Shown in pieces: positions 1-64,000 of a DNA stretch of 64,000 nt. Both the position numbers and the translations under genes were made by a program. Each line of letters begins with the position of its first letter. The stretch's first letter is position 1. This DNA is from Brevundimonas sp. Its GTDB lineage: Bacteria > Pseudomonadota > Alphaproteobacteria > Caulobacterales > Caulobacteraceae. The notes under the pieces were generated by a model. The model ran no database searches and was not told the origin of the DNA. It worked only from the letters and a program-made list of their open reading frames with translations. The stretch covers positions 22,164-86,163 of the forward strand of contig NZ_JBKBMX010000012.1 of the NCBI RefSeq assembly GCF_046295595.1, read 5' to 3'.

Positions 1-1
1 C

Positions 2-538
2 ACCGCCACCTCCGCCTATGTCACGCTTGAGGACCTCGCGCGGATGGTGCGCGAGGGCGTCGAATTCGTGGTCTATGACGCCAAGACCAACGACGATCTG
101 ACGCGCCAGATCCTGACCCAGATCATCTTCGAGGAAGAGAGCCGCGGCGAGGCCCTGCTGCCGGTCCAGTTCCTGCGCCAGCTGATCGGCTTCTATGGCG
201 GCCAGATGCAGGGCGTGCTGCCCAGCTATCTGGAGATGTCGCTGGACAGCTTCAGCCGGCAGCAGGAGCAGATGCGCGGCCAGTTCTCCAAGGCGTTCGG
301 GGCCGCCCCCGGCGCCGGACTGCTGGACGAGGCGGTCAAGCGCAACATGGTCATGTTCGCCGAAGCGATGAAGATTTGGCCGGGCTTCAACGCCGCCGGG
401 GCCGCGGGAGCCGCCCGCTCGGCCAGCCCGGCGCCGGAACAGCCGGCCGCCGATCCCCTCGCCGAGATGCGCCGCCAGATGGACGAGATGCGCGCCCAGC
501 TCGACAAGCTGTCCCGGCCTCCCGGCAAGGGCGACTGA
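2..538 (+). CDS. phaR: Polyhydroxyalkanoate synthesis repressor PhaR (5'-truncated by window edge)
   Basis: Frame is open from base 2: TATSAYVTLEDLARMVREGVEFVVYDAKTNDDLTRQILTQIIFEEE, the typical PhaR N-terminal/PHB-accumulation domain. The C-terminus has LAEMRRQMDEMRAQLDKL. Confidence 0.9.
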   Translation, partial: TATSAYVTLEDLARMVREGVEFVVYDAKTNDDLTRQILTQIIFEEESRGEALLPVQFLRQLIGFYGGQMQGVLPSYLEMSLDSFSRQQEQMRGQFSKAFGAAPGAGLLDEAVKRNMVMFAEAMKIWPGFNAAGAAGAARSASPAPEQPAADPLAEMRRQMDEMRAQLDKLSRPPGKGD

Positions 539-540
539 CG

Positions 541-891
541 ATGACCGACGAGGTCCGCCCTGTCGGCCCCGTCCAACGTCGCGACGAGCGCCGCGAAGGC
601 GAGCGCCGCTCCGCCGAGCGGCGCGCCGGCTCCGCCTCGCGGGCGCTGGTCCCGACGGATTTTCCCGCCGAACCTGCCGCCCCCCCGGCAAGACCTGCCC
701 CGACGCCGCCCGGCGACATCTCGGCCGCCGCCTTCGCCGCCCAGGTCATTGGCCAGACCGGCCAGCGACGTGGGCTGAAGGGCGGCCCGCCGGTGCTGGA
801 CGCGGCCCGCTCGACCTATCTCGGAGCCAACTATTCCGGTGTGGCGGAACGCCGTCCCAAGCCGGGCGAGGCCACCGACACCGACGTCTGA
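541..891 (+). CDS. Hypothetical protein, Arg/Pro-rich (about 116 aa)
   Basis: ATG 541 lies 2 nt after the phaR stop and is in frame with track ORF 376..891. Codon usage is host-like. The C-terminus reads LDAARSTYLGANYSG. Confidence 0.7.
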   Translation: MTDEVRPVGPVQRRDERREGERRSAERRAGSASRALVPTDFPAEPAAPPARPAPTPPGDISAAAFAAQVIGQTGQRRGLKGGPPVLDAARSTYLGANYSGVAERRPKPGEATDTDV

Positions 892-951
892 GAATCCCGG
901 CACGGTCCTTGCTGACGACAGGCGCAAACGCCTCCGTCCGGGACCACCGCC

Positions 952-1020
952 ATGCTGACCTTTCTCGCCCGCACCGTCGACGTGGCCGTCGTGGCCCTGA
1001 TCTTCGTCGCCTTCAGCTGA
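952..1020 (+). CDS. Putative 22-aa hydrophobic small protein MLTFLARTVDVAVVALIFVAFS
   Basis: Hand translation from ATG 952 to TGA 1018-1020. 20 of 21 codons after Met end in G/C. It has one hydrophobic segment and is below the ORF-track cutoff. Confidence 0.5.
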   Translation: MLTFLARTVDVAVVALIFVAFS

Positions 1021-1057
1021 CCTTGCGCCCGGATCGCCGCGGGGCTAAGCCCCGCTT

Positions 1058-1170
1058 CGTCATCGGGGAGTAGCCGCCCGCATCTCCAGCGGGGTTCGCG
1101 TCAACATACTTCCTCTTCCCGGAGAGGATGGCGCGCAGGGCCTTCGGGTCTCGGCAAGACCGCTGGCTTC
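1058..1170 (+). ncRNA. yybP-ykoY (Mn2+-sensing) riboswitch
   Basis: Signature segments GGGGAGTAGC (1065-1074), CGTCAACATACT (1099-1110) and GGCAAGACC (1153-1161) occur in the right order, directly upstream of a GDT1/TMEM165 gene. Confidence 0.9.
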
Positions 1171-1248
1171 GCAGGGCAGCTTCCACGCGGGGGCCCGGCT
1201 GCGAACGCCACAGGTCTGTCCGCCGACGCCCCCGCGCACGAAGATGAG

Positions 1249-1812
1249 TTGGACGCCTTCCTGATCTCGACCGGCCTCGTCTCCATCGCGGAGATCGGGG
1301 ACAAGACCATGTTGCTGGCGATCATGCTGGCGGCCGCCTGGCGGCGCCCGCTGCCGATCCTGCTCGGGATTCTGGTCGCCACCCTCGTCAATCACGCCTT
1401 CGCGGCCCTGGCCGGCACGGTGCTGGGCCACTTCATGGAGGGCGAATGGGTGCGCTGGGTCGTCGGCCTCGCCTTCTTCGGCTTCGCGGTCTGGGCCCTG
1501 ATCCCGGACCGTTTCGAAGAGCGGCCCGACACCACCGAAAAGACCTTCTCCGGCGTGTTCTGGACCACCACCGCGGCCTTCTTCATCATCGAGATGGGCG
1601 ACAAGACCCAGGTGGCCACCGCGGTCCTCGCCGCCCAGTTCCAGTCCCTGCCCCTGGTGGTGGCCGGCTCGACCCTGGGCATGATGCTGGTCAACGGACC
1701 GGCGGTGCTGCTGGGCGAGGCGGCGGCCCGAAGACTGCCGCTGAAGTGGATCCGGGTCGCGGCGGCGGCGGGTTTCGCGGCGACAGGGCTGTGGGTTCTG
1801 CTGACCGGCTGA
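1249..1812 (+). CDS. TMEM165/GDT1 (UPF0016) family Mn2+/Ca2+ exporter
   Basis: Two E-x-G-D-K-T motifs (AEIGDKT, IEMGDKT), hydrophobic helices and a TTG start, downstream of the Mn riboswitch. Confidence 0.92.
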   Translation: MDAFLISTGLVSIAEIGDKTMLLAIMLAAAWRRPLPILLGILVATLVNHAFAALAGTVLGHFMEGEWVRWVVGLAFFGFAVWALIPDRFEERPDTTEKTFSGVFWTTTAAFFIIEMGDKTQVATAVLAAQFQSLPLVVAGSTLGMMLVNGPAVLLGEAAARRLPLKWIRVAAAAGFAATGLWVLLTG

Positions 1813-1844
1813 TATAGGGCGGCCTCCCCCTGCAGATTGCACCC

Positions 1845-2210
1845 ATGACCCGATTTCTCCGCCTGACGGCGGTCGCCATACTGCTCTTGTCCCTGATCGC
1901 CATGATCGGACCCTTTGGAGGTGTCGAGGCCGCCAGCGGGATTTGGGACAAGGGGGCCCATTTCGTTGTCTTCGGCCTGATCCTGTGGAGCTTCGGGATC
2001 CTGTTCCCCCGTCTGTCGAGGCTGATGGCGGCGGTGTTGGCGGTCGGCCTGGGCGGAGCCGTCGAGGTGGTTCAGGGACTGGTCGGCCGGGACGCCAGCT
2101 GGGGCGACCTGCTGGCCGATGCGCTCGGGATCGCTGTCGCCCTGCTGCTCTGGGCGACCTGGCGCCGGTTCCAGCCCCGAACCGCGCTTCAGACCTCGAA
2201 CACGCGGTAA
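1845..2210 (+). CDS. VanZ-like small membrane protein
   Basis: DKGAHFVVFG, GGAVEVVQGLVGRDASWGDLLADALG: VanZ-like pattern with 4 hydrophobic segments. Confidence 0.7.
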   Translation: MTRFLRLTAVAILLLSLIAMIGPFGGVEAASGIWDKGAHFVVFGLILWSFGILFPRLSRLMAAVLAVGLGGAVEVVQGLVGRDASWGDLLADALGIAVALLLWATWRRFQPRTALQTSNTR

Positions 2211-2986
2211 GGGGTCTCGCCCAGCGTCTTCAGCACGGGCAGGGCCACGTTATAGACCGGCGTGCCCTTGTTGGTCCGGCCCTCTGGCGCCCCGCGGTGG
2301 GCATGGCCATGCACCACCAGGCTGATGTTGTCGTAGCGGTCGATGGTCTCCGCCAGGCGGGAGGAGCCGAGGAAGGCGTGGATTTCCGGTGGCTCGCCCA
2401 TCACGGTGTCGACGACGGGAGAATAGTGCAGCAGGACCACCGACCGCCCGGTCCTGAGCATGCGGATCGAGTTCTCGATATGGTTCGCGTCCTCGACGGC
2501 CTCCTGAACGAATGCCTTGATCGAAGCCTCGCCGAACGGGCTCAGCATGTATCGGCCAAAGCCGCCGATGAAGCCCTTGCCGCCGGCGAAGCCAACCCCG
2601 TCGATCTCATAGGCCTGCCCCGTCAGCATCTGCACCCCGGCGTCGCTGAGCATCCGCGTCACCTCGCCGGGCTGGCCGCATTCGTGCTCGTGATTGCCCA
2701 GCACCCCGACCATCGGAATCTGGCAGGCGCGCAGGTCCTCCAGCAGGATTTCGACTTCCCGGGTCTTGCCGAAATTGACCAGGTCCCCGCACAGGCACAG
2801 CACGTCGGCGTCCTCGTGCACCCGGCCGAACAGTTCGCGATACGGCCGCTGGTGGGTTTCACCGACATGCAGGTCGCCGACCGCAGCCACACGGAGTCTC
2901 TTCTCCGGCCCCGGAGCCAGGCCGGGCTGCGGCGTCTGCGGGTCGGCGTGGGAGCCGCCCTCGGGCACGTCAGTGGGGGGATTCAT
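2189..2986 (-). CDS. Calcineurin-like metallophosphoesterase
   Basis: Motifs GDLH, CGDL, GNHE, LHY, HGHAH. ATG 2986 is preceded by GGAGGAG. It overlaps the upstream nucleotidyltransferase gene by 17 bp. Confidence 0.88.
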   Translation of the reverse strand: MNPPTDVPEGGSHADPQTPQPGLAPGPEKRLRVAAVGDLHVGETHQRPYRELFGRVHEDADVLCLCGDLVNFGKTREVEILLEDLRACQIPMVGVLGNHEHECGQPGEVTRMLSDAGVQMLTGQAYEIDGVGFAGGKGFIGGFGRYMLSPFGEASIKAFVQEAVEDANHIENSIRMLRTGRSVVLLHYSPVVDTVMGEPPEIHAFLGSSRLAETIDRYDNISLVVHGHAHRGAPEGRTNKGTPVYNVALPVLKTLGETPYRVFEV

Positions 2987-3746
2987 GCCGCTCCTCCAGA
3001 CCCTTGCCGACCACGTCTCCGAAGCCCCATTCGGTGATGTCGGCGATATAGTCACGCGGGCTGAACAGCCGGCCGCGGCAGACCCTGACCCGCGGGGCCG
3101 GCAGATCGACCTGGGCGTGCAGCCGTTCCGTCAGTTCGGTCATCAGCCAGCTCGGCACCCGCCCGCGCTCGGTCGGATAGGCGAAGCGGAAGTTCAGCAG
3201 GTGGCCCATCAGCACCTCCCAATAGAGGTCCATCTGGTCCAGCAGCAGCTTCCAGTCGATCGCGTCGGACTGTTTGAGAATGACATGGCTTACATCCGCG
3301 CCATCGTATCGATAGCGGTCCTGGATGAAGACCTTGGACAGGATCAATGCCGTCGGCGGCGTGATCCCCACCCGGTGGCCGTAAACCTCGATCGTGTCCT
3401 TGCCGAACCAGCTGTCGCTGACTGCGATGGTGCCATTGGACATGGCGAAGATCACGTCGAAGAAATGCTCATCCTTCCAGACCTTGGCGATCCATCGCTC
3501 GTCCTCGACGTCGGTTCGATAGCCGCGCGCCTGAAAGAAGGCGAGAATGCGCGGATAGTCCCCCGGCTTGCAGAAGACGTCGAGGTCCTTGGTCGGTCGG
3601 CGGATGCCCGTATAGGCCGTGACCGCATAGGTCCCGGACAGCAGGAAGGGGATGCCGCTTTCCTTCAGCAGGCCAAGGGCCTCGTCGTAGAAGGCGACGG
3701 CGTCCTCCGGCGGATGAAAACACGGGTCGATGATGGCGTCTGACAT
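2970..3746 (-). CDS. Uncharacterised nucleotidyltransferase (Pol-beta-like fold)
   Basis: MSDAIIDP...FLLSGTYAVTAYTGIRRPTKDLDVFC with a GxxA/DxD NT signature. It is the C-terminal 258 aa of track ORF 2970..6194. A GGAG RBS precedes ATG 3746. Confidence 0.8.
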   Translation of the reverse strand: MSDAIIDPCFHPPEDAVAFYDEALGLLKESGIPFLLSGTYAVTAYTGIRRPTKDLDVFCKPGDYPRILAFFQARGYRTDVEDERWIAKVWKDEHFFDVIFAMSNGTIAVSDSWFGKDTIEVYGHRVGITPPTALILSKVFIQDRYRYDGADVSHVILKQSDAIDWKLLLDQMDLYWEVLMGHLLNFRFAYPTERGRVPSWLMTELTERLHAQVDLPAPRVRVCRGRLFSPRDYIADITEWGFGDVVGKGLEERHESPH

Positions 3747-3774
3747 GGCTCCGACCCCGATTACGAGGTCAGGA

Positions 3775-3800
3775 AACGGTTCTTCTCGCGCGCGAGTTCC
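3775..3800 (-). promoter_or_regulatory. EcfG/sigmaT (general stress response) promoter
   Basis: The minus strand reads GGAAC (3800-3796), N17, CGTT (3778-3775), an exact match to the alphaproteobacterial GGAAC-N16/17-CGTT consensus, 28 nt upstream of the ATG. Confidence 0.8.
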
Positions 3801-3845
3801 GCCCCCTCCACTATAGGGGATTGCCCTCATATACGCGCCCCGGCT

Positions 3846-6062
3846 TTGTTTACGGTTTGGCCCTACCACTTTCACGGGATTGGACCGGGGGTCGGGGGTT
3901 TGCGGGGTCGGTGGCGACTGTTCAGGCATGAAGCGGGCCGGGTCGCGGGCCCGCCGGCGTGGGCCTATGTCCTGCTGTTCGCCCTGTCGCAGCTGATCGG
4001 CCACTGGAGCGTCGCGACCTTCAGCTCGGTCGTCGTCTGGCTGTCCAACGGCATTCTCGTAGCCGCCCTGCTGCAGTTGCATCGGCGGCCGGCCCTCGCC
4101 GTCATCGCCATCTGTCTGGCCATCAATCTCGTTTCGAACAGCCTGCGCGGCGATCCCGGCATCTTGCTCTGGTTCAACGCCCTGCTGAACCTCGGCCTGG
4201 CCATGCTGGTCGCGGTCCTCGCCCGCCGCTTCTGCGGCGCCGCCCTGGACATGCGTCGCCCCGTCCGGCTGGTGCGGTTCGCACTGATCTGCGCCGTCTC
4301 GGTGGCGGTCGCCGCTCTCGTCGCCAGCCTGGTCGCGAGCCTGGTGCTCAGACCCTCGTTCCCGGTCTGGCTTTTCATGATCCAGTCCTTCTCCATCGTC
4401 GAGCTGACCGGCCTGCTGCTGGTGACGCCGGTGCTCTTGCTGTTCGCCCGGGCCCACCGGTTCGCGGGGATGTCTCCAGCCCGGTGGCCGGAGACGGCCG
4501 TTCTGCTCGCGCTGACGTTCGCCGTCTCGGCCGAGGTGTTCTGGCAGGGCGACTATCCGATCCTGTTCCTGACCTTTCCGCCCATGCTGCTGATCGCCCT
4601 GCGCCTGTCGCCGGGCATGACCGCGGCCGCCCTGTTCGGCCTCGCCTTCGTCAGCGGGGTCGCGACCCTGACCGGTCATGGCCCGATCCAGCTGGCCCGT
4701 CTGCCCGACACCCCGGGCCTCGAGACGATCCCGCCGATGCTGCGCAAACTCGGGATCTTCAATCTCTATCTGCTGATCATGGTCGCCACAGTCCTGCCCC
4801 TGTCGACGATCATGTCCGAACGTCGACGGCTGGAGGCGCGTTTGCGCGCCCGCACCCTGGCGGCGCAGGAGGCCCGGCGGCTGGCCGAACACGCGGCCTC
4901 CGCCCGTTCGCGTTTTCTGGCCATGATGAGCCACGAGCTGCGCACGCCGCTGAACGGGGTCGCCGGCTTCGCCGACCTGCTGGCGGCGCGTCCCGGGCTC
5001 GACCCCGAGGCGGTGCGCCACGCGCAACGGATCCGCGAGTCCAGCGACGGCCTGCTGGTGCTGGTCGAGGACATTCTGGATTTCGCCAGCGGAGACACCG
5101 AACTGACCCCGGAAGCGCTCGATCTCGCGGCCGTTGCGCGCGAGGCGACGGCGCCCAGCCGGATCTCGGCCGACGCCCGGGATATCGAGCTGACAATCGA
5201 CAACCGGCTGCCGCCGCGCGCCCGCTTCACCTGCGACCGCCGCGCCCTGCGACAGGCCTTGCAGCCGCTCATCGCCAATGCCGTCAAATTCACCGTCGAG
5301 GGCGGGGTCTGCGTGCGGCTGGACCGGGCGGGAGACGGCGTGGTCATTCGCGTTTCCGACACGGGCTGCGGCATCGCCCCGGACCATCACATCGAACTGT
5401 TCCAGGCCTTCTCCCAGGCGGACGCCTCCACGCGCCGCCTGCATAGCGGCGTCGGCCTTGGCCTCGCCCTGGTCGCTCGCCATGTGCGCCGGCTCGGCGG
5501 GCGGGTGGAGCTGGACAGCCGGCCCGGCGAAGGGTCGACCTTCACACTTCACCTGCCGCTGGAACGGGCGCCCGACGCTCCGGCCGAGGCCGACGTCGCT
5601 TTTGCACCGGCGGCGGACGTCGCCCCCGCGCGCGCCCACGCGCCCGCGCCTGCCCCCCGCGTGCTGGTGGTCGACGACCATCCCGTGAATCGGGAGATCG
5701 CCCGGATCATGCTTCAGGCCTTCGGCTGCGAGGTCGTCGAGGCCCGAGACGGCCATGAAGCCCTGCAGGCGGCGGCCGACGAGGTCTTCGACCTGTTGCT
5801 GATGGATGTGCGGATGCCGGGCATGGACGGGCTGGAGACGACCCGTCGCGTCCGGTCGCTGCCTGACGCCCGGGGCCGGGTCCCGATCGTCGCGATGACC
5901 GCCGACGCCATGCCCGAAGACGTCGTCCGCTGCCACGCCGCCGGCATGAACGCCCATCTGGCCAAGCCGGTCAGCCAGGCGGCGATGTTCGCCATCGTCT
6001 CCCGCGCCCTCGCCGGCGACCTGCCGCTGACGGCCTCGCCCGCCGCCTCCGCGGCCGCCTAA
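3846..6062 (+). CDS. Hybrid sensor histidine kinase/response regulator with MASE1-like membrane sensor
   Basis: Multi-TM N-terminus (VVWLSNGILVAALL), H-box MSHELRTPLNG, N-box IANAVKFT, G1 DTGCGI, G2 GVGLGL, and a receiver (VDDHPVN, LMDVRMPGMDG, LAKP). True start is uncertain (3846 or TTG 3900). Confidence 0.9.
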   Translation: MFTVWPYHFHGIGPGVGGLRGRWRLFRHEAGRVAGPPAWAYVLLFALSQLIGHWSVATFSSVVVWLSNGILVAALLQLHRRPALAVIAICLAINLVSNSLRGDPGILLWFNALLNLGLAMLVAVLARRFCGAALDMRRPVRLVRFALICAVSVAVAALVASLVASLVLRPSFPVWLFMIQSFSIVELTGLLLVTPVLLLFARAHRFAGMSPARWPETAVLLALTFAVSAEVFWQGDYPILFLTFPPMLLIALRLSPGMTAAALFGLAFVSGVATLTGHGPIQLARLPDTPGLETIPPMLRKLGIFNLYLLIMVATVLPLSTIMSERRRLEARLRARTLAAQEARRLAEHAASARSRFLAMMSHELRTPLNGVAGFADLLAARPGLDPEAVRHAQRIRESSDGLLVLVEDILDFASGDTELTPEALDLAAVAREATAPSRISADARDIELTIDNRLPPRARFTCDRRALRQALQPLIANAVKFTVEGGVCVRLDRAGDGVVIRVSDTGCGIAPDHHIELFQAFSQADASTRRLHSGVGLGLALVARHVRRLGGRVELDSRPGEGSTFTLHLPLERAPDAPAEADVAFAPAADVAPARAHAPAPAPRVLVVDDHPVNREIARIMLQAFGCEVVEARDGHEALQAAADEVFDLLLMDVRMPGMDGLETTRRVRSLPDARGRVPIVAMTADAMPEDVVRCHAAGMNAHLAKPVSQAAMFAIVSRALAGDLPLTASPAASAAA

Positions 6063-6709
6063 CCGCCCCAGGCACCCTCGAACGGAAAGCGTCGCGTCCA
6101 CAGGTCCAGCAATTCCGGCAAGGCGTCGACCCGCCGGGCGACCTGCCCCATCCGCGGGGCCACCTGATGAAAGCGCGATCGATGCGGCGTCCACCGGCTG
6201 GCGACCGCGACATACAGGTCCAGCACCGTCAGTTCGGGTCCGAGCAGGAAGCGGTCCGGTTCCATCTGGGCCTCCATCTGCTCCCAGCAGGCGGCGATCC
6301 GCTCGGCCGTTCGGGCCTTGATGGTCGCCTGGGCCGCCGGATCATCCCCGCCGAGGCGACCGGGGTCGTCGCGGACCCAGTACATCGAATAGATCGAGGC
6401 GGGGATGAAGGTCATCCAGCGCAGGAACTGGGCCCGCCGCGGATCGCACGGCTCTGGCCCCAGCGCCGCCTCGGGATGGCGTTCGGCCAGCCAGATCAGA
6501 ATGGCCGCGCTCTCGGTGATGACCTCTCCATCCGGCGTGACCAGCACCGGCACCTGACGCATTGGATTGACCGGCGCGACCTTGTCCCGTTCGGCCTCAC
6601 CCTCCCAGGTCACGGCTTCAATCACCTCGAACGGCGCGCCGATCAGGGTCAAGGCGGCCTCGACCGGGACCGAGCCCGAGCCCGCGGCGCCGTAGACTGT
6701 GTAGGTCAT
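6059..6709 (-). CDS. Glutathione S-transferase family protein
   Basis: MTYTVYGAAGSGS..., VNPMRQVPVL, ITESAAILIWL, FLLGPELTVLDLY. Strong GGAG RBS before ATG 6709. Confidence 0.88.
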   Translation of the reverse strand: MTYTVYGAAGSGSVPVEAALTLIGAPFEVIEAVTWEGEAERDKVAPVNPMRQVPVLVTPDGEVITESAAILIWLAERHPEAALGPEPCDPRRAQFLRWMTFIPASIYSMYWVRDDPGRLGGDDPAAQATIKARTAERIAACWEQMEAQMEPDRFLLGPELTVLDLYVAVASRWTPHRSRFHQVAPRMGQVARRVDALPELLDLWTRRFPFEGAWGG

Positions 6710-6837
6710 GGGACTCTCCTCCCCTCCTCTCTGCGCCTGAACGCCCGGGTGCGCGCGCGAGATTTTCGGACCCGTCCATAAACAGGGCTTCGCTCTCCGG
6801 GACGGCCGGTCCGCGCCTTCCCGGCGATTCACCCACT

Positions 6838-6880
6838 GCACTTTACATTTCAAAGTACTTCGTACAGACTGTGCGTAAGT
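6838..6880. promoter_or_regulatory. Candidate operator palindromes between divergent GST and membrane protein/wHTH operon
   Basis: An AT-rich island in 70% GC DNA: GCACTTT-ACATTTC-AAAGTAC (ACTTT-N7-AAAGT), followed by the imperfect inverted repeat ACTTCGTACAG-A-CTGTGCGTAAGT. Confidence 0.5.
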
Positions 6881-6905
6881 TTGAAGCGCGGCCCTTCCGG
6901 CCGCC

Positions 6906-7406
6906 ATGACAGGGATCACGCCGATGATGACCGAGAAGATCGAAGACCCCGCCGCCGACATCGCCTGGATGCGCCGGCTCGCCGAGGAAGGCCGGCGCGC
7001 GCCGATGCAGGGCGCGTCCATCCTGTTCGCGGCGGGTCTGATCTATAGCGCCGCCAGCCTCGCCCATTGGGCCGTCATCAGCGGTGCGGTCGGCCTGGAC
7101 ACGTCCGCCCTGGGCTTCGTCTGGATCGGCGCCACGGTGCTGTTCCTCGCCCTGCTGGTGGTGGCCCTCGCGGCGATCAGGCGGGCCGGCGGCGTCGAGA
7201 CCTCGGCCAATCGGGCCTCGGGCACGGCCTGGGCCTCGGTCGGCTGGGGCATTTTCGCCCTTTCGACCTCGATGGCGGTGTTGGGTCTGCGGATGGGCGA
7301 GGACGCCGCCCTGGTCGGCGCCGAACAGTATCTGGCCTATGCCGCCGCCCTGTTCCTGCTGATGGCCCTGCCCGGCTTTCTGCTGATGCGGGCGGCGAGG
7401 GGCTGA
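6906..7406 (+). CDS. Integral membrane protein (possibly carrying an internal in-frame deletion)
   Basis: DPAADIAWMRRLAEEG start, several TM helices, host-like codons, upstream of a winged-helix regulator. Confidence 0.75.
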   Translation: MTGITPMMTEKIEDPAADIAWMRRLAEEGRRAPMQGASILFAAGLIYSAASLAHWAVISGAVGLDTSALGFVWIGATVLFLALLVVALAAIRRAGGVETSANRASGTAWASVGWGIFALSTSMAVLGLRMGEDAALVGAEQYLAYAAALFLLMALPGFLLMRAARG

Positions 7407-7408
7407 GG

Positions 7409-7723
7409 GTGGCGGACGATTTCGACATCAACCGCCTCGATGAGGTCATCCATGGACGGGTCCGGCTGGGCATCATGGCCGTGCTCTCCGTGGTGGAGAC
7501 CGCCGACTTCAACACGCTCAAGGCCCGGCTGCAGACCACCGACGGCAATCTTTCGGTGCACCTGCGAAAGCTGGAGGACGCCGGATTCGTGGCCGTGACC
7601 AAGCGGTTCGAGGGGCGCAAGCCCCTGACCGAGGCGGCCATGACGCCGGAGGGCCGCCGGGCGTTCGTGGCCTATCTCGACGCCATGCAGGGCCTGGTCG
7701 GGCCGAACGGGGCCCGTCCATGA
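7409..7723 (+). CDS. Winged-helix (MarR/ArsR-like) transcriptional regulator
   Basis: GTG 7409: DDFDINRLDEVIHGRVRLGIMAVL...ADFNTLKARLQTTDGNLSVHLRKLEDAG. Confidence 0.88.
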   Translation: MADDFDINRLDEVIHGRVRLGIMAVLSVVETADFNTLKARLQTTDGNLSVHLRKLEDAGFVAVTKRFEGRKPLTEAAMTPEGRRAFVAYLDAMQGLVGPNGARP

Positions 7724-7767
7724 GCCGGACGGTGGGAAGCGTCGCCGGGCTGGGCTAGACAGGCGGC

Positions 7768-8547
7768 ATGACCGACCGCCTCCATCGCTTCGACGCCCTC
7801 GACAATTTCCGCGACTATGGCGACTACGCCTCGGCCGCCGGCCGCCGCATCGCCGGCGGCCGGCTGTTCCGTTCCGCCCATCACGCCCGCGCCAGCGAGG
7901 CCGATCTGGAACGGCTCGCCGAACTGGGACTCGCCGCCGTGGTCGACCTGCGCCGGCCCGGCGAGCGCCGCGACCAGCCCTCGCGCCGCCCTCCCGGCTT
8001 CGCCGGCCTCGTCATCGAAAGCGATCACGACGACGGCCGCGAGGCGCCCCACATCACCTTCCTCAAGACCGCCGACCTGACCATCGACGCGGGCCGGCGC
8101 TTCATGACCGACACCTATCGGGAGCTGGCGTTCGATCCCGCCCACCTCGACCTGTTCACTCGCTATTTGAGGTCCCTCGGCGAGGCCGACGGCCCCGTCC
8201 TGATCCACTGCGCGGCCGGCAAGGATCGCACCGGCCTGCTGGCGGCCCTGACCCATCATCTGCTCGGCGTGCACCGGGATGACATGGTCGGGGACTATCT
8301 GCTGACCAACGCCGCCGTCGATCTGGCCGGCCGTGCGCCGGGCATCGCCCGTCAGCTCGAGACCATGACCGGCCGGCCCGTCGCCCACGACGCCGTGGTC
8401 GCCTTCCTCGGCGTCGAACCGGTGTATCTGGACACCGCCATGGCCGAGATCGCGGCCCGGCACGGGTCGGTGGACGGTTATCTGGCGCAGGCCCTGGGCG
8501 TCGACGCGGCCCTGCGCGACCGGATCGGCGAGCGGCTGACGGCGTGA
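7768..8547 (+). CDS. Tyrosine-protein phosphatase (Y_phosphatase3 type)
   Basis: NFRDYG, LFRS, VVDLR, catalytic HCAAGKDRTG, DYLLTN. Confidence 0.88.
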   Translation: MTDRLHRFDALDNFRDYGDYASAAGRRIAGGRLFRSAHHARASEADLERLAELGLAAVVDLRRPGERRDQPSRRPPGFAGLVIESDHDDGREAPHITFLKTADLTIDAGRRFMTDTYRELAFDPAHLDLFTRYLRSLGEADGPVLIHCAAGKDRTGLLAALTHHLLGVHRDDMVGDYLLTNAAVDLAGRAPGIARQLETMTGRPVAHDAVVAFLGVEPVYLDTAMAEIAARHGSVDGYLAQALGVDAALRDRIGERLTA

Positions 8548-9833
8548 TCGAACGGCTGGCCAGAGTCGAGACGCGCGTCCGCCCGTGGGGCGAGCCTCTG
8601 GCCGTGGCGACCGGCCTGCGCGACCGCGACGGGGCCCTGGCCCTGCTGTCCGACGGCGGGCCGCTGGGGCGCTGGTCGTTCGTCGCCGCCGAGCCTGACT
8701 GGACCGGCGGCGAGGGCGGCCTCGACCTGCTGCGCGACCCGGCGCTGGCGCGGGACGTGGTCGGCCTGCTGGCCTATGACGCGGGCGCCCGCCCGGCCAC
8801 CGGTCCCCGTACCCATGTCTGGCCCGATCTGATGCTGGCCCGCTACCCGGCCATGCTGGCCTTCGACCACCGGGAGCGGTCGGTCACCGTGACCGGCCGG
8901 GGCGTCGACGCGGCCTCCGCCATGGAGGCGGTGGATAGGGCCGAAGCCTGGCTGGCTGAAGCGGTCGGGGCACCGACGCCGGCGCCGCCGGCGGTCTCCG
9001 TAACCGCCGAGACGTCCGCAGACGCCTATGTGGACGCAGTCGCCGACGTGGTCGCCCGCATCGCGGCCGGCGATCTATTCCAGGCCAACATCGCCCGCGC
9101 CTGGTCGGGCGAGCTGCGCCCCGGCGCGGATCCGTTCGACGTCATGCTGCGGCTGGCCGACCGGGCGGCGGCGTACGGCGCCTTCTGGCGGCTGGGTGAC
9201 CGGGCGATCGTCTCCAACTCGCCCGAACTGTTCCTGACCTTCGATCCCCGCAGCCGCCGGATCGAGACCCGGCCGATCAAGGGCACCCGCCCCCGCCATG
9301 CCGACCCGGCCCGCGACGCCGCCCTCGCCGCCGAGCTCGAGGCCAGCGCCAAGGACCGGGCCGAAAACCTGATGATCGTCGATCTGATGCGCAACGATCT
9401 GTCGCGCGTGGCCGCACCCGGCTCCGTCGCCGTGGACCGGCTGTTCGAGATCGAGAGTCATCCGACCGTGCACCACCTTGTCTCGACGGTCAGGGGGACG
9501 GCGTGTCCGCAGACGGGGGTAGCCGACCTGCTGGCGGCGACCTTCCCGCCCGGCTCGATCACCGGCGCTCCCAAGCACCAGGCCATGAAGGTGATCGCCG
9601 CCCACGAGCCGCCGCGCGGGCCGTGGTGCGGCAGCCTGTTTCACATCGGCGCAGATGGCGGCCTGACCGCCTCGGTGCTGATCCGGACGGCGTCATTCGA
9701 ACGGTCGGAAGGCCGCTGGCGCTTCCGGACCCTCGCCGGCGCGGGCATCGTCGCCGACAGCGACCCGGCATCCGAACTGGCCGAGACCGGGGTCAAGATC
9801 CTCGCCCTGCGCGAGGCCCTTGTCGGCCCCTAG
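8544..9833 (+). CDS. Chorismate-binding enzyme, anthranilate/aminodeoxychorismate synthase component I family (PabB-like)
   Basis: GDLFQANI, SNSPELF, TRPIKGTRPR, KDRAENLMIVDLMRNDL, VHHLVSTV, FPPGSITGAPK, AGAGIVADS. Confidence 0.85.
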   Translation: MIERLARVETRVRPWGEPLAVATGLRDRDGALALLSDGGPLGRWSFVAAEPDWTGGEGGLDLLRDPALARDVVGLLAYDAGARPATGPRTHVWPDLMLARYPAMLAFDHRERSVTVTGRGVDAASAMEAVDRAEAWLAEAVGAPTPAPPAVSVTAETSADAYVDAVADVVARIAAGDLFQANIARAWSGELRPGADPFDVMLRLADRAAAYGAFWRLGDRAIVSNSPELFLTFDPRSRRIETRPIKGTRPRHADPARDAALAAELEASAKDRAENLMIVDLMRNDLSRVAAPGSVAVDRLFEIESHPTVHHLVSTVRGTACPQTGVADLLAATFPPGSITGAPKHQAMKVIAAHEPPRGPWCGSLFHIGADGGLTASVLIRTASFERSEGRWRFRTLAGAGIVADSDPASELAETGVKILALREALVGP

Positions 9834-10372
9834 GTCGCCGGGCAGGTCTGACACTCTGTCCTCGCCGACTTGCGCGGCCGCAGATACTGGTTTTGCGCGA
9901 AGCGCGTCAGACCGGGCATCAAATAGTCGGCGGCCGAGTCATAGTCGTAGGTCACTTCGGAGACGATCAGGCTCTCGCCGTTGGTGACAAGGTCGGGGGG
10001 GATGACCATGGCGGAGCCGGTGGCCCGCGGGGCCTCGCCCTCGCCCCGGCTCCAGTCCACCACGGCCACGCCGTTGGTCATGGTTACACTTGAGACGCGC
10101 TGGCGCAGCGTCGCGGTCGGAAACGGCGCCATGATCAGATCGCCGATGTCGAAGATGTCGGTCACCGTCGCCGGAGTCACCGTGGCCTCCTGGGCGACTA
10201 GATCGGCGACCATGGACGAGACATGGCCCATCCGCTTCTGGGCCATGAAACCCTGACAGAACTCGGTCATGCCCATGTAGAAGGCGATCATGATGGGCGC
10301 GATCAGGGCGAACTCGATCGCCGAGACGCCCCGCTCGTCGCCTGTCAGTCGCCGGATGAGGCTGCGGTTCAT
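9830..10372 (-). CDS. TadE/TadG-like pseudopilin (CpaK-like)
   Basis: MNRSLIRRLTGDERGVSAIEFALIAP prepilin-like G/xxxxEF motif. ATG 10372. Confidence 0.85.
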   Translation of the reverse strand: MNRSLIRRLTGDERGVSAIEFALIAPIMIAFYMGMTEFCQGFMAQKRMGHVSSMVADLVAQEATVTPATVTDIFDIGDLIMAPFPTATLRQRVSSVTMTNGVAVVDWSRGEGEAPRATGSAMVIPPDLVTNGESLIVSEVTYDYDSAADYLMPGLTRFAQNQYLRPRKSARTECQTCPAT

Positions 10373-10953
10373 GGCGTTGGCGCCGGGGCCGGGGCGGGGG
10401 CGGGCTGCCCGGCTCCCGCCGGCTCGTTGCGGAAGGCCGTCGTCGCCGTCAGGAAGGCCGTGTCGTCGTCCAGCCGCGACAGGCTCTGGGACAGGAAGGT
10501 CGTTAACAGCGGGTGCCGGTACCAGACCCGGACCAGCATCAGGTTGCCCGGCTGCCCGTTGGTGTAGGTCAGACCGCTCGGATTGAAGGTCGGGCCGTTG
10601 AGCGGATCGGGCGGGGAGACGTTGAACTGCGGAATGACCCTGACGTCGACCGTCGCCCGCGTAGCGCATTCATCGGCGAAGACGCTCATCCGGCTGCAAA
10701 GGTTCGCCTGGAATTGGGTCGCTGTCATGCCCTGGGCGCTCGCCTGGCCGGTCCGAACCAGCCGGCCGGTCTCGATCGTTCCGTTCTCGAGCAGGGAGCT
10801 CAGAATGAAGATCACCGCGACTTCGATGATGGCGAACAGCATGAAGAAAAACGGCAGGGCGACAATGGCGAATTCGACCGCCGCCGCGCCGTCGCGCGCT
10901 TGCAGAAGTTTGCGGCAGAACCGCCCTGTCCTGCCATGGCCGCGACGGGTCAT
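10369..10953 (-). CDS. tadE: TadE-like pseudopilin (CpaJ-like)
   Basis: DGAAAVEFAIVALPFF motif and C-terminal ATTAFRNEP. Confidence 0.88.
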   Translation of the reverse strand: MTRRGHGRTGRFCRKLLQARDGAAAVEFAIVALPFFFMLFAIIEVAVIFILSSLLENGTIETGRLVRTGQASAQGMTATQFQANLCSRMSVFADECATRATVDVRVIPQFNVSPPDPLNGPTFNPSGLTYTNGQPGNLMLVRVWYRHPLLTTFLSQSLSRLDDDTAFLTATTAFRNEPAGAGQPAPAPAPAPTP

Positions 10954-10956
10954 TGA

Positions 10957-11373
10957 TCAGTCGCCGCTCGCGATCGCCGTGCCGCTGACGCCGCGCACAG
11001 AGGGCGAACACGAGGCCGCGCACGCCATCTCCGTGGCCTGGCCGCCGCGCCAGACGCGGACCCGGCCCGCGCCGTCGCCCGCGGTGACCACCACCTGGCT
11101 CTGGAACAGGGTGCGCCCGATCGCGTCGACGGCGACCACCTCGGTCACGCCGTAGCCCTTGCCGGTTATGTACAGCGTATTGGCGTCGACCACCGTCACG
11201 TCGGCGATTTCCGGATTGCCGACGATGACCGAACCCGCCGCGCCGCGCAGCTGGACCCGCTGGGCCTGGTCGATCTCGACGCTGATGCGGCCGGACTGCG
11301 CCAGCGCCAGACCCGGGCCGGCCATGGCGACGGCGACGGCCAGGCCGAGAAGCAGGCGTTGGGTGCGGATCAT
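10957..11373 (-). CDS. Pilus-formation N-terminal-domain protein (CpaI-like, CpaC-related)
   Basis: Signal peptide, then VEIDQAQRVQLRGAAGSVIVGNPEIADVTV...GKGYGVTEVVAVD, which resembles the CpaC N-terminal chaperone domain. Divergent from the pilin. Confidence 0.82.
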   Translation of the reverse strand: MIRTQRLLLGLAVAVAMAGPGLALAQSGRISVEIDQAQRVQLRGAAGSVIVGNPEIADVTVVDANTLYITGKGYGVTEVVAVDAIGRTLFQSQVVVTAGDGAGRVRVWRGGQATEMACAASCSPSVRGVSGTAIASGD

Positions 11374-11524
11374 GGCGAGGGTCCATAGACTGAGCGCGCG
11401 CGGGTGCGAAGCGCGACCGCGAACCTGCCAGCGAAACCTCAACAAAGTTTGAAACGCCAGGGCGAATACTGGCCGCCGGGCGAACAGGCTTCACCATTCG
11501 CCGGTTTCCAGCGCGCGGGCAAAG

Positions 11525-11543
11525 TAAATCTTGCGCTAACCAT
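11525..11543 (+). promoter_or_regulatory. Degenerate CtrA box in pilin promoter region
   Basis: TAAA-N7-CTAACCAT (2 mismatches to TTAA-N7-TTAA). Further TTAACC (11560) and ATAACC (11576) half-sites lie upstream of the pilin. Confidence 0.45.
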
Positions 11544-11663
11544 GGACGGCGACCGGACCTTAACCCGTTTGGCCGATAACCAAGGTGCGTTTTGGGGGTC
11601 AAGCGGGCTACCGGCTCCCCCCGCGTTGTTAGCTCGCTTCCTCTTTTCAAAGGGATCATGACC

Positions 11664-11849
11664 ATGACCATGAAAAAGTTCATTTCGAAATTCATGTCCG
11701 ACGAGTCGGGCGCCACGGCCATTGAGTATGGCCTGATCGCGGCCCTGATCGCCGTCGTCATCATCGCCGCCGTCACCGCCCTCGGCGGTGAAGTCGTCGC
11801 GACCTTCGACGATGTGACCGCCGGCATGCAGACGCGCCCTGCCGTCTAA
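11664..11849 (+). CDS. pilA: Flp/type IVb pilin
   Basis: KFMSDESGATAIEYGLIAALIAVVII: Flp motif G/ATAIEY. ATG options are 11658, 11664 and 11670; AAAGGGA RBS. Confidence 0.95.
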   Translation: MTMKKFISKFMSDESGATAIEYGLIAALIAVVIIAAVTALGGEVVATFDDVTAGMQTRPAV

Positions 11850-11877
11850 GCAAGGCACTGCAGCCTGAACGAGGCCG

Positions 11878-11914
11878 GGGGCCGGAGCGGAGACGTTCCG
11901 GCCCCTTGCTTTTG
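11878..11914 (+). terminator. Intrinsic terminator/attenuator after pilin
   Basis: GGGGCCGGA-N10-TCCGGCCCC followed by TTGCTTTTG. Confidence 0.7.
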
Positions 11915-11962
11915 TGCGGTTCGGCAACCCGACCTTAAAGATCGGTCGGGCACGGTGCGCGC

Positions 11963-12475
11963 ATGGAAGTGCTGCAACTGAGCCTGCTCGCCCTGTTTCC
12001 GGCCCTGGTCATCGTGGCCGGGCTGACAGACCTGACGTCCATGACCATCCCGAACTGGATCTCGGGCCTGCTGATTGCTGGCTTTTTCGTCGCCGCCCTC
12101 GTGCTGGGGCTGTCGCCGACGGCGATCGCGGCACACGTCGGGGTCGGCCTCGCCGCCCTGGTGGCCGGCGCCATACTGTTCGCCCTCAGATTCCTCGGCG
12201 GCGGCGACGCCAAGCTGATGGCCGCGGTGTGCCTGTGGCTGGGCGTCTCCGGCTGGAGCCCGTTCGTGCTTTGGACGGCGGCCATCGGCGGTCTGTTCTG
12301 CCTGGCCCTGCTGGTCGCCCGGGCACACGCCCAACCGCTTGTCGCCGGCGGACCCGGCTGGATCGTGCGCCTCATGGAGCCCGGAGGCGGCATTCCCTAC
12401 GGCGTGGCCATCGCCGCAGGCGCCTTGCTGGCCTTGCCGACCTCGCCGCTGGCGCTCGCCGCGTTTGCGGGATGA
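11963..12475 (+). CDS. cpaA: Prepilin peptidase (A24 family)
   Basis: AGLTDLTSMTIPNW, LGGGDAKLMAA, GIPYGVAIAAG. Confidence 0.93.
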   Translation: MEVLQLSLLALFPALVIVAGLTDLTSMTIPNWISGLLIAGFFVAALVLGLSPTAIAAHVGVGLAALVAGAILFALRFLGGGDAKLMAAVCLWLGVSGWSPFVLWTAAIGGLFCLALLVARAHAQPLVAGGPGWIVRLMEPGGGIPYGVAIAAGALLALPTSPLALAAFAG

Positions 12476-12511
12476 CGGGTTTGCCCGCCGATGCATAGAG
12501 GTTGCAGGCAC

Positions 12512-12526
12512 TTAGGCCCGCGTTAA
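12512..12526 (+). promoter_or_regulatory. CtrA binding site upstream of cpaB operon
   Basis: TTAG-GCCCGCG-TTAA(C), one mismatch to TTAA-N7-TTAA. A second GTTAAC half-site is at 12545-12550. Confidence 0.7.
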
Positions 12527-12607
12527 CCCGCGCCCGGCATGTTCGTTAACGGTACGGGGCCGAAGGACCGAATTCACGGGTCCGGACGGCCTTGCCGGAG
12601 ACAACGG

Positions 12608-13522
12608 ATGAAGCCTGCCCGAATCATCGTGATCTGCGTCGCCGCCGTGGCCGCCATCGGGCTGGCCCTGGTCGTGCGCGCCATGGGATCGCCGTCGAAG
12701 ACGCCGGTCGCCGTCGCCTCCGCCGCCGCCCCGGCCCGGCCGATGGCCAAGGTGCTGGTCGCCGCGAAGGATCTACAGGCCGGCCGGCGTCTCGACGAGT
12801 CCGACATGGAATGGAAGGACTGGCCCGTGGATGAGGTCAATCCGGCCTTCATCACCGACGGCTCGGTCCCGATCCCGGCGGCCGAGGCCGCCGCGGCGGA
12901 AAAGGCGGACGACAAGCCCGCCGGCGCCGTCGCCGCCGTGACCCGCGCCGCGACCGACATGGCGACCGGCGGCGCCAAGGCCGACTATCTCGGCTCGGTC
13001 GTACGCGAGCCCATCCTCGCCGGCGAACCCATTGTCCTGCGCAAGATCGTCCGCGCCGGCGACAGCGGCTATATGGCCGCCTATCTGGAGCCGGGCATGC
13101 GCGCCATGGCCATCAGCGTCACGGTCGAGACCGCCGCCGGCGGCTTCATCCTGCCCGGCGACCGGGTCGATGTCGTGCTGACACGCGAATCCAACCTCGG
13201 CAACATGGGCGCCACGGAGGGCGACCGCGCCAAGTTCACCTCCGCCACGGTGATGCAGAACATCAAGGTTCTGGCCATCGATCAATCGACCCGGGCCGGC
13301 GACGACGCGCAGACCGTCATCGGCGCGACCGCGACCCTGGAAGTCGCGCCGCGCGACGCCGAGGCCCTGGCTCTCGCCAAGTCCGAGGGTGTTCTGAGTC
13401 TGATCCTGCGATCCTATGCCGACACCGCCGGCCCGTCCGGCCGGGTCGCGGCCGGACCGCGCCAGTCCTCCGCCGTCCGCGTCTACCGCGGCGGCGACCC
13501 CGAAGTCGTGGTGGTCCAATGA
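12608..13522 (+). CDS. cpaB: Flp pilus assembly protein CpaB/RcpC
   Basis: SAF-like VLVAAKDLQAG, PGMRAMAISVTVETAAGGFILPGDRVDVVL, LAIDQ. Confidence 0.93.
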   Translation: MKPARIIVICVAAVAAIGLALVVRAMGSPSKTPVAVASAAAPARPMAKVLVAAKDLQAGRRLDESDMEWKDWPVDEVNPAFITDGSVPIPAAEAAAAEKADDKPAGAVAAVTRAATDMATGGAKADYLGSVVREPILAGEPIVLRKIVRAGDSGYMAAYLEPGMRAMAISVTVETAAGGFILPGDRVDVVLTRESNLGNMGATEGDRAKFTSATVMQNIKVLAIDQSTRAGDDAQTVIGATATLEVAPRDAEALALAKSEGVLSLILRSYADTAGPSGRVAAGPRQSSAVRVYRGGDPEVVVVQ

Positions 13523-14952
13523 AGCGCCCGCTGATGCCACTGGCGGCCCTCGCCCTCACCGGTGTGCTGGCAGCCACCGCCGCCCCGGTGTCGCCGGTCG
13601 AGGCCCAGACCCGCGCGGCCGTCTCCATGGGCGCGCAGTCGCAGCTGATCAATCTGCCCCGCGGTTCGTCCATGGCCGTCGACCTGCCGGCGGACGCTCG
13701 CGACGTGATCGTGCCCAATCCGGTGGTGGCCGAGGCCATGCTGCATTCGCCGCGCCGGATCACCATCATCGGCCTCGCCCCGGGCGAGACCGACGCCGTG
13801 GTGCTGGACAATGCCGGCCGCACCATTCTGTCGCTGCGGATCCGCGTCGACGCCGGCGTCTCGGCGCTTCAGGACACCCTCAGCCGGATCATGCCGAACG
13901 CCGACGTCCGCGCTGAGGCGGTCAATGACAGCGTCATCCTGACGGGCACGGTGTTCAGCCCCGGCGAGGCCGACCGGGCCAGCCAGGTCGCCCGCGCCTT
14001 CGTGTCCGCGCCCGAAAAGGTCATCAACATGATGACCATCGAGGGCTCCGACCAGATCACCGTCCGGGCGCGAATCGTCGAGGTTCAGCGCACGGCCGTC
14101 AAACAGCTCGGCCTCGACGCCAGCGCCGTCCTGGCCAGCGTCGGCGAGGGACTGTCGCTGACCCAGGTCGCCACCTTCGCCGTGTCCGGCAACCAGCTCG
14201 GCGGCGGCATCCTCGACTATCAGGACTCGGCCGGCGACGGCAGCAGCCTGAACACCTCGTTGCGCGCCTTCGAACGGGCCGGACTCGTTCGCATCCTCGC
14301 CGAGCCGAACATCACCACGGCCAACGGCGAGAGCGCGGAATTCCTGGCCGGCGGCGAGTTCCCGGTGCCGGTCGGACAGGAATCCTCCCAGGACGGCGTC
14401 AAGGTGACGATCGAGTTCAAGCCTTACGGCGTGCGGCTCGCGGTGCGGCCGATCGTGCTGTCGCCGGGGCGGATCTCGCTTCAGCTCTCGACCGAAGTCT
14501 CGGAGCTGACGTCCCTCGGCGCCTTCACCCTGGGCGGCGGCACGGCCGGCGGCGCGGCCCTCGTCATCCCCGGGCTGAGCGTCCGGCGGGCGTCCAACAC
14601 CGTCGAACTGCCGTCCGGAGGATCGCTGATGATCGCCGGCCTGCTGCGGGAGGATACGCGCCAGAACATCGACAAACTGCCCGCCCTCGGCGACCTGCCG
14701 GTGCTCGGCGCCCTGTTCCGCTCGCGCGACTATCTGTCGGGCGAGACCGAACTGGTGATCATCGTCGAGGCCTACATCGTCTCGCCGACCTCGCCCGGGC
14801 GCATGCAGACGCCCGCCGACGGCCTGCACATCGCCAACGACGCCCAGACCATCCTGTTCGGACAGCTGAACCAGCATTACGGCCGTCCGAATGTCGCCGC
14901 CGACGCCGCCGACGCCGGCTGGAGCGGCCCCGTGGGCTATGTGATCGAATGA
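13519..14952 (+). CDS. cpaC: Secretin CpaC/RcpA
   Basis: Signal peptide, BON-like region and secretin core LAEPN...FLAGGEFPVP...LGDLPVLGALFRS...ETELVI. Confidence 0.95.
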   Translation: MKRPLMPLAALALTGVLAATAAPVSPVEAQTRAAVSMGAQSQLINLPRGSSMAVDLPADARDVIVPNPVVAEAMLHSPRRITIIGLAPGETDAVVLDNAGRTILSLRIRVDAGVSALQDTLSRIMPNADVRAEAVNDSVILTGTVFSPGEADRASQVARAFVSAPEKVINMMTIEGSDQITVRARIVEVQRTAVKQLGLDASAVLASVGEGLSLTQVATFAVSGNQLGGGILDYQDSAGDGSSLNTSLRAFERAGLVRILAEPNITTANGESAEFLAGGEFPVPVGQESSQDGVKVTIEFKPYGVRLAVRPIVLSPGRISLQLSTEVSELTSLGAFTLGGGTAGGAALVIPGLSVRRASNTVELPSGGSLMIAGLLREDTRQNIDKLPALGDLPVLGALFRSRDYLSGETELVIIVEAYIVSPTSPGRMQTPADGLHIANDAQTILFGQLNQHYGRPNVAADAADAGWSGPVGYVIE

Positions 14953-15623
14953 GGCCCCCAACGATGCGCGCCCTCCTCCTGAGCCTGTCCGCAGCCGTCG
15001 CCCTCGGCGCCTGCGCGACGACCGCGACCCCGGATGCGTCGCCGCTGACGCCGCTGTCGCGCTATTCGCTGCGCGTCGAGCCGGGGCTGGATCGCATCGC
15101 CCTGGCCGTTCACGACACCGGCCTGTCACCGGGTCAGCAGGCCGCGCTCTACGATCTGGCGGGCCGCTATCTGGCGTCGGGCGTGGGTTCGGTGCGGGTC
15201 GAGGCGCCTTATGGCGACGATCCCGTCGCCGCCCGCCAGGCCTGGGCCGCGCGCTCAGCGCTGCAGTCCGCCGGCCTGCCGGCCGAGCGCATTGTCGTCG
15301 CCTCCTACGCCGCGCCCGATCCGCGAGCTCCGGTCCTGGCCGGTTTCGAAACCGTGCGGGCCGCGATCCCGAACTGCGCCGCCGAGCGTGGCGCCATGCA
15401 CGGGCGGTTCTCTAACGAGAGCTCGATGGGTCTGGGCTGCGCCATCAACGCCAATCTGGCGGCCCAGATCGCCGACCCGCGGGATATCGTCGGCCACCGG
15501 CCCACCAGCCCGGCCGACTCCGGCCGCGCCGCGGTGGTGTTCGACAACTATCGCCGGGGCGAGATGACCTCGGCTCCGCAGGAGACCCTGGTCGAGGGCC
15601 GCATCGCCCAGGCCGTGGAATAG
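14949..15623 (+). CDS. cpaD: Pilus assembly lipoprotein CpaD
   Basis: Lipobox ALGAC; LGCAINANLAAQIADPRDI. Start at 14949 or 14964. Confidence 0.9.
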   Translation: MRPPTMRALLLSLSAAVALGACATTATPDASPLTPLSRYSLRVEPGLDRIALAVHDTGLSPGQQAALYDLAGRYLASGVGSVRVEAPYGDDPVAARQAWAARSALQSAGLPAERIVVASYAAPDPRAPVLAGFETVRAAIPNCAAERGAMHGRFSNESSMGLGCAINANLAAQIADPRDIVGHRPTSPADSGRAAVVFDNYRRGEMTSAPQETLVEGRIAQAVE

Positions 15624-15630
15624 CGTGATC

Positions 15631-17202
15631 ATGAACAACGCCTTCGCCCCCCGGCCGGCCGAGGACTTCGAGGACGAGTTCGATCTCGACATGGGCTATG
15701 TCGCGTCCGGCCCCGCGCCTGATCACGCCCCCCGGTCGGGCGACGAGGCCAGCGCGCCGTATGCCGCGCATCCGGGGGCCATGAGCCCTGAGGAGACGGT
15801 CCGTCCGCCCTTGCAGTTCACGCCGCCGTCGGTGGCTTCCGGAGCGGCCCCCGCCTATGTCGGCGGGCCGGGCGAGGGCCAGATTCCGGCCGTGGCCGGC
15901 TTCAATCCCGTCGGCGACCTGGTGGCGGGCGCCTCGGCCGCCTTCTCGCCACCCGTGCCGGGCGGCGGCGGGCCCGAAGTCTCCGTCCCGCGCATCGCCA
16001 TTCACGTCTTCGCCGAACGCCAGGACACCCTCGCCGCCGCCGAACGGGCCGGGCAGGACCGCCGGCTCTCGCGCGCGACCACCCAGATCCGCGTCGGCGG
16101 CGTCGCCGCCGCGGTCGAGGCCTATCAGCACGAGCCGACGCCGCCGCTGATCATCGTCGAATGTCTGAAGGACCCGCAGACCCTGCTGTGGGAAGTCGAC
16201 CAGCTGGCGGAGGTCTGCGACGCCGGCACCAAGGTGGTAGTCGTCGGCGCGACCAACGACATCCTGCTGTTCCGCGAGTTGATGCGGCGCGGGGTCAGCG
16301 AATATCTGGTGGCGCCGTTGCAGCCGCTCCAGCTGATCGCCGCCATCGGCGGCCTGTTTTCCGATCCGGCCCAACCCTTCGTCGGTCGGTCGATCGCCTT
16401 TGTCGGCGCCCGCGGCGGGGCCGGGTCCAGCTCTGTGGCGCACAACACCGCCTACGCCATGAGCGAGCGGATCGGCGCCAATACGGTGATCGTCGACTAT
16501 GACCTGCCGTTCGGCACCGCCGGCCTCGACTTCAACCAGGACCCGCTGAACGGCGTCGCTGACGCCCTGACCCAGCCTGATCGTCTAGACCCCGTGCTGC
16601 TGGATCGGATGATGGTTCGTTGCACCGACAAGCTGAGCCTGTTCGCCGCGCCCGCCACCCTCGACGTCGACTGGGACATTTCGCCCGAGGCCTTCGAGGA
16701 AGTCACCACCCAGATCCGTTCGACGGCCCCGTTCGTGGTGCTGGACCTGCCGCACCTGTGGTCCGGCTGGATGCGCCGCACCCTGATCGCCGCCGACGAG
16801 GTGGTGGTCGTGGCGACGCCGGATCTGGCGAGCCTGCGCAACGCCAAGAACATGATCGACCTGATCCGTCAGGGCCGGCCGAACGACGCCCCGCCGCGGC
16901 TGGTGCTGAACCAGGTCGGCGTGCCCGGACGTCCGGAAATTCCGGCCAAGGAGTTCGGCGCCGCCCTGGGCGTCCACCCCAGCCTGATCATCCCGTTCGA
17001 TCCCAAGGTCTTCGGCGCCGCGGCCAACAACGGCCAGATGATCATCGACGCCGGCGCCAAGTCGAAGGCCGCCGACGCCTTCCAGATGCTGGCCCAGATC
17101 GTTTCGCGCAGGGAACTGCCGATGGTCGCCGGACCGCGGGGCAAGGCCGGCAAGGGCGACGGAAAGTCCATGTTCTCCGGCCTGTTCAAGAAGAAGTCCT
17201 GA
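15631..17202 (+). CDS. cpaE: Pilus localisation ATPase CpaE/TadZ
   Basis: Pro/acid-rich N-terminus, atypical receiver, deviant Walker A GARGGAGSSS, DYDLPFGT, LDLPH. Confidence 0.93.
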   Translation: MNNAFAPRPAEDFEDEFDLDMGYVASGPAPDHAPRSGDEASAPYAAHPGAMSPEETVRPPLQFTPPSVASGAAPAYVGGPGEGQIPAVAGFNPVGDLVAGASAAFSPPVPGGGGPEVSVPRIAIHVFAERQDTLAAAERAGQDRRLSRATTQIRVGGVAAAVEAYQHEPTPPLIIVECLKDPQTLLWEVDQLAEVCDAGTKVVVVGATNDILLFRELMRRGVSEYLVAPLQPLQLIAAIGGLFSDPAQPFVGRSIAFVGARGGAGSSSVAHNTAYAMSERIGANTVIVDYDLPFGTAGLDFNQDPLNGVADALTQPDRLDPVLLDRMMVRCTDKLSLFAAPATLDVDWDISPEAFEEVTTQIRSTAPFVVLDLPHLWSGWMRRTLIAADEVVVVATPDLASLRNAKNMIDLIRQGRPNDAPPRLVLNQVGVPGRPEIPAKEFGAALGVHPSLIIPFDPKVFGAAANNGQMIIDAGAKSKAADAFQMLAQIVSRRELPMVAGPRGKAGKGDGKSMFSGLFKKKS

Positions 17203-17205
17203 CGG

Positions 17206-18822
<1,617 letters not shown>

Positions 18823-18826
18823 GCCG

Positions 18827-19804
18827 ATGCTCCCGATACTCGCCGCCGTACTGGCCTTCATCACCATAGGCGGCCTCGGCTGGGCCTTTGTCGGCGGCGG
18901 CGACTCCAGCGACGTCGCGGTCAAACGCGCCCAGAGCTTTGGCGGCCCCAAACAGAACATGGCCGCCGCCCGCAAGGCGGCCGCCGCCAATACGCCCGAG
19001 GCTCGCCGCAAGCAGATCATGCTGCAGCTCCAGGAGTCGGAACGGGCGCAGCGCAAGGCGCGCGTCAGCCTGACCGCCAAGCTGAAGCAGGCCGGGCTGG
19101 GGACCACTGTCAGGACCTTCTGGATCATCAGCGGGGTATTGGGCGTAATCGCCTTGCTGGCGACGCTGCTGTTCGTTCCCAACATCCTCATCGCCCTCGG
19201 CGCCGCCATGGTCTTCGGCCTTGGCCTGCCGCGCTGGGTCGTCGGCTTCCTCGGCAAGAGCCGGCGCAAGAAGTTCAGCAGCCATTTCGCCGACGCCGTC
19301 GACGTCATCGTGCGCGGCATCAAGTCCGGCCTGCCGGTCCACGACTGCTTCAAGATCATCGCCCGCGAGAGCCCCGCGCCGCTGGGCGGCGAGTTCCAGA
19401 CCCTGGTCGAGGGCCTCGGCGTCGGCCTGACGCTGCAGCAGGCGCTGGACAAGATGTACGAGCGGATGCCGACGCCGGAGCTGAAATTCTTCGCCATCGT
19501 CATCGGCATCCAGCAGAAGACCGGGGGCAACCTGGCCGAAGCGCTGGGCAATCTGTCCGCCGTGCTGCGCGCCCGCAAGATGATGGGCGAGAAAATCAAG
19601 GCCCTGTCGTCGGAGGCGACGGCCTCGGCCGGCATCATCGGCTCGCTGCCGCCGGCGGTGATGATCCTCGTCAGCGTCACCACCCCGGCTTACATGGCCA
19701 AGCTTTTCACCGATCCGCGCGGACAGTTCATGCTGCTGGTCGCCGTGATGATGATGGCCCTCGGCGTCTTCGTGATGAAGCGCATGATCTCGTTCAAGTT
19801 CTAG
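18827..19804 (+). CDS. tadB: Tad inner-membrane platform protein TadB (CpaG)
   Basis: T2SSF-like: FADAVDVIVRGIKSGLP, IQQKTGGNLAEAL. Confidence 0.92.
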   Translation: MLPILAAVLAFITIGGLGWAFVGGGDSSDVAVKRAQSFGGPKQNMAAARKAAAANTPEARRKQIMLQLQESERAQRKARVSLTAKLKQAGLGTTVRTFWIISGVLGVIALLATLLFVPNILIALGAAMVFGLGLPRWVVGFLGKSRRKKFSSHFADAVDVIVRGIKSGLPVHDCFKIIARESPAPLGGEFQTLVEGLGVGLTLQQALDKMYERMPTPELKFFAIVIGIQQKTGGNLAEALGNLSAVLRARKMMGEKIKALSSEATASAGIIGSLPPAVMILVSVTTPAYMAKLFTDPRGQFMLLVAVMMMALGVFVMKRMISFKF

Positions 19805-19813
19805 GAGGGCCGG

Positions 19814-20800
19814 ATGGACGTCGTCGGCTTCTTCACCAATCTGCAGAACCTGCTCAGCATCGGCGTCGGCGTGCTGGTATTCGCAACCCTCGTCACCCTG
19901 CTCGGCTCGCTCGGCGGCGAGGCCAAGCTGGAGGGGCGGATGAAGGCCGTCGCGGTGCGCCGCGAGGAGCTGAAGCGCCGCTCGCGGCAGGCGATCGCCA
20001 GTCAGAACAGCGGCCCCCAGGGACTGCGGCACACCGACGACGGCTTCAAGAAGCGCGTCGTCGACCGGTTGAACCTGACCACCCTGCTGGAGGATCCGAA
20101 GGTCGCCGACAAGATGGCCCAGGCCGGCTATCGCGGGCCCAAGCCCCTGACCACCTTCTACTTCTTCCGCTTCTCGATGCCGTTCGTGATGCTCGCGTTG
20201 GCGGTCTTCTATGTTTTCGTCCTGAACGACTTCGGCCTGTCGGTGATGATCCGGGTCACCATCTGCATGTTCGCGGCGGTGGCCGGCTTCTATGCGCCCA
20301 ACATCTTCCTCGCCAACCGCATCGCCAAACGCCGCACCTCGATCATGCAGGCCTTCCCCGACGCGCTGGACCTGCTGCTGATCTGCGTCGAGGCCGGCAT
20401 GTCGATCGAGGCGGCGATCCAGAAGGTCAGCCAGGAGATCGGCGGCTCGTCGATCGATCTCGCCGAAGAGATGACCCTGCTGTCGGCCGAGCTGAGCTAT
20501 CTGCCCGATCGCCGCATGGCCTATGAGGGGCTGGCGAAACGCACCAACCACCCGGGCGTCAAGTCCGTGGCGACGGCGATGACCCAGGCCGAGACCTATG
20601 GCACGCCGTTGGGCTCGGCCTTGCGGACCATGGCCAAGGAGAACCGCGAGATGCGCCTGTCGGCCGCCGAGAAAAAGGCCGCCGCCCTGCCCGCCAAGCT
20701 GACCGTGCCGATGATCCTGTTCTTCCTGCCGGTGCTGTTTATCGTCATCCTGACGCCGGCGATCATCAGTATCCAGGACACCATGGCCAAGGGCGGCTGA
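19814..20800 (+). CDS. tadC: Tad inner-membrane platform protein TadC (CpaH)
   Basis: FPDALDLLLICVEAGMS, QAETYGTPL, AEKKAAALPAKLTVPM. Confidence 0.93.
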   Translation: MDVVGFFTNLQNLLSIGVGVLVFATLVTLLGSLGGEAKLEGRMKAVAVRREELKRRSRQAIASQNSGPQGLRHTDDGFKKRVVDRLNLTTLLEDPKVADKMAQAGYRGPKPLTTFYFFRFSMPFVMLALAVFYVFVLNDFGLSVMIRVTICMFAAVAGFYAPNIFLANRIAKRRTSIMQAFPDALDLLLICVEAGMSIEAAIQKVSQEIGGSSIDLAEEMTLLSAELSYLPDRRMAYEGLAKRTNHPGVKSVATAMTQAETYGTPLGSALRTMAKENREMRLSAAEKKAAALPAKLTVPMILFFLPVLFIVILTPAIISIQDTMAKGG

Positions 20801-20804
20801 GGCC

Positions 20805-21233
20805 CTATTCCGCCGCGGTCTTCAGGCCTTCGGCCACGGAATTGACCGCCGAGCGCAGGGCCTTGCGGTGGCGATCGAAATGCATCTCGCCGCGCAGGCC
20901 GGAGAAGAGGAAGCCGTTGGCGAAGATGCAGCTGCCCGGCTCCAGCTCCTCGATCTCGAAATAGCGCAAGGCGTTGAACCACAGGCCGCGCTTCTCGACC
21001 CAGACCAGCTGGGCGTAGGGCTGCCATTCGCCGACGCGGACGCTGACCCGGCGCTCGGGCAGGCCGGGAACGGCCTCCGTCAGGGCGATGGCGCCGCCGA
21101 AGGCGATCGCGCCCTCGACCGCCGTCTCGACCGGGTTCCAGCGATCCCAGGCGGGCAGGTCGGCGATGATCTCCCAGATGCGGTCGGGCGGCGCGCGGAC
21201 GCCGATGCGCTTTTCGATACGGGCGGTTTCCAT
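20805..21233 (-). CDS. SRPBCC (START/polyketide cyclase-like) domain protein
   Basis: IGVRAPPDRIWEIIADLPAWDRWNP is a typical SRPBCC N-terminus. Confidence 0.75.
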   Translation of the reverse strand: METARIEKRIGVRAPPDRIWEIIADLPAWDRWNPVETAVEGAIAFGGAIALTEAVPGLPERRVSVRVGEWQPYAQLVWVEKRGLWFNALRYFEIEELEPGSCIFANGFLFSGLRGEMHFDRHRKALRSAVNSVAEGLKTAAE

Positions 21234-21278
21234 GGCCCCGATCTGACACGGCTTTTCGACGCTGAAAAGGCCGCCGGC

Positions 21279-22574
21279 CTAGCGATTGCCCTCGGGCCCC
21301 GGCTGCGAGGCCGGCGGTGTCTCCGGCGAGGGGGTCTCGTCGCGATCGGACAGGTCGGGCGGGCCGAGGCGGAGGCGGGGGCTGATGAAGCACAGGGCGG
21401 TGGCGACAGCCAGCAGCAGGGCGTTGGCGACGAAGGGCGCCGGCTCGGCCAGTTCGTAGAGGGCGACGCCGATGACCGGCGGGCCGAGGAAGCTGAGCCC
21501 GGCCAGCGACATCATCAGACCGGCCACGGCGCCCTGCTCGTGCGGCCCGACGGACAGGGACGAGCCGGCGGTGAATCCGGGGCGGGCGAAGCCGACGCCC
21601 ATGGACACCACGGCATAGCCGACCACCACGCCGTAGTAGCCGGGGGCGAGGATGGTCAGGATGTTGCCGAGCATCGCCAGGCCGGCCCCCCAGCGCATCA
21701 GGTCGGCCGCCTGCAGGCGCAGCAGCGGGATCAGACCCCACTGGGCCAGCAGGGTGGCGGCGGCGCCGGCGAACATGGCGATGCTGATGAACGGCAGGGC
21801 CTCGTCGGGGCCGGCTCCCGGCTGGGTGATCACGTCGATGACGTGGAAGCCGAGGACCGAGATGTTGATGGCCTGGGCCCCCGTGACGAGCAGGCCATAC
21901 AGCAGGAAGTCACGGACCCGGGGGTCCTTCCACAGCCCCTTGTCGGCGCGGCGGCCGCTGGGGCTGGGGGTGCGGGTCACTTCGCCACTTGGCAGGCGGC
22001 GCCACACGACCAGCAGGACGATCGCGCCAAACAGGGCGAAGGCGTACATTGGGCCGGCGAGGCCGACGATCGGCAAAACCAGCAGCGGCGCAAAGGTCGG
22101 ACCGATCACCGTGCCGAGACCCTGGGCCGAGGCCAGCATCGACATGGCCTGGGTACGCTGTTCCGGCGTGGTGCGGTCGGCGACATAGGCCTGGGAGGCG
22201 ATCGGCGCGGCCGAGCCGAAGACGCCGTAGATCCCGCGCGCCACGGCCATCAGGATGAAGGCGAGGCCGGCGCCGAGCCACTGTTCGAGCCCGGCGGTGG
22301 CGGCGAGGCCGAAGCCGCTCATCGACAGGATGAAGCCGGCGAGGCCGATCATCATCACCTTCTTGCGGCCCAGCCGGTCCGACAGCCGGGCCCAGAAGGG
22401 CGAGGCGACGGTCCACATCAGGGCGGAGATGGCGAAGGCGGCGGCGACGAGGGTGTCGGCCAGCCGAAACTCGCGGCCGATGGCCGGCAGCACCGACTGC
22501 AGCGCCATATTCCCCGCGGCCGCGATCAGGCTGACCGAGAACAGGATGGCGAAGGCGGGCGAGCGGAGGTTCAC
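21279..22574 (-). CDS. MFS transporter (TetA/DHA1-like)
   Basis: Motif A WARLSDRLGRKKV, AYVADRT, about 12 TM; GTG start. Confidence 0.88.
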   Translation of the reverse strand: MNLRSPAFAILFSVSLIAAAGNMALQSVLPAIGREFRLADTLVAAAFAISALMWTVASPFWARLSDRLGRKKVMMIGLAGFILSMSGFGLAATAGLEQWLGAGLAFILMAVARGIYGVFGSAAPIASQAYVADRTTPEQRTQAMSMLASAQGLGTVIGPTFAPLLVLPIVGLAGPMYAFALFGAIVLLVVWRRLPSGEVTRTPSPSGRRADKGLWKDPRVRDFLLYGLLVTGAQAINISVLGFHVIDVITQPGAGPDEALPFISIAMFAGAAATLLAQWGLIPLLRLQAADLMRWGAGLAMLGNILTILAPGYYGVVVGYAVVSMGVGFARPGFTAGSSLSVGPHEQGAVAGLMMSLAGLSFLGPPVIGVALYELAEPAPFVANALLLAVATALCFISPRLRLGPPDLSDRDETPSPETPPASQPGPEGNR

Positions 22575-22698
22575 CAGGCGACGTTAGGACGGTCCGGCGG
22601 CGGGGTCATCCCCTGTCGGGCGGCGGCGGGTGGAAACCACATTTCTCAATCGTCCGGCAAGGATCGGGGCGCAGCCTCGTTCGGCTGAGGAGGCGCCC

Positions 22699-22836
22699 AT
22701 GAGACAACTTGGTGTTCAGATGCGGCCGATGACGCTGCAGCGGCGGGGTGGTCCCCTGCGCGAGGCCTTCTTCTTCCTCGTCGCCTTCGTCGCGATGTTC
22801 GGCGGCGCGATGCTGGGCCTCGACCTGCTGATCTAG
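22699..22836 (+). CDS. Putative 45-aa single-TM small protein
   Basis: GAGGAGG RBS 5 nt before ATG 22699; MRQLGVQMRPMTLQRRGGPLREAFFFLVAFVAMFGGAMLGLDLLI. Confidence 0.6.
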   Translation: MRQLGVQMRPMTLQRRGGPLREAFFFLVAFVAMFGGAMLGLDLLI

Positions 22837-24029
22837 GGGCGGTCGAAGAAGGTCTGGATGACGCGGCGGTAGACTTCGGTCAGGGCCTCGATCTCGGCGA
22901 CCGGTGCGCGCTCGTCGATCTGGTGCATGGTCTGGCCGACGAGGCCGAGCTCCAGCACCGGGGCCATGGCGCGGATGAAGCGGGCGTCGGAGGTGCCGCC
23001 GGTGGTCGAGGCCTCGGGGCGGCGGCCGGCGGCGGCCTCGACCGCGTCCTGCACCCCGGTGACGAAGGGGCCGGGCTCGGTCAGGAAGGCGTCGCCCGAG
23101 CACAGGTGCTCCAGCTCGATGCGCAGGCCGCTGTCGGCCTGGGCCTCGCCGGCCATGGCGTTGAGCCAGGCGATCAGGCTGTCGCCGGTATGGGTCGGGT
23201 TAAAGCGGATGTTGAGCCGGGCCCGGGCCTCGGCGGGAATGACGTTGGTCGCCGGATTGCCGATGTCGATGGTGGTGATCTCGAGGTTGGACGGCTGGAA
23301 GCCCTGATAGCCGTCGTCGAGCCGGTGATCGGCGAGCCGGGCCATCAGCCGGGCCATGACCGGGGCGGGGTTGGCGGCGCGGTCGGGATAGGCGACGTGG
23401 CCCTGTTTGCCGTGGACGGTGATCCATGTGTTGAGCGAGCCGCGGCGGCCGATCTTGATCATGTCGCCGAGGGCGTGCTGCGACGAGGGCTCGCCGACGA
23501 TGCAGGCGTCGATCACCTCGCCCTCGGCCATCAGGGTCTCGACCACGCGCTTGGTGCCGTGCAGGGCCGGGCCTTCCTCGTCGCCGGTGATCAGGAACGA
23601 GAGGGAGCCCGCCACCTCGCCCTCGGCCAACACGCGGGAGACGGCGGCGATCCAGGCGGCGATGCCGCCCTTCATGTCGACGGCGCCGCGGCCGTAGAGG
23701 ACGCCGTCGCGGACCTCGGCCTCGAACGGGCCGGCGGACCAGGCCTCGGCGGCGCCGGTCGGGACCACGTCGGTGTGGCCGGCGAAGCAGAGGTTGGGCG
23801 AGGCCGTCCCGCGCCGGGCGTAGAGGTTCTCGATGACATTCCGGTCGCCTACCGCTTCGCTACTTGAGGCGGGGCCGAACGGGAGACGGCGGCAGTGGAA
23901 GCCGAGGCCGGTCAGGACGCGTTCGATCAGGTCCATCGCGCCCTCGTCGGCGGGGGTGACGGACGGTTTGCGGATCAGGTCGCGGGTCAGTTCGACAGGA
24001 TCGATAACCGGATGTGATGCGGCGCTCAT
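22833..24029 (-). CDS. dapE: Succinyl-diaminopimelate desuccinylase
   Basis: LCFAGHTDVVP, GRGAVDMKG, ITGDEEGPA, VGEPS, GRRGS, HGKQGHVAYP, GGTSDARF, HQIDE. ATG 24029. Confidence 0.95.
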   Translation of the reverse strand: MSAASHPVIDPVELTRDLIRKPSVTPADEGAMDLIERVLTGLGFHCRRLPFGPASSSEAVGDRNVIENLYARRGTASPNLCFAGHTDVVPTGAAEAWSAGPFEAEVRDGVLYGRGAVDMKGGIAAWIAAVSRVLAEGEVAGSLSFLITGDEEGPALHGTKRVVETLMAEGEVIDACIVGEPSSQHALGDMIKIGRRGSLNTWITVHGKQGHVAYPDRAANPAPVMARLMARLADHRLDDGYQGFQPSNLEITTIDIGNPATNVIPAEARARLNIRFNPTHTGDSLIAWLNAMAGEAQADSGLRIELEHLCSGDAFLTEPGPFVTGVQDAVEAAAGRRPEASTTGGTSDARFIRAMAPVLELGLVGQTMHQIDERAPVAEIEALTEVYRRVIQTFFDRP

Positions 24030-24077
24030 GGACCTGTGCTTTAGGGGGTTCGGACGATGGCGAGAAGGCTTGTCTCC

Positions 24078-24554
24078 ATGCCGAAGATCGATATCGACAG
24101 GGCGCCGACCGGACACGGGACGGCCTATCCCGAGGAATTCGCCGGGCCGTGCAAGCCGCGCCGGCGCTGGCGGCTGGGCGACGCGGCCGGACTGGACCAG
24201 TTCGGGGTCAATCTGCTGCGCCTGCCGGACGGCGCCTGGTCGAGCCAGAGGCACTGGCACGCGGGCGAGGACGAGTTCGTCTGGGTGCTGTCGGGCGAGG
24301 TGGTGCTGGTCGAGGAGGACGGCGAGACGGTGCTGCGCGCCGGCGACTGCGCGGGGTTCAAGGCCGGCGTCCAGAACGGCCACAAGATCGAGAACCGGTC
24401 GGGGGCCGAGGCGGTTCTGCTGGAGGTCGGGACGCGGTCGGCGACGACCGACGCCTGCGACTATCCCGATATCGACATGGTCCTGCCGGCGGGGGCCGAG
24501 GGCTATGCCCGCCGGGACGGGACCCCCTATGCGAAGGTTGAGCGGCGGACGTGA
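24078..24554 (+). CDS. Cupin domain protein
   Basis: LGDAAGLDQFGVN, SSQRHWHAGEDEF, FKAGVQNGH, YPDIDM. Confidence 0.88.
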   Translation: MPKIDIDRAPTGHGTAYPEEFAGPCKPRRRWRLGDAAGLDQFGVNLLRLPDGAWSSQRHWHAGEDEFVWVLSGEVVLVEEDGETVLRAGDCAGFKAGVQNGHKIENRSGAEAVLLEVGTRSATTDACDYPDIDMVLPAGAEGYARRDGTPYAKVERRT

Positions 24555-25840
24555 CGGTTGAGAGCGTAGACACGGGGGCGCCGACCCCGCCGGTTCCGCC
24601 CGGAGACGGAGGGCCGTCCAGCCCGTGGGCCATCCGCGACTTCCGCCTGCTGTGGGTCGGGCGGGTGGCGGCGGTGCTGGGCATCCAGATCCAGTCCTCG
24701 GCCCTGCTGTGGCAGGTCTATGAGATCGCCCGGCGCGACCATCCGATCGCCGAGGCCAGCCTGTATCTGGGCCTCGTCGGCCTGTGCCAGTTCCTGCCGC
24801 TGCTGGCCCTGACCCTGCCGGCCGGAGCCCTGGCCGACCGGCGCGACCGCAAGAACACCGTCACCCTGTCGATCTTGGTCGAGGCCAGCTGCGCCGTCGG
24901 CTTCCTGCTGATGGCGCTGCACGGGAACCCGCCGCTGTGGGGGCTGCTGGCGGTCGCCGCCCTGTTCGGCGCGGCGCGCGCCTTCCTCGCCCCGGCCAGC
25001 CAGGCGTTTCTGCCGATGGTGGTGGGGCGTCGGGCCCTGCCCCCGGCCATCGCGGCCCAGTCGATCGCCTTCCAGACCGGGGCCATCGCCGGCCCAGCCC
25101 TGGGCGGCGTCATTGTCGCCCTGTCGATTCCGCTGGCCTATGCCTCGGCCCTGGCGATGTTCGCCGTCGGCATCGGCAGCCTGCTGCTGATCCGCACCAG
25201 CGGCAAGCCGGCCCCGTCGCCGACGCGGGTCAAGGTCGTCGATCAGGTCAAGGAGGGTCTGGCCTATGTCTGGAACACCAAGATCGTGCTGGGCGCCATT
25301 TCGCTGGACCTGGTCGTGGTGCTGCTGGCCGGGGTCGCCCTGCTGACGCCGATCTTCGCGCGCGACATCCTGCATGTCGGGGCGGTCGGCTTCGGCCTGC
25401 TGCGGGCCTCGTTCGGCGCCGGGGCGCTTCTGGTGGCGCTGTATCTGAGCCGCTTCCCGATCGTGAAACACGCCGGGCGGTGGATGTTCGCCGCCGTGGC
25501 GGTGTTCGGCGTCTGCACCCTGACCTTCGGCCTGTCGAAGAGCGTCTGGCTGTCGGGGGCGGTGCTGTTCCTCGGCGGAGCCGCCGACATGATCAGCGTC
25601 AACATCCGCCAGACCCTGATCCAGCTGTCGACGCCCGACCATATGCGCGGCCGGGTCAGTTCGGTGTCGATGCTGTTCATCGGCGCCTCGAACGAGCTGG
25701 GCGAGGCCTATTCCGGGGTGGCGGTGCGCTTCCTCGGCCCGATCGGGGCGGCGGTTTTCGGCGGCTTCGGCGCGCTGGCGGCGACGGGGATCTGGGCCAA
25801 GCTGTTCCCGGGGCTGAGGAAGGCCGACCGGCTGAGCTGA
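24551..25840 (+). CDS. MFS transporter (EntS/H+ antiporter-like)
   Basis: RDFRLLW, AGALADRRDRK, IRQTLIQLSTPDHMRGRVSS. Confidence 0.9.
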   Translation: MTVESVDTGAPTPPVPPGDGGPSSPWAIRDFRLLWVGRVAAVLGIQIQSSALLWQVYEIARRDHPIAEASLYLGLVGLCQFLPLLALTLPAGALADRRDRKNTVTLSILVEASCAVGFLLMALHGNPPLWGLLAVAALFGAARAFLAPASQAFLPMVVGRRALPPAIAAQSIAFQTGAIAGPALGGVIVALSIPLAYASALAMFAVGIGSLLLIRTSGKPAPSPTRVKVVDQVKEGLAYVWNTKIVLGAISLDLVVVLLAGVALLTPIFARDILHVGAVGFGLLRASFGAGALLVALYLSRFPIVKHAGRWMFAAVAVFGVCTLTFGLSKSVWLSGAVLFLGGAADMISVNIRQTLIQLSTPDHMRGRVSSVSMLFIGASNELGEAYSGVAVRFLGPIGAAVFGGFGALAATGIWAKLFPGLRKADRLS

Positions 25841-26082
25841 TCCCCGACCGGAGTGAAAAACAGTCCGATGAGTCTCTAGAGTCCCTTGAGCCCGGGGGTG
25901 GGTTCGATTGTCAAAGACCGGCGCGATCACCCCGCTTGCGGCGGGAGGGACGCATTATACGCCGGTCCGTTCCTGTGCACAGGAAGACCGGTTTAGCGAC
26001 AGGTCATGGGGTTGATTCTGAAGAGAATTGACCTGCTGAACCCGACTATGGATTCGCGGATTGTCAGCACAGCGTCATGGGC

Positions 26083-26259
26083 TCACCTCTCCATTCGCGA
26101 AGGCGAATGGGGAGGACAGATCGGCGCGTCAGCGACGATCAGGTGGGGGCGGCGCCGACGGTGAGGGAGTCCGGCGCGAACCCACATCTGACGGAGCCGC
26201 CCCCTCCTGACCGCTTCGCGATCTGTCCTCCCCATCGGCCTTCGCCGACGGGGAGGTGA
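26083..26259. repeat. Palindromic intergenic element, copy A (177 bp)
   Basis: Termini TCACCTCTCC / GGGGAGGTGA and nested hairpins. The arms are near-identical to 41325-41497. It lies between convergent genes. Confidence 0.9.
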
Positions 26260-26281
26260 ACGGCTGGCCGCCCTCTCTTTC

Positions 26282-28165
26282 CTACTGGCAGGCGAGGCAC
26301 TCGTCGTAGTCGGTGCGGGCGGCGCTGAAGAGGTCGGGCTGGTTGACGTCGACCTCGACCTCGGCCTTGTTCTCGGCTCCGGCGAAGGCGGCGCGCTGCA
26401 CCGATTTGGAGCGCAGGTAGTAGAGCGACTTCACGCCGGTCTCCCACGCGCGCCAGTGCAGCATGTGCAGGTCCCATTTGTCGACGTCGCCCGGGATGAA
26501 CAGGTTGATCGACTGGGCCTGGCAGATTTCCGGCGCGCGGTCGGCGGCCAGTTCGACCACCCAGCGCTGGTCCAGCTCGAAGGCGGTCTTGAAGATGGCC
26601 TTCTCGTCCTCGTCGAGGACGTCGAGGTGCTGGACCGAGCCCTCGTGCTCGAGGATCGAGGACCAGATGATGTCGGTGTCGGCGCCGCGCGAGGCCAGCA
26701 CCTTCTCGAGATAGGGGTTCTTGACCGCGAAGGAGCCCGACAGGGTCTTGTGGGTGTAGATATTGGCCGGGATCGGCTCGATGCCGGCGCTGGTGCCGCC
26801 GCAGATGATCGAGATCGAGGCGGTCGGGGCGATGGCCATCTTGTGGCTGAACCGCTCCATCACGCCGCGCTCGGCGGCGTCCTCGCACGGGCCCTTCTCC
26901 TCGGCCAGCAGGCGGCTGGCCTTGTCGGCCTCGCGGCGCAGGTGTTTGAACAGCCGCATGTTCCACGACTTGGCCATGGCCGATTCGAAGGCCACGCCCT
27001 GGGCCTGGAGGAAGGAGTGGAAGCCCATCAGGCCGAGGCCGACCGAGCGCTCGCGCTTGGCCGAATAGACGGCTGCGGCCATCGCCGGCGGGGCGCGGCG
27101 GATGAAGTCTTCCAGCACATTGTCGAGGAAGCGCATGACGTCCTCGACGAATTTCGGCTCCTCGCGCCATTCGAGGAAGGTCTCGGCATTGACCGAGGAC
27201 AGGCAGCAGACGGCGGTGCGGTCGACGCCGAGGTGGTCGCGGCCGGTGTGCAGCATGATCTCGGCGCACAGGTTGGACTGTTTGACCGACAGGCCCAGCT
27301 CGCGCTGGTGCGGCGCCATCTGGCGGTTCACCGTATCGGAGAAGATCAGATAGGGCTCGCCGGTCTGCAGGCGGATCTCGAGGATCTTCTGCCACAGGGC
27401 GCGGGCGTCGACGGTCTTGAGAACCTCGCCGTCCTTGGGCGACTTGAGATCGAAGGTCTTGCCGTCACGGACCGCGAACATGAATTCGTCGGTGATGTTG
27501 ATGCCGTGGTGCAGGTTCAGCGACTTGCGATTGAAGTCGCCCGACGGTTTGCGGATCTCGAGGAACTCCTCGATCTCGGGGTGGTGGACGTCGAGATAGA
27601 CGGCCGCCGAACCGCGCCGCAGCGAGCCCTGGCTGATGGCGAGGGTCAGGGAGTCCATCACGCGAATGAAGGGGATGATGCCCGAGGTCTGGCCCGCGCC
27701 CTTGACCTTCTCGCCGATGGAGCGGACGCCGCCCCAGTAGGTGCCGATGCCGCCGCCGTTGGAGGCGAGGGAGACGTTCTCGTTCCAGACGCTCTGGATG
27801 CCGTCGAGGCTGTCGCCGACGGCGTTGAGGAAGCAGGAGATCGGCAGGCCGCGATCGGCGCCGCCGTTGGACAGCACCGGGGTGGCCGGCATGAACCACA
27901 GCTTCGACATATAGTCATAGACGCGCTGGGCATGGTCGGAGTCGTCGGCATAGGCCGTGGCGACCCGGGCGAACATGTCCTGGTAGGACTCGCCGGCCAG
28001 CAGGTAGCGGTCTTCCAGCGTCTTCTTGCCGAAATCGGTCAGCAGGTCGTCGCGCGACCGGTCCAACTGGATGGACGGAACCACCTTGAGCACGGGTCGA
28101 TCAGCGCCGTCCGCGGCCGCAACCGACTGGAAATCCACTGTCTTCAACGCTTCGCCGCCGGCCAT
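26282..28165 (-). CDS. nrdA: Ribonucleoside-diphosphate reductase class Ia alpha subunit (no ATP cone)
   Basis: FMPATPVLSN, PISCFL, SNLCAEI, MAIAPTASISI. The Tyr pair SLYYLRS and C-terminal ECLACQ indicate class I. Start at 28165 (ATG) or 28174 (GTG). Confidence 0.93.
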   Translation of the reverse strand: MAGGEALKTVDFQSVAAADGADRPVLKVVPSIQLDRSRDDLLTDFGKKTLEDRYLLAGESYQDMFARVATAYADDSDHAQRVYDYMSKLWFMPATPVLSNGGADRGLPISCFLNAVGDSLDGIQSVWNENVSLASNGGGIGTYWGGVRSIGEKVKGAGQTSGIIPFIRVMDSLTLAISQGSLRRGSAAVYLDVHHPEIEEFLEIRKPSGDFNRKSLNLHHGINITDEFMFAVRDGKTFDLKSPKDGEVLKTVDARALWQKILEIRLQTGEPYLIFSDTVNRQMAPHQRELGLSVKQSNLCAEIMLHTGRDHLGVDRTAVCCLSSVNAETFLEWREEPKFVEDVMRFLDNVLEDFIRRAPPAMAAAVYSAKRERSVGLGLMGFHSFLQAQGVAFESAMAKSWNMRLFKHLRREADKASRLLAEEKGPCEDAAERGVMERFSHKMAIAPTASISIICGGTSAGIEPIPANIYTHKTLSGSFAVKNPYLEKVLASRGADTDIIWSSILEHEGSVQHLDVLDEDEKAIFKTAFELDQRWVVELAADRAPEICQAQSINLFIPGDVDKWDLHMLHWRAWETGVKSLYYLRSKSVQRAAFAGAENKAEVEVDVNQPDLFSAARTDYDECLACQ

Positions 28166-28214
28166 AATCGTCACTGCCCTGAACTGATATCGAATGAGAT
28201 GTCCGCGCCGGTGA

Positions 28215-28261
28215 CCACATCATCTAGTGGCCGAAGCGCTCCCCAAGCCCACATATAGCGC
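28215..28261. promoter_or_regulatory. Tandem NrdR boxes
   Basis: CCACATCATCTAGTGG (28215-28230) and AGCCCACATATAGCGC (28246-28261) are offset by 31 bp upstream of nrdA. Both resemble acaCwAtATaTwGtgt. Confidence 0.75.
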
Positions 28262-28410
28262 GCAGATGGCTAACCAACCGTCAACGGGGTTGACGATCAC
28301 TTTGTGAGCGAATCGCCATCAAGACGGGGGATGAGCCTGTGGACAGGCCGCGACGACAGGATGACGGGGGCGTGACGCCGGTCGCCGGAACCGATCACGA
28401 ACGCGTGAGG

Positions 28411-28435
28411 GGAACGTCCCGCAAGCGGGACCGTT
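28411..28435 (+). promoter_or_regulatory. EcfG/sigmaT promoter
   Basis: GGAAC (28411-15), N16, CGTT (28432-35), 8 nt before ATG 28444. Confidence 0.75.
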
Positions 28436-28443
28436 TCGGGCCG

Positions 28444-29193
28444 ATGACCTCCGATCAACTTGTCGCCTTCGCCCGCCGCGCGTTGCGCATCGCCCGCGCT
28501 GAAATCGCCGCCGTCAGCGCGCTGTTCATCGTCGCCCTGGGGGTGATGATCTTCGTCGAACTGGCCGACGACATGACCGAGGCCGACGGCCGGGCCTTCG
28601 ACCAGTCGGTGCTGGACGCGCTGCGGCCCGGAGCCATGATTGATCCCTGGGGACCGGGCTGGCTGGAAGAGGCGGCCATGGATCTGACGGCGCTGGGCGG
28701 GATCGCCGTGCTGGGGCTGTTCGCCCTGGTGACGATCGGTTTCCTGTTCATGCAGCGCAAACGGCTGTCGGCCCTGTTGCTGGTCGTCGGCCTGGCCGGC
28801 GGGGTGGCGCTGAGCGAGGGGCTGAAGGCGGTGTTCGGGCGGGAACGGCCGCCCGAGGCGCTGCAGGCGGTCGAGACGCTGAACGCCAGCTTCCCCTCGG
28901 GCCACAGCCTGCTGTCGGCGGTCTTCTATCTGAGCATCGGGGTGATGCTGACCCGGGCGTTCCCGGAGCGGCATTTCAAGGCCTATGTCATGGGGGTGGC
29001 GGTGCTGCTGACCCTGATCGTCGGACTGACGCGGGTCTATCTGGCGGCGCACTGGGCGACCGACGTGCTGGCCGGATGGAGCGTCGGCGCGGCCTGGGCC
29101 ATGGCGCTGTGGCTGGTCGCCTATGCGGTGCAGCGTCGCCAGTCGTCGCGGCCGCAGGAGCCGCATGTGTTGCCGGTGGATGAGGAGGGATGA
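28444..29193 (+). CDS. PAP2-family membrane phosphatase
   Basis: KAVFGRERP, SFPSGHS, TRVYLAAHWATDVLAGW: the three PAP2 motifs. Confidence 0.9.
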   Translation: MTSDQLVAFARRALRIARAEIAAVSALFIVALGVMIFVELADDMTEADGRAFDQSVLDALRPGAMIDPWGPGWLEEAAMDLTALGGIAVLGLFALVTIGFLFMQRKRLSALLLVVGLAGGVALSEGLKAVFGRERPPEALQAVETLNASFPSGHSLLSAVFYLSIGVMLTRAFPERHFKAYVMGVAVLLTLIVGLTRVYLAAHWATDVLAGWSVGAAWAMALWLVAYAVQRRQSSRPQEPHVLPVDEEG

Positions 29194-29303
29194 GGGATTA
29201 GGGATGAGGGATGAGGGATTAGGTGGGGCGGGGTGACGAGAGGGACGGCGATGCTCCTGAGCATGCCCGGCGGCCAAGCCTCTCATCCCTCATCCCTCAT
29301 CCC
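29185..29303. repeat. Inverted heptamer array pair, copy 1
   Basis: Five G-rich units (GAGGGAT/TAGGGAT, 29185-29219) and three TCATCCC units (29283-29303) between convergent genes. Confidence 0.9.
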
Positions 29304-29308
29304 TGCCC

Positions 29309-29734
29309 TTACCCCGCCCCGAACTCCAGGTCCTTCCGCGCCGAGATGATGGTGACGATGAAGCCGGCGAGGACGTCGAGCATGACCATGGTGACGATCA
29401 GGAAGAAGGTCGAGGTGGCGAATCCCTTGATCAGCAGGAACTCGACCAGGCAGACCACGAACAGGATCATCGACAGGGCGTGATTGACGATGGCGACCTT
29501 CTGGCTGGAGGTCGATTTCAGCAGTTCGAAGAACAGCAGGATCAGGGCGAGGAACAGGATCATGTCGCCGACGCCGACGCTCCAGCCCGCTCCCGAGGCC
29601 ATGGGGATGGTGAACAGGATGTCGCGCAGGCCGCTGTCCGTGCCGACGACGCCGGACGCGCCCATCAGGCCGGTCAGGACGACGATATTGTACAGCACCA
29701 CCGGGATCACGAGCAGCGGCAGGGCGATCAGCAT
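29309..29734 (-). CDS. Conserved small membrane protein (3-4 TM)
   Basis: Hydrophobic throughout; LFFELLKSTSS, NHALSMILF, STFFLI, DVLAGF; GGAG RBS. Confidence 0.8.
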   Translation of the reverse strand: MLIALPLLVIPVVLYNIVVLTGLMGASGVVGTDSGLRDILFTIPMASGAGWSVGVGDMILFLALILLFFELLKSTSSQKVAIVNHALSMILFVVCLVEFLLIKGFATSTFFLIVTMVMLDVLAGFIVTIISARKDLEFGAG

Positions 29735-29843
29735 GGCTGGAGCTCCATCTTCAGGGGCGCGGACGGGCCGGTACGGCCGCGCTTGTTAACCCTGAATAGC
29801 GCCGATTGCGCCGCGCCGCCATGGTCGTGGCCCGGGGCCCGCG

Positions 29844-30572
29844 TCAGAGCTCGGTGACCGTCCCCGGCCGGCGCGAGCGCGACTTCAGCCACATCACGCC
29901 CAGCAGGTCCGACAGGGAGGCGACCAGCCGGCCCCAGTTGGTGTATTTCGACCGCCCGGTCTCGCGGTGTCGGTGATCGACCTCGAGATAGCGGTTCTCA
30001 TAGCCCTCGCGGATCATCAGCGCCGGCAGGTAGCGGTGCAGGTGATCGAAATAGGGCAGGCGCAGGAAGACGTCGCGGCGGAAGGCCTTGAGGCCGCAGC
30101 CCGTGTCGTCGGCGTCGTCGGCCAGCAGCCGCTTGCGGATGCGGTTGGCCCACAGCGAGGCCTGGCGCTTGGCCCCGGAGTCCTGGCGTTTGGCGCGCAC
30201 CCCGCCGACGAGGGCGACATTCGGCGGCGAGGCGATCAGCAGGTCGACGAGGCGGGGCGCGTCGGCCGGTGGGTTCTGGCCGTCGCCGTCGAGGGTGACG
30301 ACGATCGGGGCGCGGGCGGCCAGCACCCCGGTTCGCACGGCGCGGCTCTGGCCGGCGTTGGCGCCGTGGCTGAGCACGCGCAGGGCCGGCAGCTCGGCCA
30401 TCAGGGCGCGCAGCTCGGCCAGGGTGGCGTCCTTCGAGGCGTCGTCGACGAAGACCATTTCATAGGACCGGCCCGCGAAGGCGGCGGCGATGTCGCGGGC
30501 CAGGGGGCCGGCGGCGCCTTCCTCGTCATGCACGGGAACGACGACGGAGATGTCGGGGGTCGCTTCGATCAT
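29844..30572 (-). CDS. Family 2 glycosyltransferase (polyprenol-phosphate glycosyltransferase, ArnC/DPM-like)
   Basis: ISVVVPVHDE, FVDDASKD, GQSRA, TLDGDGQNPP, DTGCGLKAFRR, VDHRHRETGRSKY. Confidence 0.88.
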   Translation of the reverse strand: MIEATPDISVVVPVHDEEGAAGPLARDIAAAFAGRSYEMVFVDDASKDATLAELRALMAELPALRVLSHGANAGQSRAVRTGVLAARAPIVVTLDGDGQNPPADAPRLVDLLIASPPNVALVGGVRAKRQDSGAKRQASLWANRIRKRLLADDADDTGCGLKAFRRDVFLRLPYFDHLHRYLPALMIREGYENRYLEVDHRHRETGRSKYTNWGRLVASLSDLLGVMWLKSRSRRPGTVTEL

Positions 30573-30672
30573 GCCGTCCTGTAGCGGGTTTCGCGACCGG
30601 GCGGGAGGCCCGCGCGGGGCGCGATGGAGGGGGCTATGACGCGGCGTGAAACGGCGTGATAGGAATGCGGCC

Positions 30673-32346
30673 ATGATGCGCCCCGATCTCGACCGATTCA
30701 TCGCCGGCTGGCGCGGACCGCTGCTGGCGGCCCTGGTGGCCCTGTTCGCCGGCCTGCCGGTGCTGATGCTGATGCCGCCGCTGGACCGCGACGAGAGCCG
30801 CTACGCCCAGGCCACGTCTCAGATGCTGGAGAGCGGCGACTATGTCGACATCCGCTTCCAGGACGATCCGCGCTGGAAGAAGCCGGTCGGCATCTACTGG
30901 ATGCAGGCGGCGGCGGTGGCCGCGACCTCCAGCGTCGAGAACCGCGACATCCAGCCGTACCGCCTCCCCTCGCTGCTGGGGGCCATGCTGGCGGCGGCGG
31001 CCTGCGCCTGGGCCGGGGCGGCGATGTTCGGCCAGAGGGCCGGATTCCTCGCCGGGGCCATGCTGGGGGCGACCTTCCTGCTGTCGACCGAGGCGGGCAT
31101 CGCCAAGACCGACGCCATGCTGTGCGCGGCGGTGACCATCGCCATGGCCGGGCTGGCGCGGATCTATCTGGCGACGCGGGCCGGGGAGAAACCGCGACGG
31201 CCGCACAAGCTGATGTTCTGGCTGGGCATCGGCCTGTCGATCCTGATCAAGGGGCCGATCGGCCTGATCGTGGTGGTTCCGGCCATACTGCTGCTGTCGC
31301 TGTGGGACCGCGACGTCAAATGGCTGGCGCGGCTGGGCTGGGGCTGGGGCCTGCCGCTGGTGGCCCTGATCGTCGGACCGTGGGCCATCGCCATCACCAT
31401 CGCCACCGACGGCGGTTTCTGGCGCGAGGCCATCATCGGCGACCTGGCCCCCAAGATCGCCGGCGGCCACGAGAGCCATGGCGCGCCTCCGGGCTATTAT
31501 CTGATCGGCGTGCTGCTGATGTTCTTCCCGCTGACCCTGATGCTGCCGGCGGCGGTGTCGACGGGCTGGAGCCGGCGGGCCGAGCCGGCGGTGCGGTTTC
31601 TCGTCTGCTGGCTGGTTCCGGCTTGGCTGATCTTCGAGCTGACGCCGACCAAGCTGGCCCACTACACCCTGCCGACCTATGGGGCCCTGGCCCTGCTGGC
31701 GGCGGCGGCGCTGACGCGGCCGATCGGGCCGGTCTCGCGTTATACAGGCGCCGGGCTGGCGCTGTTCGGCGGGCTGGTGATCGTGCTGCTGACCGTCTTC
31801 GGCCTGACCGAATACGGGCGGTCGACAGCCCAGACCTGGGCGACCATCACCATCGTCTTCGCGGCCCTGGCGGCGCTGATCGGGGCCTTCCTGCTGGTCC
31901 AGCGGGCGCCGACGGCGGCGGTGATCGTCTCCATCGCCCTGGGGCTGGTGGCCCATGCCGGACTGGCCGGGACGCTGCGCCAGCTGCGCCCGCTGGCCGT
32001 GGCGCCGCAGCTGCAGAAGGTGCTGGAGCAGGCCGACCTGCATCCGCGGCAGGGGCGGCCGGGACCGGTGGCGATCACCGGCTTCCATGAGCCGAGCTTC
32101 GTCTTCCTGACCGGGCGCGAGACCGAGCTGACCGACGCCGCCGGGGCGGCGCGGGCGCTGGCCGAGGGCCGGCCCGTGATCGTCGAGGCGCGCGACGCCG
32201 ACGCCTTCAGCGCCGCCTCGGCCGAGCTGGGGGTGACCGGCCGGGCCGTCGGGGTGGTCAATGGCCACAACTATTCGCGCGGCGACGACGTCAGCCTGAC
32301 GGTCTATGCGCCGTCGGGGAGCGCGGCCGCCGGAGCCCGACCGTGA
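30673..32346 (+). CDS. ArnT/PMT-like GT39 (GT-C) glycosyltransferase
   Basis: PPLDRDESRYAQAT, RWKKPVGIYW, ILIKGP, TKLAHYTLP; multi-TM. Confidence 0.88.
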   Translation: MMRPDLDRFIAGWRGPLLAALVALFAGLPVLMLMPPLDRDESRYAQATSQMLESGDYVDIRFQDDPRWKKPVGIYWMQAAAVAATSSVENRDIQPYRLPSLLGAMLAAAACAWAGAAMFGQRAGFLAGAMLGATFLLSTEAGIAKTDAMLCAAVTIAMAGLARIYLATRAGEKPRRPHKLMFWLGIGLSILIKGPIGLIVVVPAILLLSLWDRDVKWLARLGWGWGLPLVALIVGPWAIAITIATDGGFWREAIIGDLAPKIAGGHESHGAPPGYYLIGVLLMFFPLTLMLPAAVSTGWSRRAEPAVRFLVCWLVPAWLIFELTPTKLAHYTLPTYGALALLAAAALTRPIGPVSRYTGAGLALFGGLVIVLLTVFGLTEYGRSTAQTWATITIVFAALAALIGAFLLVQRAPTAAVIVSIALGLVAHAGLAGTLRQLRPLAVAPQLQKVLEQADLHPRQGRPGPVAITGFHEPSFVFLTGRETELTDAAGAARALAEGRPVIVEARDADAFSAASAELGVTGRAVGVVNGHNYSRGDDVSLTVYAPSGSAAAGARP

Positions 32347-33260
32347 GGCGGGCGATTACCATCGTCGAGGTCGGGCCGCGCGACGGGCTGCAGAACGAGA
32401 AGGCGGTGCTCGAACCCGCCGTCCGCGCCGATCTGGTGCAAAGGCTGGAGGCGGCGGGGGCGCGGCGCATCGAGGCGGTCAGCTTCGTCCATCCCAAATA
32501 CGTGCCGCAGATGGCCGGGGCCGAAGAGGTCATGGCCGCCCTGCCCCATCAGGCCGGACGCAGCCGCATCGGCCTGGTGCTGAACGGCAAGGGCTACGAC
32601 CGGGCGCTGGGGACCAGTGTCGACGAGGTCAATGTGGCGATGTCGGCGACCGACGGCTTCGGGCTGAAGAACCAGGGCATGGGCGTCGACCAGCAGGTGT
32701 CGATGCTGTCGGACATCCTGACGGGGCGGGCGAACTCGGAGGGCGGCGCGGGGGCCGGGCCGGCGCTGTCGGCGACCCTGTCGTGCGTCTGGGGCTGTCC
32801 GTTCGACGGCGAGGTGTCCGACGACCAGGTCGCCGATCTGGTCGGACGGATCGCGGCGCTGGGGGTGAAGGAGATCGCCCTGGCCGACACCATCGGGGTC
32901 GGCGATCCGTGGAGCGTGACACGCAAGGTCGAGGCGGCGCGCAAGGCGGCGCCCGAGGCGGCGCTGCGGCTGCATTTCCACGACACGCGCAACACCGGGC
33001 TGGCGAATGCGTACGCCGGCGTCGAGGCGGGGGTCGACGTGCTGGACGCCTCGGTCGGCGGCATCGGCGGCTGTCCGTTCGCGCCGGGAGCCACCGGCAA
33101 TATCGCCACCGAGGACCTGGTCTATATGCTGGAGCGGGCCGGGTTTTCGACCGGCTATGACCTCGACGCCCTGATCGACACGGCCCGCTGGATCGGCGGC
33201 CTGATCGGCCGCCCGGCCCCGAGCGCCCTGAGCCGGGCGGGGGGATGGCCGAGGGGCTGA
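32343..33260 (+). CDS. hmgL: Hydroxymethylglutaryl-CoA lyase
   Basis: EVGPRDGLQNE, LADTIG, LHFHDTR, GGIGGCPFAPGATGNIATED. Confidence 0.92.
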   Translation: MRRAITIVEVGPRDGLQNEKAVLEPAVRADLVQRLEAAGARRIEAVSFVHPKYVPQMAGAEEVMAALPHQAGRSRIGLVLNGKGYDRALGTSVDEVNVAMSATDGFGLKNQGMGVDQQVSMLSDILTGRANSEGGAGAGPALSATLSCVWGCPFDGEVSDDQVADLVGRIAALGVKEIALADTIGVGDPWSVTRKVEAARKAAPEAALRLHFHDTRNTGLANAYAGVEAGVDVLDASVGGIGGCPFAPGATGNIATEDLVYMLERAGFSTGYDLDALIDTARWIGGLIGRPAPSALSRAGGWPRG

Positions 33261-33339
33261 GCCGGCCGCCGAGATCCCGGGCCTCGACCTTGCCTTGATC
33301 CCCTCGTTGGTCTGATCTGGTGTCAACGGAGGATCGACC

Positions 33340-34614
33340 ATGCTGACCAGACGACGTTTCGGCGCCCTGTGCGCGGCGGTTCCCGCGATCGGTCTGGCCG
33401 GCGGCGTCCGCGCTCAGGTCCCGCTGGGCGTGGTCCAGCGGCTGGAGGTCGAGGGCCGGTATCTGCCGCAGTACCTCGATCTGAAGGCTAGGGCGGCGGC
33501 CGGCGAGGAGGCGGCGCGCTGGCAACTGAGCCAGTATGCGTCCTTCCTCGGCGACGAGGAGACCGCGATCGGCTCGGTGGCGCGGCCCCGTCGGCCGGAC
33601 GCGGCCCTGCCCGACCTGAGCGACGCCTCCGCGTCCGATGCGCTGGACGCTATCGCTGAAGCGGCCGCCGGCCGACGCATTGTCATCCTGAACGAAGCCC
33701 ACAACCACTCGCGCCATCGGGCCTTCGCCGCCCGGGTGATGCGTCGGCTGCGCCCGATGGGGTTCGACTGGTTCGCCGCGGAGGCCTTTGCACCGCTCCA
33801 GCCCGCGCCCGCGCCCCGGATCGGCGACTACCGGCCGGGCATGCCCTTCCTGCGGACCTACGGCTACTATTCGCGCGACCCCGTCCTCGCCGAAACGGTG
33901 CGGGAAGCCGCCCGGCTCGGCTATCGCTTCGCCGATTACGAGTTCCGCCACGATCAGCGCGGACCGGACGGGATCGACATGGACGCGCGAACGGCCCTGC
34001 GCGAGGAGGCCCAGGCGGAGAATCTGATCGCCAATGTTCTCGCCCCGCATCCCGAGGCGCGGGTGTTCGTCTATTGCGGCTACAGCCACCTGATGGAGGC
34101 CCCGACCGATCATGGCGAATGGTTCGCCTCCCGACTGAAACGCAAGACCGGGATCGACCCGCTGACGATCGAGCAGGCCTATTGCGCGCCCGGACTGCGC
34201 CCCGAGGACGACGAACCCCACGTCGCCGCGGTGCAGGCCGCCTTCGCGCCGGATCGGCCGATCATCGTCCGACGCGCGGACGGTTCCGTTGTCGGCATGC
34301 CCCTGACCGAGCCGCAGACCGACCTGTCCGTGTTTCATCCGCGGCTGGACTCCGTCCGTGGCCGTCCTGAGTGGCTGACCGCCGATCCGGCGCGGCGGCT
34401 GGTCGAGGTGGATGTGCCGGCGTTCGAGGGGCCCGGCCTGCTTCAGGCCCTGTGGCGGAGCGAAGGAGCCGCAGGCGTTCCGGCCGACCAGTTCCTGCTG
34501 ACGCCCGGCCAGTCGCGGGCGACACTGGCGCTGCACCCCGGCCGCTATGTCCTGCGGCTGGAGCGGCCGGACGGGTTCGATTCCGCCTATGGGGAGATCG
34601 AGGTCGCCGCCTGA
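33340..34614 (+). CDS. Tat-exported protein with ChaN/EreA-like domain
   Basis: TRRRF twin-Arg signal; VILNEAH, FAAEAF, VYCGYSHL; GGAGG RBS. The fold call is from motif resemblance only. Confidence 0.65.
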   Translation: MLTRRRFGALCAAVPAIGLAGGVRAQVPLGVVQRLEVEGRYLPQYLDLKARAAAGEEAARWQLSQYASFLGDEETAIGSVARPRRPDAALPDLSDASASDALDAIAEAAAGRRIVILNEAHNHSRHRAFAARVMRRLRPMGFDWFAAEAFAPLQPAPAPRIGDYRPGMPFLRTYGYYSRDPVLAETVREAARLGYRFADYEFRHDQRGPDGIDMDARTALREEAQAENLIANVLAPHPEARVFVYCGYSHLMEAPTDHGEWFASRLKRKTGIDPLTIEQAYCAPGLRPEDDEPHVAAVQAAFAPDRPIIVRRADGSVVGMPLTEPQTDLSVFHPRLDSVRGRPEWLTADPARRLVEVDVPAFEGPGLLQALWRSEGAAGVPADQFLLTPGQSRATLALHPGRYVLRLERPDGFDSAYGEIEVAA

Positions 34615-34636
34615 GCCGGTTCCGCCGATCGGCCTC

Positions 34637-35011
34637 TCAGGCCGGCCTCGCCCGGCCCCGCAGCCAGAAGCCGTAGCCGAACGTCACGGCCATCCCGAGG
34701 ATGATCGCGCCGCAGCCGCCGATCAGCGCGACCTGGAAGGGGGCGAAGGCCCACAGGGCGGCGTAGACGAGGCCGCTGAGGGCCATGGACCAGCCGGCGA
34801 CCCGCCGCGCCTCACGGCCGCAGGCGCTGGGCACAAAGGTCTTGGGCAGGCGGTTGCCCTGCCAGGCGATCATAAGTCCGGTCGCGCCCAGCACGATCCG
34901 GTTGACCATGTCCGCGTCGATATAGCCCTCGCGGCGGGCGAAGCTGTCGGCGAGGGCGAGGGCGACGATGCCGCCGCCCCAGGCGAGATTGCCGATCAGA
35001 TCCCGGTTCAT
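34637..35011 (-). CDS. SdpI-like small membrane protein
   Basis: GNRLPK motif and 4 hydrophobic segments; coupled to the upstream SdpR-like gene. Confidence 0.6.
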   Translation of the reverse strand: MNRDLIGNLAWGGGIVALALADSFARREGYIDADMVNRIVLGATGLMIAWQGNRLPKTFVPSACGREARRVAGWSMALSGLVYAALWAFAPFQVALIGGCGAIILGMAVTFGYGFWLRGRARPA

Positions 35012-35310
35012 TTGGCTGTCTCCTTGCTGGGTCCGGCCTCGGGCGTCTCCGCGCCGAGGCCGACGGAATGGACGAAGCCCAGCAGCGCGTCCTCGAGCAC
35101 CGTGAGCTTCAGGTGATAGATGACCGACTTTCCGGCCTTTTCGGCGTGGACGAGGTCGGCCTCCTTCAGCACCGCGAAATGCGCCGACATGGTCGGCTTC
35201 GAGACGTCGAAGCGGTCGCTGAGCTCGCCCGCGCTCAGGGGGCCCGCGCGCAGCAGCTGAAGCACGCGGCGGCGGGTCGGGTCGGAAAGGGCTTTGAAGA
35301 CCGAGCTCAC
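35008..35310 (-). CDS. ArsR/SmtB family autorepressor (SdpR-like)
   Basis: SVFKALSDPTRRRVLQLL...AGELSDRFDVSKPTMSAHFAVLKEADLV. Confidence 0.9.
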   Translation of the reverse strand: MSSVFKALSDPTRRRVLQLLRAGPLSAGELSDRFDVSKPTMSAHFAVLKEADLVHAEKAGKSVIYHLKLTVLEDALLGFVHSVGLGAETPEAGPSKETAK

Positions 35311-35318
35311 AGTGTGAT

Positions 35319-35330
35319 GATTAGCTAATC
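35319..35330. promoter_or_regulatory. Palindrome GATTAGCTAATC, candidate operator/-10 of SdpR-like gene
   Basis: Perfect 12-bp palindrome 9 nt upstream of the GTG start, with TTGACT upstream on the minus strand and no RBS (likely leaderless). Confidence 0.5.
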
Positions 35331-35465
35331 GTCGAAATGAGTCAAGCGAAGATGTCGCGGGGCCGTCGCGGCGCCGTTTTCAGCGTTTGCTCAGGGTTTG
35401 CTCATGCCGCTCACCCGGCCGGCGGCGCAGGTTGGGGCCTCACGCAATCATCGAGGCAGGGCGAA

Positions 35466-36059
35466 ATGACGGGTAATCTGGCGACCACCGGGACGGGACT
35501 GGACCGGATGTTGAGGACGCTGTTCTGGGGCGGGGCGGCCGCGCTGTGGCTGGCGCCGTTGGCGGCGCAGCAGTTTGTCGACGGCATGGACTGGAGCGTG
35601 TTGGACTTCGTCATCTGGGGCGTGATGCTGCTGATCGCCGCGGGGGTCTGCGAACTGGCGCTGCGGGCGACCGGCGACCTCGCCTACCGGGCCGGGGTGG
35701 TGGTCGCGGTCGGGGCGGGCTTCCTGCTGGTCTGGGTCAATCTGGCGGTCGGGATCATCGGCGGCGAGGACGATCCGGCCAATCTGATGTTCTTCGGCAT
35801 CCTCGCCGCCGGCGTCATCGGCGGCTTAGCGGCGGACTTCCGGGCGCGCGGGATGGCGCGGGCGCTGCTGGCCATGGCGGTGCTGCAGGGCCTCGCCGGC
35901 GCGGCGGCCCTGGCCGCCGGCTGGGGCGCGGGCAGCGAGAACTGGCCGCAGGTCATCTATGTCATGACCGGCTTCTTCGGCGGGCTGTGGCTGTTGTCGG
36001 CCTGGCTGTTCCGCAAGGCGGCGCGCCATCCGGCGGCGGTGAAGGGGGCGGACCGGTGA
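35466..36059 (+). CDS. Hypothetical multi-TM membrane protein
   Basis: ATG 35466; DWSVLDFV, VWVNLAVGIIG, PANLMFFG; about 6 TM. Confidence 0.8.
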   Translation: MTGNLATTGTGLDRMLRTLFWGGAAALWLAPLAAQQFVDGMDWSVLDFVIWGVMLLIAAGVCELALRATGDLAYRAGVVVAVGAGFLLVWVNLAVGIIGGEDDPANLMFFGILAAGVIGGLAADFRARGMARALLAMAVLQGLAGAAALAAGWGAGSENWPQVIYVMTGFFGGLWLLSAWLFRKAARHPAAVKGADR

Positions 36060-36376
36060 TGGCGGCGGCCGGAAGGGATCGGGTAGCGCTGACCCGCAGC
36101 CAGCTGGTCGAGGAGCCGCTGGGCGGCCGGACCTGGCGCGGAGCCCTGACCAACCTCGGCGACCGGCTGTACACCGGGCTGACGGTGGAAATCCGCTTCG
36201 TCGATCGTGACGGCCGGGCGGCGGGCGGTCTGAGCGGGCGAGCCGAGCGGCTGGCCCCGGGCTCCGGGCTGGAGCTGCAATCGCGGCTGCGGGCCGGGGC
36301 GGCGGGGTTGCGGATCGGGACGCTGCGGTGGGCGGCGGAGGGGGAGCGGGGGGAGACGGACCCATGGGAGGTTTAG
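36059..36376 (+). CDS. Hypothetical protein, FxLYD-like beta domain
   Basis: Overlaps the upstream stop (GTGATG); WRGALTNLGDRLYTGLTVEIRFVDRDG. Confidence 0.55.
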   Translation: MAAAGRDRVALTRSQLVEEPLGGRTWRGALTNLGDRLYTGLTVEIRFVDRDGRAAGGLSGRAERLAPGSGLELQSRLRAGAAGLRIGTLRWAAEGERGETDPWEV

Positions 36377-36389
36377 GGTCGGGCGCCGC

Positions 36390-36899
36390 ATGGCTCGCGC
36401 TGCCATGAGATGGAATTCAATCCTCAAAACGACGGCGATATTCGCTGCTGCAGGCCCTCTTGTTGGACTGCTCCTGATCGGGGGGCTGCCGATCCTGTGG
36501 CTGTCTTTGATGCTCGGCGGCATACCCGTTCTGGCGGCGTACGTACTTGGGCTGGGTCCCGCCATCTTCACGGGGTTGCTTGTCGCGATCCAGGCTCGGA
36601 CGCGCAACGTCTGGCTCTACTGGCTCACGGCTGTGGGTTCAGGGGCTCTGACCTCTGCTGCGTTCGCTATCGTGGTATGGGGAGCCCCAGAGGCTGCTTT
36701 ACGTATTGCTTGCATCGGCACCGGGGCAGCCTTCGTCTGCGCGCTGATCGCTATGGGTCCAGCAGGGCTCGGGCCTGCAATCCCGCCACAAGTGGCGGCG
36801 ATGACGCGAGGCTGGGACGCTTCGGCCGGCTTTTTCGCCGCCTTCGGCGCCGTCTACGTTTTCCTGGCTTGCCGCCTGGGCTTGATGATTTTTAGCTAG
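36390..36899 (+). CDS. Hypothetical membrane protein with atypical codon usage
   Basis: About 5 TM; many A/T-ending codons (GCT, CTT, GTA, TTA) compared with neighbours. Confidence 0.6.
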   Translation: MARAAMRWNSILKTTAIFAAAGPLVGLLLIGGLPILWLSLMLGGIPVLAAYVLGLGPAIFTGLLVAIQARTRNVWLYWLTAVGSGALTSAAFAIVVWGAPEAALRIACIGTGAAFVCALIAMGPAGLGPAIPPQVAAMTRGWDASAGFFAAFGAVYVFLACRLGLMIFS

Positions 36900-36951
36900 G
36901 TTCCAGGGCCCTCCTCCCGTTGCGGTCGTACACTCCGCCCCGTCCGGCCCC

Positions 36952-39900
36952 CTACAGGTTCAGCAACGCCGGGTCTCCGCCCTGGGCGGCGATGTTGTTG
37001 CTGATGGCCTTTTCGGAGGCGTAGCGGATCAGGCTGTAGGGGCCGCCGGCCTTGGGGCCGGTGCCGCTGAGGCCCTCGCCGCCGAACGGCTGGACGCCGA
37101 CCACCGCGCCGGTGATCGAGCGGTTGATATAGACATTGCCGGCCGGCACCAGGCGGACGACCTGGGCGGCGAAGGCCTCGATGCGGCTGTGCACGCCCAG
37201 CGTCAGGCCGTAGCCGCGCGCGGCCAGCTTGCCGGCGACCGAGGCCAGGTCCTTCGGATCGTAGCGGTAGATGTGCAGGATCGGGCCGAAGACCTCCCGT
37301 TCGAGGAAGTCCGGGGTCGGGATCTCGGCCAGGGTCGGGGCGAAATAGTCGCCCGGGCCGGCGCCGGCGTTGGCGCTGTCGGACAGGGTGGCGCGGGCGA
37401 GAACCTTCGCTTCCTTCTCCAGCCGGGCGAGGTGGGCCTCGAGATTCTCCCGCGACTCGGCGTCGATGACCGGGCCGATGTCGGTGGCGGGGTCGGCGGG
37501 GTCGCCGACGACCTGGACGGCGAGGGCGCCCTTGAGCCCCTCGATCAGCCCCTCGGCCGAGTCCTTCGGCACATAGAGGATGCGCAGGGCCGAGCAGCGC
37601 TGGCCGGCGCTGCCGAAGGCCGACAGGACGACGTCGTCCAGCACCTGTTCGCGCAGGGCGGTGGTGTCGACGAACATGGCGTTGAGGCCGCCGGTCTCGG
37701 CGATGAAGGGGATGATCGCCCCTTCGCGTTTGGCGATGGCGGTGTTGATGGCGCGGGCGGTGTCGGTGCCGCCGGTGAAGGCGACGCCGTCGATGCCCGG
37801 GTGCGAGACGAGGGCGGCGCCGACGGTCTCGCCCCGACCGGGGACGAGGGCCAGCAGGTCGGGCTTGAGCCCGGCCTTGTGGAACAGGCGAACCGCCTCG
37901 GCGGCGACCAGCGGGGTCTGTTCGGCCGGCTTGGCCAGCACGGCGTTGCCGGCGGCGAGGGCGGCGGCGATCTGGCCGGTGAAGATGGCCAGCGGGAAAT
38001 TCCACGGGCTGATACAGGCGAAGACGCCGCGGCCGTGCAGGACCAGCTGGTTGGTCTCGCCGACCGGCCCGGTCAGGGTCTCGGGGCCGCCGAAGTCGCG
38101 TTCGGCCAGCATGGCGTAGTAGCGGCAGAAGTCGGCCGCCTCGCGCACCTCGGCGACGCCGTCGTTGAGGGTCTTGCCGGCCTCGCGGGCCAGCAGGGCG
38201 ACGAAGCGGTCCATGTCCGCCTCCAGCGCATCGGCCATGCAGCGCAGCACGATGGCGCGGGCGGCGCCGCCGGCGTCGTCCCAGACGACTTGGGCGCGGG
38301 CCGCCAGTTCGATGGCCTGATGGATCTCGGACTCGGTCGCCTCGGAGACATAGCCGAGCACGTCCTCGCGATCGGACGGGCTGGTCACGTCGGTCGGGTT
38401 CTGGCCGGCGCGCAGCACGCCGCTGACGATCGGGCCCGAGTTGAGCTTTTCGCGGTCGATCAGGTCGAGGGCGACGGCGTGGCGCTCGCGCTGGTCGAGC
38501 TGGCTGTAGTCGCGGCCGAGGGAGTTGAGGCGATTGCCGTACATGTGCTGGGGGACCGGAATCTTGGGGTGGGGGCCGGGCTGGCTTTCGAGGGCGGCGA
38601 CGGGGTCGAAGGCGACGGTCGAGGCGGGGACGCGCTCGTCCAGCAGGGCGTGGACGAATGAGGAGTTGGCTCCGTTCTCGAGCAGGCGGCGGACGAGATA
38701 GGGCAGCAGCTCCTCATGGCCGCCGACCGGGGCGTAGGCGCGGATGGTCAGTTTTTCGTCGGACCAGGCGGCCTCGGCGGCGTCGTAGAGAGGCTCGCCC
38801 ATGCCGTGCAGGCGCTGGAATTCGATGGCGACCCCGGCCTCCTTCGCCATGCGGTGCACGGCGGCGAGGGAGACGGCGTTGTGGGTGGCGAACTGGCCGT
38901 ACAGGTGCGGCGCCGCGTCGATGATGGCCTGGGCGCTGACCAGATAGTTGACGTCGGTGGCGACCTTGGTGGTGAAGACCGGATAGTCGGGCCGGCCCAT
39001 GACCTGGGCGCGCTTGATCTCGGTGTCCCAATAGGCGCCCTTGACCAGCCGGACCATGATGCGGCGGCGGGAGGCGCGGGCGAGGTCGGCGACGCGGGCG
39101 ATGACCTCGGGGGCGCGCTTCTGATAGGCTTGGACGGCGAGGCCGAGGCCCTTCCACTCGCCCAGCTCGGGGTCGTGGGCGAGGGCGTCCAGCAGCTTTA
39201 GCGACAGGGCGAGGCGGTCGGACTCCTCGGCGTCCATGCAGAAATTGATGTCATATTTCGCGGCGATGAGGGCCAGCCGCTTCACGCGCGGATACAGCTC
39301 GTCCCAGACGCGCGGCTCGTGCGTCGCCTCATAGCGGGGCGACAGGGCCGACAGCTTGACCGAGACGCCGTGGCCGGTCTGGGGCCCGCGCATCTCCGGC
39401 GTGTCGCGACGGATCTTGCCGACGGCCTCGATGGCCTCGGCGTAGACCACCTCATAGCGTTCGGCGTCGGCGGTGGTCCGGGCGCCCTCCCCCAGCATGT
39501 CGAAACTGCACAGCCAGCCCTCGCGGGCCGAGCGCTTCAGCGCCCCGTTGATGGTGCGGCCGACGACGAACTGCTCGCCCATCATGCGCACGGCGGCGGC
39601 GACGGCCTGGCGGATGACCGGCTCGCCGACGCGGCCGGCGACGCGGCGCAGGAAGCCGGGCAGGTCGCGCTTGGCGTCCTCGTCGACGTCGACCAGCTTG
39701 CCGGTCAGCATAAGCCCCCAGGTCGAGGCGTTGACGAACAGACTGTCGGACTGGCCGAGGTGTTTGGCCCAGTCGGCCGAGCCGATCTTTTCGGCGATCA
39801 GCTTGTCGCGGGTGTCCTCGTCGGGGATGCGCAGCAGGGCCTCGGCCATGCACATCAGGGCCAGGCCCTCGCGGGTGCCGAGGCTGAATTCCTGCAGGAA

Positions 39901-40110
39901 GCTTTCGACCACGCCCTGGCGCTGGTTGCTGCGCCGGGCCCGTTCGACCAGGTCGATCGCCTCGCGCACCACCGTCTCGCGGCCGTCCGGCGTCAGCGGG
40001 ACGCGGCCCAGAATGGCCCGCACGGCGGCGGTCTCGTCGGCGAATTTGCCGTGGTCGAGGGTGTCCCAGTCCTGCGAGAGGGCCGGGGCGGAGGAAGCGA
40101 TCGTGGTCAT
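36952..40110 (-). CDS. putA: Bifunctional proline dehydrogenase / P5C dehydrogenase
   Basis: SFDMLGEGA, SVKLSAL, RLVKGAYWD, FATHN, YLVRRLLENGANSSF, ISPWNFPLAIFTGQ, SAGQRCSALR, EVFGP. ATG 40110. Confidence 0.97.
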   Translation of the reverse strand: MTTIASSAPALSQDWDTLDHGKFADETAAVRAILGRVPLTPDGRETVVREAIDLVERARRSNQRQGVVESFLQEFSLGTREGLALMCMAEALLRIPDEDTRDKLIAEKIGSADWAKHLGQSDSLFVNASTWGLMLTGKLVDVDEDAKRDLPGFLRRVAGRVGEPVIRQAVAAAVRMMGEQFVVGRTINGALKRSAREGWLCSFDMLGEGARTTADAERYEVVYAEAIEAVGKIRRDTPEMRGPQTGHGVSVKLSALSPRYEATHEPRVWDELYPRVKRLALIAAKYDINFCMDAEESDRLALSLKLLDALAHDPELGEWKGLGLAVQAYQKRAPEVIARVADLARASRRRIMVRLVKGAYWDTEIKRAQVMGRPDYPVFTTKVATDVNYLVSAQAIIDAAPHLYGQFATHNAVSLAAVHRMAKEAGVAIEFQRLHGMGEPLYDAAEAAWSDEKLTIRAYAPVGGHEELLPYLVRRLLENGANSSFVHALLDERVPASTVAFDPVAALESQPGPHPKIPVPQHMYGNRLNSLGRDYSQLDQRERHAVALDLIDREKLNSGPIVSGVLRAGQNPTDVTSPSDREDVLGYVSEATESEIHQAIELAARAQVVWDDAGGAARAIVLRCMADALEADMDRFVALLAREAGKTLNDGVAEVREAADFCRYYAMLAERDFGGPETLTGPVGETNQLVLHGRGVFACISPWNFPLAIFTGQIAAALAAGNAVLAKPAEQTPLVAAEAVRLFHKAGLKPDLLALVPGRGETVGAALVSHPGIDGVAFTGGTDTARAINTAIAKREGAIIPFIAETGGLNAMFVDTTALREQVLDDVVLSAFGSAGQRCSALRILYVPKDSAEGLIEGLKGALAVQVVGDPADPATDIGPVIDAESRENLEAHLARLEKEAKVLARATLSDSANAGAGPGDYFAPTLAEIPTPDFLEREVFGPILHIYRYDPKDLASVAGKLAARGYGLTLGVHSRIEAFAAQVVRLVPAGNVYINRSITGAVVGVQPFGGEGLSGTGPKAGGPYSLIRYASEKAISNNIAAQGGDPALLNL

Positions 40111-40236
40111 GATCGGCCCCCTACACCTTTCCTTACGGGAAAGGGAGAGAGCTTGTGCCGCGTCCCGATGTCTCGCCAACCGGCGCGCGAGGCGCTAGAG
40201 GTTTTGCCCGATCAACGGCGGAGCCACCCGGCCCAC

Positions 40237-41322
40237 ATGCGCATCGTTCTGGCCACCGACGCCTGGGAGCCCCAGGTCAACGGCGTCGTCCGCACCCTGA
40301 CCCGGACCATCGCCGAATGCCGCGGCATGGGCCATGAGGTCGAGGTCATCGAACCCAGCCAGTTCAAGACCATCCCCTGCCCCACCTATCCGGAGATCCG
40401 GCTGGCGCTGGGGGCCGAGGAGGAGATCCGCGAACGGCTGCGCGCCTTCGAGCCGGAGGCGGTGCATATCGCCACCGAAGGGCCGATCGGCATCGCCACG
40501 CGGCGCATCTGCGTCGAGTGGAAACTGCCGTTCACGACCAGCTACCACACCAAATTCCCCGAGTATGTCTCGGCCCGGTTCCCGATCCCGGTGCAGGTCG
40601 GCTACGCCTATATGAAGTGGTTCCACAAGCCGTCGGGCCGGCTGATGGTGGCCACGCCGACGCTGCGCGACGAGCTGCTGGCGCACGGCTTCCGCAATGT
40701 GTCGCCGTGGTCGCGCGGCGTCGACACCATCCAGTTCAATCCCGATCTCGAGCGCATCTATGACGAGCTCGGCGGCGAGGACTGGCCGCGGCCGTTCTGG
40801 CTCAATGTCGGCCGGGTGGCGGTCGAGAAGAACATCGAATCCTTCCTCAAGACCGACCTGCCGGGCACCAAGATCGTCGTCGGCGACGGGCCGGCGCGGG
40901 CCGAGCTGCAGGAGAAATATCCGGAGGCGAAATTCCTCGGAGCGCGGTTTGGCGAGGAGCTGGCGCGTTGCTTCCGCGACGCCGACGTCTTCGTCTTCCC
41001 CAGCTGGACCGACACCTTCGGCCTGGTGATCCTCGAGGCCATGGCCACGGGCACGCCGGTGGCGGCCTATCCGGCGCACGGGCCGATCGACATCATCCCG
41101 GGCTCGAACGCCGGGGCCATCGACAAGGACCTGCGGGTGGCCTGTATGGCGGCGCTGGAATGCGACCGGACGGCGGTGCGGGCCTATGCCGAAAAGTTCA
41201 GCTGGCGCGCCTCGGCCGAGCAGTTCGTCGAGAACCTGCAGCCCTATCCCGAGCCCGAGCGCGGCCGCTTCTGGCGACGGCTGCGGCGCATCGCCCGGCT
41301 GCGCAAGAAGGTCGCGGCGTAG
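40237..41322 (+). CDS. GT4-family glycosyltransferase (possible glycosyl-diacylglycerol synthase)
   Basis: MRIVLATDAWEPQVNGVVRTL, HIATEGPIG, TTSYHT, VGRVAVEKNI, DTFGLVILEAMATG. Confidence 0.88.
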   Translation: MRIVLATDAWEPQVNGVVRTLTRTIAECRGMGHEVEVIEPSQFKTIPCPTYPEIRLALGAEEEIRERLRAFEPEAVHIATEGPIGIATRRICVEWKLPFTTSYHTKFPEYVSARFPIPVQVGYAYMKWFHKPSGRLMVATPTLRDELLAHGFRNVSPWSRGVDTIQFNPDLERIYDELGGEDWPRPFWLNVGRVAVEKNIESFLKTDLPGTKIVVGDGPARAELQEKYPEAKFLGARFGEELARCFRDADVFVFPSWTDTFGLVILEAMATGTPVAAYPAHGPIDIIPGSNAGAIDKDLRVACMAALECDRTAVRAYAEKFSWRASAEQFVENLQPYPEPERGRFWRRLRRIARLRKKVAA

Positions 41323-41324
41323 GC

Positions 41325-41497
41325 TCACCTCTCCGTTCGCGAAGGCGAATGGGGAGGACGGTCGACGCGAAGCGGCGACCCGGAGGGGGCGGCGCCGGCG
41401 TCGGCCAGCCCGGCGCCAATCCCCGATCACCGAGCCGCCCCCTCCTGATCGCTCCGCGATCTGTCCTCCCCATCGGCCTTCGCCGACGGGGAGGTGA
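41325..41497. repeat. Palindromic intergenic element, copy B (173 bp)
   Basis: Same termini and arms as 26083-26259 with a different central spacer; begins 2 nt after the GT stop, between convergent genes. Confidence 0.9.
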
Positions 41498-41503
41498 TGC
41501 GGG

Positions 41504-42565
41504 CTATTCCGGGCTGGTCATCGAGGTCATCGCCGTGGCGATGGCGCGCTGGGCGGCCAGTTCGTCGGCGGGCAGCGGCACCAGGCCGCGGTCCTGCAGA
41601 TAGCCGCCGCGGCCGGCCGAGGCTTCCGACATATATTCCATGACGAACTCCTTCACGCCCGGGATCACGCCGATGTGGGCCTTCTTGACGTAGATGAACA
41701 TCGAGCGGGAGATCGGATATTCGCCGGAGGCGATGGTCTCGAGCGTCGGCATGACGCCATTGACGCTGTGCGCCTTCACCGAGTCGGAGTTCTGCTCGAG
41801 GAAGGAATAGCCGAAGGCGCCGGTCGAGCCGGGGGTGCGGGTCAGGGTCTGGACGATGGCGTTGTCGTTCTCGCCCGAGTCGATCCAGCCGCCGTCCTCA
41901 CGCAGGGTGTGGGCGATGGCCTCGAACCGGTCGGGGTCACTCTCGGCCATGGCGGCCAGCGCCGGGATGGCCTTGGCCGACGGGGCCATGGCCAGTTCGA
42001 TCCAGGAGTCGCGCGTGCCGGAGGTCGGCGGCGGGCCGTAGACCATGATGCGGGTGGCCGGCAGGCCGGGATTGACCTGGTTCCAGGTGGTGTTCGGATT
42101 GGCGACGAAGGTGCCGTTCGGTCCCGGCACCTGCTTGGCCAGGGCGAGGTAGAGGTCGTCGCCGGTGAAGCCGTAGTCCGGCGCGTCGAGGGCTGTGGCG
42201 ATAACCAGGCCGTCATAGCCGATCTTCAGTTCGACGATGTCGGTGACGCCGTTCGCCTGGCACATCTCGAACTCGGACTTCTTCATCCGGCGCGAGGCGT
42301 TGGCGATGTCCGGGGTGTTCGATCCGACGCCGCGGCAGAAGGCCTGGATGCCGCCGCCGGTGCCCAGCGATTCGACGCGCGGCGCGGCGCCGCCCGAGGT
42401 GCGGGCGAAATTCTCGGCCACGCGCGTGGTGAAGGGGAAGACGGTCGAGGAGCCGGCGGCCCAGACCCCGGCGCGTTCGCCCTGGGCGCCGCCCGAATTC
42501 TCGCCACAGGCGCCGAGGGCGAGCAGGGCGATGGCTGAGGCGGCGGCGAGAAGCGTGCGGGCCAT
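41504..42565 (-). CDS. pstS: Phosphate-binding protein PstS (lipoprotein, stand-alone)
   Basis: Lipobox LGAC; AAGSSTVFP, SLGTGGG, ANASR, YGPPPTSGTRD, GEYPISRSMF. Confidence 0.88.
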   Translation of the reverse strand: MARTLLAAASAIALLALGACGENSGGAQGERAGVWAAGSSTVFPFTTRVAENFARTSGGAAPRVESLGTGGGIQAFCRGVGSNTPDIANASRRMKKSEFEMCQANGVTDIVELKIGYDGLVIATALDAPDYGFTGDDLYLALAKQVPGPNGTFVANPNTTWNQVNPGLPATRIMVYGPPPTSGTRDSWIELAMAPSAKAIPALAAMAESDPDRFEAIAHTLREDGGWIDSGENDNAIVQTLTRTPGSTGAFGYSFLEQNSDSVKAHSVNGVMPTLETIASGEYPISRSMFIYVKKAHIGVIPGVKEFVMEYMSEASAGRGGYLQDRGLVPLPADELAAQRAIATAMTSMTSPE

Positions 42566-42604
42566 GATCGGTCTCCGAGGTTCAGGGGGTTAGACCAGAG
42601 CTTT

Positions 42605-42622
42605 GTGACGGTTGGACGAAGG
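42605..42622 (-). promoter_or_regulatory. Possible Pho box upstream of pstS
   Basis: The minus strand reads CCTTCGT-CCAA-CCGTCAC, an 11-bp-period degenerate match to CTGTCAT-N4-CTGTCAT. Confidence 0.4.
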
Positions 42623-42644
42623 AGAGGAGCGAGGGGGGAGGGGC

Positions 42645-42830
42645 GAGGGATGAGGGATTAGGGATTAGGGATGAGAGATGAGAGGCAGGGTCCAGGATCG
42701 AGGGTCGAGGGTCGAGGATAGAGACGAAGGCGCCGAGACGGCCGCTCCGCCTAATCCCTCATCCCTCATCCCTCATCCCTAATCCCTAATCCCTAATCCC
42801 TAATCCCTAATCCCTAATCCCTAATCCCTA
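42645..42830. repeat. Inverted heptamer array pair, copy 2
   Basis: About 5 G-rich units (42645-42679), GGGTCGA units in the spacer, and 11 C-rich units TAATCCC/TCATCCC (42752-42828, the last seven perfect TAATCCC). Confidence 0.95.
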
Positions 42831-44222
42831 GATATGGATCGCATGCCCCAGGGCCCGCAGCGACGCCTCGTGGAAGGCCTCGCCCATGGTCGGGTGGACG
42901 TGGATGGTCCCGGCGACGTCTTCCAGCACCGCGCCCATCTCCAGCATCTGGGCGAAGCTGTTGGACAGTTCGGAGACGTGCTGGCCGACCGCCTGGACGC
43001 CGAGCAGGCGGTGGTCGGTCTTTGACGCCAGCACCCGGACGAAGCCGCCGTCGTCGCCGGCCTCGATGGCGAGGGCGCGGCCGATGGCCATCAGCGGGAA
43101 GACCGCGGTGATGACGTCGTCGCGGCCGTCGACGTCCTGCGGGCCGAGGCCGGCGGAGACGATCTCGGGCTCGGTGAAACAGACGGCGGCGATGGTCACG
43201 GGATCAAAGCGTTTGTCGTGACCCGCGATGATCTCGGCGACGATCTCGCCCTGGGCGCTGCCCTTGTGGGCCAGCATCGGTTCGCCGGTCAGGTCGCCGA
43301 CGGCCCAGACGTTCTTCATGCTGGTGGCGCAACGGTCGTCGATCTTGACGAACGGCCCGGCCATGGCCACGGCCATGTTCTCGAGGCCCCAGCCCTGTGT
43401 GCGCGGCTTGCGGCCGACCGTGACGAGCACCTTGTCGGCCTTGAGCTTGAGCGCCTGGCCGTCCTTGGTGGTGACGTCGAGCTGGCCCTTTTCGAAGGTG
43501 CCCGCCTTGGCGCCGAGGTGCAGTTCGACGCCGTGCGTCTCCAGCCATTTGCGCACCGGATCGGTCAGGGCCTTGTCGTAGAGCGGCAGCAGACGGTCGG
43601 CCATTTCGACGATGGCGACCTCGGCCCCCAGCTTGCGGAAGGCGATGCCGAGCTCCAGCCCGATATAGCCGCCGCCGACCACGACCAGCTTGCCGGGGAC
43701 CGTGTCCAGCGACAGGGCCTCGGTCGAGGACAGGACGTCGCCGCCGAACGGCAGGAAGGGCAGCTCCACCGGGTCCGAACCCGTGGCGAGGATGACGTGT
43801 TCGGCGGTGATCGTGATGTCGCCGTCAGCGGTCTTCACCGTGCAGGTGCGGGCGTCGGAGAAGGTCGCCCAGCCGTTGATGACCTTGACCTTCGCCTTTT
43901 TCAGCAGGCCGGCGACGCCGGTGTTCAGTTTGCGGACGATGCCGTCCTTCCAGGCCACGGTGGCCTTCAGGTCGATGGCGGCCTTGCTGGCGGTTATGCC
44001 CAGCGTGCCGCCGTCGGCCGCCTTGGCCACCGTCTCGAACTTCGACGCCGCGTGGATGATCGCCTTGGAAGGGATGCAGCCGACGTTGAGGCAGGTGCCG
44101 CCGAGGCCGTCGCCGCCATCGACCAGCACCGTGTCGAGCCCGAGCTGGCCGCAGCGGATGCCGGCGACATAGCCGCCGGTGCCGGCGCCGATGATCAGGA
44201 CTTTGGTGGAGATCTGCTGCAT
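42828..44222 (-). CDS. lpdA: Dihydrolipoamide dehydrogenase (E3) of bkd operon
   Basis: IGAGTGGY, GGTCLNVGCIPSK, VGGGYIGLE, MLAHKG, HVHPTMGE. ATG 44222. Confidence 0.96.
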   Translation of the reverse strand: MQQISTKVLIIGAGTGGYVAGIRCGQLGLDTVLVDGGDGLGGTCLNVGCIPSKAIIHAASKFETVAKAADGGTLGITASKAAIDLKATVAWKDGIVRKLNTGVAGLLKKAKVKVINGWATFSDARTCTVKTADGDITITAEHVILATGSDPVELPFLPFGGDVLSSTEALSLDTVPGKLVVVGGGYIGLELGIAFRKLGAEVAIVEMADRLLPLYDKALTDPVRKWLETHGVELHLGAKAGTFEKGQLDVTTKDGQALKLKADKVLVTVGRKPRTQGWGLENMAVAMAGPFVKIDDRCATSMKNVWAVGDLTGEPMLAHKGSAQGEIVAEIIAGHDKRFDPVTIAAVCFTEPEIVSAGLGPQDVDGRDDVITAVFPLMAIGRALAIEAGDDGGFVRVLASKTDHRLLGVQAVGQHVSELSNSFAQMLEMGAVLEDVAGTIHVHPTMGEAFHEASLRALGHAIHI

Positions 44223-44243
44223 TTCACTCACTCGCCAGTCTGA

Positions 44244-44387
44244 CCCCTCTCCCTGAGGGAGAGGGAGGGGCCCGCCCGGCGCCGCCGGGTGGGAGGGTGT
44301 GGGGTTACGGCGCCAGGGCCGTCCGGCGCCGTAACCCCACATCCGACGGGGCTCCGCCCCGCCACCTTCTCCCTAAGGGAGAAGGGA
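44244..44387. repeat. Palindromic element between E2 and E3 genes
   Basis: CCCTCTCCC-TGA-GGGAGAGGG and CCTTCTCCC-TAA-GGGAGAAGG end hairpins; central perfect 17-bp inverted repeat 44298-44314/44325-44341. Confidence 0.88.
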
Positions 44388-44395
44388 AGGCACGG

Positions 44396-46147
44396 TCACC
44401 CCATCCACAGCGTCGCGGGATGCTCCAGCAGGCCCTTGATCCGCTGCACGAACACAGCCGCGTCGTGGCCGTCGACGATGCGGTGATCGAAGCTGGAAGA
44501 CAGGTTCATCATCTTGCGCACGACCATCTGGCCGTCCTTCACGACGACCCGCTCGGCGATCTTGTTGGGGCCGACGATGGCGACCTCGGGGTGGTTGATG
44601 ATCGGGGTGTGGACGACCCCGCCCAGGGTGCCCAGCGAGGTGATGGTGATGGTCGAGCCGCTGAGTTCGTCGCGGGTCGCCTTGCCGGACTTGGCGGCGC
44701 TGGAGACGCGGGCGATCTCGGCGGCCGTGTCGTAGGGGTCGCGGGCCTCGGCGTGGCGCACCACCGGGACCATCAGGCCGTTCGGCGTCTGGGCGGCGAT
44801 GCCGAGGTGGACGGCGGCGTGGGTGATCAGGACGCCGCCCTCGTCGTCGTAGTGCGAGTTGATCGTCGGCTGGTCGCGCAGGGCGACGACGATGGCGCGG
44901 GCGATGAACGGCAGGACGTTCAGCTTGGGCTGGTCGCCCTTGCGGTTGGCGTTGAGGTGGGCGCGGAGCTCCTCAAGGGCCGTGACGTCGATCTCCTCGA
45001 CATAGGTGATGTGGGGGATGCGGCGGACGCTGTCCGCCATCTTCTCCGCGATCTTGCGGCGCAGGCCGATGATGCGGGTTTCCGTGGTTCCCTCGGCGCG
45101 GGCGTAGGTGGAGGCGTTGGATGATCCGAGAGCGGACGATCCGCTGGAGCCCTGGGCGACATAGGCGTCGAGGTCCCCGTGTTCGATGCGGCCGGCCGGG
45201 CCGGAACCGGGCACGAACTGCAGTTCGACGCCGAGCTCGCGGGCGCGGTTGCGCACGGCGGGAGAAGCGAGCGGGCGTTCGCCGCGGGCGGAGAGGGTGC
45301 GGGCCTTGCCCCCCTCCCCCGCTTCGCGGGTACTCCCCCCTGTGGGGGGAGAATGAGGAGCCGCCGGCGGCGGGGCCATTCCTACCCCATCGGGGGTGGA
45401 GGAGAGGTCGGCGGAGCCGGCCTGACGACCGGACCGCGCTTGCGCGGTGGAGGGGGCCGGTGCGGGCGCGGAGCCCTGATTGCCCTTGCCCTCGACCTGG
45501 AAGCTGACCAGCGGCCCGCCGACGGCGATCTGCCGGCCCGCCTCGCCGTGCAGGGCGACGACGGTTCCGGCGACCGGCGAGGTCAGTTCGACGGTGGCCT
45601 TGTCGGTCATGACCTCGGCGAGAAGCTGGTCCTCGGCGACGACGTCGCCGATCGCGACGTGCCAGCCGACCAGCTCGGCCTCGGCCGTGCCTTCGCCGAC
45701 GTCGGGCAGTTTGAAGACGTGGTTTCCGGGGGATGCGGCGACGGGCGCCCCTCCACCAGCCTTCGGCTGGTCCCCCTCCCCACTGCGTGGGAAGGAGACG
45801 GAAGCGACGACGGCGGCCGTCTCCTCCCCGTCCGCGCTTGCGGATGGGGAGGGGGACCGCGAAGCGGTGGAGGGGCTGTCGGCGACAGCACTGGCGTTCC
45901 CCGCCCCCTCGACCTCGAACTCCACCAGCGGCGAGCCCACGGCCAGCTGCTGGCCCGGCTCGCCATGCGCGGCGAGCACCTTGCCGGCCACAGGCGAGGT
46001 CAGCTCCACCGTCGCCTTGTCGGTCATTATGTCGGCGATGATCTGGTCCTCGGCGACCGTGTCCCCGACCGCGACATGCCAGGCGACCAGTTCGGCCTCG
46101 GCCGTACCCTCGCCGACATCGGGCAGTTTGAAGACGTAACGACCCAT
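44396..46147 (-). CDS. bkdB: Branched-chain alpha-keto acid dehydrogenase E2, two lipoyl domains
   Basis: Two FKLPDVGEG...MTDKATVE lipoyl domains, the E3-binding LASPAVR..ARE motif and catalytic FDHRIVDG. Confidence 0.93.
   Translation of the reverse strand: MGRYVFKLPDVGEGTAEAELVAWHVAVGDTVAEDQIIADIMTDKATVELTSPVAGKVLAAHGEPGQQLAVGSPLVEFEVEGAGNASAVADSPSTASRSPSPSASADGEETAAVVASVSFPRSGEGDQPKAGGGAPVAASPGNHVFKLPDVGEGTAEAELVGWHVAIGDVVAEDQLLAEVMTDKATVELTSPVAGTVVALHGEAGRQIAVGGPLVSFQVEGKGNQGSAPAPAPSTAQARSGRQAGSADLSSTPDGVGMAPPPAAPHSPPTGGSTREAGEGGKARTLSARGERPLASPAVRNRARELGVELQFVPGSGPAGRIEHGDLDAYVAQGSSGSSALGSSNASTYARAEGTTETRIIGLRRKIAEKMADSVRRIPHITYVEEIDVTALEELRAHLNANRKGDQPKLNVLPFIARAIVVALRDQPTINSHYDDEGGVLITHAAVHLGIAAQTPNGLMVPVVRHAEARDPYDTAAEIARVSSAAKSGKATRDELSGSTITITSLGTLGGVVHTPIINHPEVAIVGPNKIAERVVVKDGQMVVRKMMNLSSSFDHRIVDGHDAAVFVQRIKGLLEHPATLWMG
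45309..45430. repeat. Palindromic element inside bkdB coding sequence (linker 2)
   Basis: CCCCTCCCCCGCTTCGCGGGTACTCCCCCC-TGT-GGGGGGAGAAT ... ATTCCTACCCC-ATC-GGGGGTGGAGG arms; encodes GRQAGSADLSSTPDGVGMAPPPAAPHSPPTGGSTREAGEGG. Confidence 0.75.
45748..45875. repeat. Palindromic element inside bkdB coding sequence (linker 1)
   Basis: Shares the exact 30-mer GGGGAGGGGGACCGCGAAGCGGTGGAGGGG (45846-45875) with the intergenic copy (57692-57721); encodes SPSTASRSPSPSASADGEETAAVVASVSFPRSGEGDQPKAGGG. Confidence 0.9.
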
Positions 46148-46148
46148 C

Positions 46149-47276
<1,128 letters not shown>

Positions 47277-47278
47277 GG

Positions 47279-48511
47279 TCAGACCCCCACCTCGCGGCGC
47301 TGTTCGGTGATGCGCCAGTCGTCGGTGGCGTAGACCTCCTCGAACATGGTCTTCACCGAGGGGCGCGACTGGCCCAGGGTGCCGATGGCCTCGGACTCCT
47401 TGCCGGCGGCGCGGACCTGGTCGACGGCCTCGGCCTCGGCGGCCGTCTGCTGCTCGTCGGACCATTCGCCGAGGGCGATCAGGTGCTGTTTCAGCCGGGC
47501 GATCGGGTCGCCGAGCGGCCATTTGTCGTGCTCGTCGGCGGGGCGGTAGCGGCTGGGATCGTCCGAGGTCGAGTGGGGCGCGCCGCGGTAGGTGAACAGC
47601 TCGATGACCGTCGCGCCCTGGTTGGAGCGGGCCCGCTCCTCGGCCCACTGGGTCGCGGCCCAGACGGCGAGGAAGTCGTTGCCGTCGACGCGCAGGGCCG
47701 GCAGGCCGTAGCCGATGGCCTTGGAGGCGAAGGTGGTCTCCAGCCCGCCGGCGATGCCCTGGAAGGAGCTGATGGCCCACTGGTTGTTGACGATGTTGAG
47801 GATCACCGGGGCGCGATAGACGCTGGCGAAGGTCAGGGCGTTGTGGAAATCGCCCTCGGCCGTGGCCCCGTCGCCGATCCAGCTGATGGCGATCTTGTCG
47901 TCGCCCTTGTAGGCGCTGGCCATGGCCCAGCCGACCGCTTGAGGAACTTGCGTGCCGAGATTGCCGCTGATGGTGAAGAAGCCGTAGTCCTTCGCCGAAT
48001 ACATGATCGGCAGCTGGCGGCCTTTGATCGGGTCTTCGGCGTTGGAATAGATCTGGTTCATCATCGTCGCCAGCGGATAGCCGCGCGCGATCAGCAGGCC
48101 CTGCTGGCGGTAGGTCGGGAAGCCCATGTCCTCGCGCGACAGGATCATGCCCTGGGCCACGGCGATGGCCTCCTCTCCGGTGCATTTCATATAGAAGCTG
48201 GTCTTGCCCTGACGGTGGGCGCGATGCATCCGGTCGTCGAAGGCGCGGGTCAGGATCATGGCCTTGAGGCCCTTGCGCAGGGTGTCGGCGTCCAGCCTGG
48301 GATTCCACGGCCCGACGGCCTGGCCGGCGTCGTCGAGCACCCGGATCAGGCGGAAGGCGTGGTCGCGCATGTCGAATGGCGCGGTCGCGACCTCGGGGCG
48401 TTCGACGGCGCCCGCCGGGTCCAGCTTCAGATGGCTGAAATCCGTCGGATCGCCCGGCCGGCCCGAAGGCTCCGGCACGCGCAGCGACAAACGTTGGCTG
48501 TTCTTCGTCAT
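47279..48511 (-). CDS. bkdA1: Branched-chain alpha-keto acid dehydrogenase E1 alpha
   Basis: RQGKTSFYM, FPTYRQQG, TPP motif GDGATAEGDFH...NNQWAIS, HSTSDDPSRYR. Confidence 0.95.
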   Translation of the reverse strand: MTKNSQRLSLRVPEPSGRPGDPTDFSHLKLDPAGAVERPEVATAPFDMRDHAFRLIRVLDDAGQAVGPWNPRLDADTLRKGLKAMILTRAFDDRMHRAHRQGKTSFYMKCTGEEAIAVAQGMILSREDMGFPTYRQQGLLIARGYPLATMMNQIYSNAEDPIKGRQLPIMYSAKDYGFFTISGNLGTQVPQAVGWAMASAYKGDDKIAISWIGDGATAEGDFHNALTFASVYRAPVILNIVNNQWAISSFQGIAGGLETTFASKAIGYGLPALRVDGNDFLAVWAATQWAEERARSNQGATVIELFTYRGAPHSTSDDPSRYRPADEHDKWPLGDPIARLKQHLIALGEWSDEQQTAAEAEAVDQVRAAGKESEAIGTLGQSRPSVKTMFEEVYATDDWRITEQRREVGV

Positions 48512-48655
48512 TCCGTCCTGCCGTCCGGTTGATCCGACCGCGTTTCCTGCGAGCGATTTAGCACGAGGCGCCCGGCAAGGCTCGCCTGAATTTGACCTTG
48601 CACTGTGCGGATCGGAGGTATTTTATTGCGTCATAATAAGAACCGGAGGAACGCC

Positions 48656-49144
48656 TTGGCTGATGACCTGGATCCCGTAGACGCCCGAATTCTGGACATC
48701 CTGCAACAGGACGCAGGGCTGTCGGTCGCCGAGGTGGCCGAGCGCGTCGGCCTGTCGGCCTCGCCGTGCTGGCGCCGGATCAAGAGACTGGAGGATACCG
48801 GCTTCATCCGCAAGCGGGTGACCCTGCTGGACGCCGCCAAGCTGGGCCTCGATTTCGAGGTCTACGCCATCGTCAAGCTGAACCTGCCGTCGACGGACAA
48901 TTTGAACGTCTTCGAGGCCGCTGTCGCCAACTGGCCGGAGGTGGTGCAGTGCGCCACCATCACCGGGCGCGAGGACTATGTGCTGCGGATCATCACCTCC
49001 GACATGCACGCCTTCGACCTGTTCCTGCGCGAGAAACTGCTCAGCCTCGGCATCGTCTCGGACTGCGAGAGCCACATCGTCACCCGCGGCGTGAAGAATG
49101 TGACCTCCCTGCCTCTTGGCATCATCACCCCGCACGTCGGATAG
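48656..49144 (+). CDS. Lrp/AsnC family regulator (BkdR-like), divergent from bkd operon
   Basis: TTG 48656 after GGAGGA; LDPVDARILDILQ..., VGLSASPCWRRIKRLE, TGREDYVLRI. Confidence 0.9.
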   Translation: MADDLDPVDARILDILQQDAGLSVAEVAERVGLSASPCWRRIKRLEDTGFIRKRVTLLDAAKLGLDFEVYAIVKLNLPSTDNLNVFEAAVANWPEVVQCATITGREDYVLRIITSDMHAFDLFLREKLLSLGIVSDCESHIVTRGVKNVTSLPLGIITPHVG

Positions 49145-49181
49145 TCCGGTTCGGCGCGCGCGGCGCCGTGGGGGATTCGAC

Positions 49182-50123
49182 ATGATCGAAATGGTGATCG
49201 ACGCCCGGCGCAAGGATCTCGGCGGTTTCGAGGTCGGCCGGGTGCTGCCGTTCCACGCCAGGCGCATGGTCGGGCCGTTCATCTTCCTCGACCAGATGGG
49301 GCCGGCCGAGTTCGCGCCGGGGGCCGAGGCGATCAATGTTCGGCCGCATCCGCACATCGGCCTGTCGACCCTGAGCTATCTGTTCGAGGGCGAGATCATG
49401 CACCGGGACAACACCGGCGCGACCCAGGCCATCCGCCCGGGCGAGGTCAACTGGATGACCGCGGGCAAGGGCATCGTCCATTCCGAACGGACCGATCCGC
49501 TGAAGAAGAGCCAGGGCGGGCGGATGCACGGCATGCAGGCGTGGATCGCCCTGCCGGAGGAGGCCGAGGAGGTCGATCCATCCTTCCATCACCACGGCGA
49601 GGAGGGCCAGCCGGCCTATGAAAACGGCGGCCTGTTCGCGCGGCTGGTGGCCGGCGAGGCCTATGGCGCCAGGGCGGCCGCGCCGGTGTCGTCGCCGCTG
49701 TTCTATGTCCACTGGGATCTGGCCGAGGGGGTGCGCACCACCCCGCCGCCAGGCCGGGGCGTCGCCGGCGGCTATTCGGAGCGGGCCCTGTATGTGGCGA
49801 AGGGCGAGATCGAGGTCGGCGACCGCGTCTTCCACGAAGGCCAGATGATCGTGCTGGAGCCGACGGCCGAGCCGACGGTGCGGGCGCTGCGGCCCTCGTC
49901 GGTCATGGTGCTGGGCGGCGAGCCGGTCGGACCGCGGCTGATCTGGTGGAATTTCGTCCACTCCAAACAGGAGCGGATCGATCAGGCCAAGGCCGACTGG
50001 CAGGCCGGCCGGATGCGTCTGCCGACCGAGGACGACATCGAATTCATCCCCCTGCCCGACGTGCCGTCGACGCCCGAACCGGCCCCGGCGGCCACGAAGC
50101 CGGAGCCGACCCACCCGGTCTGA
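49182..50123 (+). CDS. Pirin family protein
   Basis: VGPFIFLDQMGP, PHPHIGLST, NWMTAGKGIVHSE, WWNFV. Confidence 0.93.
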   Translation: MIEMVIDARRKDLGGFEVGRVLPFHARRMVGPFIFLDQMGPAEFAPGAEAINVRPHPHIGLSTLSYLFEGEIMHRDNTGATQAIRPGEVNWMTAGKGIVHSERTDPLKKSQGGRMHGMQAWIALPEEAEEVDPSFHHHGEEGQPAYENGGLFARLVAGEAYGARAAAPVSSPLFYVHWDLAEGVRTTPPPGRGVAGGYSERALYVAKGEIEVGDRVFHEGQMIVLEPTAEPTVRALRPSSVMVLGGEPVGPRLIWWNFVHSKQERIDQAKADWQAGRMRLPTEDDIEFIPLPDVPSTPEPAPAATKPEPTHPV

Positions 50124-50169
50124 GCCGAGCGGGTCTTGAATCGCAACGGCCTGACCCGATCTAGGGGCC

Positions 50170-51156
<987 letters not shown>

Positions 51157-51251
51157 GCGAGGCCGCCTGAAGCGCGGGCCGCCATTACCAATCCTTAAAT
51201 GGTGAAGCTTGGTCCGGCGGGGCATACGGCGAGCAGATCAGGAGCTCCGCC

Positions 51252-52724
51252 ATGCGCCTTGCCGCTGTCGTCCTCGGGTGTGCGCTCGCCGCCGGCCCCG
51301 CCGCCCTCGCCCAGACCGCGCCCGCCGCGCCGCCGGCCTTCGACTCGGCCGGATGGGTCGCCGACCTCGAACAGGTGCGGCAGGCGATGTCGTCCCACTA
51401 CGCCAATCTGGAATGGGCCGCGACCGAGCGGGAGGCGCCGCTGGGCGCCCTGTTCGCCACGGGCGGTCAGCGGCTGGCCGCGGCCCGCCACGAGGCCGAG
51501 GCGCGCGAGGTGTTCGAGCGGCTGGAACGCTATCTCGGCGACGGCCATGTCGACTTCGTCTGGCCCCGGGCGGGCGCGCCGGGCCCGGCGGCCGGCGCCC
51601 CGGAGGCCGACACGCGCCCGCCGTGCGAACGACTGGGCTTCCGCGCCGACCCGCGGGACGGCGGCGCCGTCGCCACCCGCCTGCCCGGCTATCGCCCGCT
51701 GGACGGCGAAAGCGGCTTCCCCGCCGGCGTCGTCGAGGTCGACGGCCAGACGGTCGGCGTGATCCGCATCGCCCTGTTCTCGCCGCAGGCCCATCCGACG
51801 GCCTGCGCGGCGGCGCTTGCGGAGCTGAGGCCCGCCGGCGAGCCGTGCGACGAGGCCTGCGCGGACCGGCTATGGACCCTCGCCGCCGACCGGGTGACGG
51901 CAGACCTTTCGGACCGGCTGCGCGCGCTGAAGGCGGCCGGCGCCACGAGTTTGATGGTCGATATCGCCGGGAACGGCGGCGGGACGGAATGGGTCGAGGC
52001 GGTGGCGCGGATCGTGACGCCCGTCCCGCTGCGCTCGGCGCGGGTCGGCTTCGTGCGTCATCCCCACTGGGTCGAGGCCTTCGCCGATGGGGAGCGACGC
52101 ATGCGCGAGGCGGCGGTGGGCCAGCCGGCGGCAGACCGCGCCCGGCTGGAAGGCTATGCCGCGGCCTATGCGGCGGCCCGGGCGCAGGCGGAACAGCCGT
52201 GCGATCCCGCGCCCCTGTTCGAGGGTCAGACCCTCGACTGCGAATGGCTGGGCCGCGGCGACCTGTACAGCACCGGCCCGATGGCGGCGCTCGACCCGGC
52301 GATCATCGGCAAGCCATGGGCGGCCGAGGTGTTCACGCCGCTGGCCTTCGCCTTCGAGCCCGGGGTCTGGCGCGGGCCGCTGGTCGTTCTGGTGGACGGC
52401 GCGACGGCCTCGGCCAGCGAGGAGTTCGCCGCCCTGCTGCAGGACAACCAGGCGGCGATCATTCTCGGCGCGCCGACCGTCGGGGCCGGCTGCGGGCATA
52501 CGCGCGGCGGCATCGATGTGGTGCTTCGGCACAGCGGGGCCACCCTGCGCCTGCCCGACTGCGCCCGCTTCCGGGCCGACGGGAGCAATGAGGTGGCGGG
52601 GATCGATCCGGACGTGCTGATCGGCTTCCGCCAGAACGACGGCCCGACGCGGCGCGTCAAGCGGCTGGCGGCGGCCCTGCCGGTCGCGATCGACCGGGCG
52701 CAGCGGCAGGCGGCTGACCGCTAG
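51252..52724 (+). CDS. Secreted S41-family peptidase-like protein
   Basis: Signal peptide; DIAGNGGG and VLVDGATASASE (catalytic Ser region), GIDPDV. Confidence 0.78.
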   Translation: MRLAAVVLGCALAAGPAALAQTAPAAPPAFDSAGWVADLEQVRQAMSSHYANLEWAATEREAPLGALFATGGQRLAAARHEAEAREVFERLERYLGDGHVDFVWPRAGAPGPAAGAPEADTRPPCERLGFRADPRDGGAVATRLPGYRPLDGESGFPAGVVEVDGQTVGVIRIALFSPQAHPTACAAALAELRPAGEPCDEACADRLWTLAADRVTADLSDRLRALKAAGATSLMVDIAGNGGGTEWVEAVARIVTPVPLRSARVGFVRHPHWVEAFADGERRMREAAVGQPAADRARLEGYAAAYAAARAQAEQPCDPAPLFEGQTLDCEWLGRGDLYSTGPMAALDPAIIGKPWAAEVFTPLAFAFEPGVWRGPLVVLVDGATASASEEFAALLQDNQAAIILGAPTVGAGCGHTRGGIDVVLRHSGATLRLPDCARFRADGSNEVAGIDPDVLIGFRQNDGPTRRVKRLAAALPVAIDRAQRQAADR

Positions 52725-53692
52725 GCCGGCAGGCCGCGCAGAAACTCCAGCAGCCGCCGGTTCACCTCGTCGGGCCGTTCCTGCTGCAGCCAGTGGCCGG
52801 CGCCGGGGATGACGTCCTGCATGCGCAGATCGGGGATCCAGTCCTTGAGCCCGGCCTCGTGCTGACCTGAATAGTTCCGCACCGGATCCCGCTCGCCGAC
52901 GACGAAGGCGGCCGGGACCGTGATGCGGGCGTCCTGCAGGAAGGCGGTCGCGGCCCAGTTGGCGTCGAGCCGGCGGTACCAGTCCAGCGGGCCCTTGAAG
53001 CCGCCGGCGGAGAAGGCGGCGACATATCCGGCGAAATGCGCCTCGCCCATCCACGGCGGCAGGGTCGCGTCGTCGGGGACGACGGAGATGAAGTCCTCGC
53101 CCTCGGGGATGAAGCCGGTCGACTGGCGCTCGTCGGGGGTGGCGCCGTCGTAGCCGTAAAAGCCCTTGCGCAGGGCCGTGGCCGGATCGGCGTCGAAGGG
53201 TTCGTGGGCGTCCGCCGCCTGGAAACGGCTGATGTAGAGATCGCCGCGCCCCAGCCGTTTCGAGATCGCCGCCATGGCCGGCGTCGGCGGCCCCTTGGCC
53301 CGGCGCGGCTGGAACGGCACCGACAGGCCGAAGACCGCCCGGAAGAGGTCCGGCCGCAGCAGGGCGCAGTGCCAGGCCACCGGCGCGCCCCAGTCGTGGC
53401 CGACGACGACGCACGACGTCTCGCCCAGCGCCCGGACCAGATCGACCATGTCGCCGACGAGGTCGAGGATGCCGTAGGCGTCGGTCCCGGCCGGCTTGTC
53501 GGTCCCGCCATAGCCGCGCATGTCCGGGGCGACGGCGTGATAGCCGGCGTCGGCGAGCACCTGAACCTGGGCGCGCCAACTGATCGACAGCTCGGGAAAG
53601 CCGTGGATCAGCAGCACCAGCGGACCGGAGCCGGCCTCGAGGATGTGCTGGGTCAGGCCGTCGGTCTGGAGGAGGCGCGTCTGTGAGGTCAT
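52721..53692 (-). CDS. Alpha/beta hydrolase, epoxide hydrolase-like
   Basis: LIHGFPE, APDMRGYG, nucleophile GHDWGA, GAGHWLQQERP. ATG 53692. Confidence 0.9.
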   Translation of the reverse strand: MTSQTRLLQTDGLTQHILEAGSGPLVLLIHGFPELSISWRAQVQVLADAGYHAVAPDMRGYGGTDKPAGTDAYGILDLVGDMVDLVRALGETSCVVVGHDWGAPVAWHCALLRPDLFRAVFGLSVPFQPRRAKGPPTPAMAAISKRLGRGDLYISRFQAADAHEPFDADPATALRKGFYGYDGATPDERQSTGFIPEGEDFISVVPDDATLPPWMGEAHFAGYVAAFSAGGFKGPLDWYRRLDANWAATAFLQDARITVPAAFVVGERDPVRNYSGQHEAGLKDWIPDLRMQDVIPGAGHWLQQERPDEVNRRLLEFLRGLPA

Positions 53693-53795
53693 GCCCAAGG
53701 GTGCACCACCCCGCCGATCCCGCAAGGTCTGACCGGGGCGCGGTTGTCCATCCGGACAAATCAGGGCTGAGTGACGCATCGCCGGAGCGCCACCT

Positions 53796-54827
53796 GTGAA
53801 GACCTTTCTCGCGACAATCCTCTGCGCCCTGCTGCTCGCCTCGTGCGCCAGCCTCCCGCCGCCGGCCACCGTGATCTCGGGTTCCGAAACGGTCACACCC
53901 AGGGGAAGCCAGGACCGGGTCACAGGCGCGGCCATCTGGTCCGGGGGCCTCGGCAACGAGCCTGGCATGGCTCGAGCGGGTTTCGTGGCCAGCGCGGCGC
54001 GCTCGGAGAGCCTGATCATCCATGACTTCGAGGGGGCGATCCTTCAAAGGGTCCCCGGCGCGCCCCTGAGCGATCTTGAAGTCGCCGTGCTCCCTCTTGA
54101 GGACAGCTATGCCGTGGTCGTGGCCGGAACGCGACGCAGGTCCGGCCGGACCAGCATCGCCTTGTTCCGGCTTGATCGCGGAGCGGACCAGATGGTTCGA
54201 ACCTGGGGAGAGGTCGGCACGGACCTGGGCGAACCCGCTGGGTTCTGCATGAGGCAGTGGCGCGGCGTCCTTCAGGCCGTAGTCGTGGACCGCCGCGGCG
54301 AGGCCCGGCAGTTCACCGTGACGCAAGATCCCTCAGGCGAGCCCGCGCTCACGGAGACGCGGCGCTTCCGGGTCGCCGGGGCCGGACAGGGTTGCGCCAT
54401 CGATCCCGGCGGCCGCATCTTCTTCAGCCATGCGCGTCAAGGATTCTGGGCTTATCCGCTTGATCCGGACGCCAGCGCGCCGCCGATCCGGATGATCGCC
54501 CCGACGCCCCGCAACGCTCCCCGCAGTACCGGCGTGTCGTTCCTGCACCGCGATTTCGGGGGTTATCTGGCCAGTCTGGACCAGGATGCGGCCGGCTTCT
54601 CCGTGTGGCGGATCCAGCGACAGGATCTGGCCTGGGTCGGCCGGTTCCGGGTGCTGGACGGACCCGGTGGACGCCCGGTCCGAAGCCTTGGCGGGATTGA
54701 CGCCTATGGGGATGACATCGGCCCCTTCAAGGAAGGGCTTGTCGTTGTTCAGGACGAGGCGAACGATGGCCCGCCGAACCTGAAATTCGTCGACTGGTCC
54801 GCCGTCAGGATCGCGCTGGGCCTCTAG
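53796..54827 (+). CDS. Beta-propeller phytase-like lipoprotein (degenerate active site)
   Basis: Lipobox LASC; blades recall beta-propeller phytases (AIW, EPxGFC, GCAID, [10 protein letters not shown], NLKFVDW). Confidence 0.65.
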
Positions 54828-55465
54828 AGCTCGACGCCCGTCGTGCGCATGATCTCGGCGCGCAGCTCGGGCATGCCGTCGCCCTTTTCGGCCGAGGTGA
54901 CGATGACCGCCGGATAGGCGGCGCCGCGCTTGGAAACGCCCTTCAGGGTCGCCGCCTGGACCTTTTCGGCCTCGCCCTTCTTGAGCTTGTCGGCCTTGGT
55001 CAGGATGATCTGATAGCTGACGGCGGCCAGATCCAGCGCGTCCAGCGCCTCGTCGTCGACCTTCTTGAGCCCGTGACGGGCGTCGATCAGCAGATAGACC
55101 CGCTTCAGCGTGACCCGACCGCGCAGATAGTCGCGGCCGAGGTCCTGGAATTTCTTCACCGTCGATTTCGACGCCTTGGCCCAGCCGTAGCCGGGCAGGT
55201 CGACCAGCCGCAGCTTGCCGTCGAGATCGAAGAAATTGACCTCGCGCGTGCGGCCCGGCTCGTTCGAGGCCCGGGCCAGCTTGTGCATGCCGACCAGGCC
55301 GTTGATCAGGCTGGACTTGCCGACATTGGACCGGCCGGCGAAGGCGATCTCGGGCAGGTCGGGATCGGGCAGTTGCTCGATCTTGGCCGCGCCCATGACG
55401 AAGGTGGCCGGGCGCGCGAACAGGATGCGCGCCTGTTCCAGCTGCTCGGGCGTGAAATCGTCCAA
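54824..55465 (-). CDS. yihA: Ribosome biogenesis GTPase YihA/YsxC (EngB)
   Basis: [38 protein letters not shown]. Confidence 0.95.
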
Positions 55466-55466
55466 C

Positions 55467-57266
55467 TCAGGCCTTCGCCGTCTTCATGCGGGCGATGAAT
55501 GTGTCGATCGGGTTCTCGGCCTTCAGCCGGTGCATGATGATGTACTGCTGCAGGATGGTCAGGATGTTCGACCAGGCCCAGTAGATCAGCAGGCCGGCCG
55601 GGAAGGTGGCCATGATGAAGGTGAAGACGATCGGCATCAGCTGGAAGATGCGGCGCTGCATCGGATCCGGCGCCTGGGGGCTCATCGCCATCTGCAGCCA
55701 CATGGTCAGGCCGTAGAAGATAGCCAGGACGCTGAGCGCGAAGGTGCCGCCCAGCATGCCGCCGATCAGCGGCGCCGCGGACGGGTCCCACGGCAGCAGG
55801 CCGAACAGGTTCCAGATGGTGGTCGGGTCGGGCGCCGAGAGGTCCTGGATCCAGCCGAAGAAGGGCTGGTGCCGCATCTCGATGGTCACGAACAGCATCT
55901 TGTAGACAGCGTAGAAGACCGGAATCTGGAGCAGCAGCGGCAGACAGCCGGCCAGAGGATTGATCTTCTCCTTCTGGTACAGGGCCATCAGCTCCTGCTG
56001 CTGTTTCTGCGGCTCGTCCGGGTGCTTCTTCTTGATCTCCTCCATCTTGGGCTGGAGGTTGCGCATCTTCGACATGCTCTCGTAGCTCTTGTTGGCGAGC
56101 GGGAACATGATCAGGCGCACGACCAGGGTCAGGGCGAGGATGGCGAGGCCGAAATTGCCCAGGATGCCGTAGAAGAATTCGATGACGATGAAGATCGGCC
56201 GGGTCAGGAACCACAGGAAGCCCCAGTCGATCGCATAGATGAAGCGCGGCAGGTCGAGGCTGTCCTGATAGCCGGTCAGGATCTCGGCGCGCTTGGCGCC
56301 GGCGAACAGCCGGCGGGTCTCGGTGATCTGGGTGTTCGGCTGGATGGTGTGGGCCTCGCCCAGCATGCCGGCGATGTGGGCCCGGTCGGCCGGCTCGCCC
56401 GGGCCGCTGACGCGGAACTCGGCCTTGATGCGCTCGTCCTGCGCCGGGATCAGGGCGGCCATCCAGTATTTGTCGGTGATGCCCAGCCAGCCGCCGACGG
56501 ACTCGCGTTCCTCGGGGCCGTCGTTCTTGGCCCAGCCGCCGTATTTGAGCTGGGTCGTCGAATAGGCCTCGCCGTCGCCGAAGGTGCCGATGGCGCCCTC
56601 GTGCAGGACCTGGTTCTTGCCGAGACTGGCCGGCACGCCCTGCCGCAGGACGGCGGCGGCCGGGGTCAGGGTCACCGGCTGGGCGCTGAAGTTGGCGACC
56701 GTGTCGGTGATGGTGAACAGATACTGGTCGTCGATGCTGACCTGCCGCGTGAAGCGCAGACCGGCGCCGTTGTCCCATGTCAGCACCACCGGGGTGGTCG
56801 GCGTCAGGGTGGAACCCCCGGTCAGCCGCCACGGCGTCGAGGGGCCAGGAACGCCGCCCGGGATGTTGGGGCCGCTCCAGCCAAACTGGGCGAAGAAGGC
56901 GTGCTGCATGCCCTCGGGGCGGAACAGTTCGACGGCGGGGGAGTCGGCGTCGATGGTCTCGCGGTAACGGGTCAGGAACAGGTCGTCGATGCGGCCGCCG
57001 GTCAGCGACAGCGAGCCGGTCAGGGTGCCGGTGCGGATCGGCACCCGCGCCCCGCCGCCGAGGGCGACGGTGCGGTCGGTGGTGAAGACGGCGGCGCTGG
57101 CCGGCGGGGCGGTGCTGGGGCCGGTCGCCGAAACGGCCGCGGACTCCTGGGCGACACGGCGCTTCTGCGCCTGCGGCTCCATCACGAAATAGCTGTAGGC
57201 CAGCAGCATGAGGCCCGCGATCACGACGAAGAGGATCGTGTTACGGCTGTTGTCGTGGGGGGGCAT
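55467..57266 (-). CDS. yidC: Membrane protein insertase YidC
   Basis: [51 protein letters not shown]. Confidence 0.97.
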
Positions 57267-57271
57267 GGAGA

Positions 57272-57676
57272 TCAGGAATCCTGGCCGGCGGGCGATGTCG
57301 GTGCGTGGGGCGCGACATGGGGCGCCGGCCGCGGGGTCGCGAGCCTTGTAAGCGCCGATTTCACATCGTCAAGCAAACGGTCCCACGGACGGTCCGCCGT
57401 GCCCATCCGGGCGATGAAGACATAGTCGCTGCCGGGCCGGGCCAGCAGGGGGGCCATCGCCCGCGCGGCCTCCCTGAGGCGGCGCTTGGCGCGGTTGCGG
57501 ATGACGGCGTTGCCGACCTTGCGGGTGGCGGTGAAACCCAGCCGCACCGAAGGATCGCCGTCGCCGCGGTCCAGCCGCTGCACGACCACGGCGCCGCGGG
57601 CCTCTGAAACGCCCTTCGCGGCCGCCAGAAACTGGGGCCGCGACGTCAGGCGTTCGATTTTGAATGTCTGCTGCAT
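57272..57676 (-). CDS. rnpA: Ribonuclease P protein component
   Basis: [25 protein letters not shown] (RNR motif), DYVFIAR. ATG 57676 abuts the repeat element. Confidence 0.95.
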
Positions 57677-57800
57677 ATTCCTCCCCCATTGGGGGAGGGG
57701 GACCGCGAAGCGGTGGAGGGGGTTAACCGCATCCACCGAATCCGGGTCAGGCCCCCTCCACCATGCTTCGCATGGTCCCCCTCCCCCGAAGGGGAGGAAT
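57677..57800. repeat. Palindromic element between rpmH and rnpA
   Basis: Termini ATTCCTCCCC / GGGGAGGAAT; nested hairpins ACCGCGAAGCGGT and ACCATGCTTCGCATGGT; central GAATC. Confidence 0.9.
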
Positions 57801-57806
57801 GGAAGG

Positions 57807-57941
57807 TCAGGCCGTCAGGCGCTTGCGGCCCTTGGCGCGGCGGCGCTGGACGATCTTCTGTCCGTTCTTGGTGGCCATCCGCGAACGGAAGCCGTGTCGG
57901 CGCTTGCGCACGAGTCGCGACGGCTGATAGGTCCGCTTCAC
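57807..57941 (-). CDS. rpmH: 50S ribosomal protein L34
   Basis: Hand translation from GTG 57941: [44 protein letters not shown] (44 aa; absent from the ORF track). Confidence 0.98.
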
Positions 57942-58060
57942 GTTCGGCTCCTGGGACTGAAATCAAGGTGGGCGGCGGAAAGTGGTCCGTCGCGGGAAGG
58001 GCGGGCGTATAAGCGGGGAAGCCCGGGGTGTCAACGCCGCGGGGCGTCAGCGGAGAGACC

Positions 58061-58786
58061 ATGGACCGCGTCAAACGCTTCCTGCCCCTGATCGCGCTGG
58101 CCTGCGTCATCATACTGATCTTCGCCATGGGCTGGAACCGCTACCTGTCGCTGGACACCCTGCGCGACCACGGCCAGACCTTCCGCGACTTCACCGCCGA
58201 CAACTATCTGGTCAGCCTGCTGATCCTGATGCTGCTGTTCGCCACCCTGACGGCCAGCGTCGTGCCCGGGGTCTTCTTCCTGACCATCACCGCCGGCTAT
58301 CTGTTCGGACCGTGGGTCGGCGGGGTCGCCACCGCCATCGCCGCCACCGGCGGGGCGCTGGTGGTCTATGCCGTCACCCGGTCGGCGCTGGGGGCGGCGC
58401 TGCGCCAGAAGGCCGAGCGCGACGCTGGCCTGATGCAAGCCGTGTGCACGGCGATCGACCGCGACACCTTCTGGTACGTGCTCGGCGCCCGCCTGGCGGT
58501 GGTGGTGCCCTTCCACATGATCAACATCGCCGCCGGCATGATGGCCGTGCGCCTGCCCCCCTATGCCGCCGCCACGGTGATCGGCCTGCTGCCGGCGCAC
58601 ATCATCTACTGCTGGATCGGGGCGCGGCTCAGCACCCTGCTGGCCAACGATCCGAATCCGGACTTCCAGGCCCTGTTCGGCCAGTTCTGGGCGCCGATGG
58701 CGGGGGTGTTCGTGCTGGCGGTGGTCCTGCCCTTCGCCATGAAGGCCGCCCAGGCGGCGATGAAACGGCGGGGGCGGCCCTCGTGA
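58061..58786 (+). CDS. TVP38/TMEM64 (VTT/DedA superfamily) membrane protein
   Basis: YLSLDTL, GYLFGPWVG, ARLAVVVPFHMINIAAG, TVIGLLP. Confidence 0.88.
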   Translation: MDRVKRFLPLIALACVIILIFAMGWNRYLSLDTLRDHGQTFRDFTADNYLVSLLILMLLFATLTASVVPGVFFLTITAGYLFGPWVGGVATAIAATGGALVVYAVTRSALGAALRQKAERDAGLMQAVCTAIDRDTFWYVLGARLAVVVPFHMINIAAGMMAVRLPPYAAATVIGLLPAHIIYCWIGARLSTLLANDPNPDFQALFGQFWAPMAGVFVLAVVLPFAMKAAQAAMKRRGRPS

Positions 58787-58826
58787 CGGTCGCAGCCATT
58801 GGCCCAGGCCTTGCGTTGGAGCCCGC

Positions 58827-60287
58827 ATGAGCGAGGGGCGGCCCCTGTTGCGCGATGTCGGACAGCGCCTGCGCCTGCCCGCCGACTGGCGCGAGCGGCT
58901 GGGCTTCCACGCGCCCGACGCCCTGGCGTGGCGGCTGCTGCTGCTGACCTTCCTGTTCACCGTGGTGGTCGAGATCCTGATCATCGCCCCCAGCGCCGCC
59001 AGCTTCCACGAGCGCTGGCTGCTGGACCGGCTGCAGTCGGCCGAACTGGCCTCGGTCGGGGTCGAGGCCCTGCCCTATTCCGCGGTCGAGGACGACGTCG
59101 CCGAACAACTGCTGGCCATCGGCGGGGTGCAGGCGGTGGTGGTCGGCGACCAGGGCGTGCGGCGCTTGCTGCTGCAGGCCCCCAACCTACCGCGCACGCC
59201 CGATCTGATCGACCTGCGCCAGAACCGGCCGGTGGCCCGGTTAATCGACCCGTGGCGGACCCTGGTCGGCCACCCGGACCGCTCGGTGCGGGTCCAGGCC
59301 CGGCCACGCTACCGCTCGGGCGACTTCATGGAGATCCTCGCCCCGGCCCAGCCGCTGAAGCTGGAGCTGCAGACCTATCTGCTGAACAGCCTGCTGATGT
59401 CGCTGATGATCTCGCTGGTGGCTGGCGGCCTGCTGTACGGCGGCCTCGCCTTCCTCGTGCTGCAGCCGCTGCGGCGGGTGACGCGGTCGATCGAGCGTTT
59501 CGCCCTCGACCCCGAGGCCGAAGGCGATCCGCCCAGCGACCGGCACGACGAGATCGGCCGGGTCGAGCGCGAACTGGCCCGCATGCAGGGCGAGGTGCGC
59601 CAGTCGCTGCGCGCCCGGGCCCGGCTGGTGGCGCTGGGCGAGGCGGTGGCCAAGATCAACCACGATCTGCGCAACATGCTGACCTCGGCCCAGATCGCCT
59701 CCGAGCGTCTGGCCGATTCACCCGATCCACAGGTGGCCAAGGCCCTGCCGCGGCTGGAGCGGGCGCTGGGCCGCGCCGCCGCCCTGTCGCGCAATGTGCT
59801 GGAGTACGGCCGCAGCGAGGAGCCCGAGCCGCAACTCAGCCGCTTCGCCCTCGGACCCGCCGTGGCCGCCGCCGCCGAGGACTCCGGCCTGTCCGACGAA
59901 GGGGTCAAGCTGGCTCGCGCCATCCCGGCCCGCTTCACCGTCAACGCCGATCCCGACCAGCTGAACCGCATCCTCGTCAATCTGATGCGCAACGCCCGTC
60001 AGGCGATCGAGGGCGACGCCACCCGGGTCGGTCGTCCGGGCGTGATCAAGGTCAGCGCGGGGCAGGAGGACGGCGTCGTCGTCATCCGCATAACCGACAA
60101 CGGGCCGGGCATTCCGCCGCGCCTGTCCGAACGCCTGTTCGAACCCTTCGTCAGCGGCCGCAGCTCGGACGGCACGGGTCTGGGTCTGACCATTTCGCGC
60201 GAGCTGGCGGTCAGCCACGGCGGCGAGCTGGTGCTGGTCGACACCGGCCCGGGCGGCACCCGTTTCGAACTTCGCCTGCCCGACTAA
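58827..60287 (+). CDS. HAMP-domain sensor histidine kinase
   Basis: 2 TM, HAMP (PLRRV...DEIGRV), H-box INHDLRNML, N-box NLMRNA, DNGPGIP, GTGLGL. Confidence 0.92.
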   Translation: MSEGRPLLRDVGQRLRLPADWRERLGFHAPDALAWRLLLLTFLFTVVVEILIIAPSAASFHERWLLDRLQSAELASVGVEALPYSAVEDDVAEQLLAIGGVQAVVVGDQGVRRLLLQAPNLPRTPDLIDLRQNRPVARLIDPWRTLVGHPDRSVRVQARPRYRSGDFMEILAPAQPLKLELQTYLLNSLLMSLMISLVAGGLLYGGLAFLVLQPLRRVTRSIERFALDPEAEGDPPSDRHDEIGRVERELARMQGEVRQSLRARARLVALGEAVAKINHDLRNMLTSAQIASERLADSPDPQVAKALPRLERALGRAAALSRNVLEYGRSEEPEPQLSRFALGPAVAAAAEDSGLSDEGVKLARAIPARFTVNADPDQLNRILVNLMRNARQAIEGDATRVGRPGVIKVSAGQEDGVVVIRITDNGPGIPPRLSERLFEPFVSGRSSDGTGLGLTISRELAVSHGGELVLVDTGPGGTRFELRLPD

Positions 60288-60348
60288 ACCCGCGCCAAAT
60301 CCGGCCGTCGACGTTATCCTGCCCGGACCGTCGCCCCCGAAGGAGCCC

Positions 60349-60843
60349 GTGATGATCCGTCCGACCCTGAGCGCCGCCCTCGCCCTGACGCTGGCCGTCG
60401 CCCCGGTCGCGGCGCAGACGACGCCCCAGACAGCGCCCCGGACAGCGCCCAGCACGCCGCCGCCGCCCGCCTCCACCGTGCAGCACGGCTCGGCGGAATG
60501 GCTGCAGCAGCGCGGCGAGATCTACGGACAGGCCTCCGACGCCGAACAGGATCCGGCCGAACTGGCCGCCACCGCCCGCCTCAACGCCGAGATCGCCGCC
60601 CGCCTCGCCGCCGCCGAGGAGGAGGAGGCCGCGGCCCAGTCCGCCTACAACGCCGAGAACGCCCGCTGGCGCGAAGAGAGCGCTCGGCTGGAGACCGAGC
60701 GGGTGCAGTGGGAGGCCAACGCCGCCGCCGCCAATGCCGCGCGCGAGCAATGGGAGCGGGACAACGCCGCCTGGGCCGCGGAAATGGAGGCCTGCCGCCG
60801 CAGCGGCCGCGTCTGCATCGCCTCGCCCCCGCCCTGGCCCTGA
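60349..60843 (+). CDS. Secreted hypothetical coiled-coil protein
   Basis: Signal peptide ending AAAQ, Pro/Thr linker, Ala/Glu helix and C-terminal CRRSGRVC; AAGGAG RBS. Confidence 0.75.
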   Translation: MMIRPTLSAALALTLAVAPVAAQTTPQTAPRTAPSTPPPPASTVQHGSAEWLQQRGEIYGQASDAEQDPAELAATARLNAEIAARLAAAEEEEAAAQSAYNAENARWREESARLETERVQWEANAAAANAAREQWERDNAAWAAEMEACRRSGRVCIASPPPWP

Positions 60844-60849
60844 TCGCTC

Positions 60850-61671
60850 ATGACCGCCGCCGAGCCACCCCCTGATCCCGTCGTCGACGCCCGCTTGAGC
60901 CGCCACGCCGACCGGCCGCTGCACGACGGCCGCGTCGCGGTCTGGCGCCATCCCGCCGCCGTGCGGATCACCCACTGGCTGAACGTGGTCGCCGTGGTGG
61001 TGCTGCTGATGAGCGGGCTGAACATCCTCGCCGCCCATCCGCATCTGTACTGGGGCATCCGCTCGACCTTCGCCGATCCGTGGCTGAGCACGCCGACGGT
61101 CCCGGACTGGTTGCTGATCCCCCAAGGCCGCAACCTCGCCGAGGCGCGCAACTGGCATTTCCTGTTCGCCTGGATCTTCGTCGCCAACGGCCTCGTCTAT
61201 CTGGTCTGGGCCGTGGTCTCCGGCCGCTTCCGGCGCCGGCTGTGGCCCACCGGGGCCGAGCTGCGCGGCTTCTGGCCGTCGGTGAAGGAACACGCCCGCT
61301 TCCACTTCCCGGCCGACGACCACGCCCGCGCCTATAACGTCATCCAGAAGCTGACCTATCTGGCCATGGTGCTGGTCATCCTGCCGCTGATGCTGATCAC
61401 CGGCCTGTCGATGTCGCCCGCCTTCAACGCCGTCGGCGGGCTGCTGCTGGAGCTGCTGGGTGGCCGGCAGTCGGCGCGGACGCTGCATTTCATCTCCGCC
61501 GGCCTGATCGTCGGCTTCATCGTCGTCCATGTCGGGCTGGTGATCTGGACCGGCTTCCTCAACAATATGCGGGCGATGATCACCGGCTGGTTCGTGATCC
61601 AGCCGCCGGGCTCCACGGCCGGGCCCAGACTGCGGCGCAAGCCGCCGACCGATGCGGGAGACGCCCCATGA
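60850..61671 (+). CDS. Cytochrome b/b6-like membrane protein (partner of Mo-oxidoreductase)
   Basis: RHPAAVRITHW, YNVIQKLTY, LITGL, ARTLHF, VHV: di-heme His pattern. Confidence 0.88.
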   Translation: MTAAEPPPDPVVDARLSRHADRPLHDGRVAVWRHPAAVRITHWLNVVAVVVLLMSGLNILAAHPHLYWGIRSTFADPWLSTPTVPDWLLIPQGRNLAEARNWHFLFAWIFVANGLVYLVWAVVSGRFRRRLWPTGAELRGFWPSVKEHARFHFPADDHARAYNVIQKLTYLAMVLVILPLMLITGLSMSPAFNAVGGLLLELLGGRQSARTLHFISAGLIVGFIVVHVGLVIWTGFLNNMRAMITGWFVIQPPGSTAGPRLRRKPPTDAGDAP

Positions 61672-62426
61672 ACCGCCGCCGCTGGCTGACCGGCGCCCTG
61701 GCGACCGCCGCCGCATCGCTGGTCAGCGCCTGCGGCGAGGCCAGCTGGCGGCTGTCGGAACAGGCGCGGCGCATGGGCGAGGGGCTGACGCGGCGGGCCC
61801 AGCGGCTGCTCATCCCGCGCGACGCCCTGGCCCCGACCTACAGCCGGGCCGAGATCTCGCCCGACTTCCGCGCCAACGGCTCGATCGATCCGGCCGCGCC
61901 GGACTATCTGGCGCTGAAGGCCGAAGGATTCGCCGGCTACCGGCTGGTCGTCGACGGGCTGGTGGAACGACCCCTGTCGCTGAGCCTGCCCGAGCTGCGC
62001 GCCCGACCCTCGCAAACCCAGATCACCAAACACGACTGCGTCGAGGGCTGGACCGCCATCGCCGAATGGACCGGGGTGCGGCTGGAGACCCTGCTGGACG
62101 AGGCAGGCTTGAAGCCCGAGGCCAAATACATCGTCTTCCACTGTTTCGACGCCCTCGATCAGCAGCCCGACGGCGAGCGCTATTATGAGAGCATCGACCT
62201 GATCGACGCCGGACACCCGCAGACCATCCTGGCCTATGAGATGAACGGCGAGACCCTGCCGGTGCCGCACGGGGCGCCGCTGCGGCTGCGGGTCGAGCGC
62301 CAGCTGGGCTACAAACACGCCAAATACATCCGCCGCATCGAGGCGGTGGAAAGCTTCGCCCACATCGGCCGGGGCAAGGGCGGCTATTGGGAAGACCGGG
62401 GGTACGAGTGGTACGCGGGCATATGA
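61668..62426 (+). CDS. Sulfite-oxidase-family molybdopterin oxidoreductase (MsrP/YedY-like), Tat-exported
   Basis: NRRRW Tat motif; HDCVEGW Mo-ligating Cys, LAYEMNG, HGAPLRL, GYKHAKY, GGYWEDRGY. Confidence 0.9.
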   Translation: MNRRRWLTGALATAAASLVSACGEASWRLSEQARRMGEGLTRRAQRLLIPRDALAPTYSRAEISPDFRANGSIDPAAPDYLALKAEGFAGYRLVVDGLVERPLSLSLPELRARPSQTQITKHDCVEGWTAIAEWTGVRLETLLDEAGLKPEAKYIVFHCFDALDQQPDGERYYESIDLIDAGHPQTILAYEMNGETLPVPHGAPLRLRVERQLGYKHAKYIRRIEAVESFAHIGRGKGGYWEDRGYEWYAGI

Positions 62427-63988
62427 TCCATCCAACCAGACGCGCGCTCGGCCTCGGCGCCGGCGCGGCCGTACTGCTTTCCGCCGGCTCCGTGAGGGCC
62501 GCCCGGTCGACCCCGGCGGCGCTGACGACGTCCGGCCCGGTAACCGGTGTCACCGACGACGGCGTCGCCGTGTTCCGGGGCCTTCCCTACGGCGCCGACA
62601 CCGGCCCGAGGCGGTTCCTGCCTCCGGTTCCGCCGACGCCCTGGCGCGAGCCGCGCCCGTGCCACAGCTATGGCCACGCCGCCCCTCAGCGCAGCGACGA
62701 GCCCGACCAGTCCGAGGACTGCCTGTATCTGAACGTCTGGACCCCGGGGACGGACCGCGCCCGGCGGCCCGTGCTGGTCTATATCCACGGCGGCGCCTAT
62801 GCGAACGGGTCCGGGTCCAGCCCGCTGTACGACGGCGTGCGACTGGCGCGGCGCGGCGACGTGGTGGTGGTGACGGTCAACCACCGCCTCAATGCCCTCG
62901 GCTACGGTTATCTGGCGCGACTCGCCGGGGGGTTCGGCGACAGCGGCAATCTGGGTCAGCTGGACCTGATCCTCGCCCTAGAATGGGTGCGCGACAATAT
63001 CGCGGCCTTCGGCGGCGACCCGGGCTGCGTCACCGTCTTCGGCCAGTCGGGCGGCGGGGCCAAGATCGCCACCCTGATGGCCATGCCCGCCGCCGCCGGC
63101 CTGTTCCACCGCGCCGCGACCATGAGCGGCCAGCAGGTGACCGCCTCGGGCCCGCTGAACGCAACCCAACGGGCCGAGGTCTGGCTGGCGGCCCTGGGGC
63201 TGACGCCGGAGCGGATCGACGAGGTCCGCGCGATGCCGGTCGAACGGCTGATCGAGGCGTCGGGGGCGACCGATCCGATCCTCGGCGGGTCGCTGTATTT
63301 CGGTCCGGTGCTGGACGAGCGAAACCTGACCCGCCACCCGTTCTGGCCCGACGCCCCGGCGCAGTCCGCCCACATCCCGATGATGATCGGCAATACGCGG
63401 GAGGAGACCCTCGCCTTTCTCGGCGCCGACCCGGCCAACGCCGGCCTGACATGGGAGGCGCTGCCCGGCCGCCTGACCCCGGCGCAGATGCGCATTGACG
63501 TGGCCCCCGAGACCGTGGTCGCCTGGTACCGCCGCGAACATCCCGAGCTGAGCCCCGATCAGGTGCTGATCCGGGCGACGACGGCGGCGCGGTCGTGGCG
63601 GGCGGCGGTGATCGAGGCGGAGATGCGGGCGGCGCAGGGCTCGCCCGCCTTCGTCTATCAGCTGGACTGGCCGGCGCGGCTGGCCAACGGCCGGACCGGG
63701 GCCTTCCACACCTCGGACATTCCGCTGATGTTCGACACCCTGTCGGCCGAGGGCTCGGGCGCGATCGGGCCGCGGGCGCAGGGCATGGCCGACGTCATGA
63801 GCGAGGCCCTGCTGGCCTTCGCCCGCACCGGCGATCCGAACCACGCCGGCCTGCCGGTGTGGACGCCGTATTCGCTGGCGCGGCGCGAGACGCTGGTGAT
63901 GGACCTGCCGCCGCGGATGGAGAACGACCCGCGCGGCGACGAGCGGCGCTTCTTCGGGCGCATTCCCTATATCCAGCCGGGGACCTGA
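62423..63988 (+). CDS. Type-B carboxylesterase/lipase, Tat-exported
   Basis: ATG 62423 overlaps the upstream stop; TRRALG Tat-like; SEDCLYLNVW, YIHGGAY, nucleophile FGQSGGG, GNTREE, FHTSDIP. Confidence 0.92.
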   Translation: MIHPTRRALGLGAGAAVLLSAGSVRAARSTPAALTTSGPVTGVTDDGVAVFRGLPYGADTGPRRFLPPVPPTPWREPRPCHSYGHAAPQRSDEPDQSEDCLYLNVWTPGTDRARRPVLVYIHGGAYANGSGSSPLYDGVRLARRGDVVVVTVNHRLNALGYGYLARLAGGFGDSGNLGQLDLILALEWVRDNIAAFGGDPGCVTVFGQSGGGAKIATLMAMPAAAGLFHRAATMSGQQVTASGPLNATQRAEVWLAALGLTPERIDEVRAMPVERLIEASGATDPILGGSLYFGPVLDERNLTRHPFWPDAPAQSAHIPMMIGNTREETLAFLGADPANAGLTWEALPGRLTPAQMRIDVAPETVVAWYRREHPELSPDQVLIRATTAARSWRAAVIEAEMRAAQGSPAFVYQLDWPARLANGRTGAFHTSDIPLMFDTLSAEGSGAIGPRAQGMADVMSEALLAFARTGDPNHAGLPVWTPYSLARRETLVMDLPPRMENDPRGDERRFFGRIPYIQPGT

Positions 63989-64000
63989 GGGGCGTCACGG

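Follow-up and report, generated by a model that had tools for sequence, protein, structure and literature searches.

REP-like palindromic repeats of the Caulobacterales have very probably entered both inter-domain linkers of the E2 subunit of a branched-chain 2-oxoacid dehydrogenase (BCKDH) in Brevundimonas sp., where they replaced a presumably ancestral Ala/Pro linker and appear to have been tolerated rather than recruited. The linker DNA is of repeat origin, lies in frame between domains, is missing from close orthologues and recurs across the genus and in other proteins. The window, which is the whole stretch of 64,000 nucleotides analysed here, belongs to a metagenome-assembled genome (MAG) from a hot spring with a G+C content of 69%. 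The features of the window that carry the argument are as follows.

44396..46147, minus strand: E2 (dihydrolipoamide acyltransferase) gene of the branched-chain 2-oxoacid dehydrogenase operon, an open reading frame of 583 aa.
45728..45892, minus strand: linker 1, between lipoyl domains 1 and 2, delimited by DNA alignment to the orthologues L105 and L036.
45747..45876, no strand assigned: intact tail-to-tail (TT) module dimer in linker 1, a 130-nt imperfect palindrome, from inverted repeats I8, I18 and I19, nhmmer and folding.
45276..45476, minus strand: linker 2, between lipoyl domain 2 and the E3-binding domain, delimited by DNA alignment with L028, L105 and L036.
45309..45456, no strand assigned: decayed TT dimer in linker 2, from nhmmer, folding and alignment to L028.
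57674..57806, no strand assigned: head-to-head (HH) dimer of the linker-1 module, which fills the rpmH-rnpA spacer, from the nhmmer profile and folding.

The E2 gene follows those of E1-alpha (47279-48511) and E1-beta (46149-47270) and is itself followed by lpd (42828 to about 44222). Pfam assigns to E2 two Biotin_lipoyl domains, an E3_binding domain (aa 292-326) and a 2-oxoacid_dh domain (aa 354-581) in the order lipoyl 1, lipoyl 2, E3-binding and catalytic, and these domains together with the gene order identify it as a branched-chain 2-oxoacid dehydrogenase E2. Because OxoDH_E1alpha_N is present in the adjoining E1-alpha, the name bkdB is fair. The two lipoyl-domain repeats of the gene are 80% identical to each other over 241 nt. 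Ala/Pro-rich linkers, for which E. coli AceF is the paradigm, are flexible tethers that let lipoyl domains swing between active sites. The linkers described here occupy the same position and presumably play the same role, but their tether is rich in Pro, Ser, Gly and Glu and is encoded by a repeat-derived palindrome.

The basic unit of the repeat family is a module of about 55 nt with two adjacent hairpins, which occurs singly or as inverted dimers. The first hairpin has a CCTCCCC/GGGGAGG stem and a loop of 3-16 nt; next come GGGACC and then a second hairpin, the stem of which co-varies among copies (ACCGC/GCGGT, ACCAC/GTGGT, ACCCC/GGGGT and ACCATGC/GCATGGT). The genome contains 30 copies by a strict pattern and about 42 significant ones by a profile, the majority of them intergenic. 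Nine of ten same-genus genomes carry 9-54 strict copies each and the remaining one a single copy, and the module family is found in 22 of 81 genomes sampled across the order. The reversed pattern, used as the control, scored 0 in every genome. The sub-family present in E2 has a hairpin with a (C/T)GTCTCC head. An Rfam scan of the whole window returned an Mn riboswitch only, so that the repeat matches no family there, and a literature search found no report on Brevundimonas repeats.

The earlier note had held that both E2 linkers are encoded by this family, and this is borne out, by different routes for the two linkers. An nhmmer module profile built from 30 copies of the own genome matches linker 1 at C12:67911-67965(-) and 67998-68039(+) with genome-wide E-values of 9e-9 and 3e-6. 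The arms of this palindrome contain perfect pairs of 14/14 and 11/11, its RNA fold has an energy of -102.8 kcal/mol (z -7.05), and its conceptual translation is SPSTASRSPSPSASADGEETAAVVASVSFPRSGEGDQPKAGGG. Because 130 is not a multiple of 3, excision of the dimer from the mRNA would shift the frame. The 30-mer at 45846-45875 (+) is exactly that at 57692-57721 according to a k-mer scan, which upholds the identity with the rpmH-rnpA copy that had been noticed earlier. The HH dimer there (RNA fold -100.1 kcal/mol, z -8.9) is bounded by rpmH (57807-57941, minus strand) and by the rnpA start at 57676.

The match of linker 2 to the profile is weak by itself (E 0.023 and 0.1 within the gene, 2.5 genome-wide), and its fold has a z of -2.05. 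Its DNA matches base for base the intact module pairs in linker 2 of a close orthologue (L028), and the 30-nt core of its module is identical to the insert in GlyS of the same genome. One module, the 'SPPTGGSTREAGEGG' variant, occupies 45310-45359, and its partner, at about 45376-45456, is interrupted by an insertion of about 25 nt. Most of the palindrome is gone and the frame is kept. The E2 modules lie at aa 91-134 and 251-280, between the Pfam domains, in frame and free of stops. The preserved frame, which had been pointed out, is real but is not remarkable in itself, since single modules are stop-free in 227 of 252 frames. Gene architecture and conservation suggest that the repeat-type linkers are translated; RNA runs searched as Logan contigs contain just the conserved parts of relatives.

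It is highly improbable that these linkers are assembly artefacts or chance low-complexity resemblances in a genome of 69% G+C. The source genome is a MAG, and short-read Logan unitigs break at repeat words, where the word depth rises to thousands, so that linker 1 is not physically bridged to its flanking domains. However, these independent unitigs, from what is likely the source run, cover 45311-45533 and 45752-45872 with 0 differences, and the depth at the unique centre of the linker-1 dimer is 50, with neighbours at 38-76. The zero score of the reversed control and nhmmer E-values down to 1e-8 genome-wide argue against chance resemblance. Moreover, the same kind of linker is present in cultured isolates and complete genomes, including B. 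sp. BR2-1, B. denitrificans NBRC 110107, B. intermedia CCUG 45022, B. lenta DSM 23960 and B. basaltis DSM 25335.

The orientation of the arms had been thought to set the coding copies apart. The CCTCCCC/GGGGAGG hairpins do face inward in the coding copies and outward in the rpmH-rnpA copy, but the four intergenic copies of the window, which had been taken as one family, belong to at least three sub-families. The other three are as follows.

26083..26259, no strand assigned: palindromic element of a related but other sub-family with hairpins facing outward, from I11 and D18.
41325..41497, no strand assigned: second copy of that sub-family, from D18 and I12, its right arm being 96% identical to 26191-26259.
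44244..44387, no strand assigned: palindromic element in the E2-lpd spacer, which has only a short hairpin in common with the other families.

The inside-out arrangement corresponds to a dimer type known from REPs, the TT dimer (PMC3733652). It is not peculiar to coding DNA: among the dimers of this genome, 11 HH and 3 TT, one TT dimer is intergenic (C30:485-594), the relative with the largest TT burst (G101) has 16 TT centres, and none of the seven that were fetched lies inside a credible gene. In addition, a second palindromic cassette in orthologue linkers, 'family B', has hairpins that face outward. Selection for an open frame survives as an explanation in a weak version, because all three TT dimers of the genome are open in 6/6 frames, compared with about 62% of frames for HH dimers.

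Orthologues reveal what the repeats replaced. Among 79 Brevundimonas E2 genes, linker 1 is of the Ala/Pro type in 43 (33-43 aa) and of the repeat type in 36 (46-69 aa), and linker 2 is of the Ala/Pro type in 38 versus 41 of the repeat type; these classes were called from peptide patterns and include a few miscalls (e.g. L070). Motifs such as EAPKVEAAP are common to Ala/Pro linkers from all over the tree. Two orthologues with about 92% core identity to this E2 (L105 and L036) have Ala/Pro at both linkers, and two others (L027 and L029) carry the linker-1 element of this gene at 81-85% DNA identity. The flanks of linker 1 align with those of L105 and L036, and the linker DNA itself is non-homologous to their Ala/Pro linker. 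The alignment of bkdB genes that had been proposed as a check thus gave related orthologues with an unrelated, conserved Ala/Pro linker. Because homology breaks exactly at the domain edges, whole linkers are replaced.

The replacement recurs within the genus. Among 144 pairs whose cores are at least 94% identical, the linker-1 class differs in 72 and the linker-2 class in 75, and a switch of class is seen even at core identities of 94-98.5%; an Ala/Pro gene (L084) is placed within a group of sisters that carry the element, its core being 98.5% identical. Given these switches at such high identity and the decay of the linker-2 palindrome, linker turnover appears to be tolerated rather than to reflect functional retention, and the claim of the earlier note that the repeats were domesticated as linkers is not supported as it stands. 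True domestication, in which the repeat gives a better linker than Ala/Pro, or its mRNA hairpin of about -100 kcal/mol paces translation for separate lipoyl folding or stabilizes the transcript, is accordingly judged improbable. It would account for the strong preference for a single reading phase with Trp/Arg-rich phases absent, for a linker-1 hairpin as stable as the intergenic copy and for a 30-nt core variant identical across species and genes. However, about half of the genus lacks the element at each position, and the phase bias is equally explained by the purging of harmful phases and the shared ancestry of copies.

The modules are read mostly in one preferred phase. In E2 genes, the module(+) phase is GEGD in 36 cases, GRGT in 10 and Trp/Arg in 0, and the module(-) phase is RSPSP in 23 of 25; the dimer halves encode the Pro/Ser/Gly/Glu-rich peptides PSTASRSPSP..GEET and VSxPxxGEGDxxxxxGG. 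Modules in non-E2 proteins are read in the same frame as in E2. In this genome they lie between the matched Terminase_6N and 6C parts of a terminase, in the C-terminal tail of RuvC and in a loop of GlyS, where the module adds 15 aa and is present in 4 of 22 orthologues. In relatives they lie between the RecA domains of Lhr helicase, in the lipoyl linker of PDH E1-beta and in PDH E2 linkers. SucB of this genome has the Ala/Pro type of linker. Candidate coding hosts at C7, C9 and C14 were discarded, because the actual gene starts place these copies upstream of genes or in intergenic DNA.

In the 41 genomes searched, one variant, 'SPPxGGSTREAGEGG', turned up only in genes: its 12 copies, from 8 genomes, all lie in coding DNA (BCKDH E2, PDH E2 and PDH E1-beta linkers and the GlyS loop), with a 30-nt core identical across genes and species. 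The copies are always in the same frame; one is antisense in an E2 linker and is read PSPASPVLPP. It is conceivable, but rather unlikely, that some repeat lineages have adapted to life inside genes, that their stop-free TT dimers move from one unrelated protein to another, between disordered segments, and that lipoyl linkers throughout the genus serve them as a landing pad where turnover is very rapid. If true, protein linkers would here be subject to a natural system of cassette exchange.

Another alternative, with a real chance of being right though somewhat short of even, is that one or a few ancient dimer entries occurred, after which linker alleles spread between species and between linkers 1 and 2 by homologous recombination through the flanking lipoyl-domain DNA, which is highly conserved. 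The break of homology at the domain edges, the position of L084 among its sisters and the similarity of the lipoyl-domain repeats are all in line with such exchange. Consistently, changes of linker class on a tree made from E2 itself number 23 and 19, against about 26 in shuffles, and this near-random spread may reflect recombination instead of many insertions. The 'family B' cassette fits as well: its arms (about 40 nt) recur without change in L033 and L056, both times in linker 2, and in L088, there in linker 1, and yet an arm is single-copy and restricted to E2 in all three genomes examined (G005, G007 and G009). That 'family B' is dispersed in the manner of the element in the E2-lpd spacer is not supported on this ground, nor by the absence of the arm from G000 and G018, and local alignments to 44235-44395 score hardly better than Ala/Pro controls. 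On the other hand, modules also reside in GlyS, terminase and Lhr without homologous flanks, and so entry independent of lipoyl-domain homology occurs; furthermore, the linker-1 30-mer recurs exactly in an intergenic copy of this genome, which points to a source that is local and recent.

For the favoured reading, that repeats took over the linkers and are tolerated there, the following course is proposed. TT dimers of the sub-family with the (C/T)GTCTCC head would take over both linkers and be read through in the single E2 frame, in one preferred phase. The tether of a lipoyl domain would need only length and flexibility, which would make the linker a permissive site, and the repeat-derived linker would be tolerated there, presumably neutrally, with no new function. 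The Ala/Pro linker is probably the ancestral state and the repeat type the derived one. Entry probably involved recombination or repair-mediated patching, and linker alleles were probably also exchanged through the conserved flanking lipoyl-domain DNA. No target-site duplication was found at the filled and empty sites of GlyS or at the E2 linker edges, where target sequence is lost instead, and no clean empty site was found at the E2 or GlyS junctions compared, the old linker being always partly missing. The takeover of the E2 linkers may thus not have been a single insertion. A MITE was rejected given the lack of target-site duplications at the GlyS and E2 edges and of a related IS in a search limited to Y1_Tnp.

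Several known repeat systems resemble this one in part. REPINs, built of GTAG REPs, are inverted REP doublets that form a long hairpin, are amplified within genomes and are mobilised by RAYT transposases. The dimers described here are likewise inverted doublets that fold into a long hairpin, but the module consensus lacks GTAG, and Y1_Tnp (PF01797, RAYT) is absent from this genome and from 39 of 41 genus genomes, G101 among them, being found in 2. The CcrM-associated intergenic repeats of Caulobacter (CIRs; Chen and Shapiro 2003) are, by their description, also long inverted-repeat elements of the same bacterial family. CIRs are reportedly tied to GANTC sites. Unlike them, the module consensus here has no GANTC. 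CIRs have been reported to be strictly intergenic (PMC10969869).

CGTC-tagged REPs are mostly alphaproteobacterial, have no dedicated transposase and form mostly HH and rarely TT dimers that can fold into one long hairpin; their 8-9-bp stem starts with complementary A-T pairs and is followed by a loop of 4-5 nt and a short CCA tail (PMC3733652). Some of them are intragenic and contribute 20-30 aa to the encoded protein, tRNA synthetases being among the hosts (Di Nocera et al. 2013, PMC3733652); Brevundimonas and Caulobacter are absent from that survey (PMC3733652). The present family shares the excess of HH over TT dimers and, as judged by Y1_Tnp, the lack of an associated transposase. As for the tag, the coding sub-family begins CGTC or TGTC (CGTCTCCTCCCC) and most intergenic HH dimers begin CATTCC. 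In contrast to those REPs, the stem here is CCTCCCC/GGGGAGG, the loops vary more widely in length (3-16 nt), there is no CCA tail, and each unit has a second, co-varying hairpin.

Rickettsia palindromic elements (RPEs) are an apt analogy, as had been proposed; these repeats occur in intergenic DNA and, in frame, within housekeeping genes that are not related to one another (Ogata et al. 2000 Science 290:347; summarised in PMC10969869). Set beside RPEs by description, the present repeats are similarly dispersed, both intergenic and in frame, missing in relatives' orthologues and placed outside folded cores, and they encode a family-specific peptide. They differ in their host, which is a free-living, high-G+C genus, in a shorter module (about 55 nt, with dimers of about 130 nt) with a G/C-only core, and in that the commonest site is a disordered linker that is replaced, whereas RPEs lengthen a loop.

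In-frame palindromic repeats are thus already known from Rickettsia RPEs and intragenic REPs, and the E2 linkers are a further case in which the hot spot is unusually active. Inserts rich in Pro, Ser, Gly and Glu such as GEGDREAVEG and PSTASRSPSP in Caulobacterales proteins become recognisable as repeat-derived during annotation, and the E2 gene offers a test case for the passage of ribosomes through a mid-gene hairpin of -100 kcal/mol. With Ala/Pro, module-type and other palindromic linkers standing between almost identical domains in closely related species, the genus is a natural experiment on how little the sequence of the linker matters to 2-oxoacid dehydrogenase complexes. The RPE phenomenon, in which selfish palindromes are translated within essential proteins, is extended to a free-living genus of high G+C content, and the lipoyl-domain tether emerges as a class of structural site that accepts palindromic DNA again and again.

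The gene that hosts the repeats encodes an E2 of the BCKDH type, in which two inter-domain linkers precede the E3-binding domain. Pfam places the second of its two lipoyl domains at 144-215, the E3-binding domain at 292-326 and the 2-oxoacid_dh catalytic domain at 354-581. E1-alpha, which carries a 2-oxoisovalerate-dehydrogenase N-terminal signature, and E1-beta are encoded upstream, and lpd follows E2. The elements concerned are as follows.

44396-46147, minus strand: BCKDH-type E2, a 583-codon ORF
45747-45876: tail-to-tail (TT) dimer in linker 1, between the lipoyl domains, with perfect 14/14 and 11/11 arm pairs
45309-45456: decayed TT dimer in linker 2, between lipoyl domain 2 and the E3-binding domain
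57674-57806: head-to-head (HH) dimer that fills the rpmH-rnpA spacer

The repeat unit is a module of ~55 nt, defined by 30 copies matching the pattern GGGGGACC-N3-14-GGTGGAGGGG in the whole source genome; a profile built from module copies gives ~42 significant genome matches. The module consists, in order, of a head (CATTCC or CGTCTCC), hairpin 1 (CCTCCCC-loop-GGGGAGG), GGGGACC, hairpin 2 and GGTGGAGGGG, and the stem of hairpin 2 co-varies among copies (ACCGC/GCGGT, ACCAC/GTGGT, ACCCC/GGGGT and ACCATGC/GCATGGT). Modules are arranged singly or in inverted pairs, with 11 heads-outward pairs versus 3 heads-inward ones in the source genome, which correspond to the HH and TT dimers, respectively, as termed by Di Nocera et al. 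(PMC3733652). In the rpmH-rnpA spacer, the repeat head (57674-57690) adjoins the rnpA start codon, the mRNA here being GGGGGAGGAAUAUG; the element may be the source of the rnpA Shine-Dalgarno sequence. The window also contains heptamer arrays, in which GGGATGA/GGGATTA and the complement form inverted blocks, at 29171-29312 and 42631-42844, the latter starting at the lpd stop codon, and an Mn2+ (yybP-ykoY) riboswitch at 1053-1196 (+) that scores 56 bits, above the Rfam gathering score.

The claim of the earlier note that both E2 linkers derive from this repeat family is well supported. A k-mer scan recovered the exact 30-mer that it had described between linker 1 and the rpmH-rnpA copy (45846-45875 = 57692-57721). 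As mRNA, the linker 1 dimer is predicted to fold into a single rod (-102.8 kcal/mol, z -7.05), and the rpmH-rnpA copy folds comparably (-100.1 kcal/mol, z -8.9). Because this dimer is 130 nt long and not a multiple of three, skipping it would break the frame. The statistics of linker 2 alone are weak (E 0.02-0.1 in a search restricted to the gene; fold z -2.05). Close orthologues carry intact modules in this linker, and its alignment to these is base for base except for a ~25-nt internal insertion. The repeat-type linkers are presumably translated. The source genome is a MAG (2.93 Mb, 69% G+C, 94% complete), and an assembly artefact is unlikely since isolates and complete genomes have the same kind of linker. 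The run that best matches this genome is a hot-spring metagenome; Logan unitigs agree exactly with 45311-45533 and 45752-45872 and are interrupted at repeat words.

E2 orthologues were compared among 16 same-genus genes and then among 79 across Brevundimonas, with linker classes assigned by peptide patterns and module matches checked at the DNA level by profile. In this comparison, which the earlier note had proposed, the relatives split into those with Ala/Pro and those with repeat-type linkers, homology ending at the domain edges. About half have the classical Ala/Pro/Lys/Glu linker, which occupies position 1 in 43/79 orthologues (33-43 aa) and position 2 in 38/79. Across the whole tree such linkers are recognisably homologous, sharing motifs like EAPKVEAAP, and this type is probably ancestral. 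The remaining linkers consist of module-derived peptides (PSTASRSPSP..GEET, SPPxGEGDxxxxxGG, SPPxGGSTREAGEGG and PSNPAPQASVP..GGQ) or of a second palindromic cassette (PLSLEGRGAGGEG...PTQPSPLxGEG). The orthologues at L105 and L036 have Ala/Pro linkers at both positions despite ~92% core amino-acid identity to the window E2, and the linker 1 element of the latter is common to L027 and L029 at 81-85% DNA identity. DNA alignments show matching flanks as far as the final codons of the lipoyl domain and again from the next domain onwards, the sequence between them being unrelated, and no target-site duplication is visible at the junctions. The linker has been replaced rather than just lengthened.

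Turnover of the linkers across Brevundimonas is evidently very fast. Under parsimony on the tree of the E2 core itself, linker 1 requires 23 changes and linker 2 requires 19, against ~26 with shuffled labels. Independently of any tree, the linker class differs in 72 (linker 1) and 75 (linker 2) of 144 pairs at >=94% core identity, for example between L065 and L084 at 98.5%. Such turnover may reflect numerous independent entries or, alternatively, recombination in the conserved flanks that exchanges linker alleles. The ~40-nt arms of the second cassette are identical in linker 2 of L033 and L056 and in linker 1 of L088, yet this cassette is single-copy and confined to E2 in each of the three genomes tested (G005, G007 and G009), which favours a contribution of exchange. 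The proposal that the repeats had been domesticated as linkers is not supported.

The inside-out arrangement of the coding copies is real and corresponds to the TT dimer. The special meaning that the earlier note had attached to it is not supported. TT dimers are not restricted to genes: one is intergenic in the source genome, at C30:485-594. In G101, a related Brevundimonas genome, 16 TT centres form a burst and have conserved spacers (AGACCTCGCCGCCCCACC; e.g. C3:91526, C15:18742 and C23:105462), compared with 0-2 in other genomes, and 0/7 of those fetched lie in a credible gene. Every module pair observed in E2, the terminase, Lhr or PDH E1-beta is TT with (C/T)GTCTCC heads. TT dimers of the source genome are stop-free in 6/6 frames and HH dimers are open in ~62% of frames, so that the open-frame advantage of TT is only modest. 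The simplest reading is that the geometry is a sub-family trait.

Modules are also found in other proteins of the source genome.

C25:35507-37756 (L001:2005-4143, minus strand): large-terminase-like ORF with a TT dimer inside
C5:179070-181496 (L106/L108): GlyS (glycyl-tRNA synthetase beta), insert at ~C5:179940-180000
C11:4213-4845 (L107): RuvC, with an HH dimer forming a ~50-residue C-terminal tail
C6:54633-55952: PDH E2 linker SSPPASGAGDQPRAAGGA, weak module match (E 0.048)

The terminase dimer lies in the ATPase region, with the matched half of Terminase_6N on one side and Terminase_6C on the other, in the same phase as in E2; a second Pro/Gly/Ser-rich insert (PLPSPSPDGGGQAAQRPGGEG...DGEGDGPSPPP) separates the N and C domains. 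The GlyS loop contains a single in-frame module (QSPPAGGSTREAGEGGAAAH) that adds 15 residues, a few target codons having been lost, as at the E2 linkers; it is present in 4/22 orthologues and absent from 18/22. GlyS residues ~515-637, a second, larger variable insert, have a match in one other genus genome only (G099). The RuvC Pfam match is complete (148 of 148) at residue 158, and the ORF continues for ~50 residues to a stop within the repeat. The PDH E2 linker looks like a decayed module, and by peptide resemblance the lipoyl linker APKATAEG of PDH E1-beta (C6:~56200-57650) may be another; SucB (C2:215448-216977) has Ala/Pro linkers. In relatives, an Lhr helicase has a TT dimer between its RecA domains, and PDH E1-beta has one in its lipoyl-domain linker. 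The core variant GGGGGGAGTACCCGCGAAGCGGGGGAGGGG has 12 matches in 8/41 genomes, 12/12 of them coding and read as GGST(R/G)xAGEG, located in GlyS and in the linkers of BCKDH E2, PDH E2 and PDH E1-beta; one match is antisense in an E2 linker whose sense strand reads PSPASPVLPP.

The core of module(+) is read in the 79 E2 genes as GEGD in 36 cases, GRGT in 10 and the Trp/Arg-rich phase in 0, and module(-) as RSPSP in 23/25, counts that are descriptive because module copies are not independent. The copies in terminase and GlyS are read in these phases too. This bias is compatible with the filtering out of basic or hydrophobic readings from disordered segments.

No Y1/RAYT transposase was found in the source genome (94% complete), and a Y1 transposase was found in only 2/41 genus genomes and not in G101. 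Similarly, alphaproteobacterial CGTC-tagged REPs have been reported without a transposase (PMC3733652). The module resembles this super-family only in part: it shows an HH excess and the lack of a detected transposase, and one sub-family carries the tag, but it has neither an A-T-initiated stem nor a CCA tail. Palindromic repeats that lie in frame within genes have been described in Rickettsia (RPEs) and, as intragenic REPs, in a number of phyla (PMC10969869, PMC3733652); a literature search retrieved no report of them for Brevundimonas. Two features stand out here: the lipoyl-domain linkers are a very active hot spot, and one variant has been seen only inside genes.
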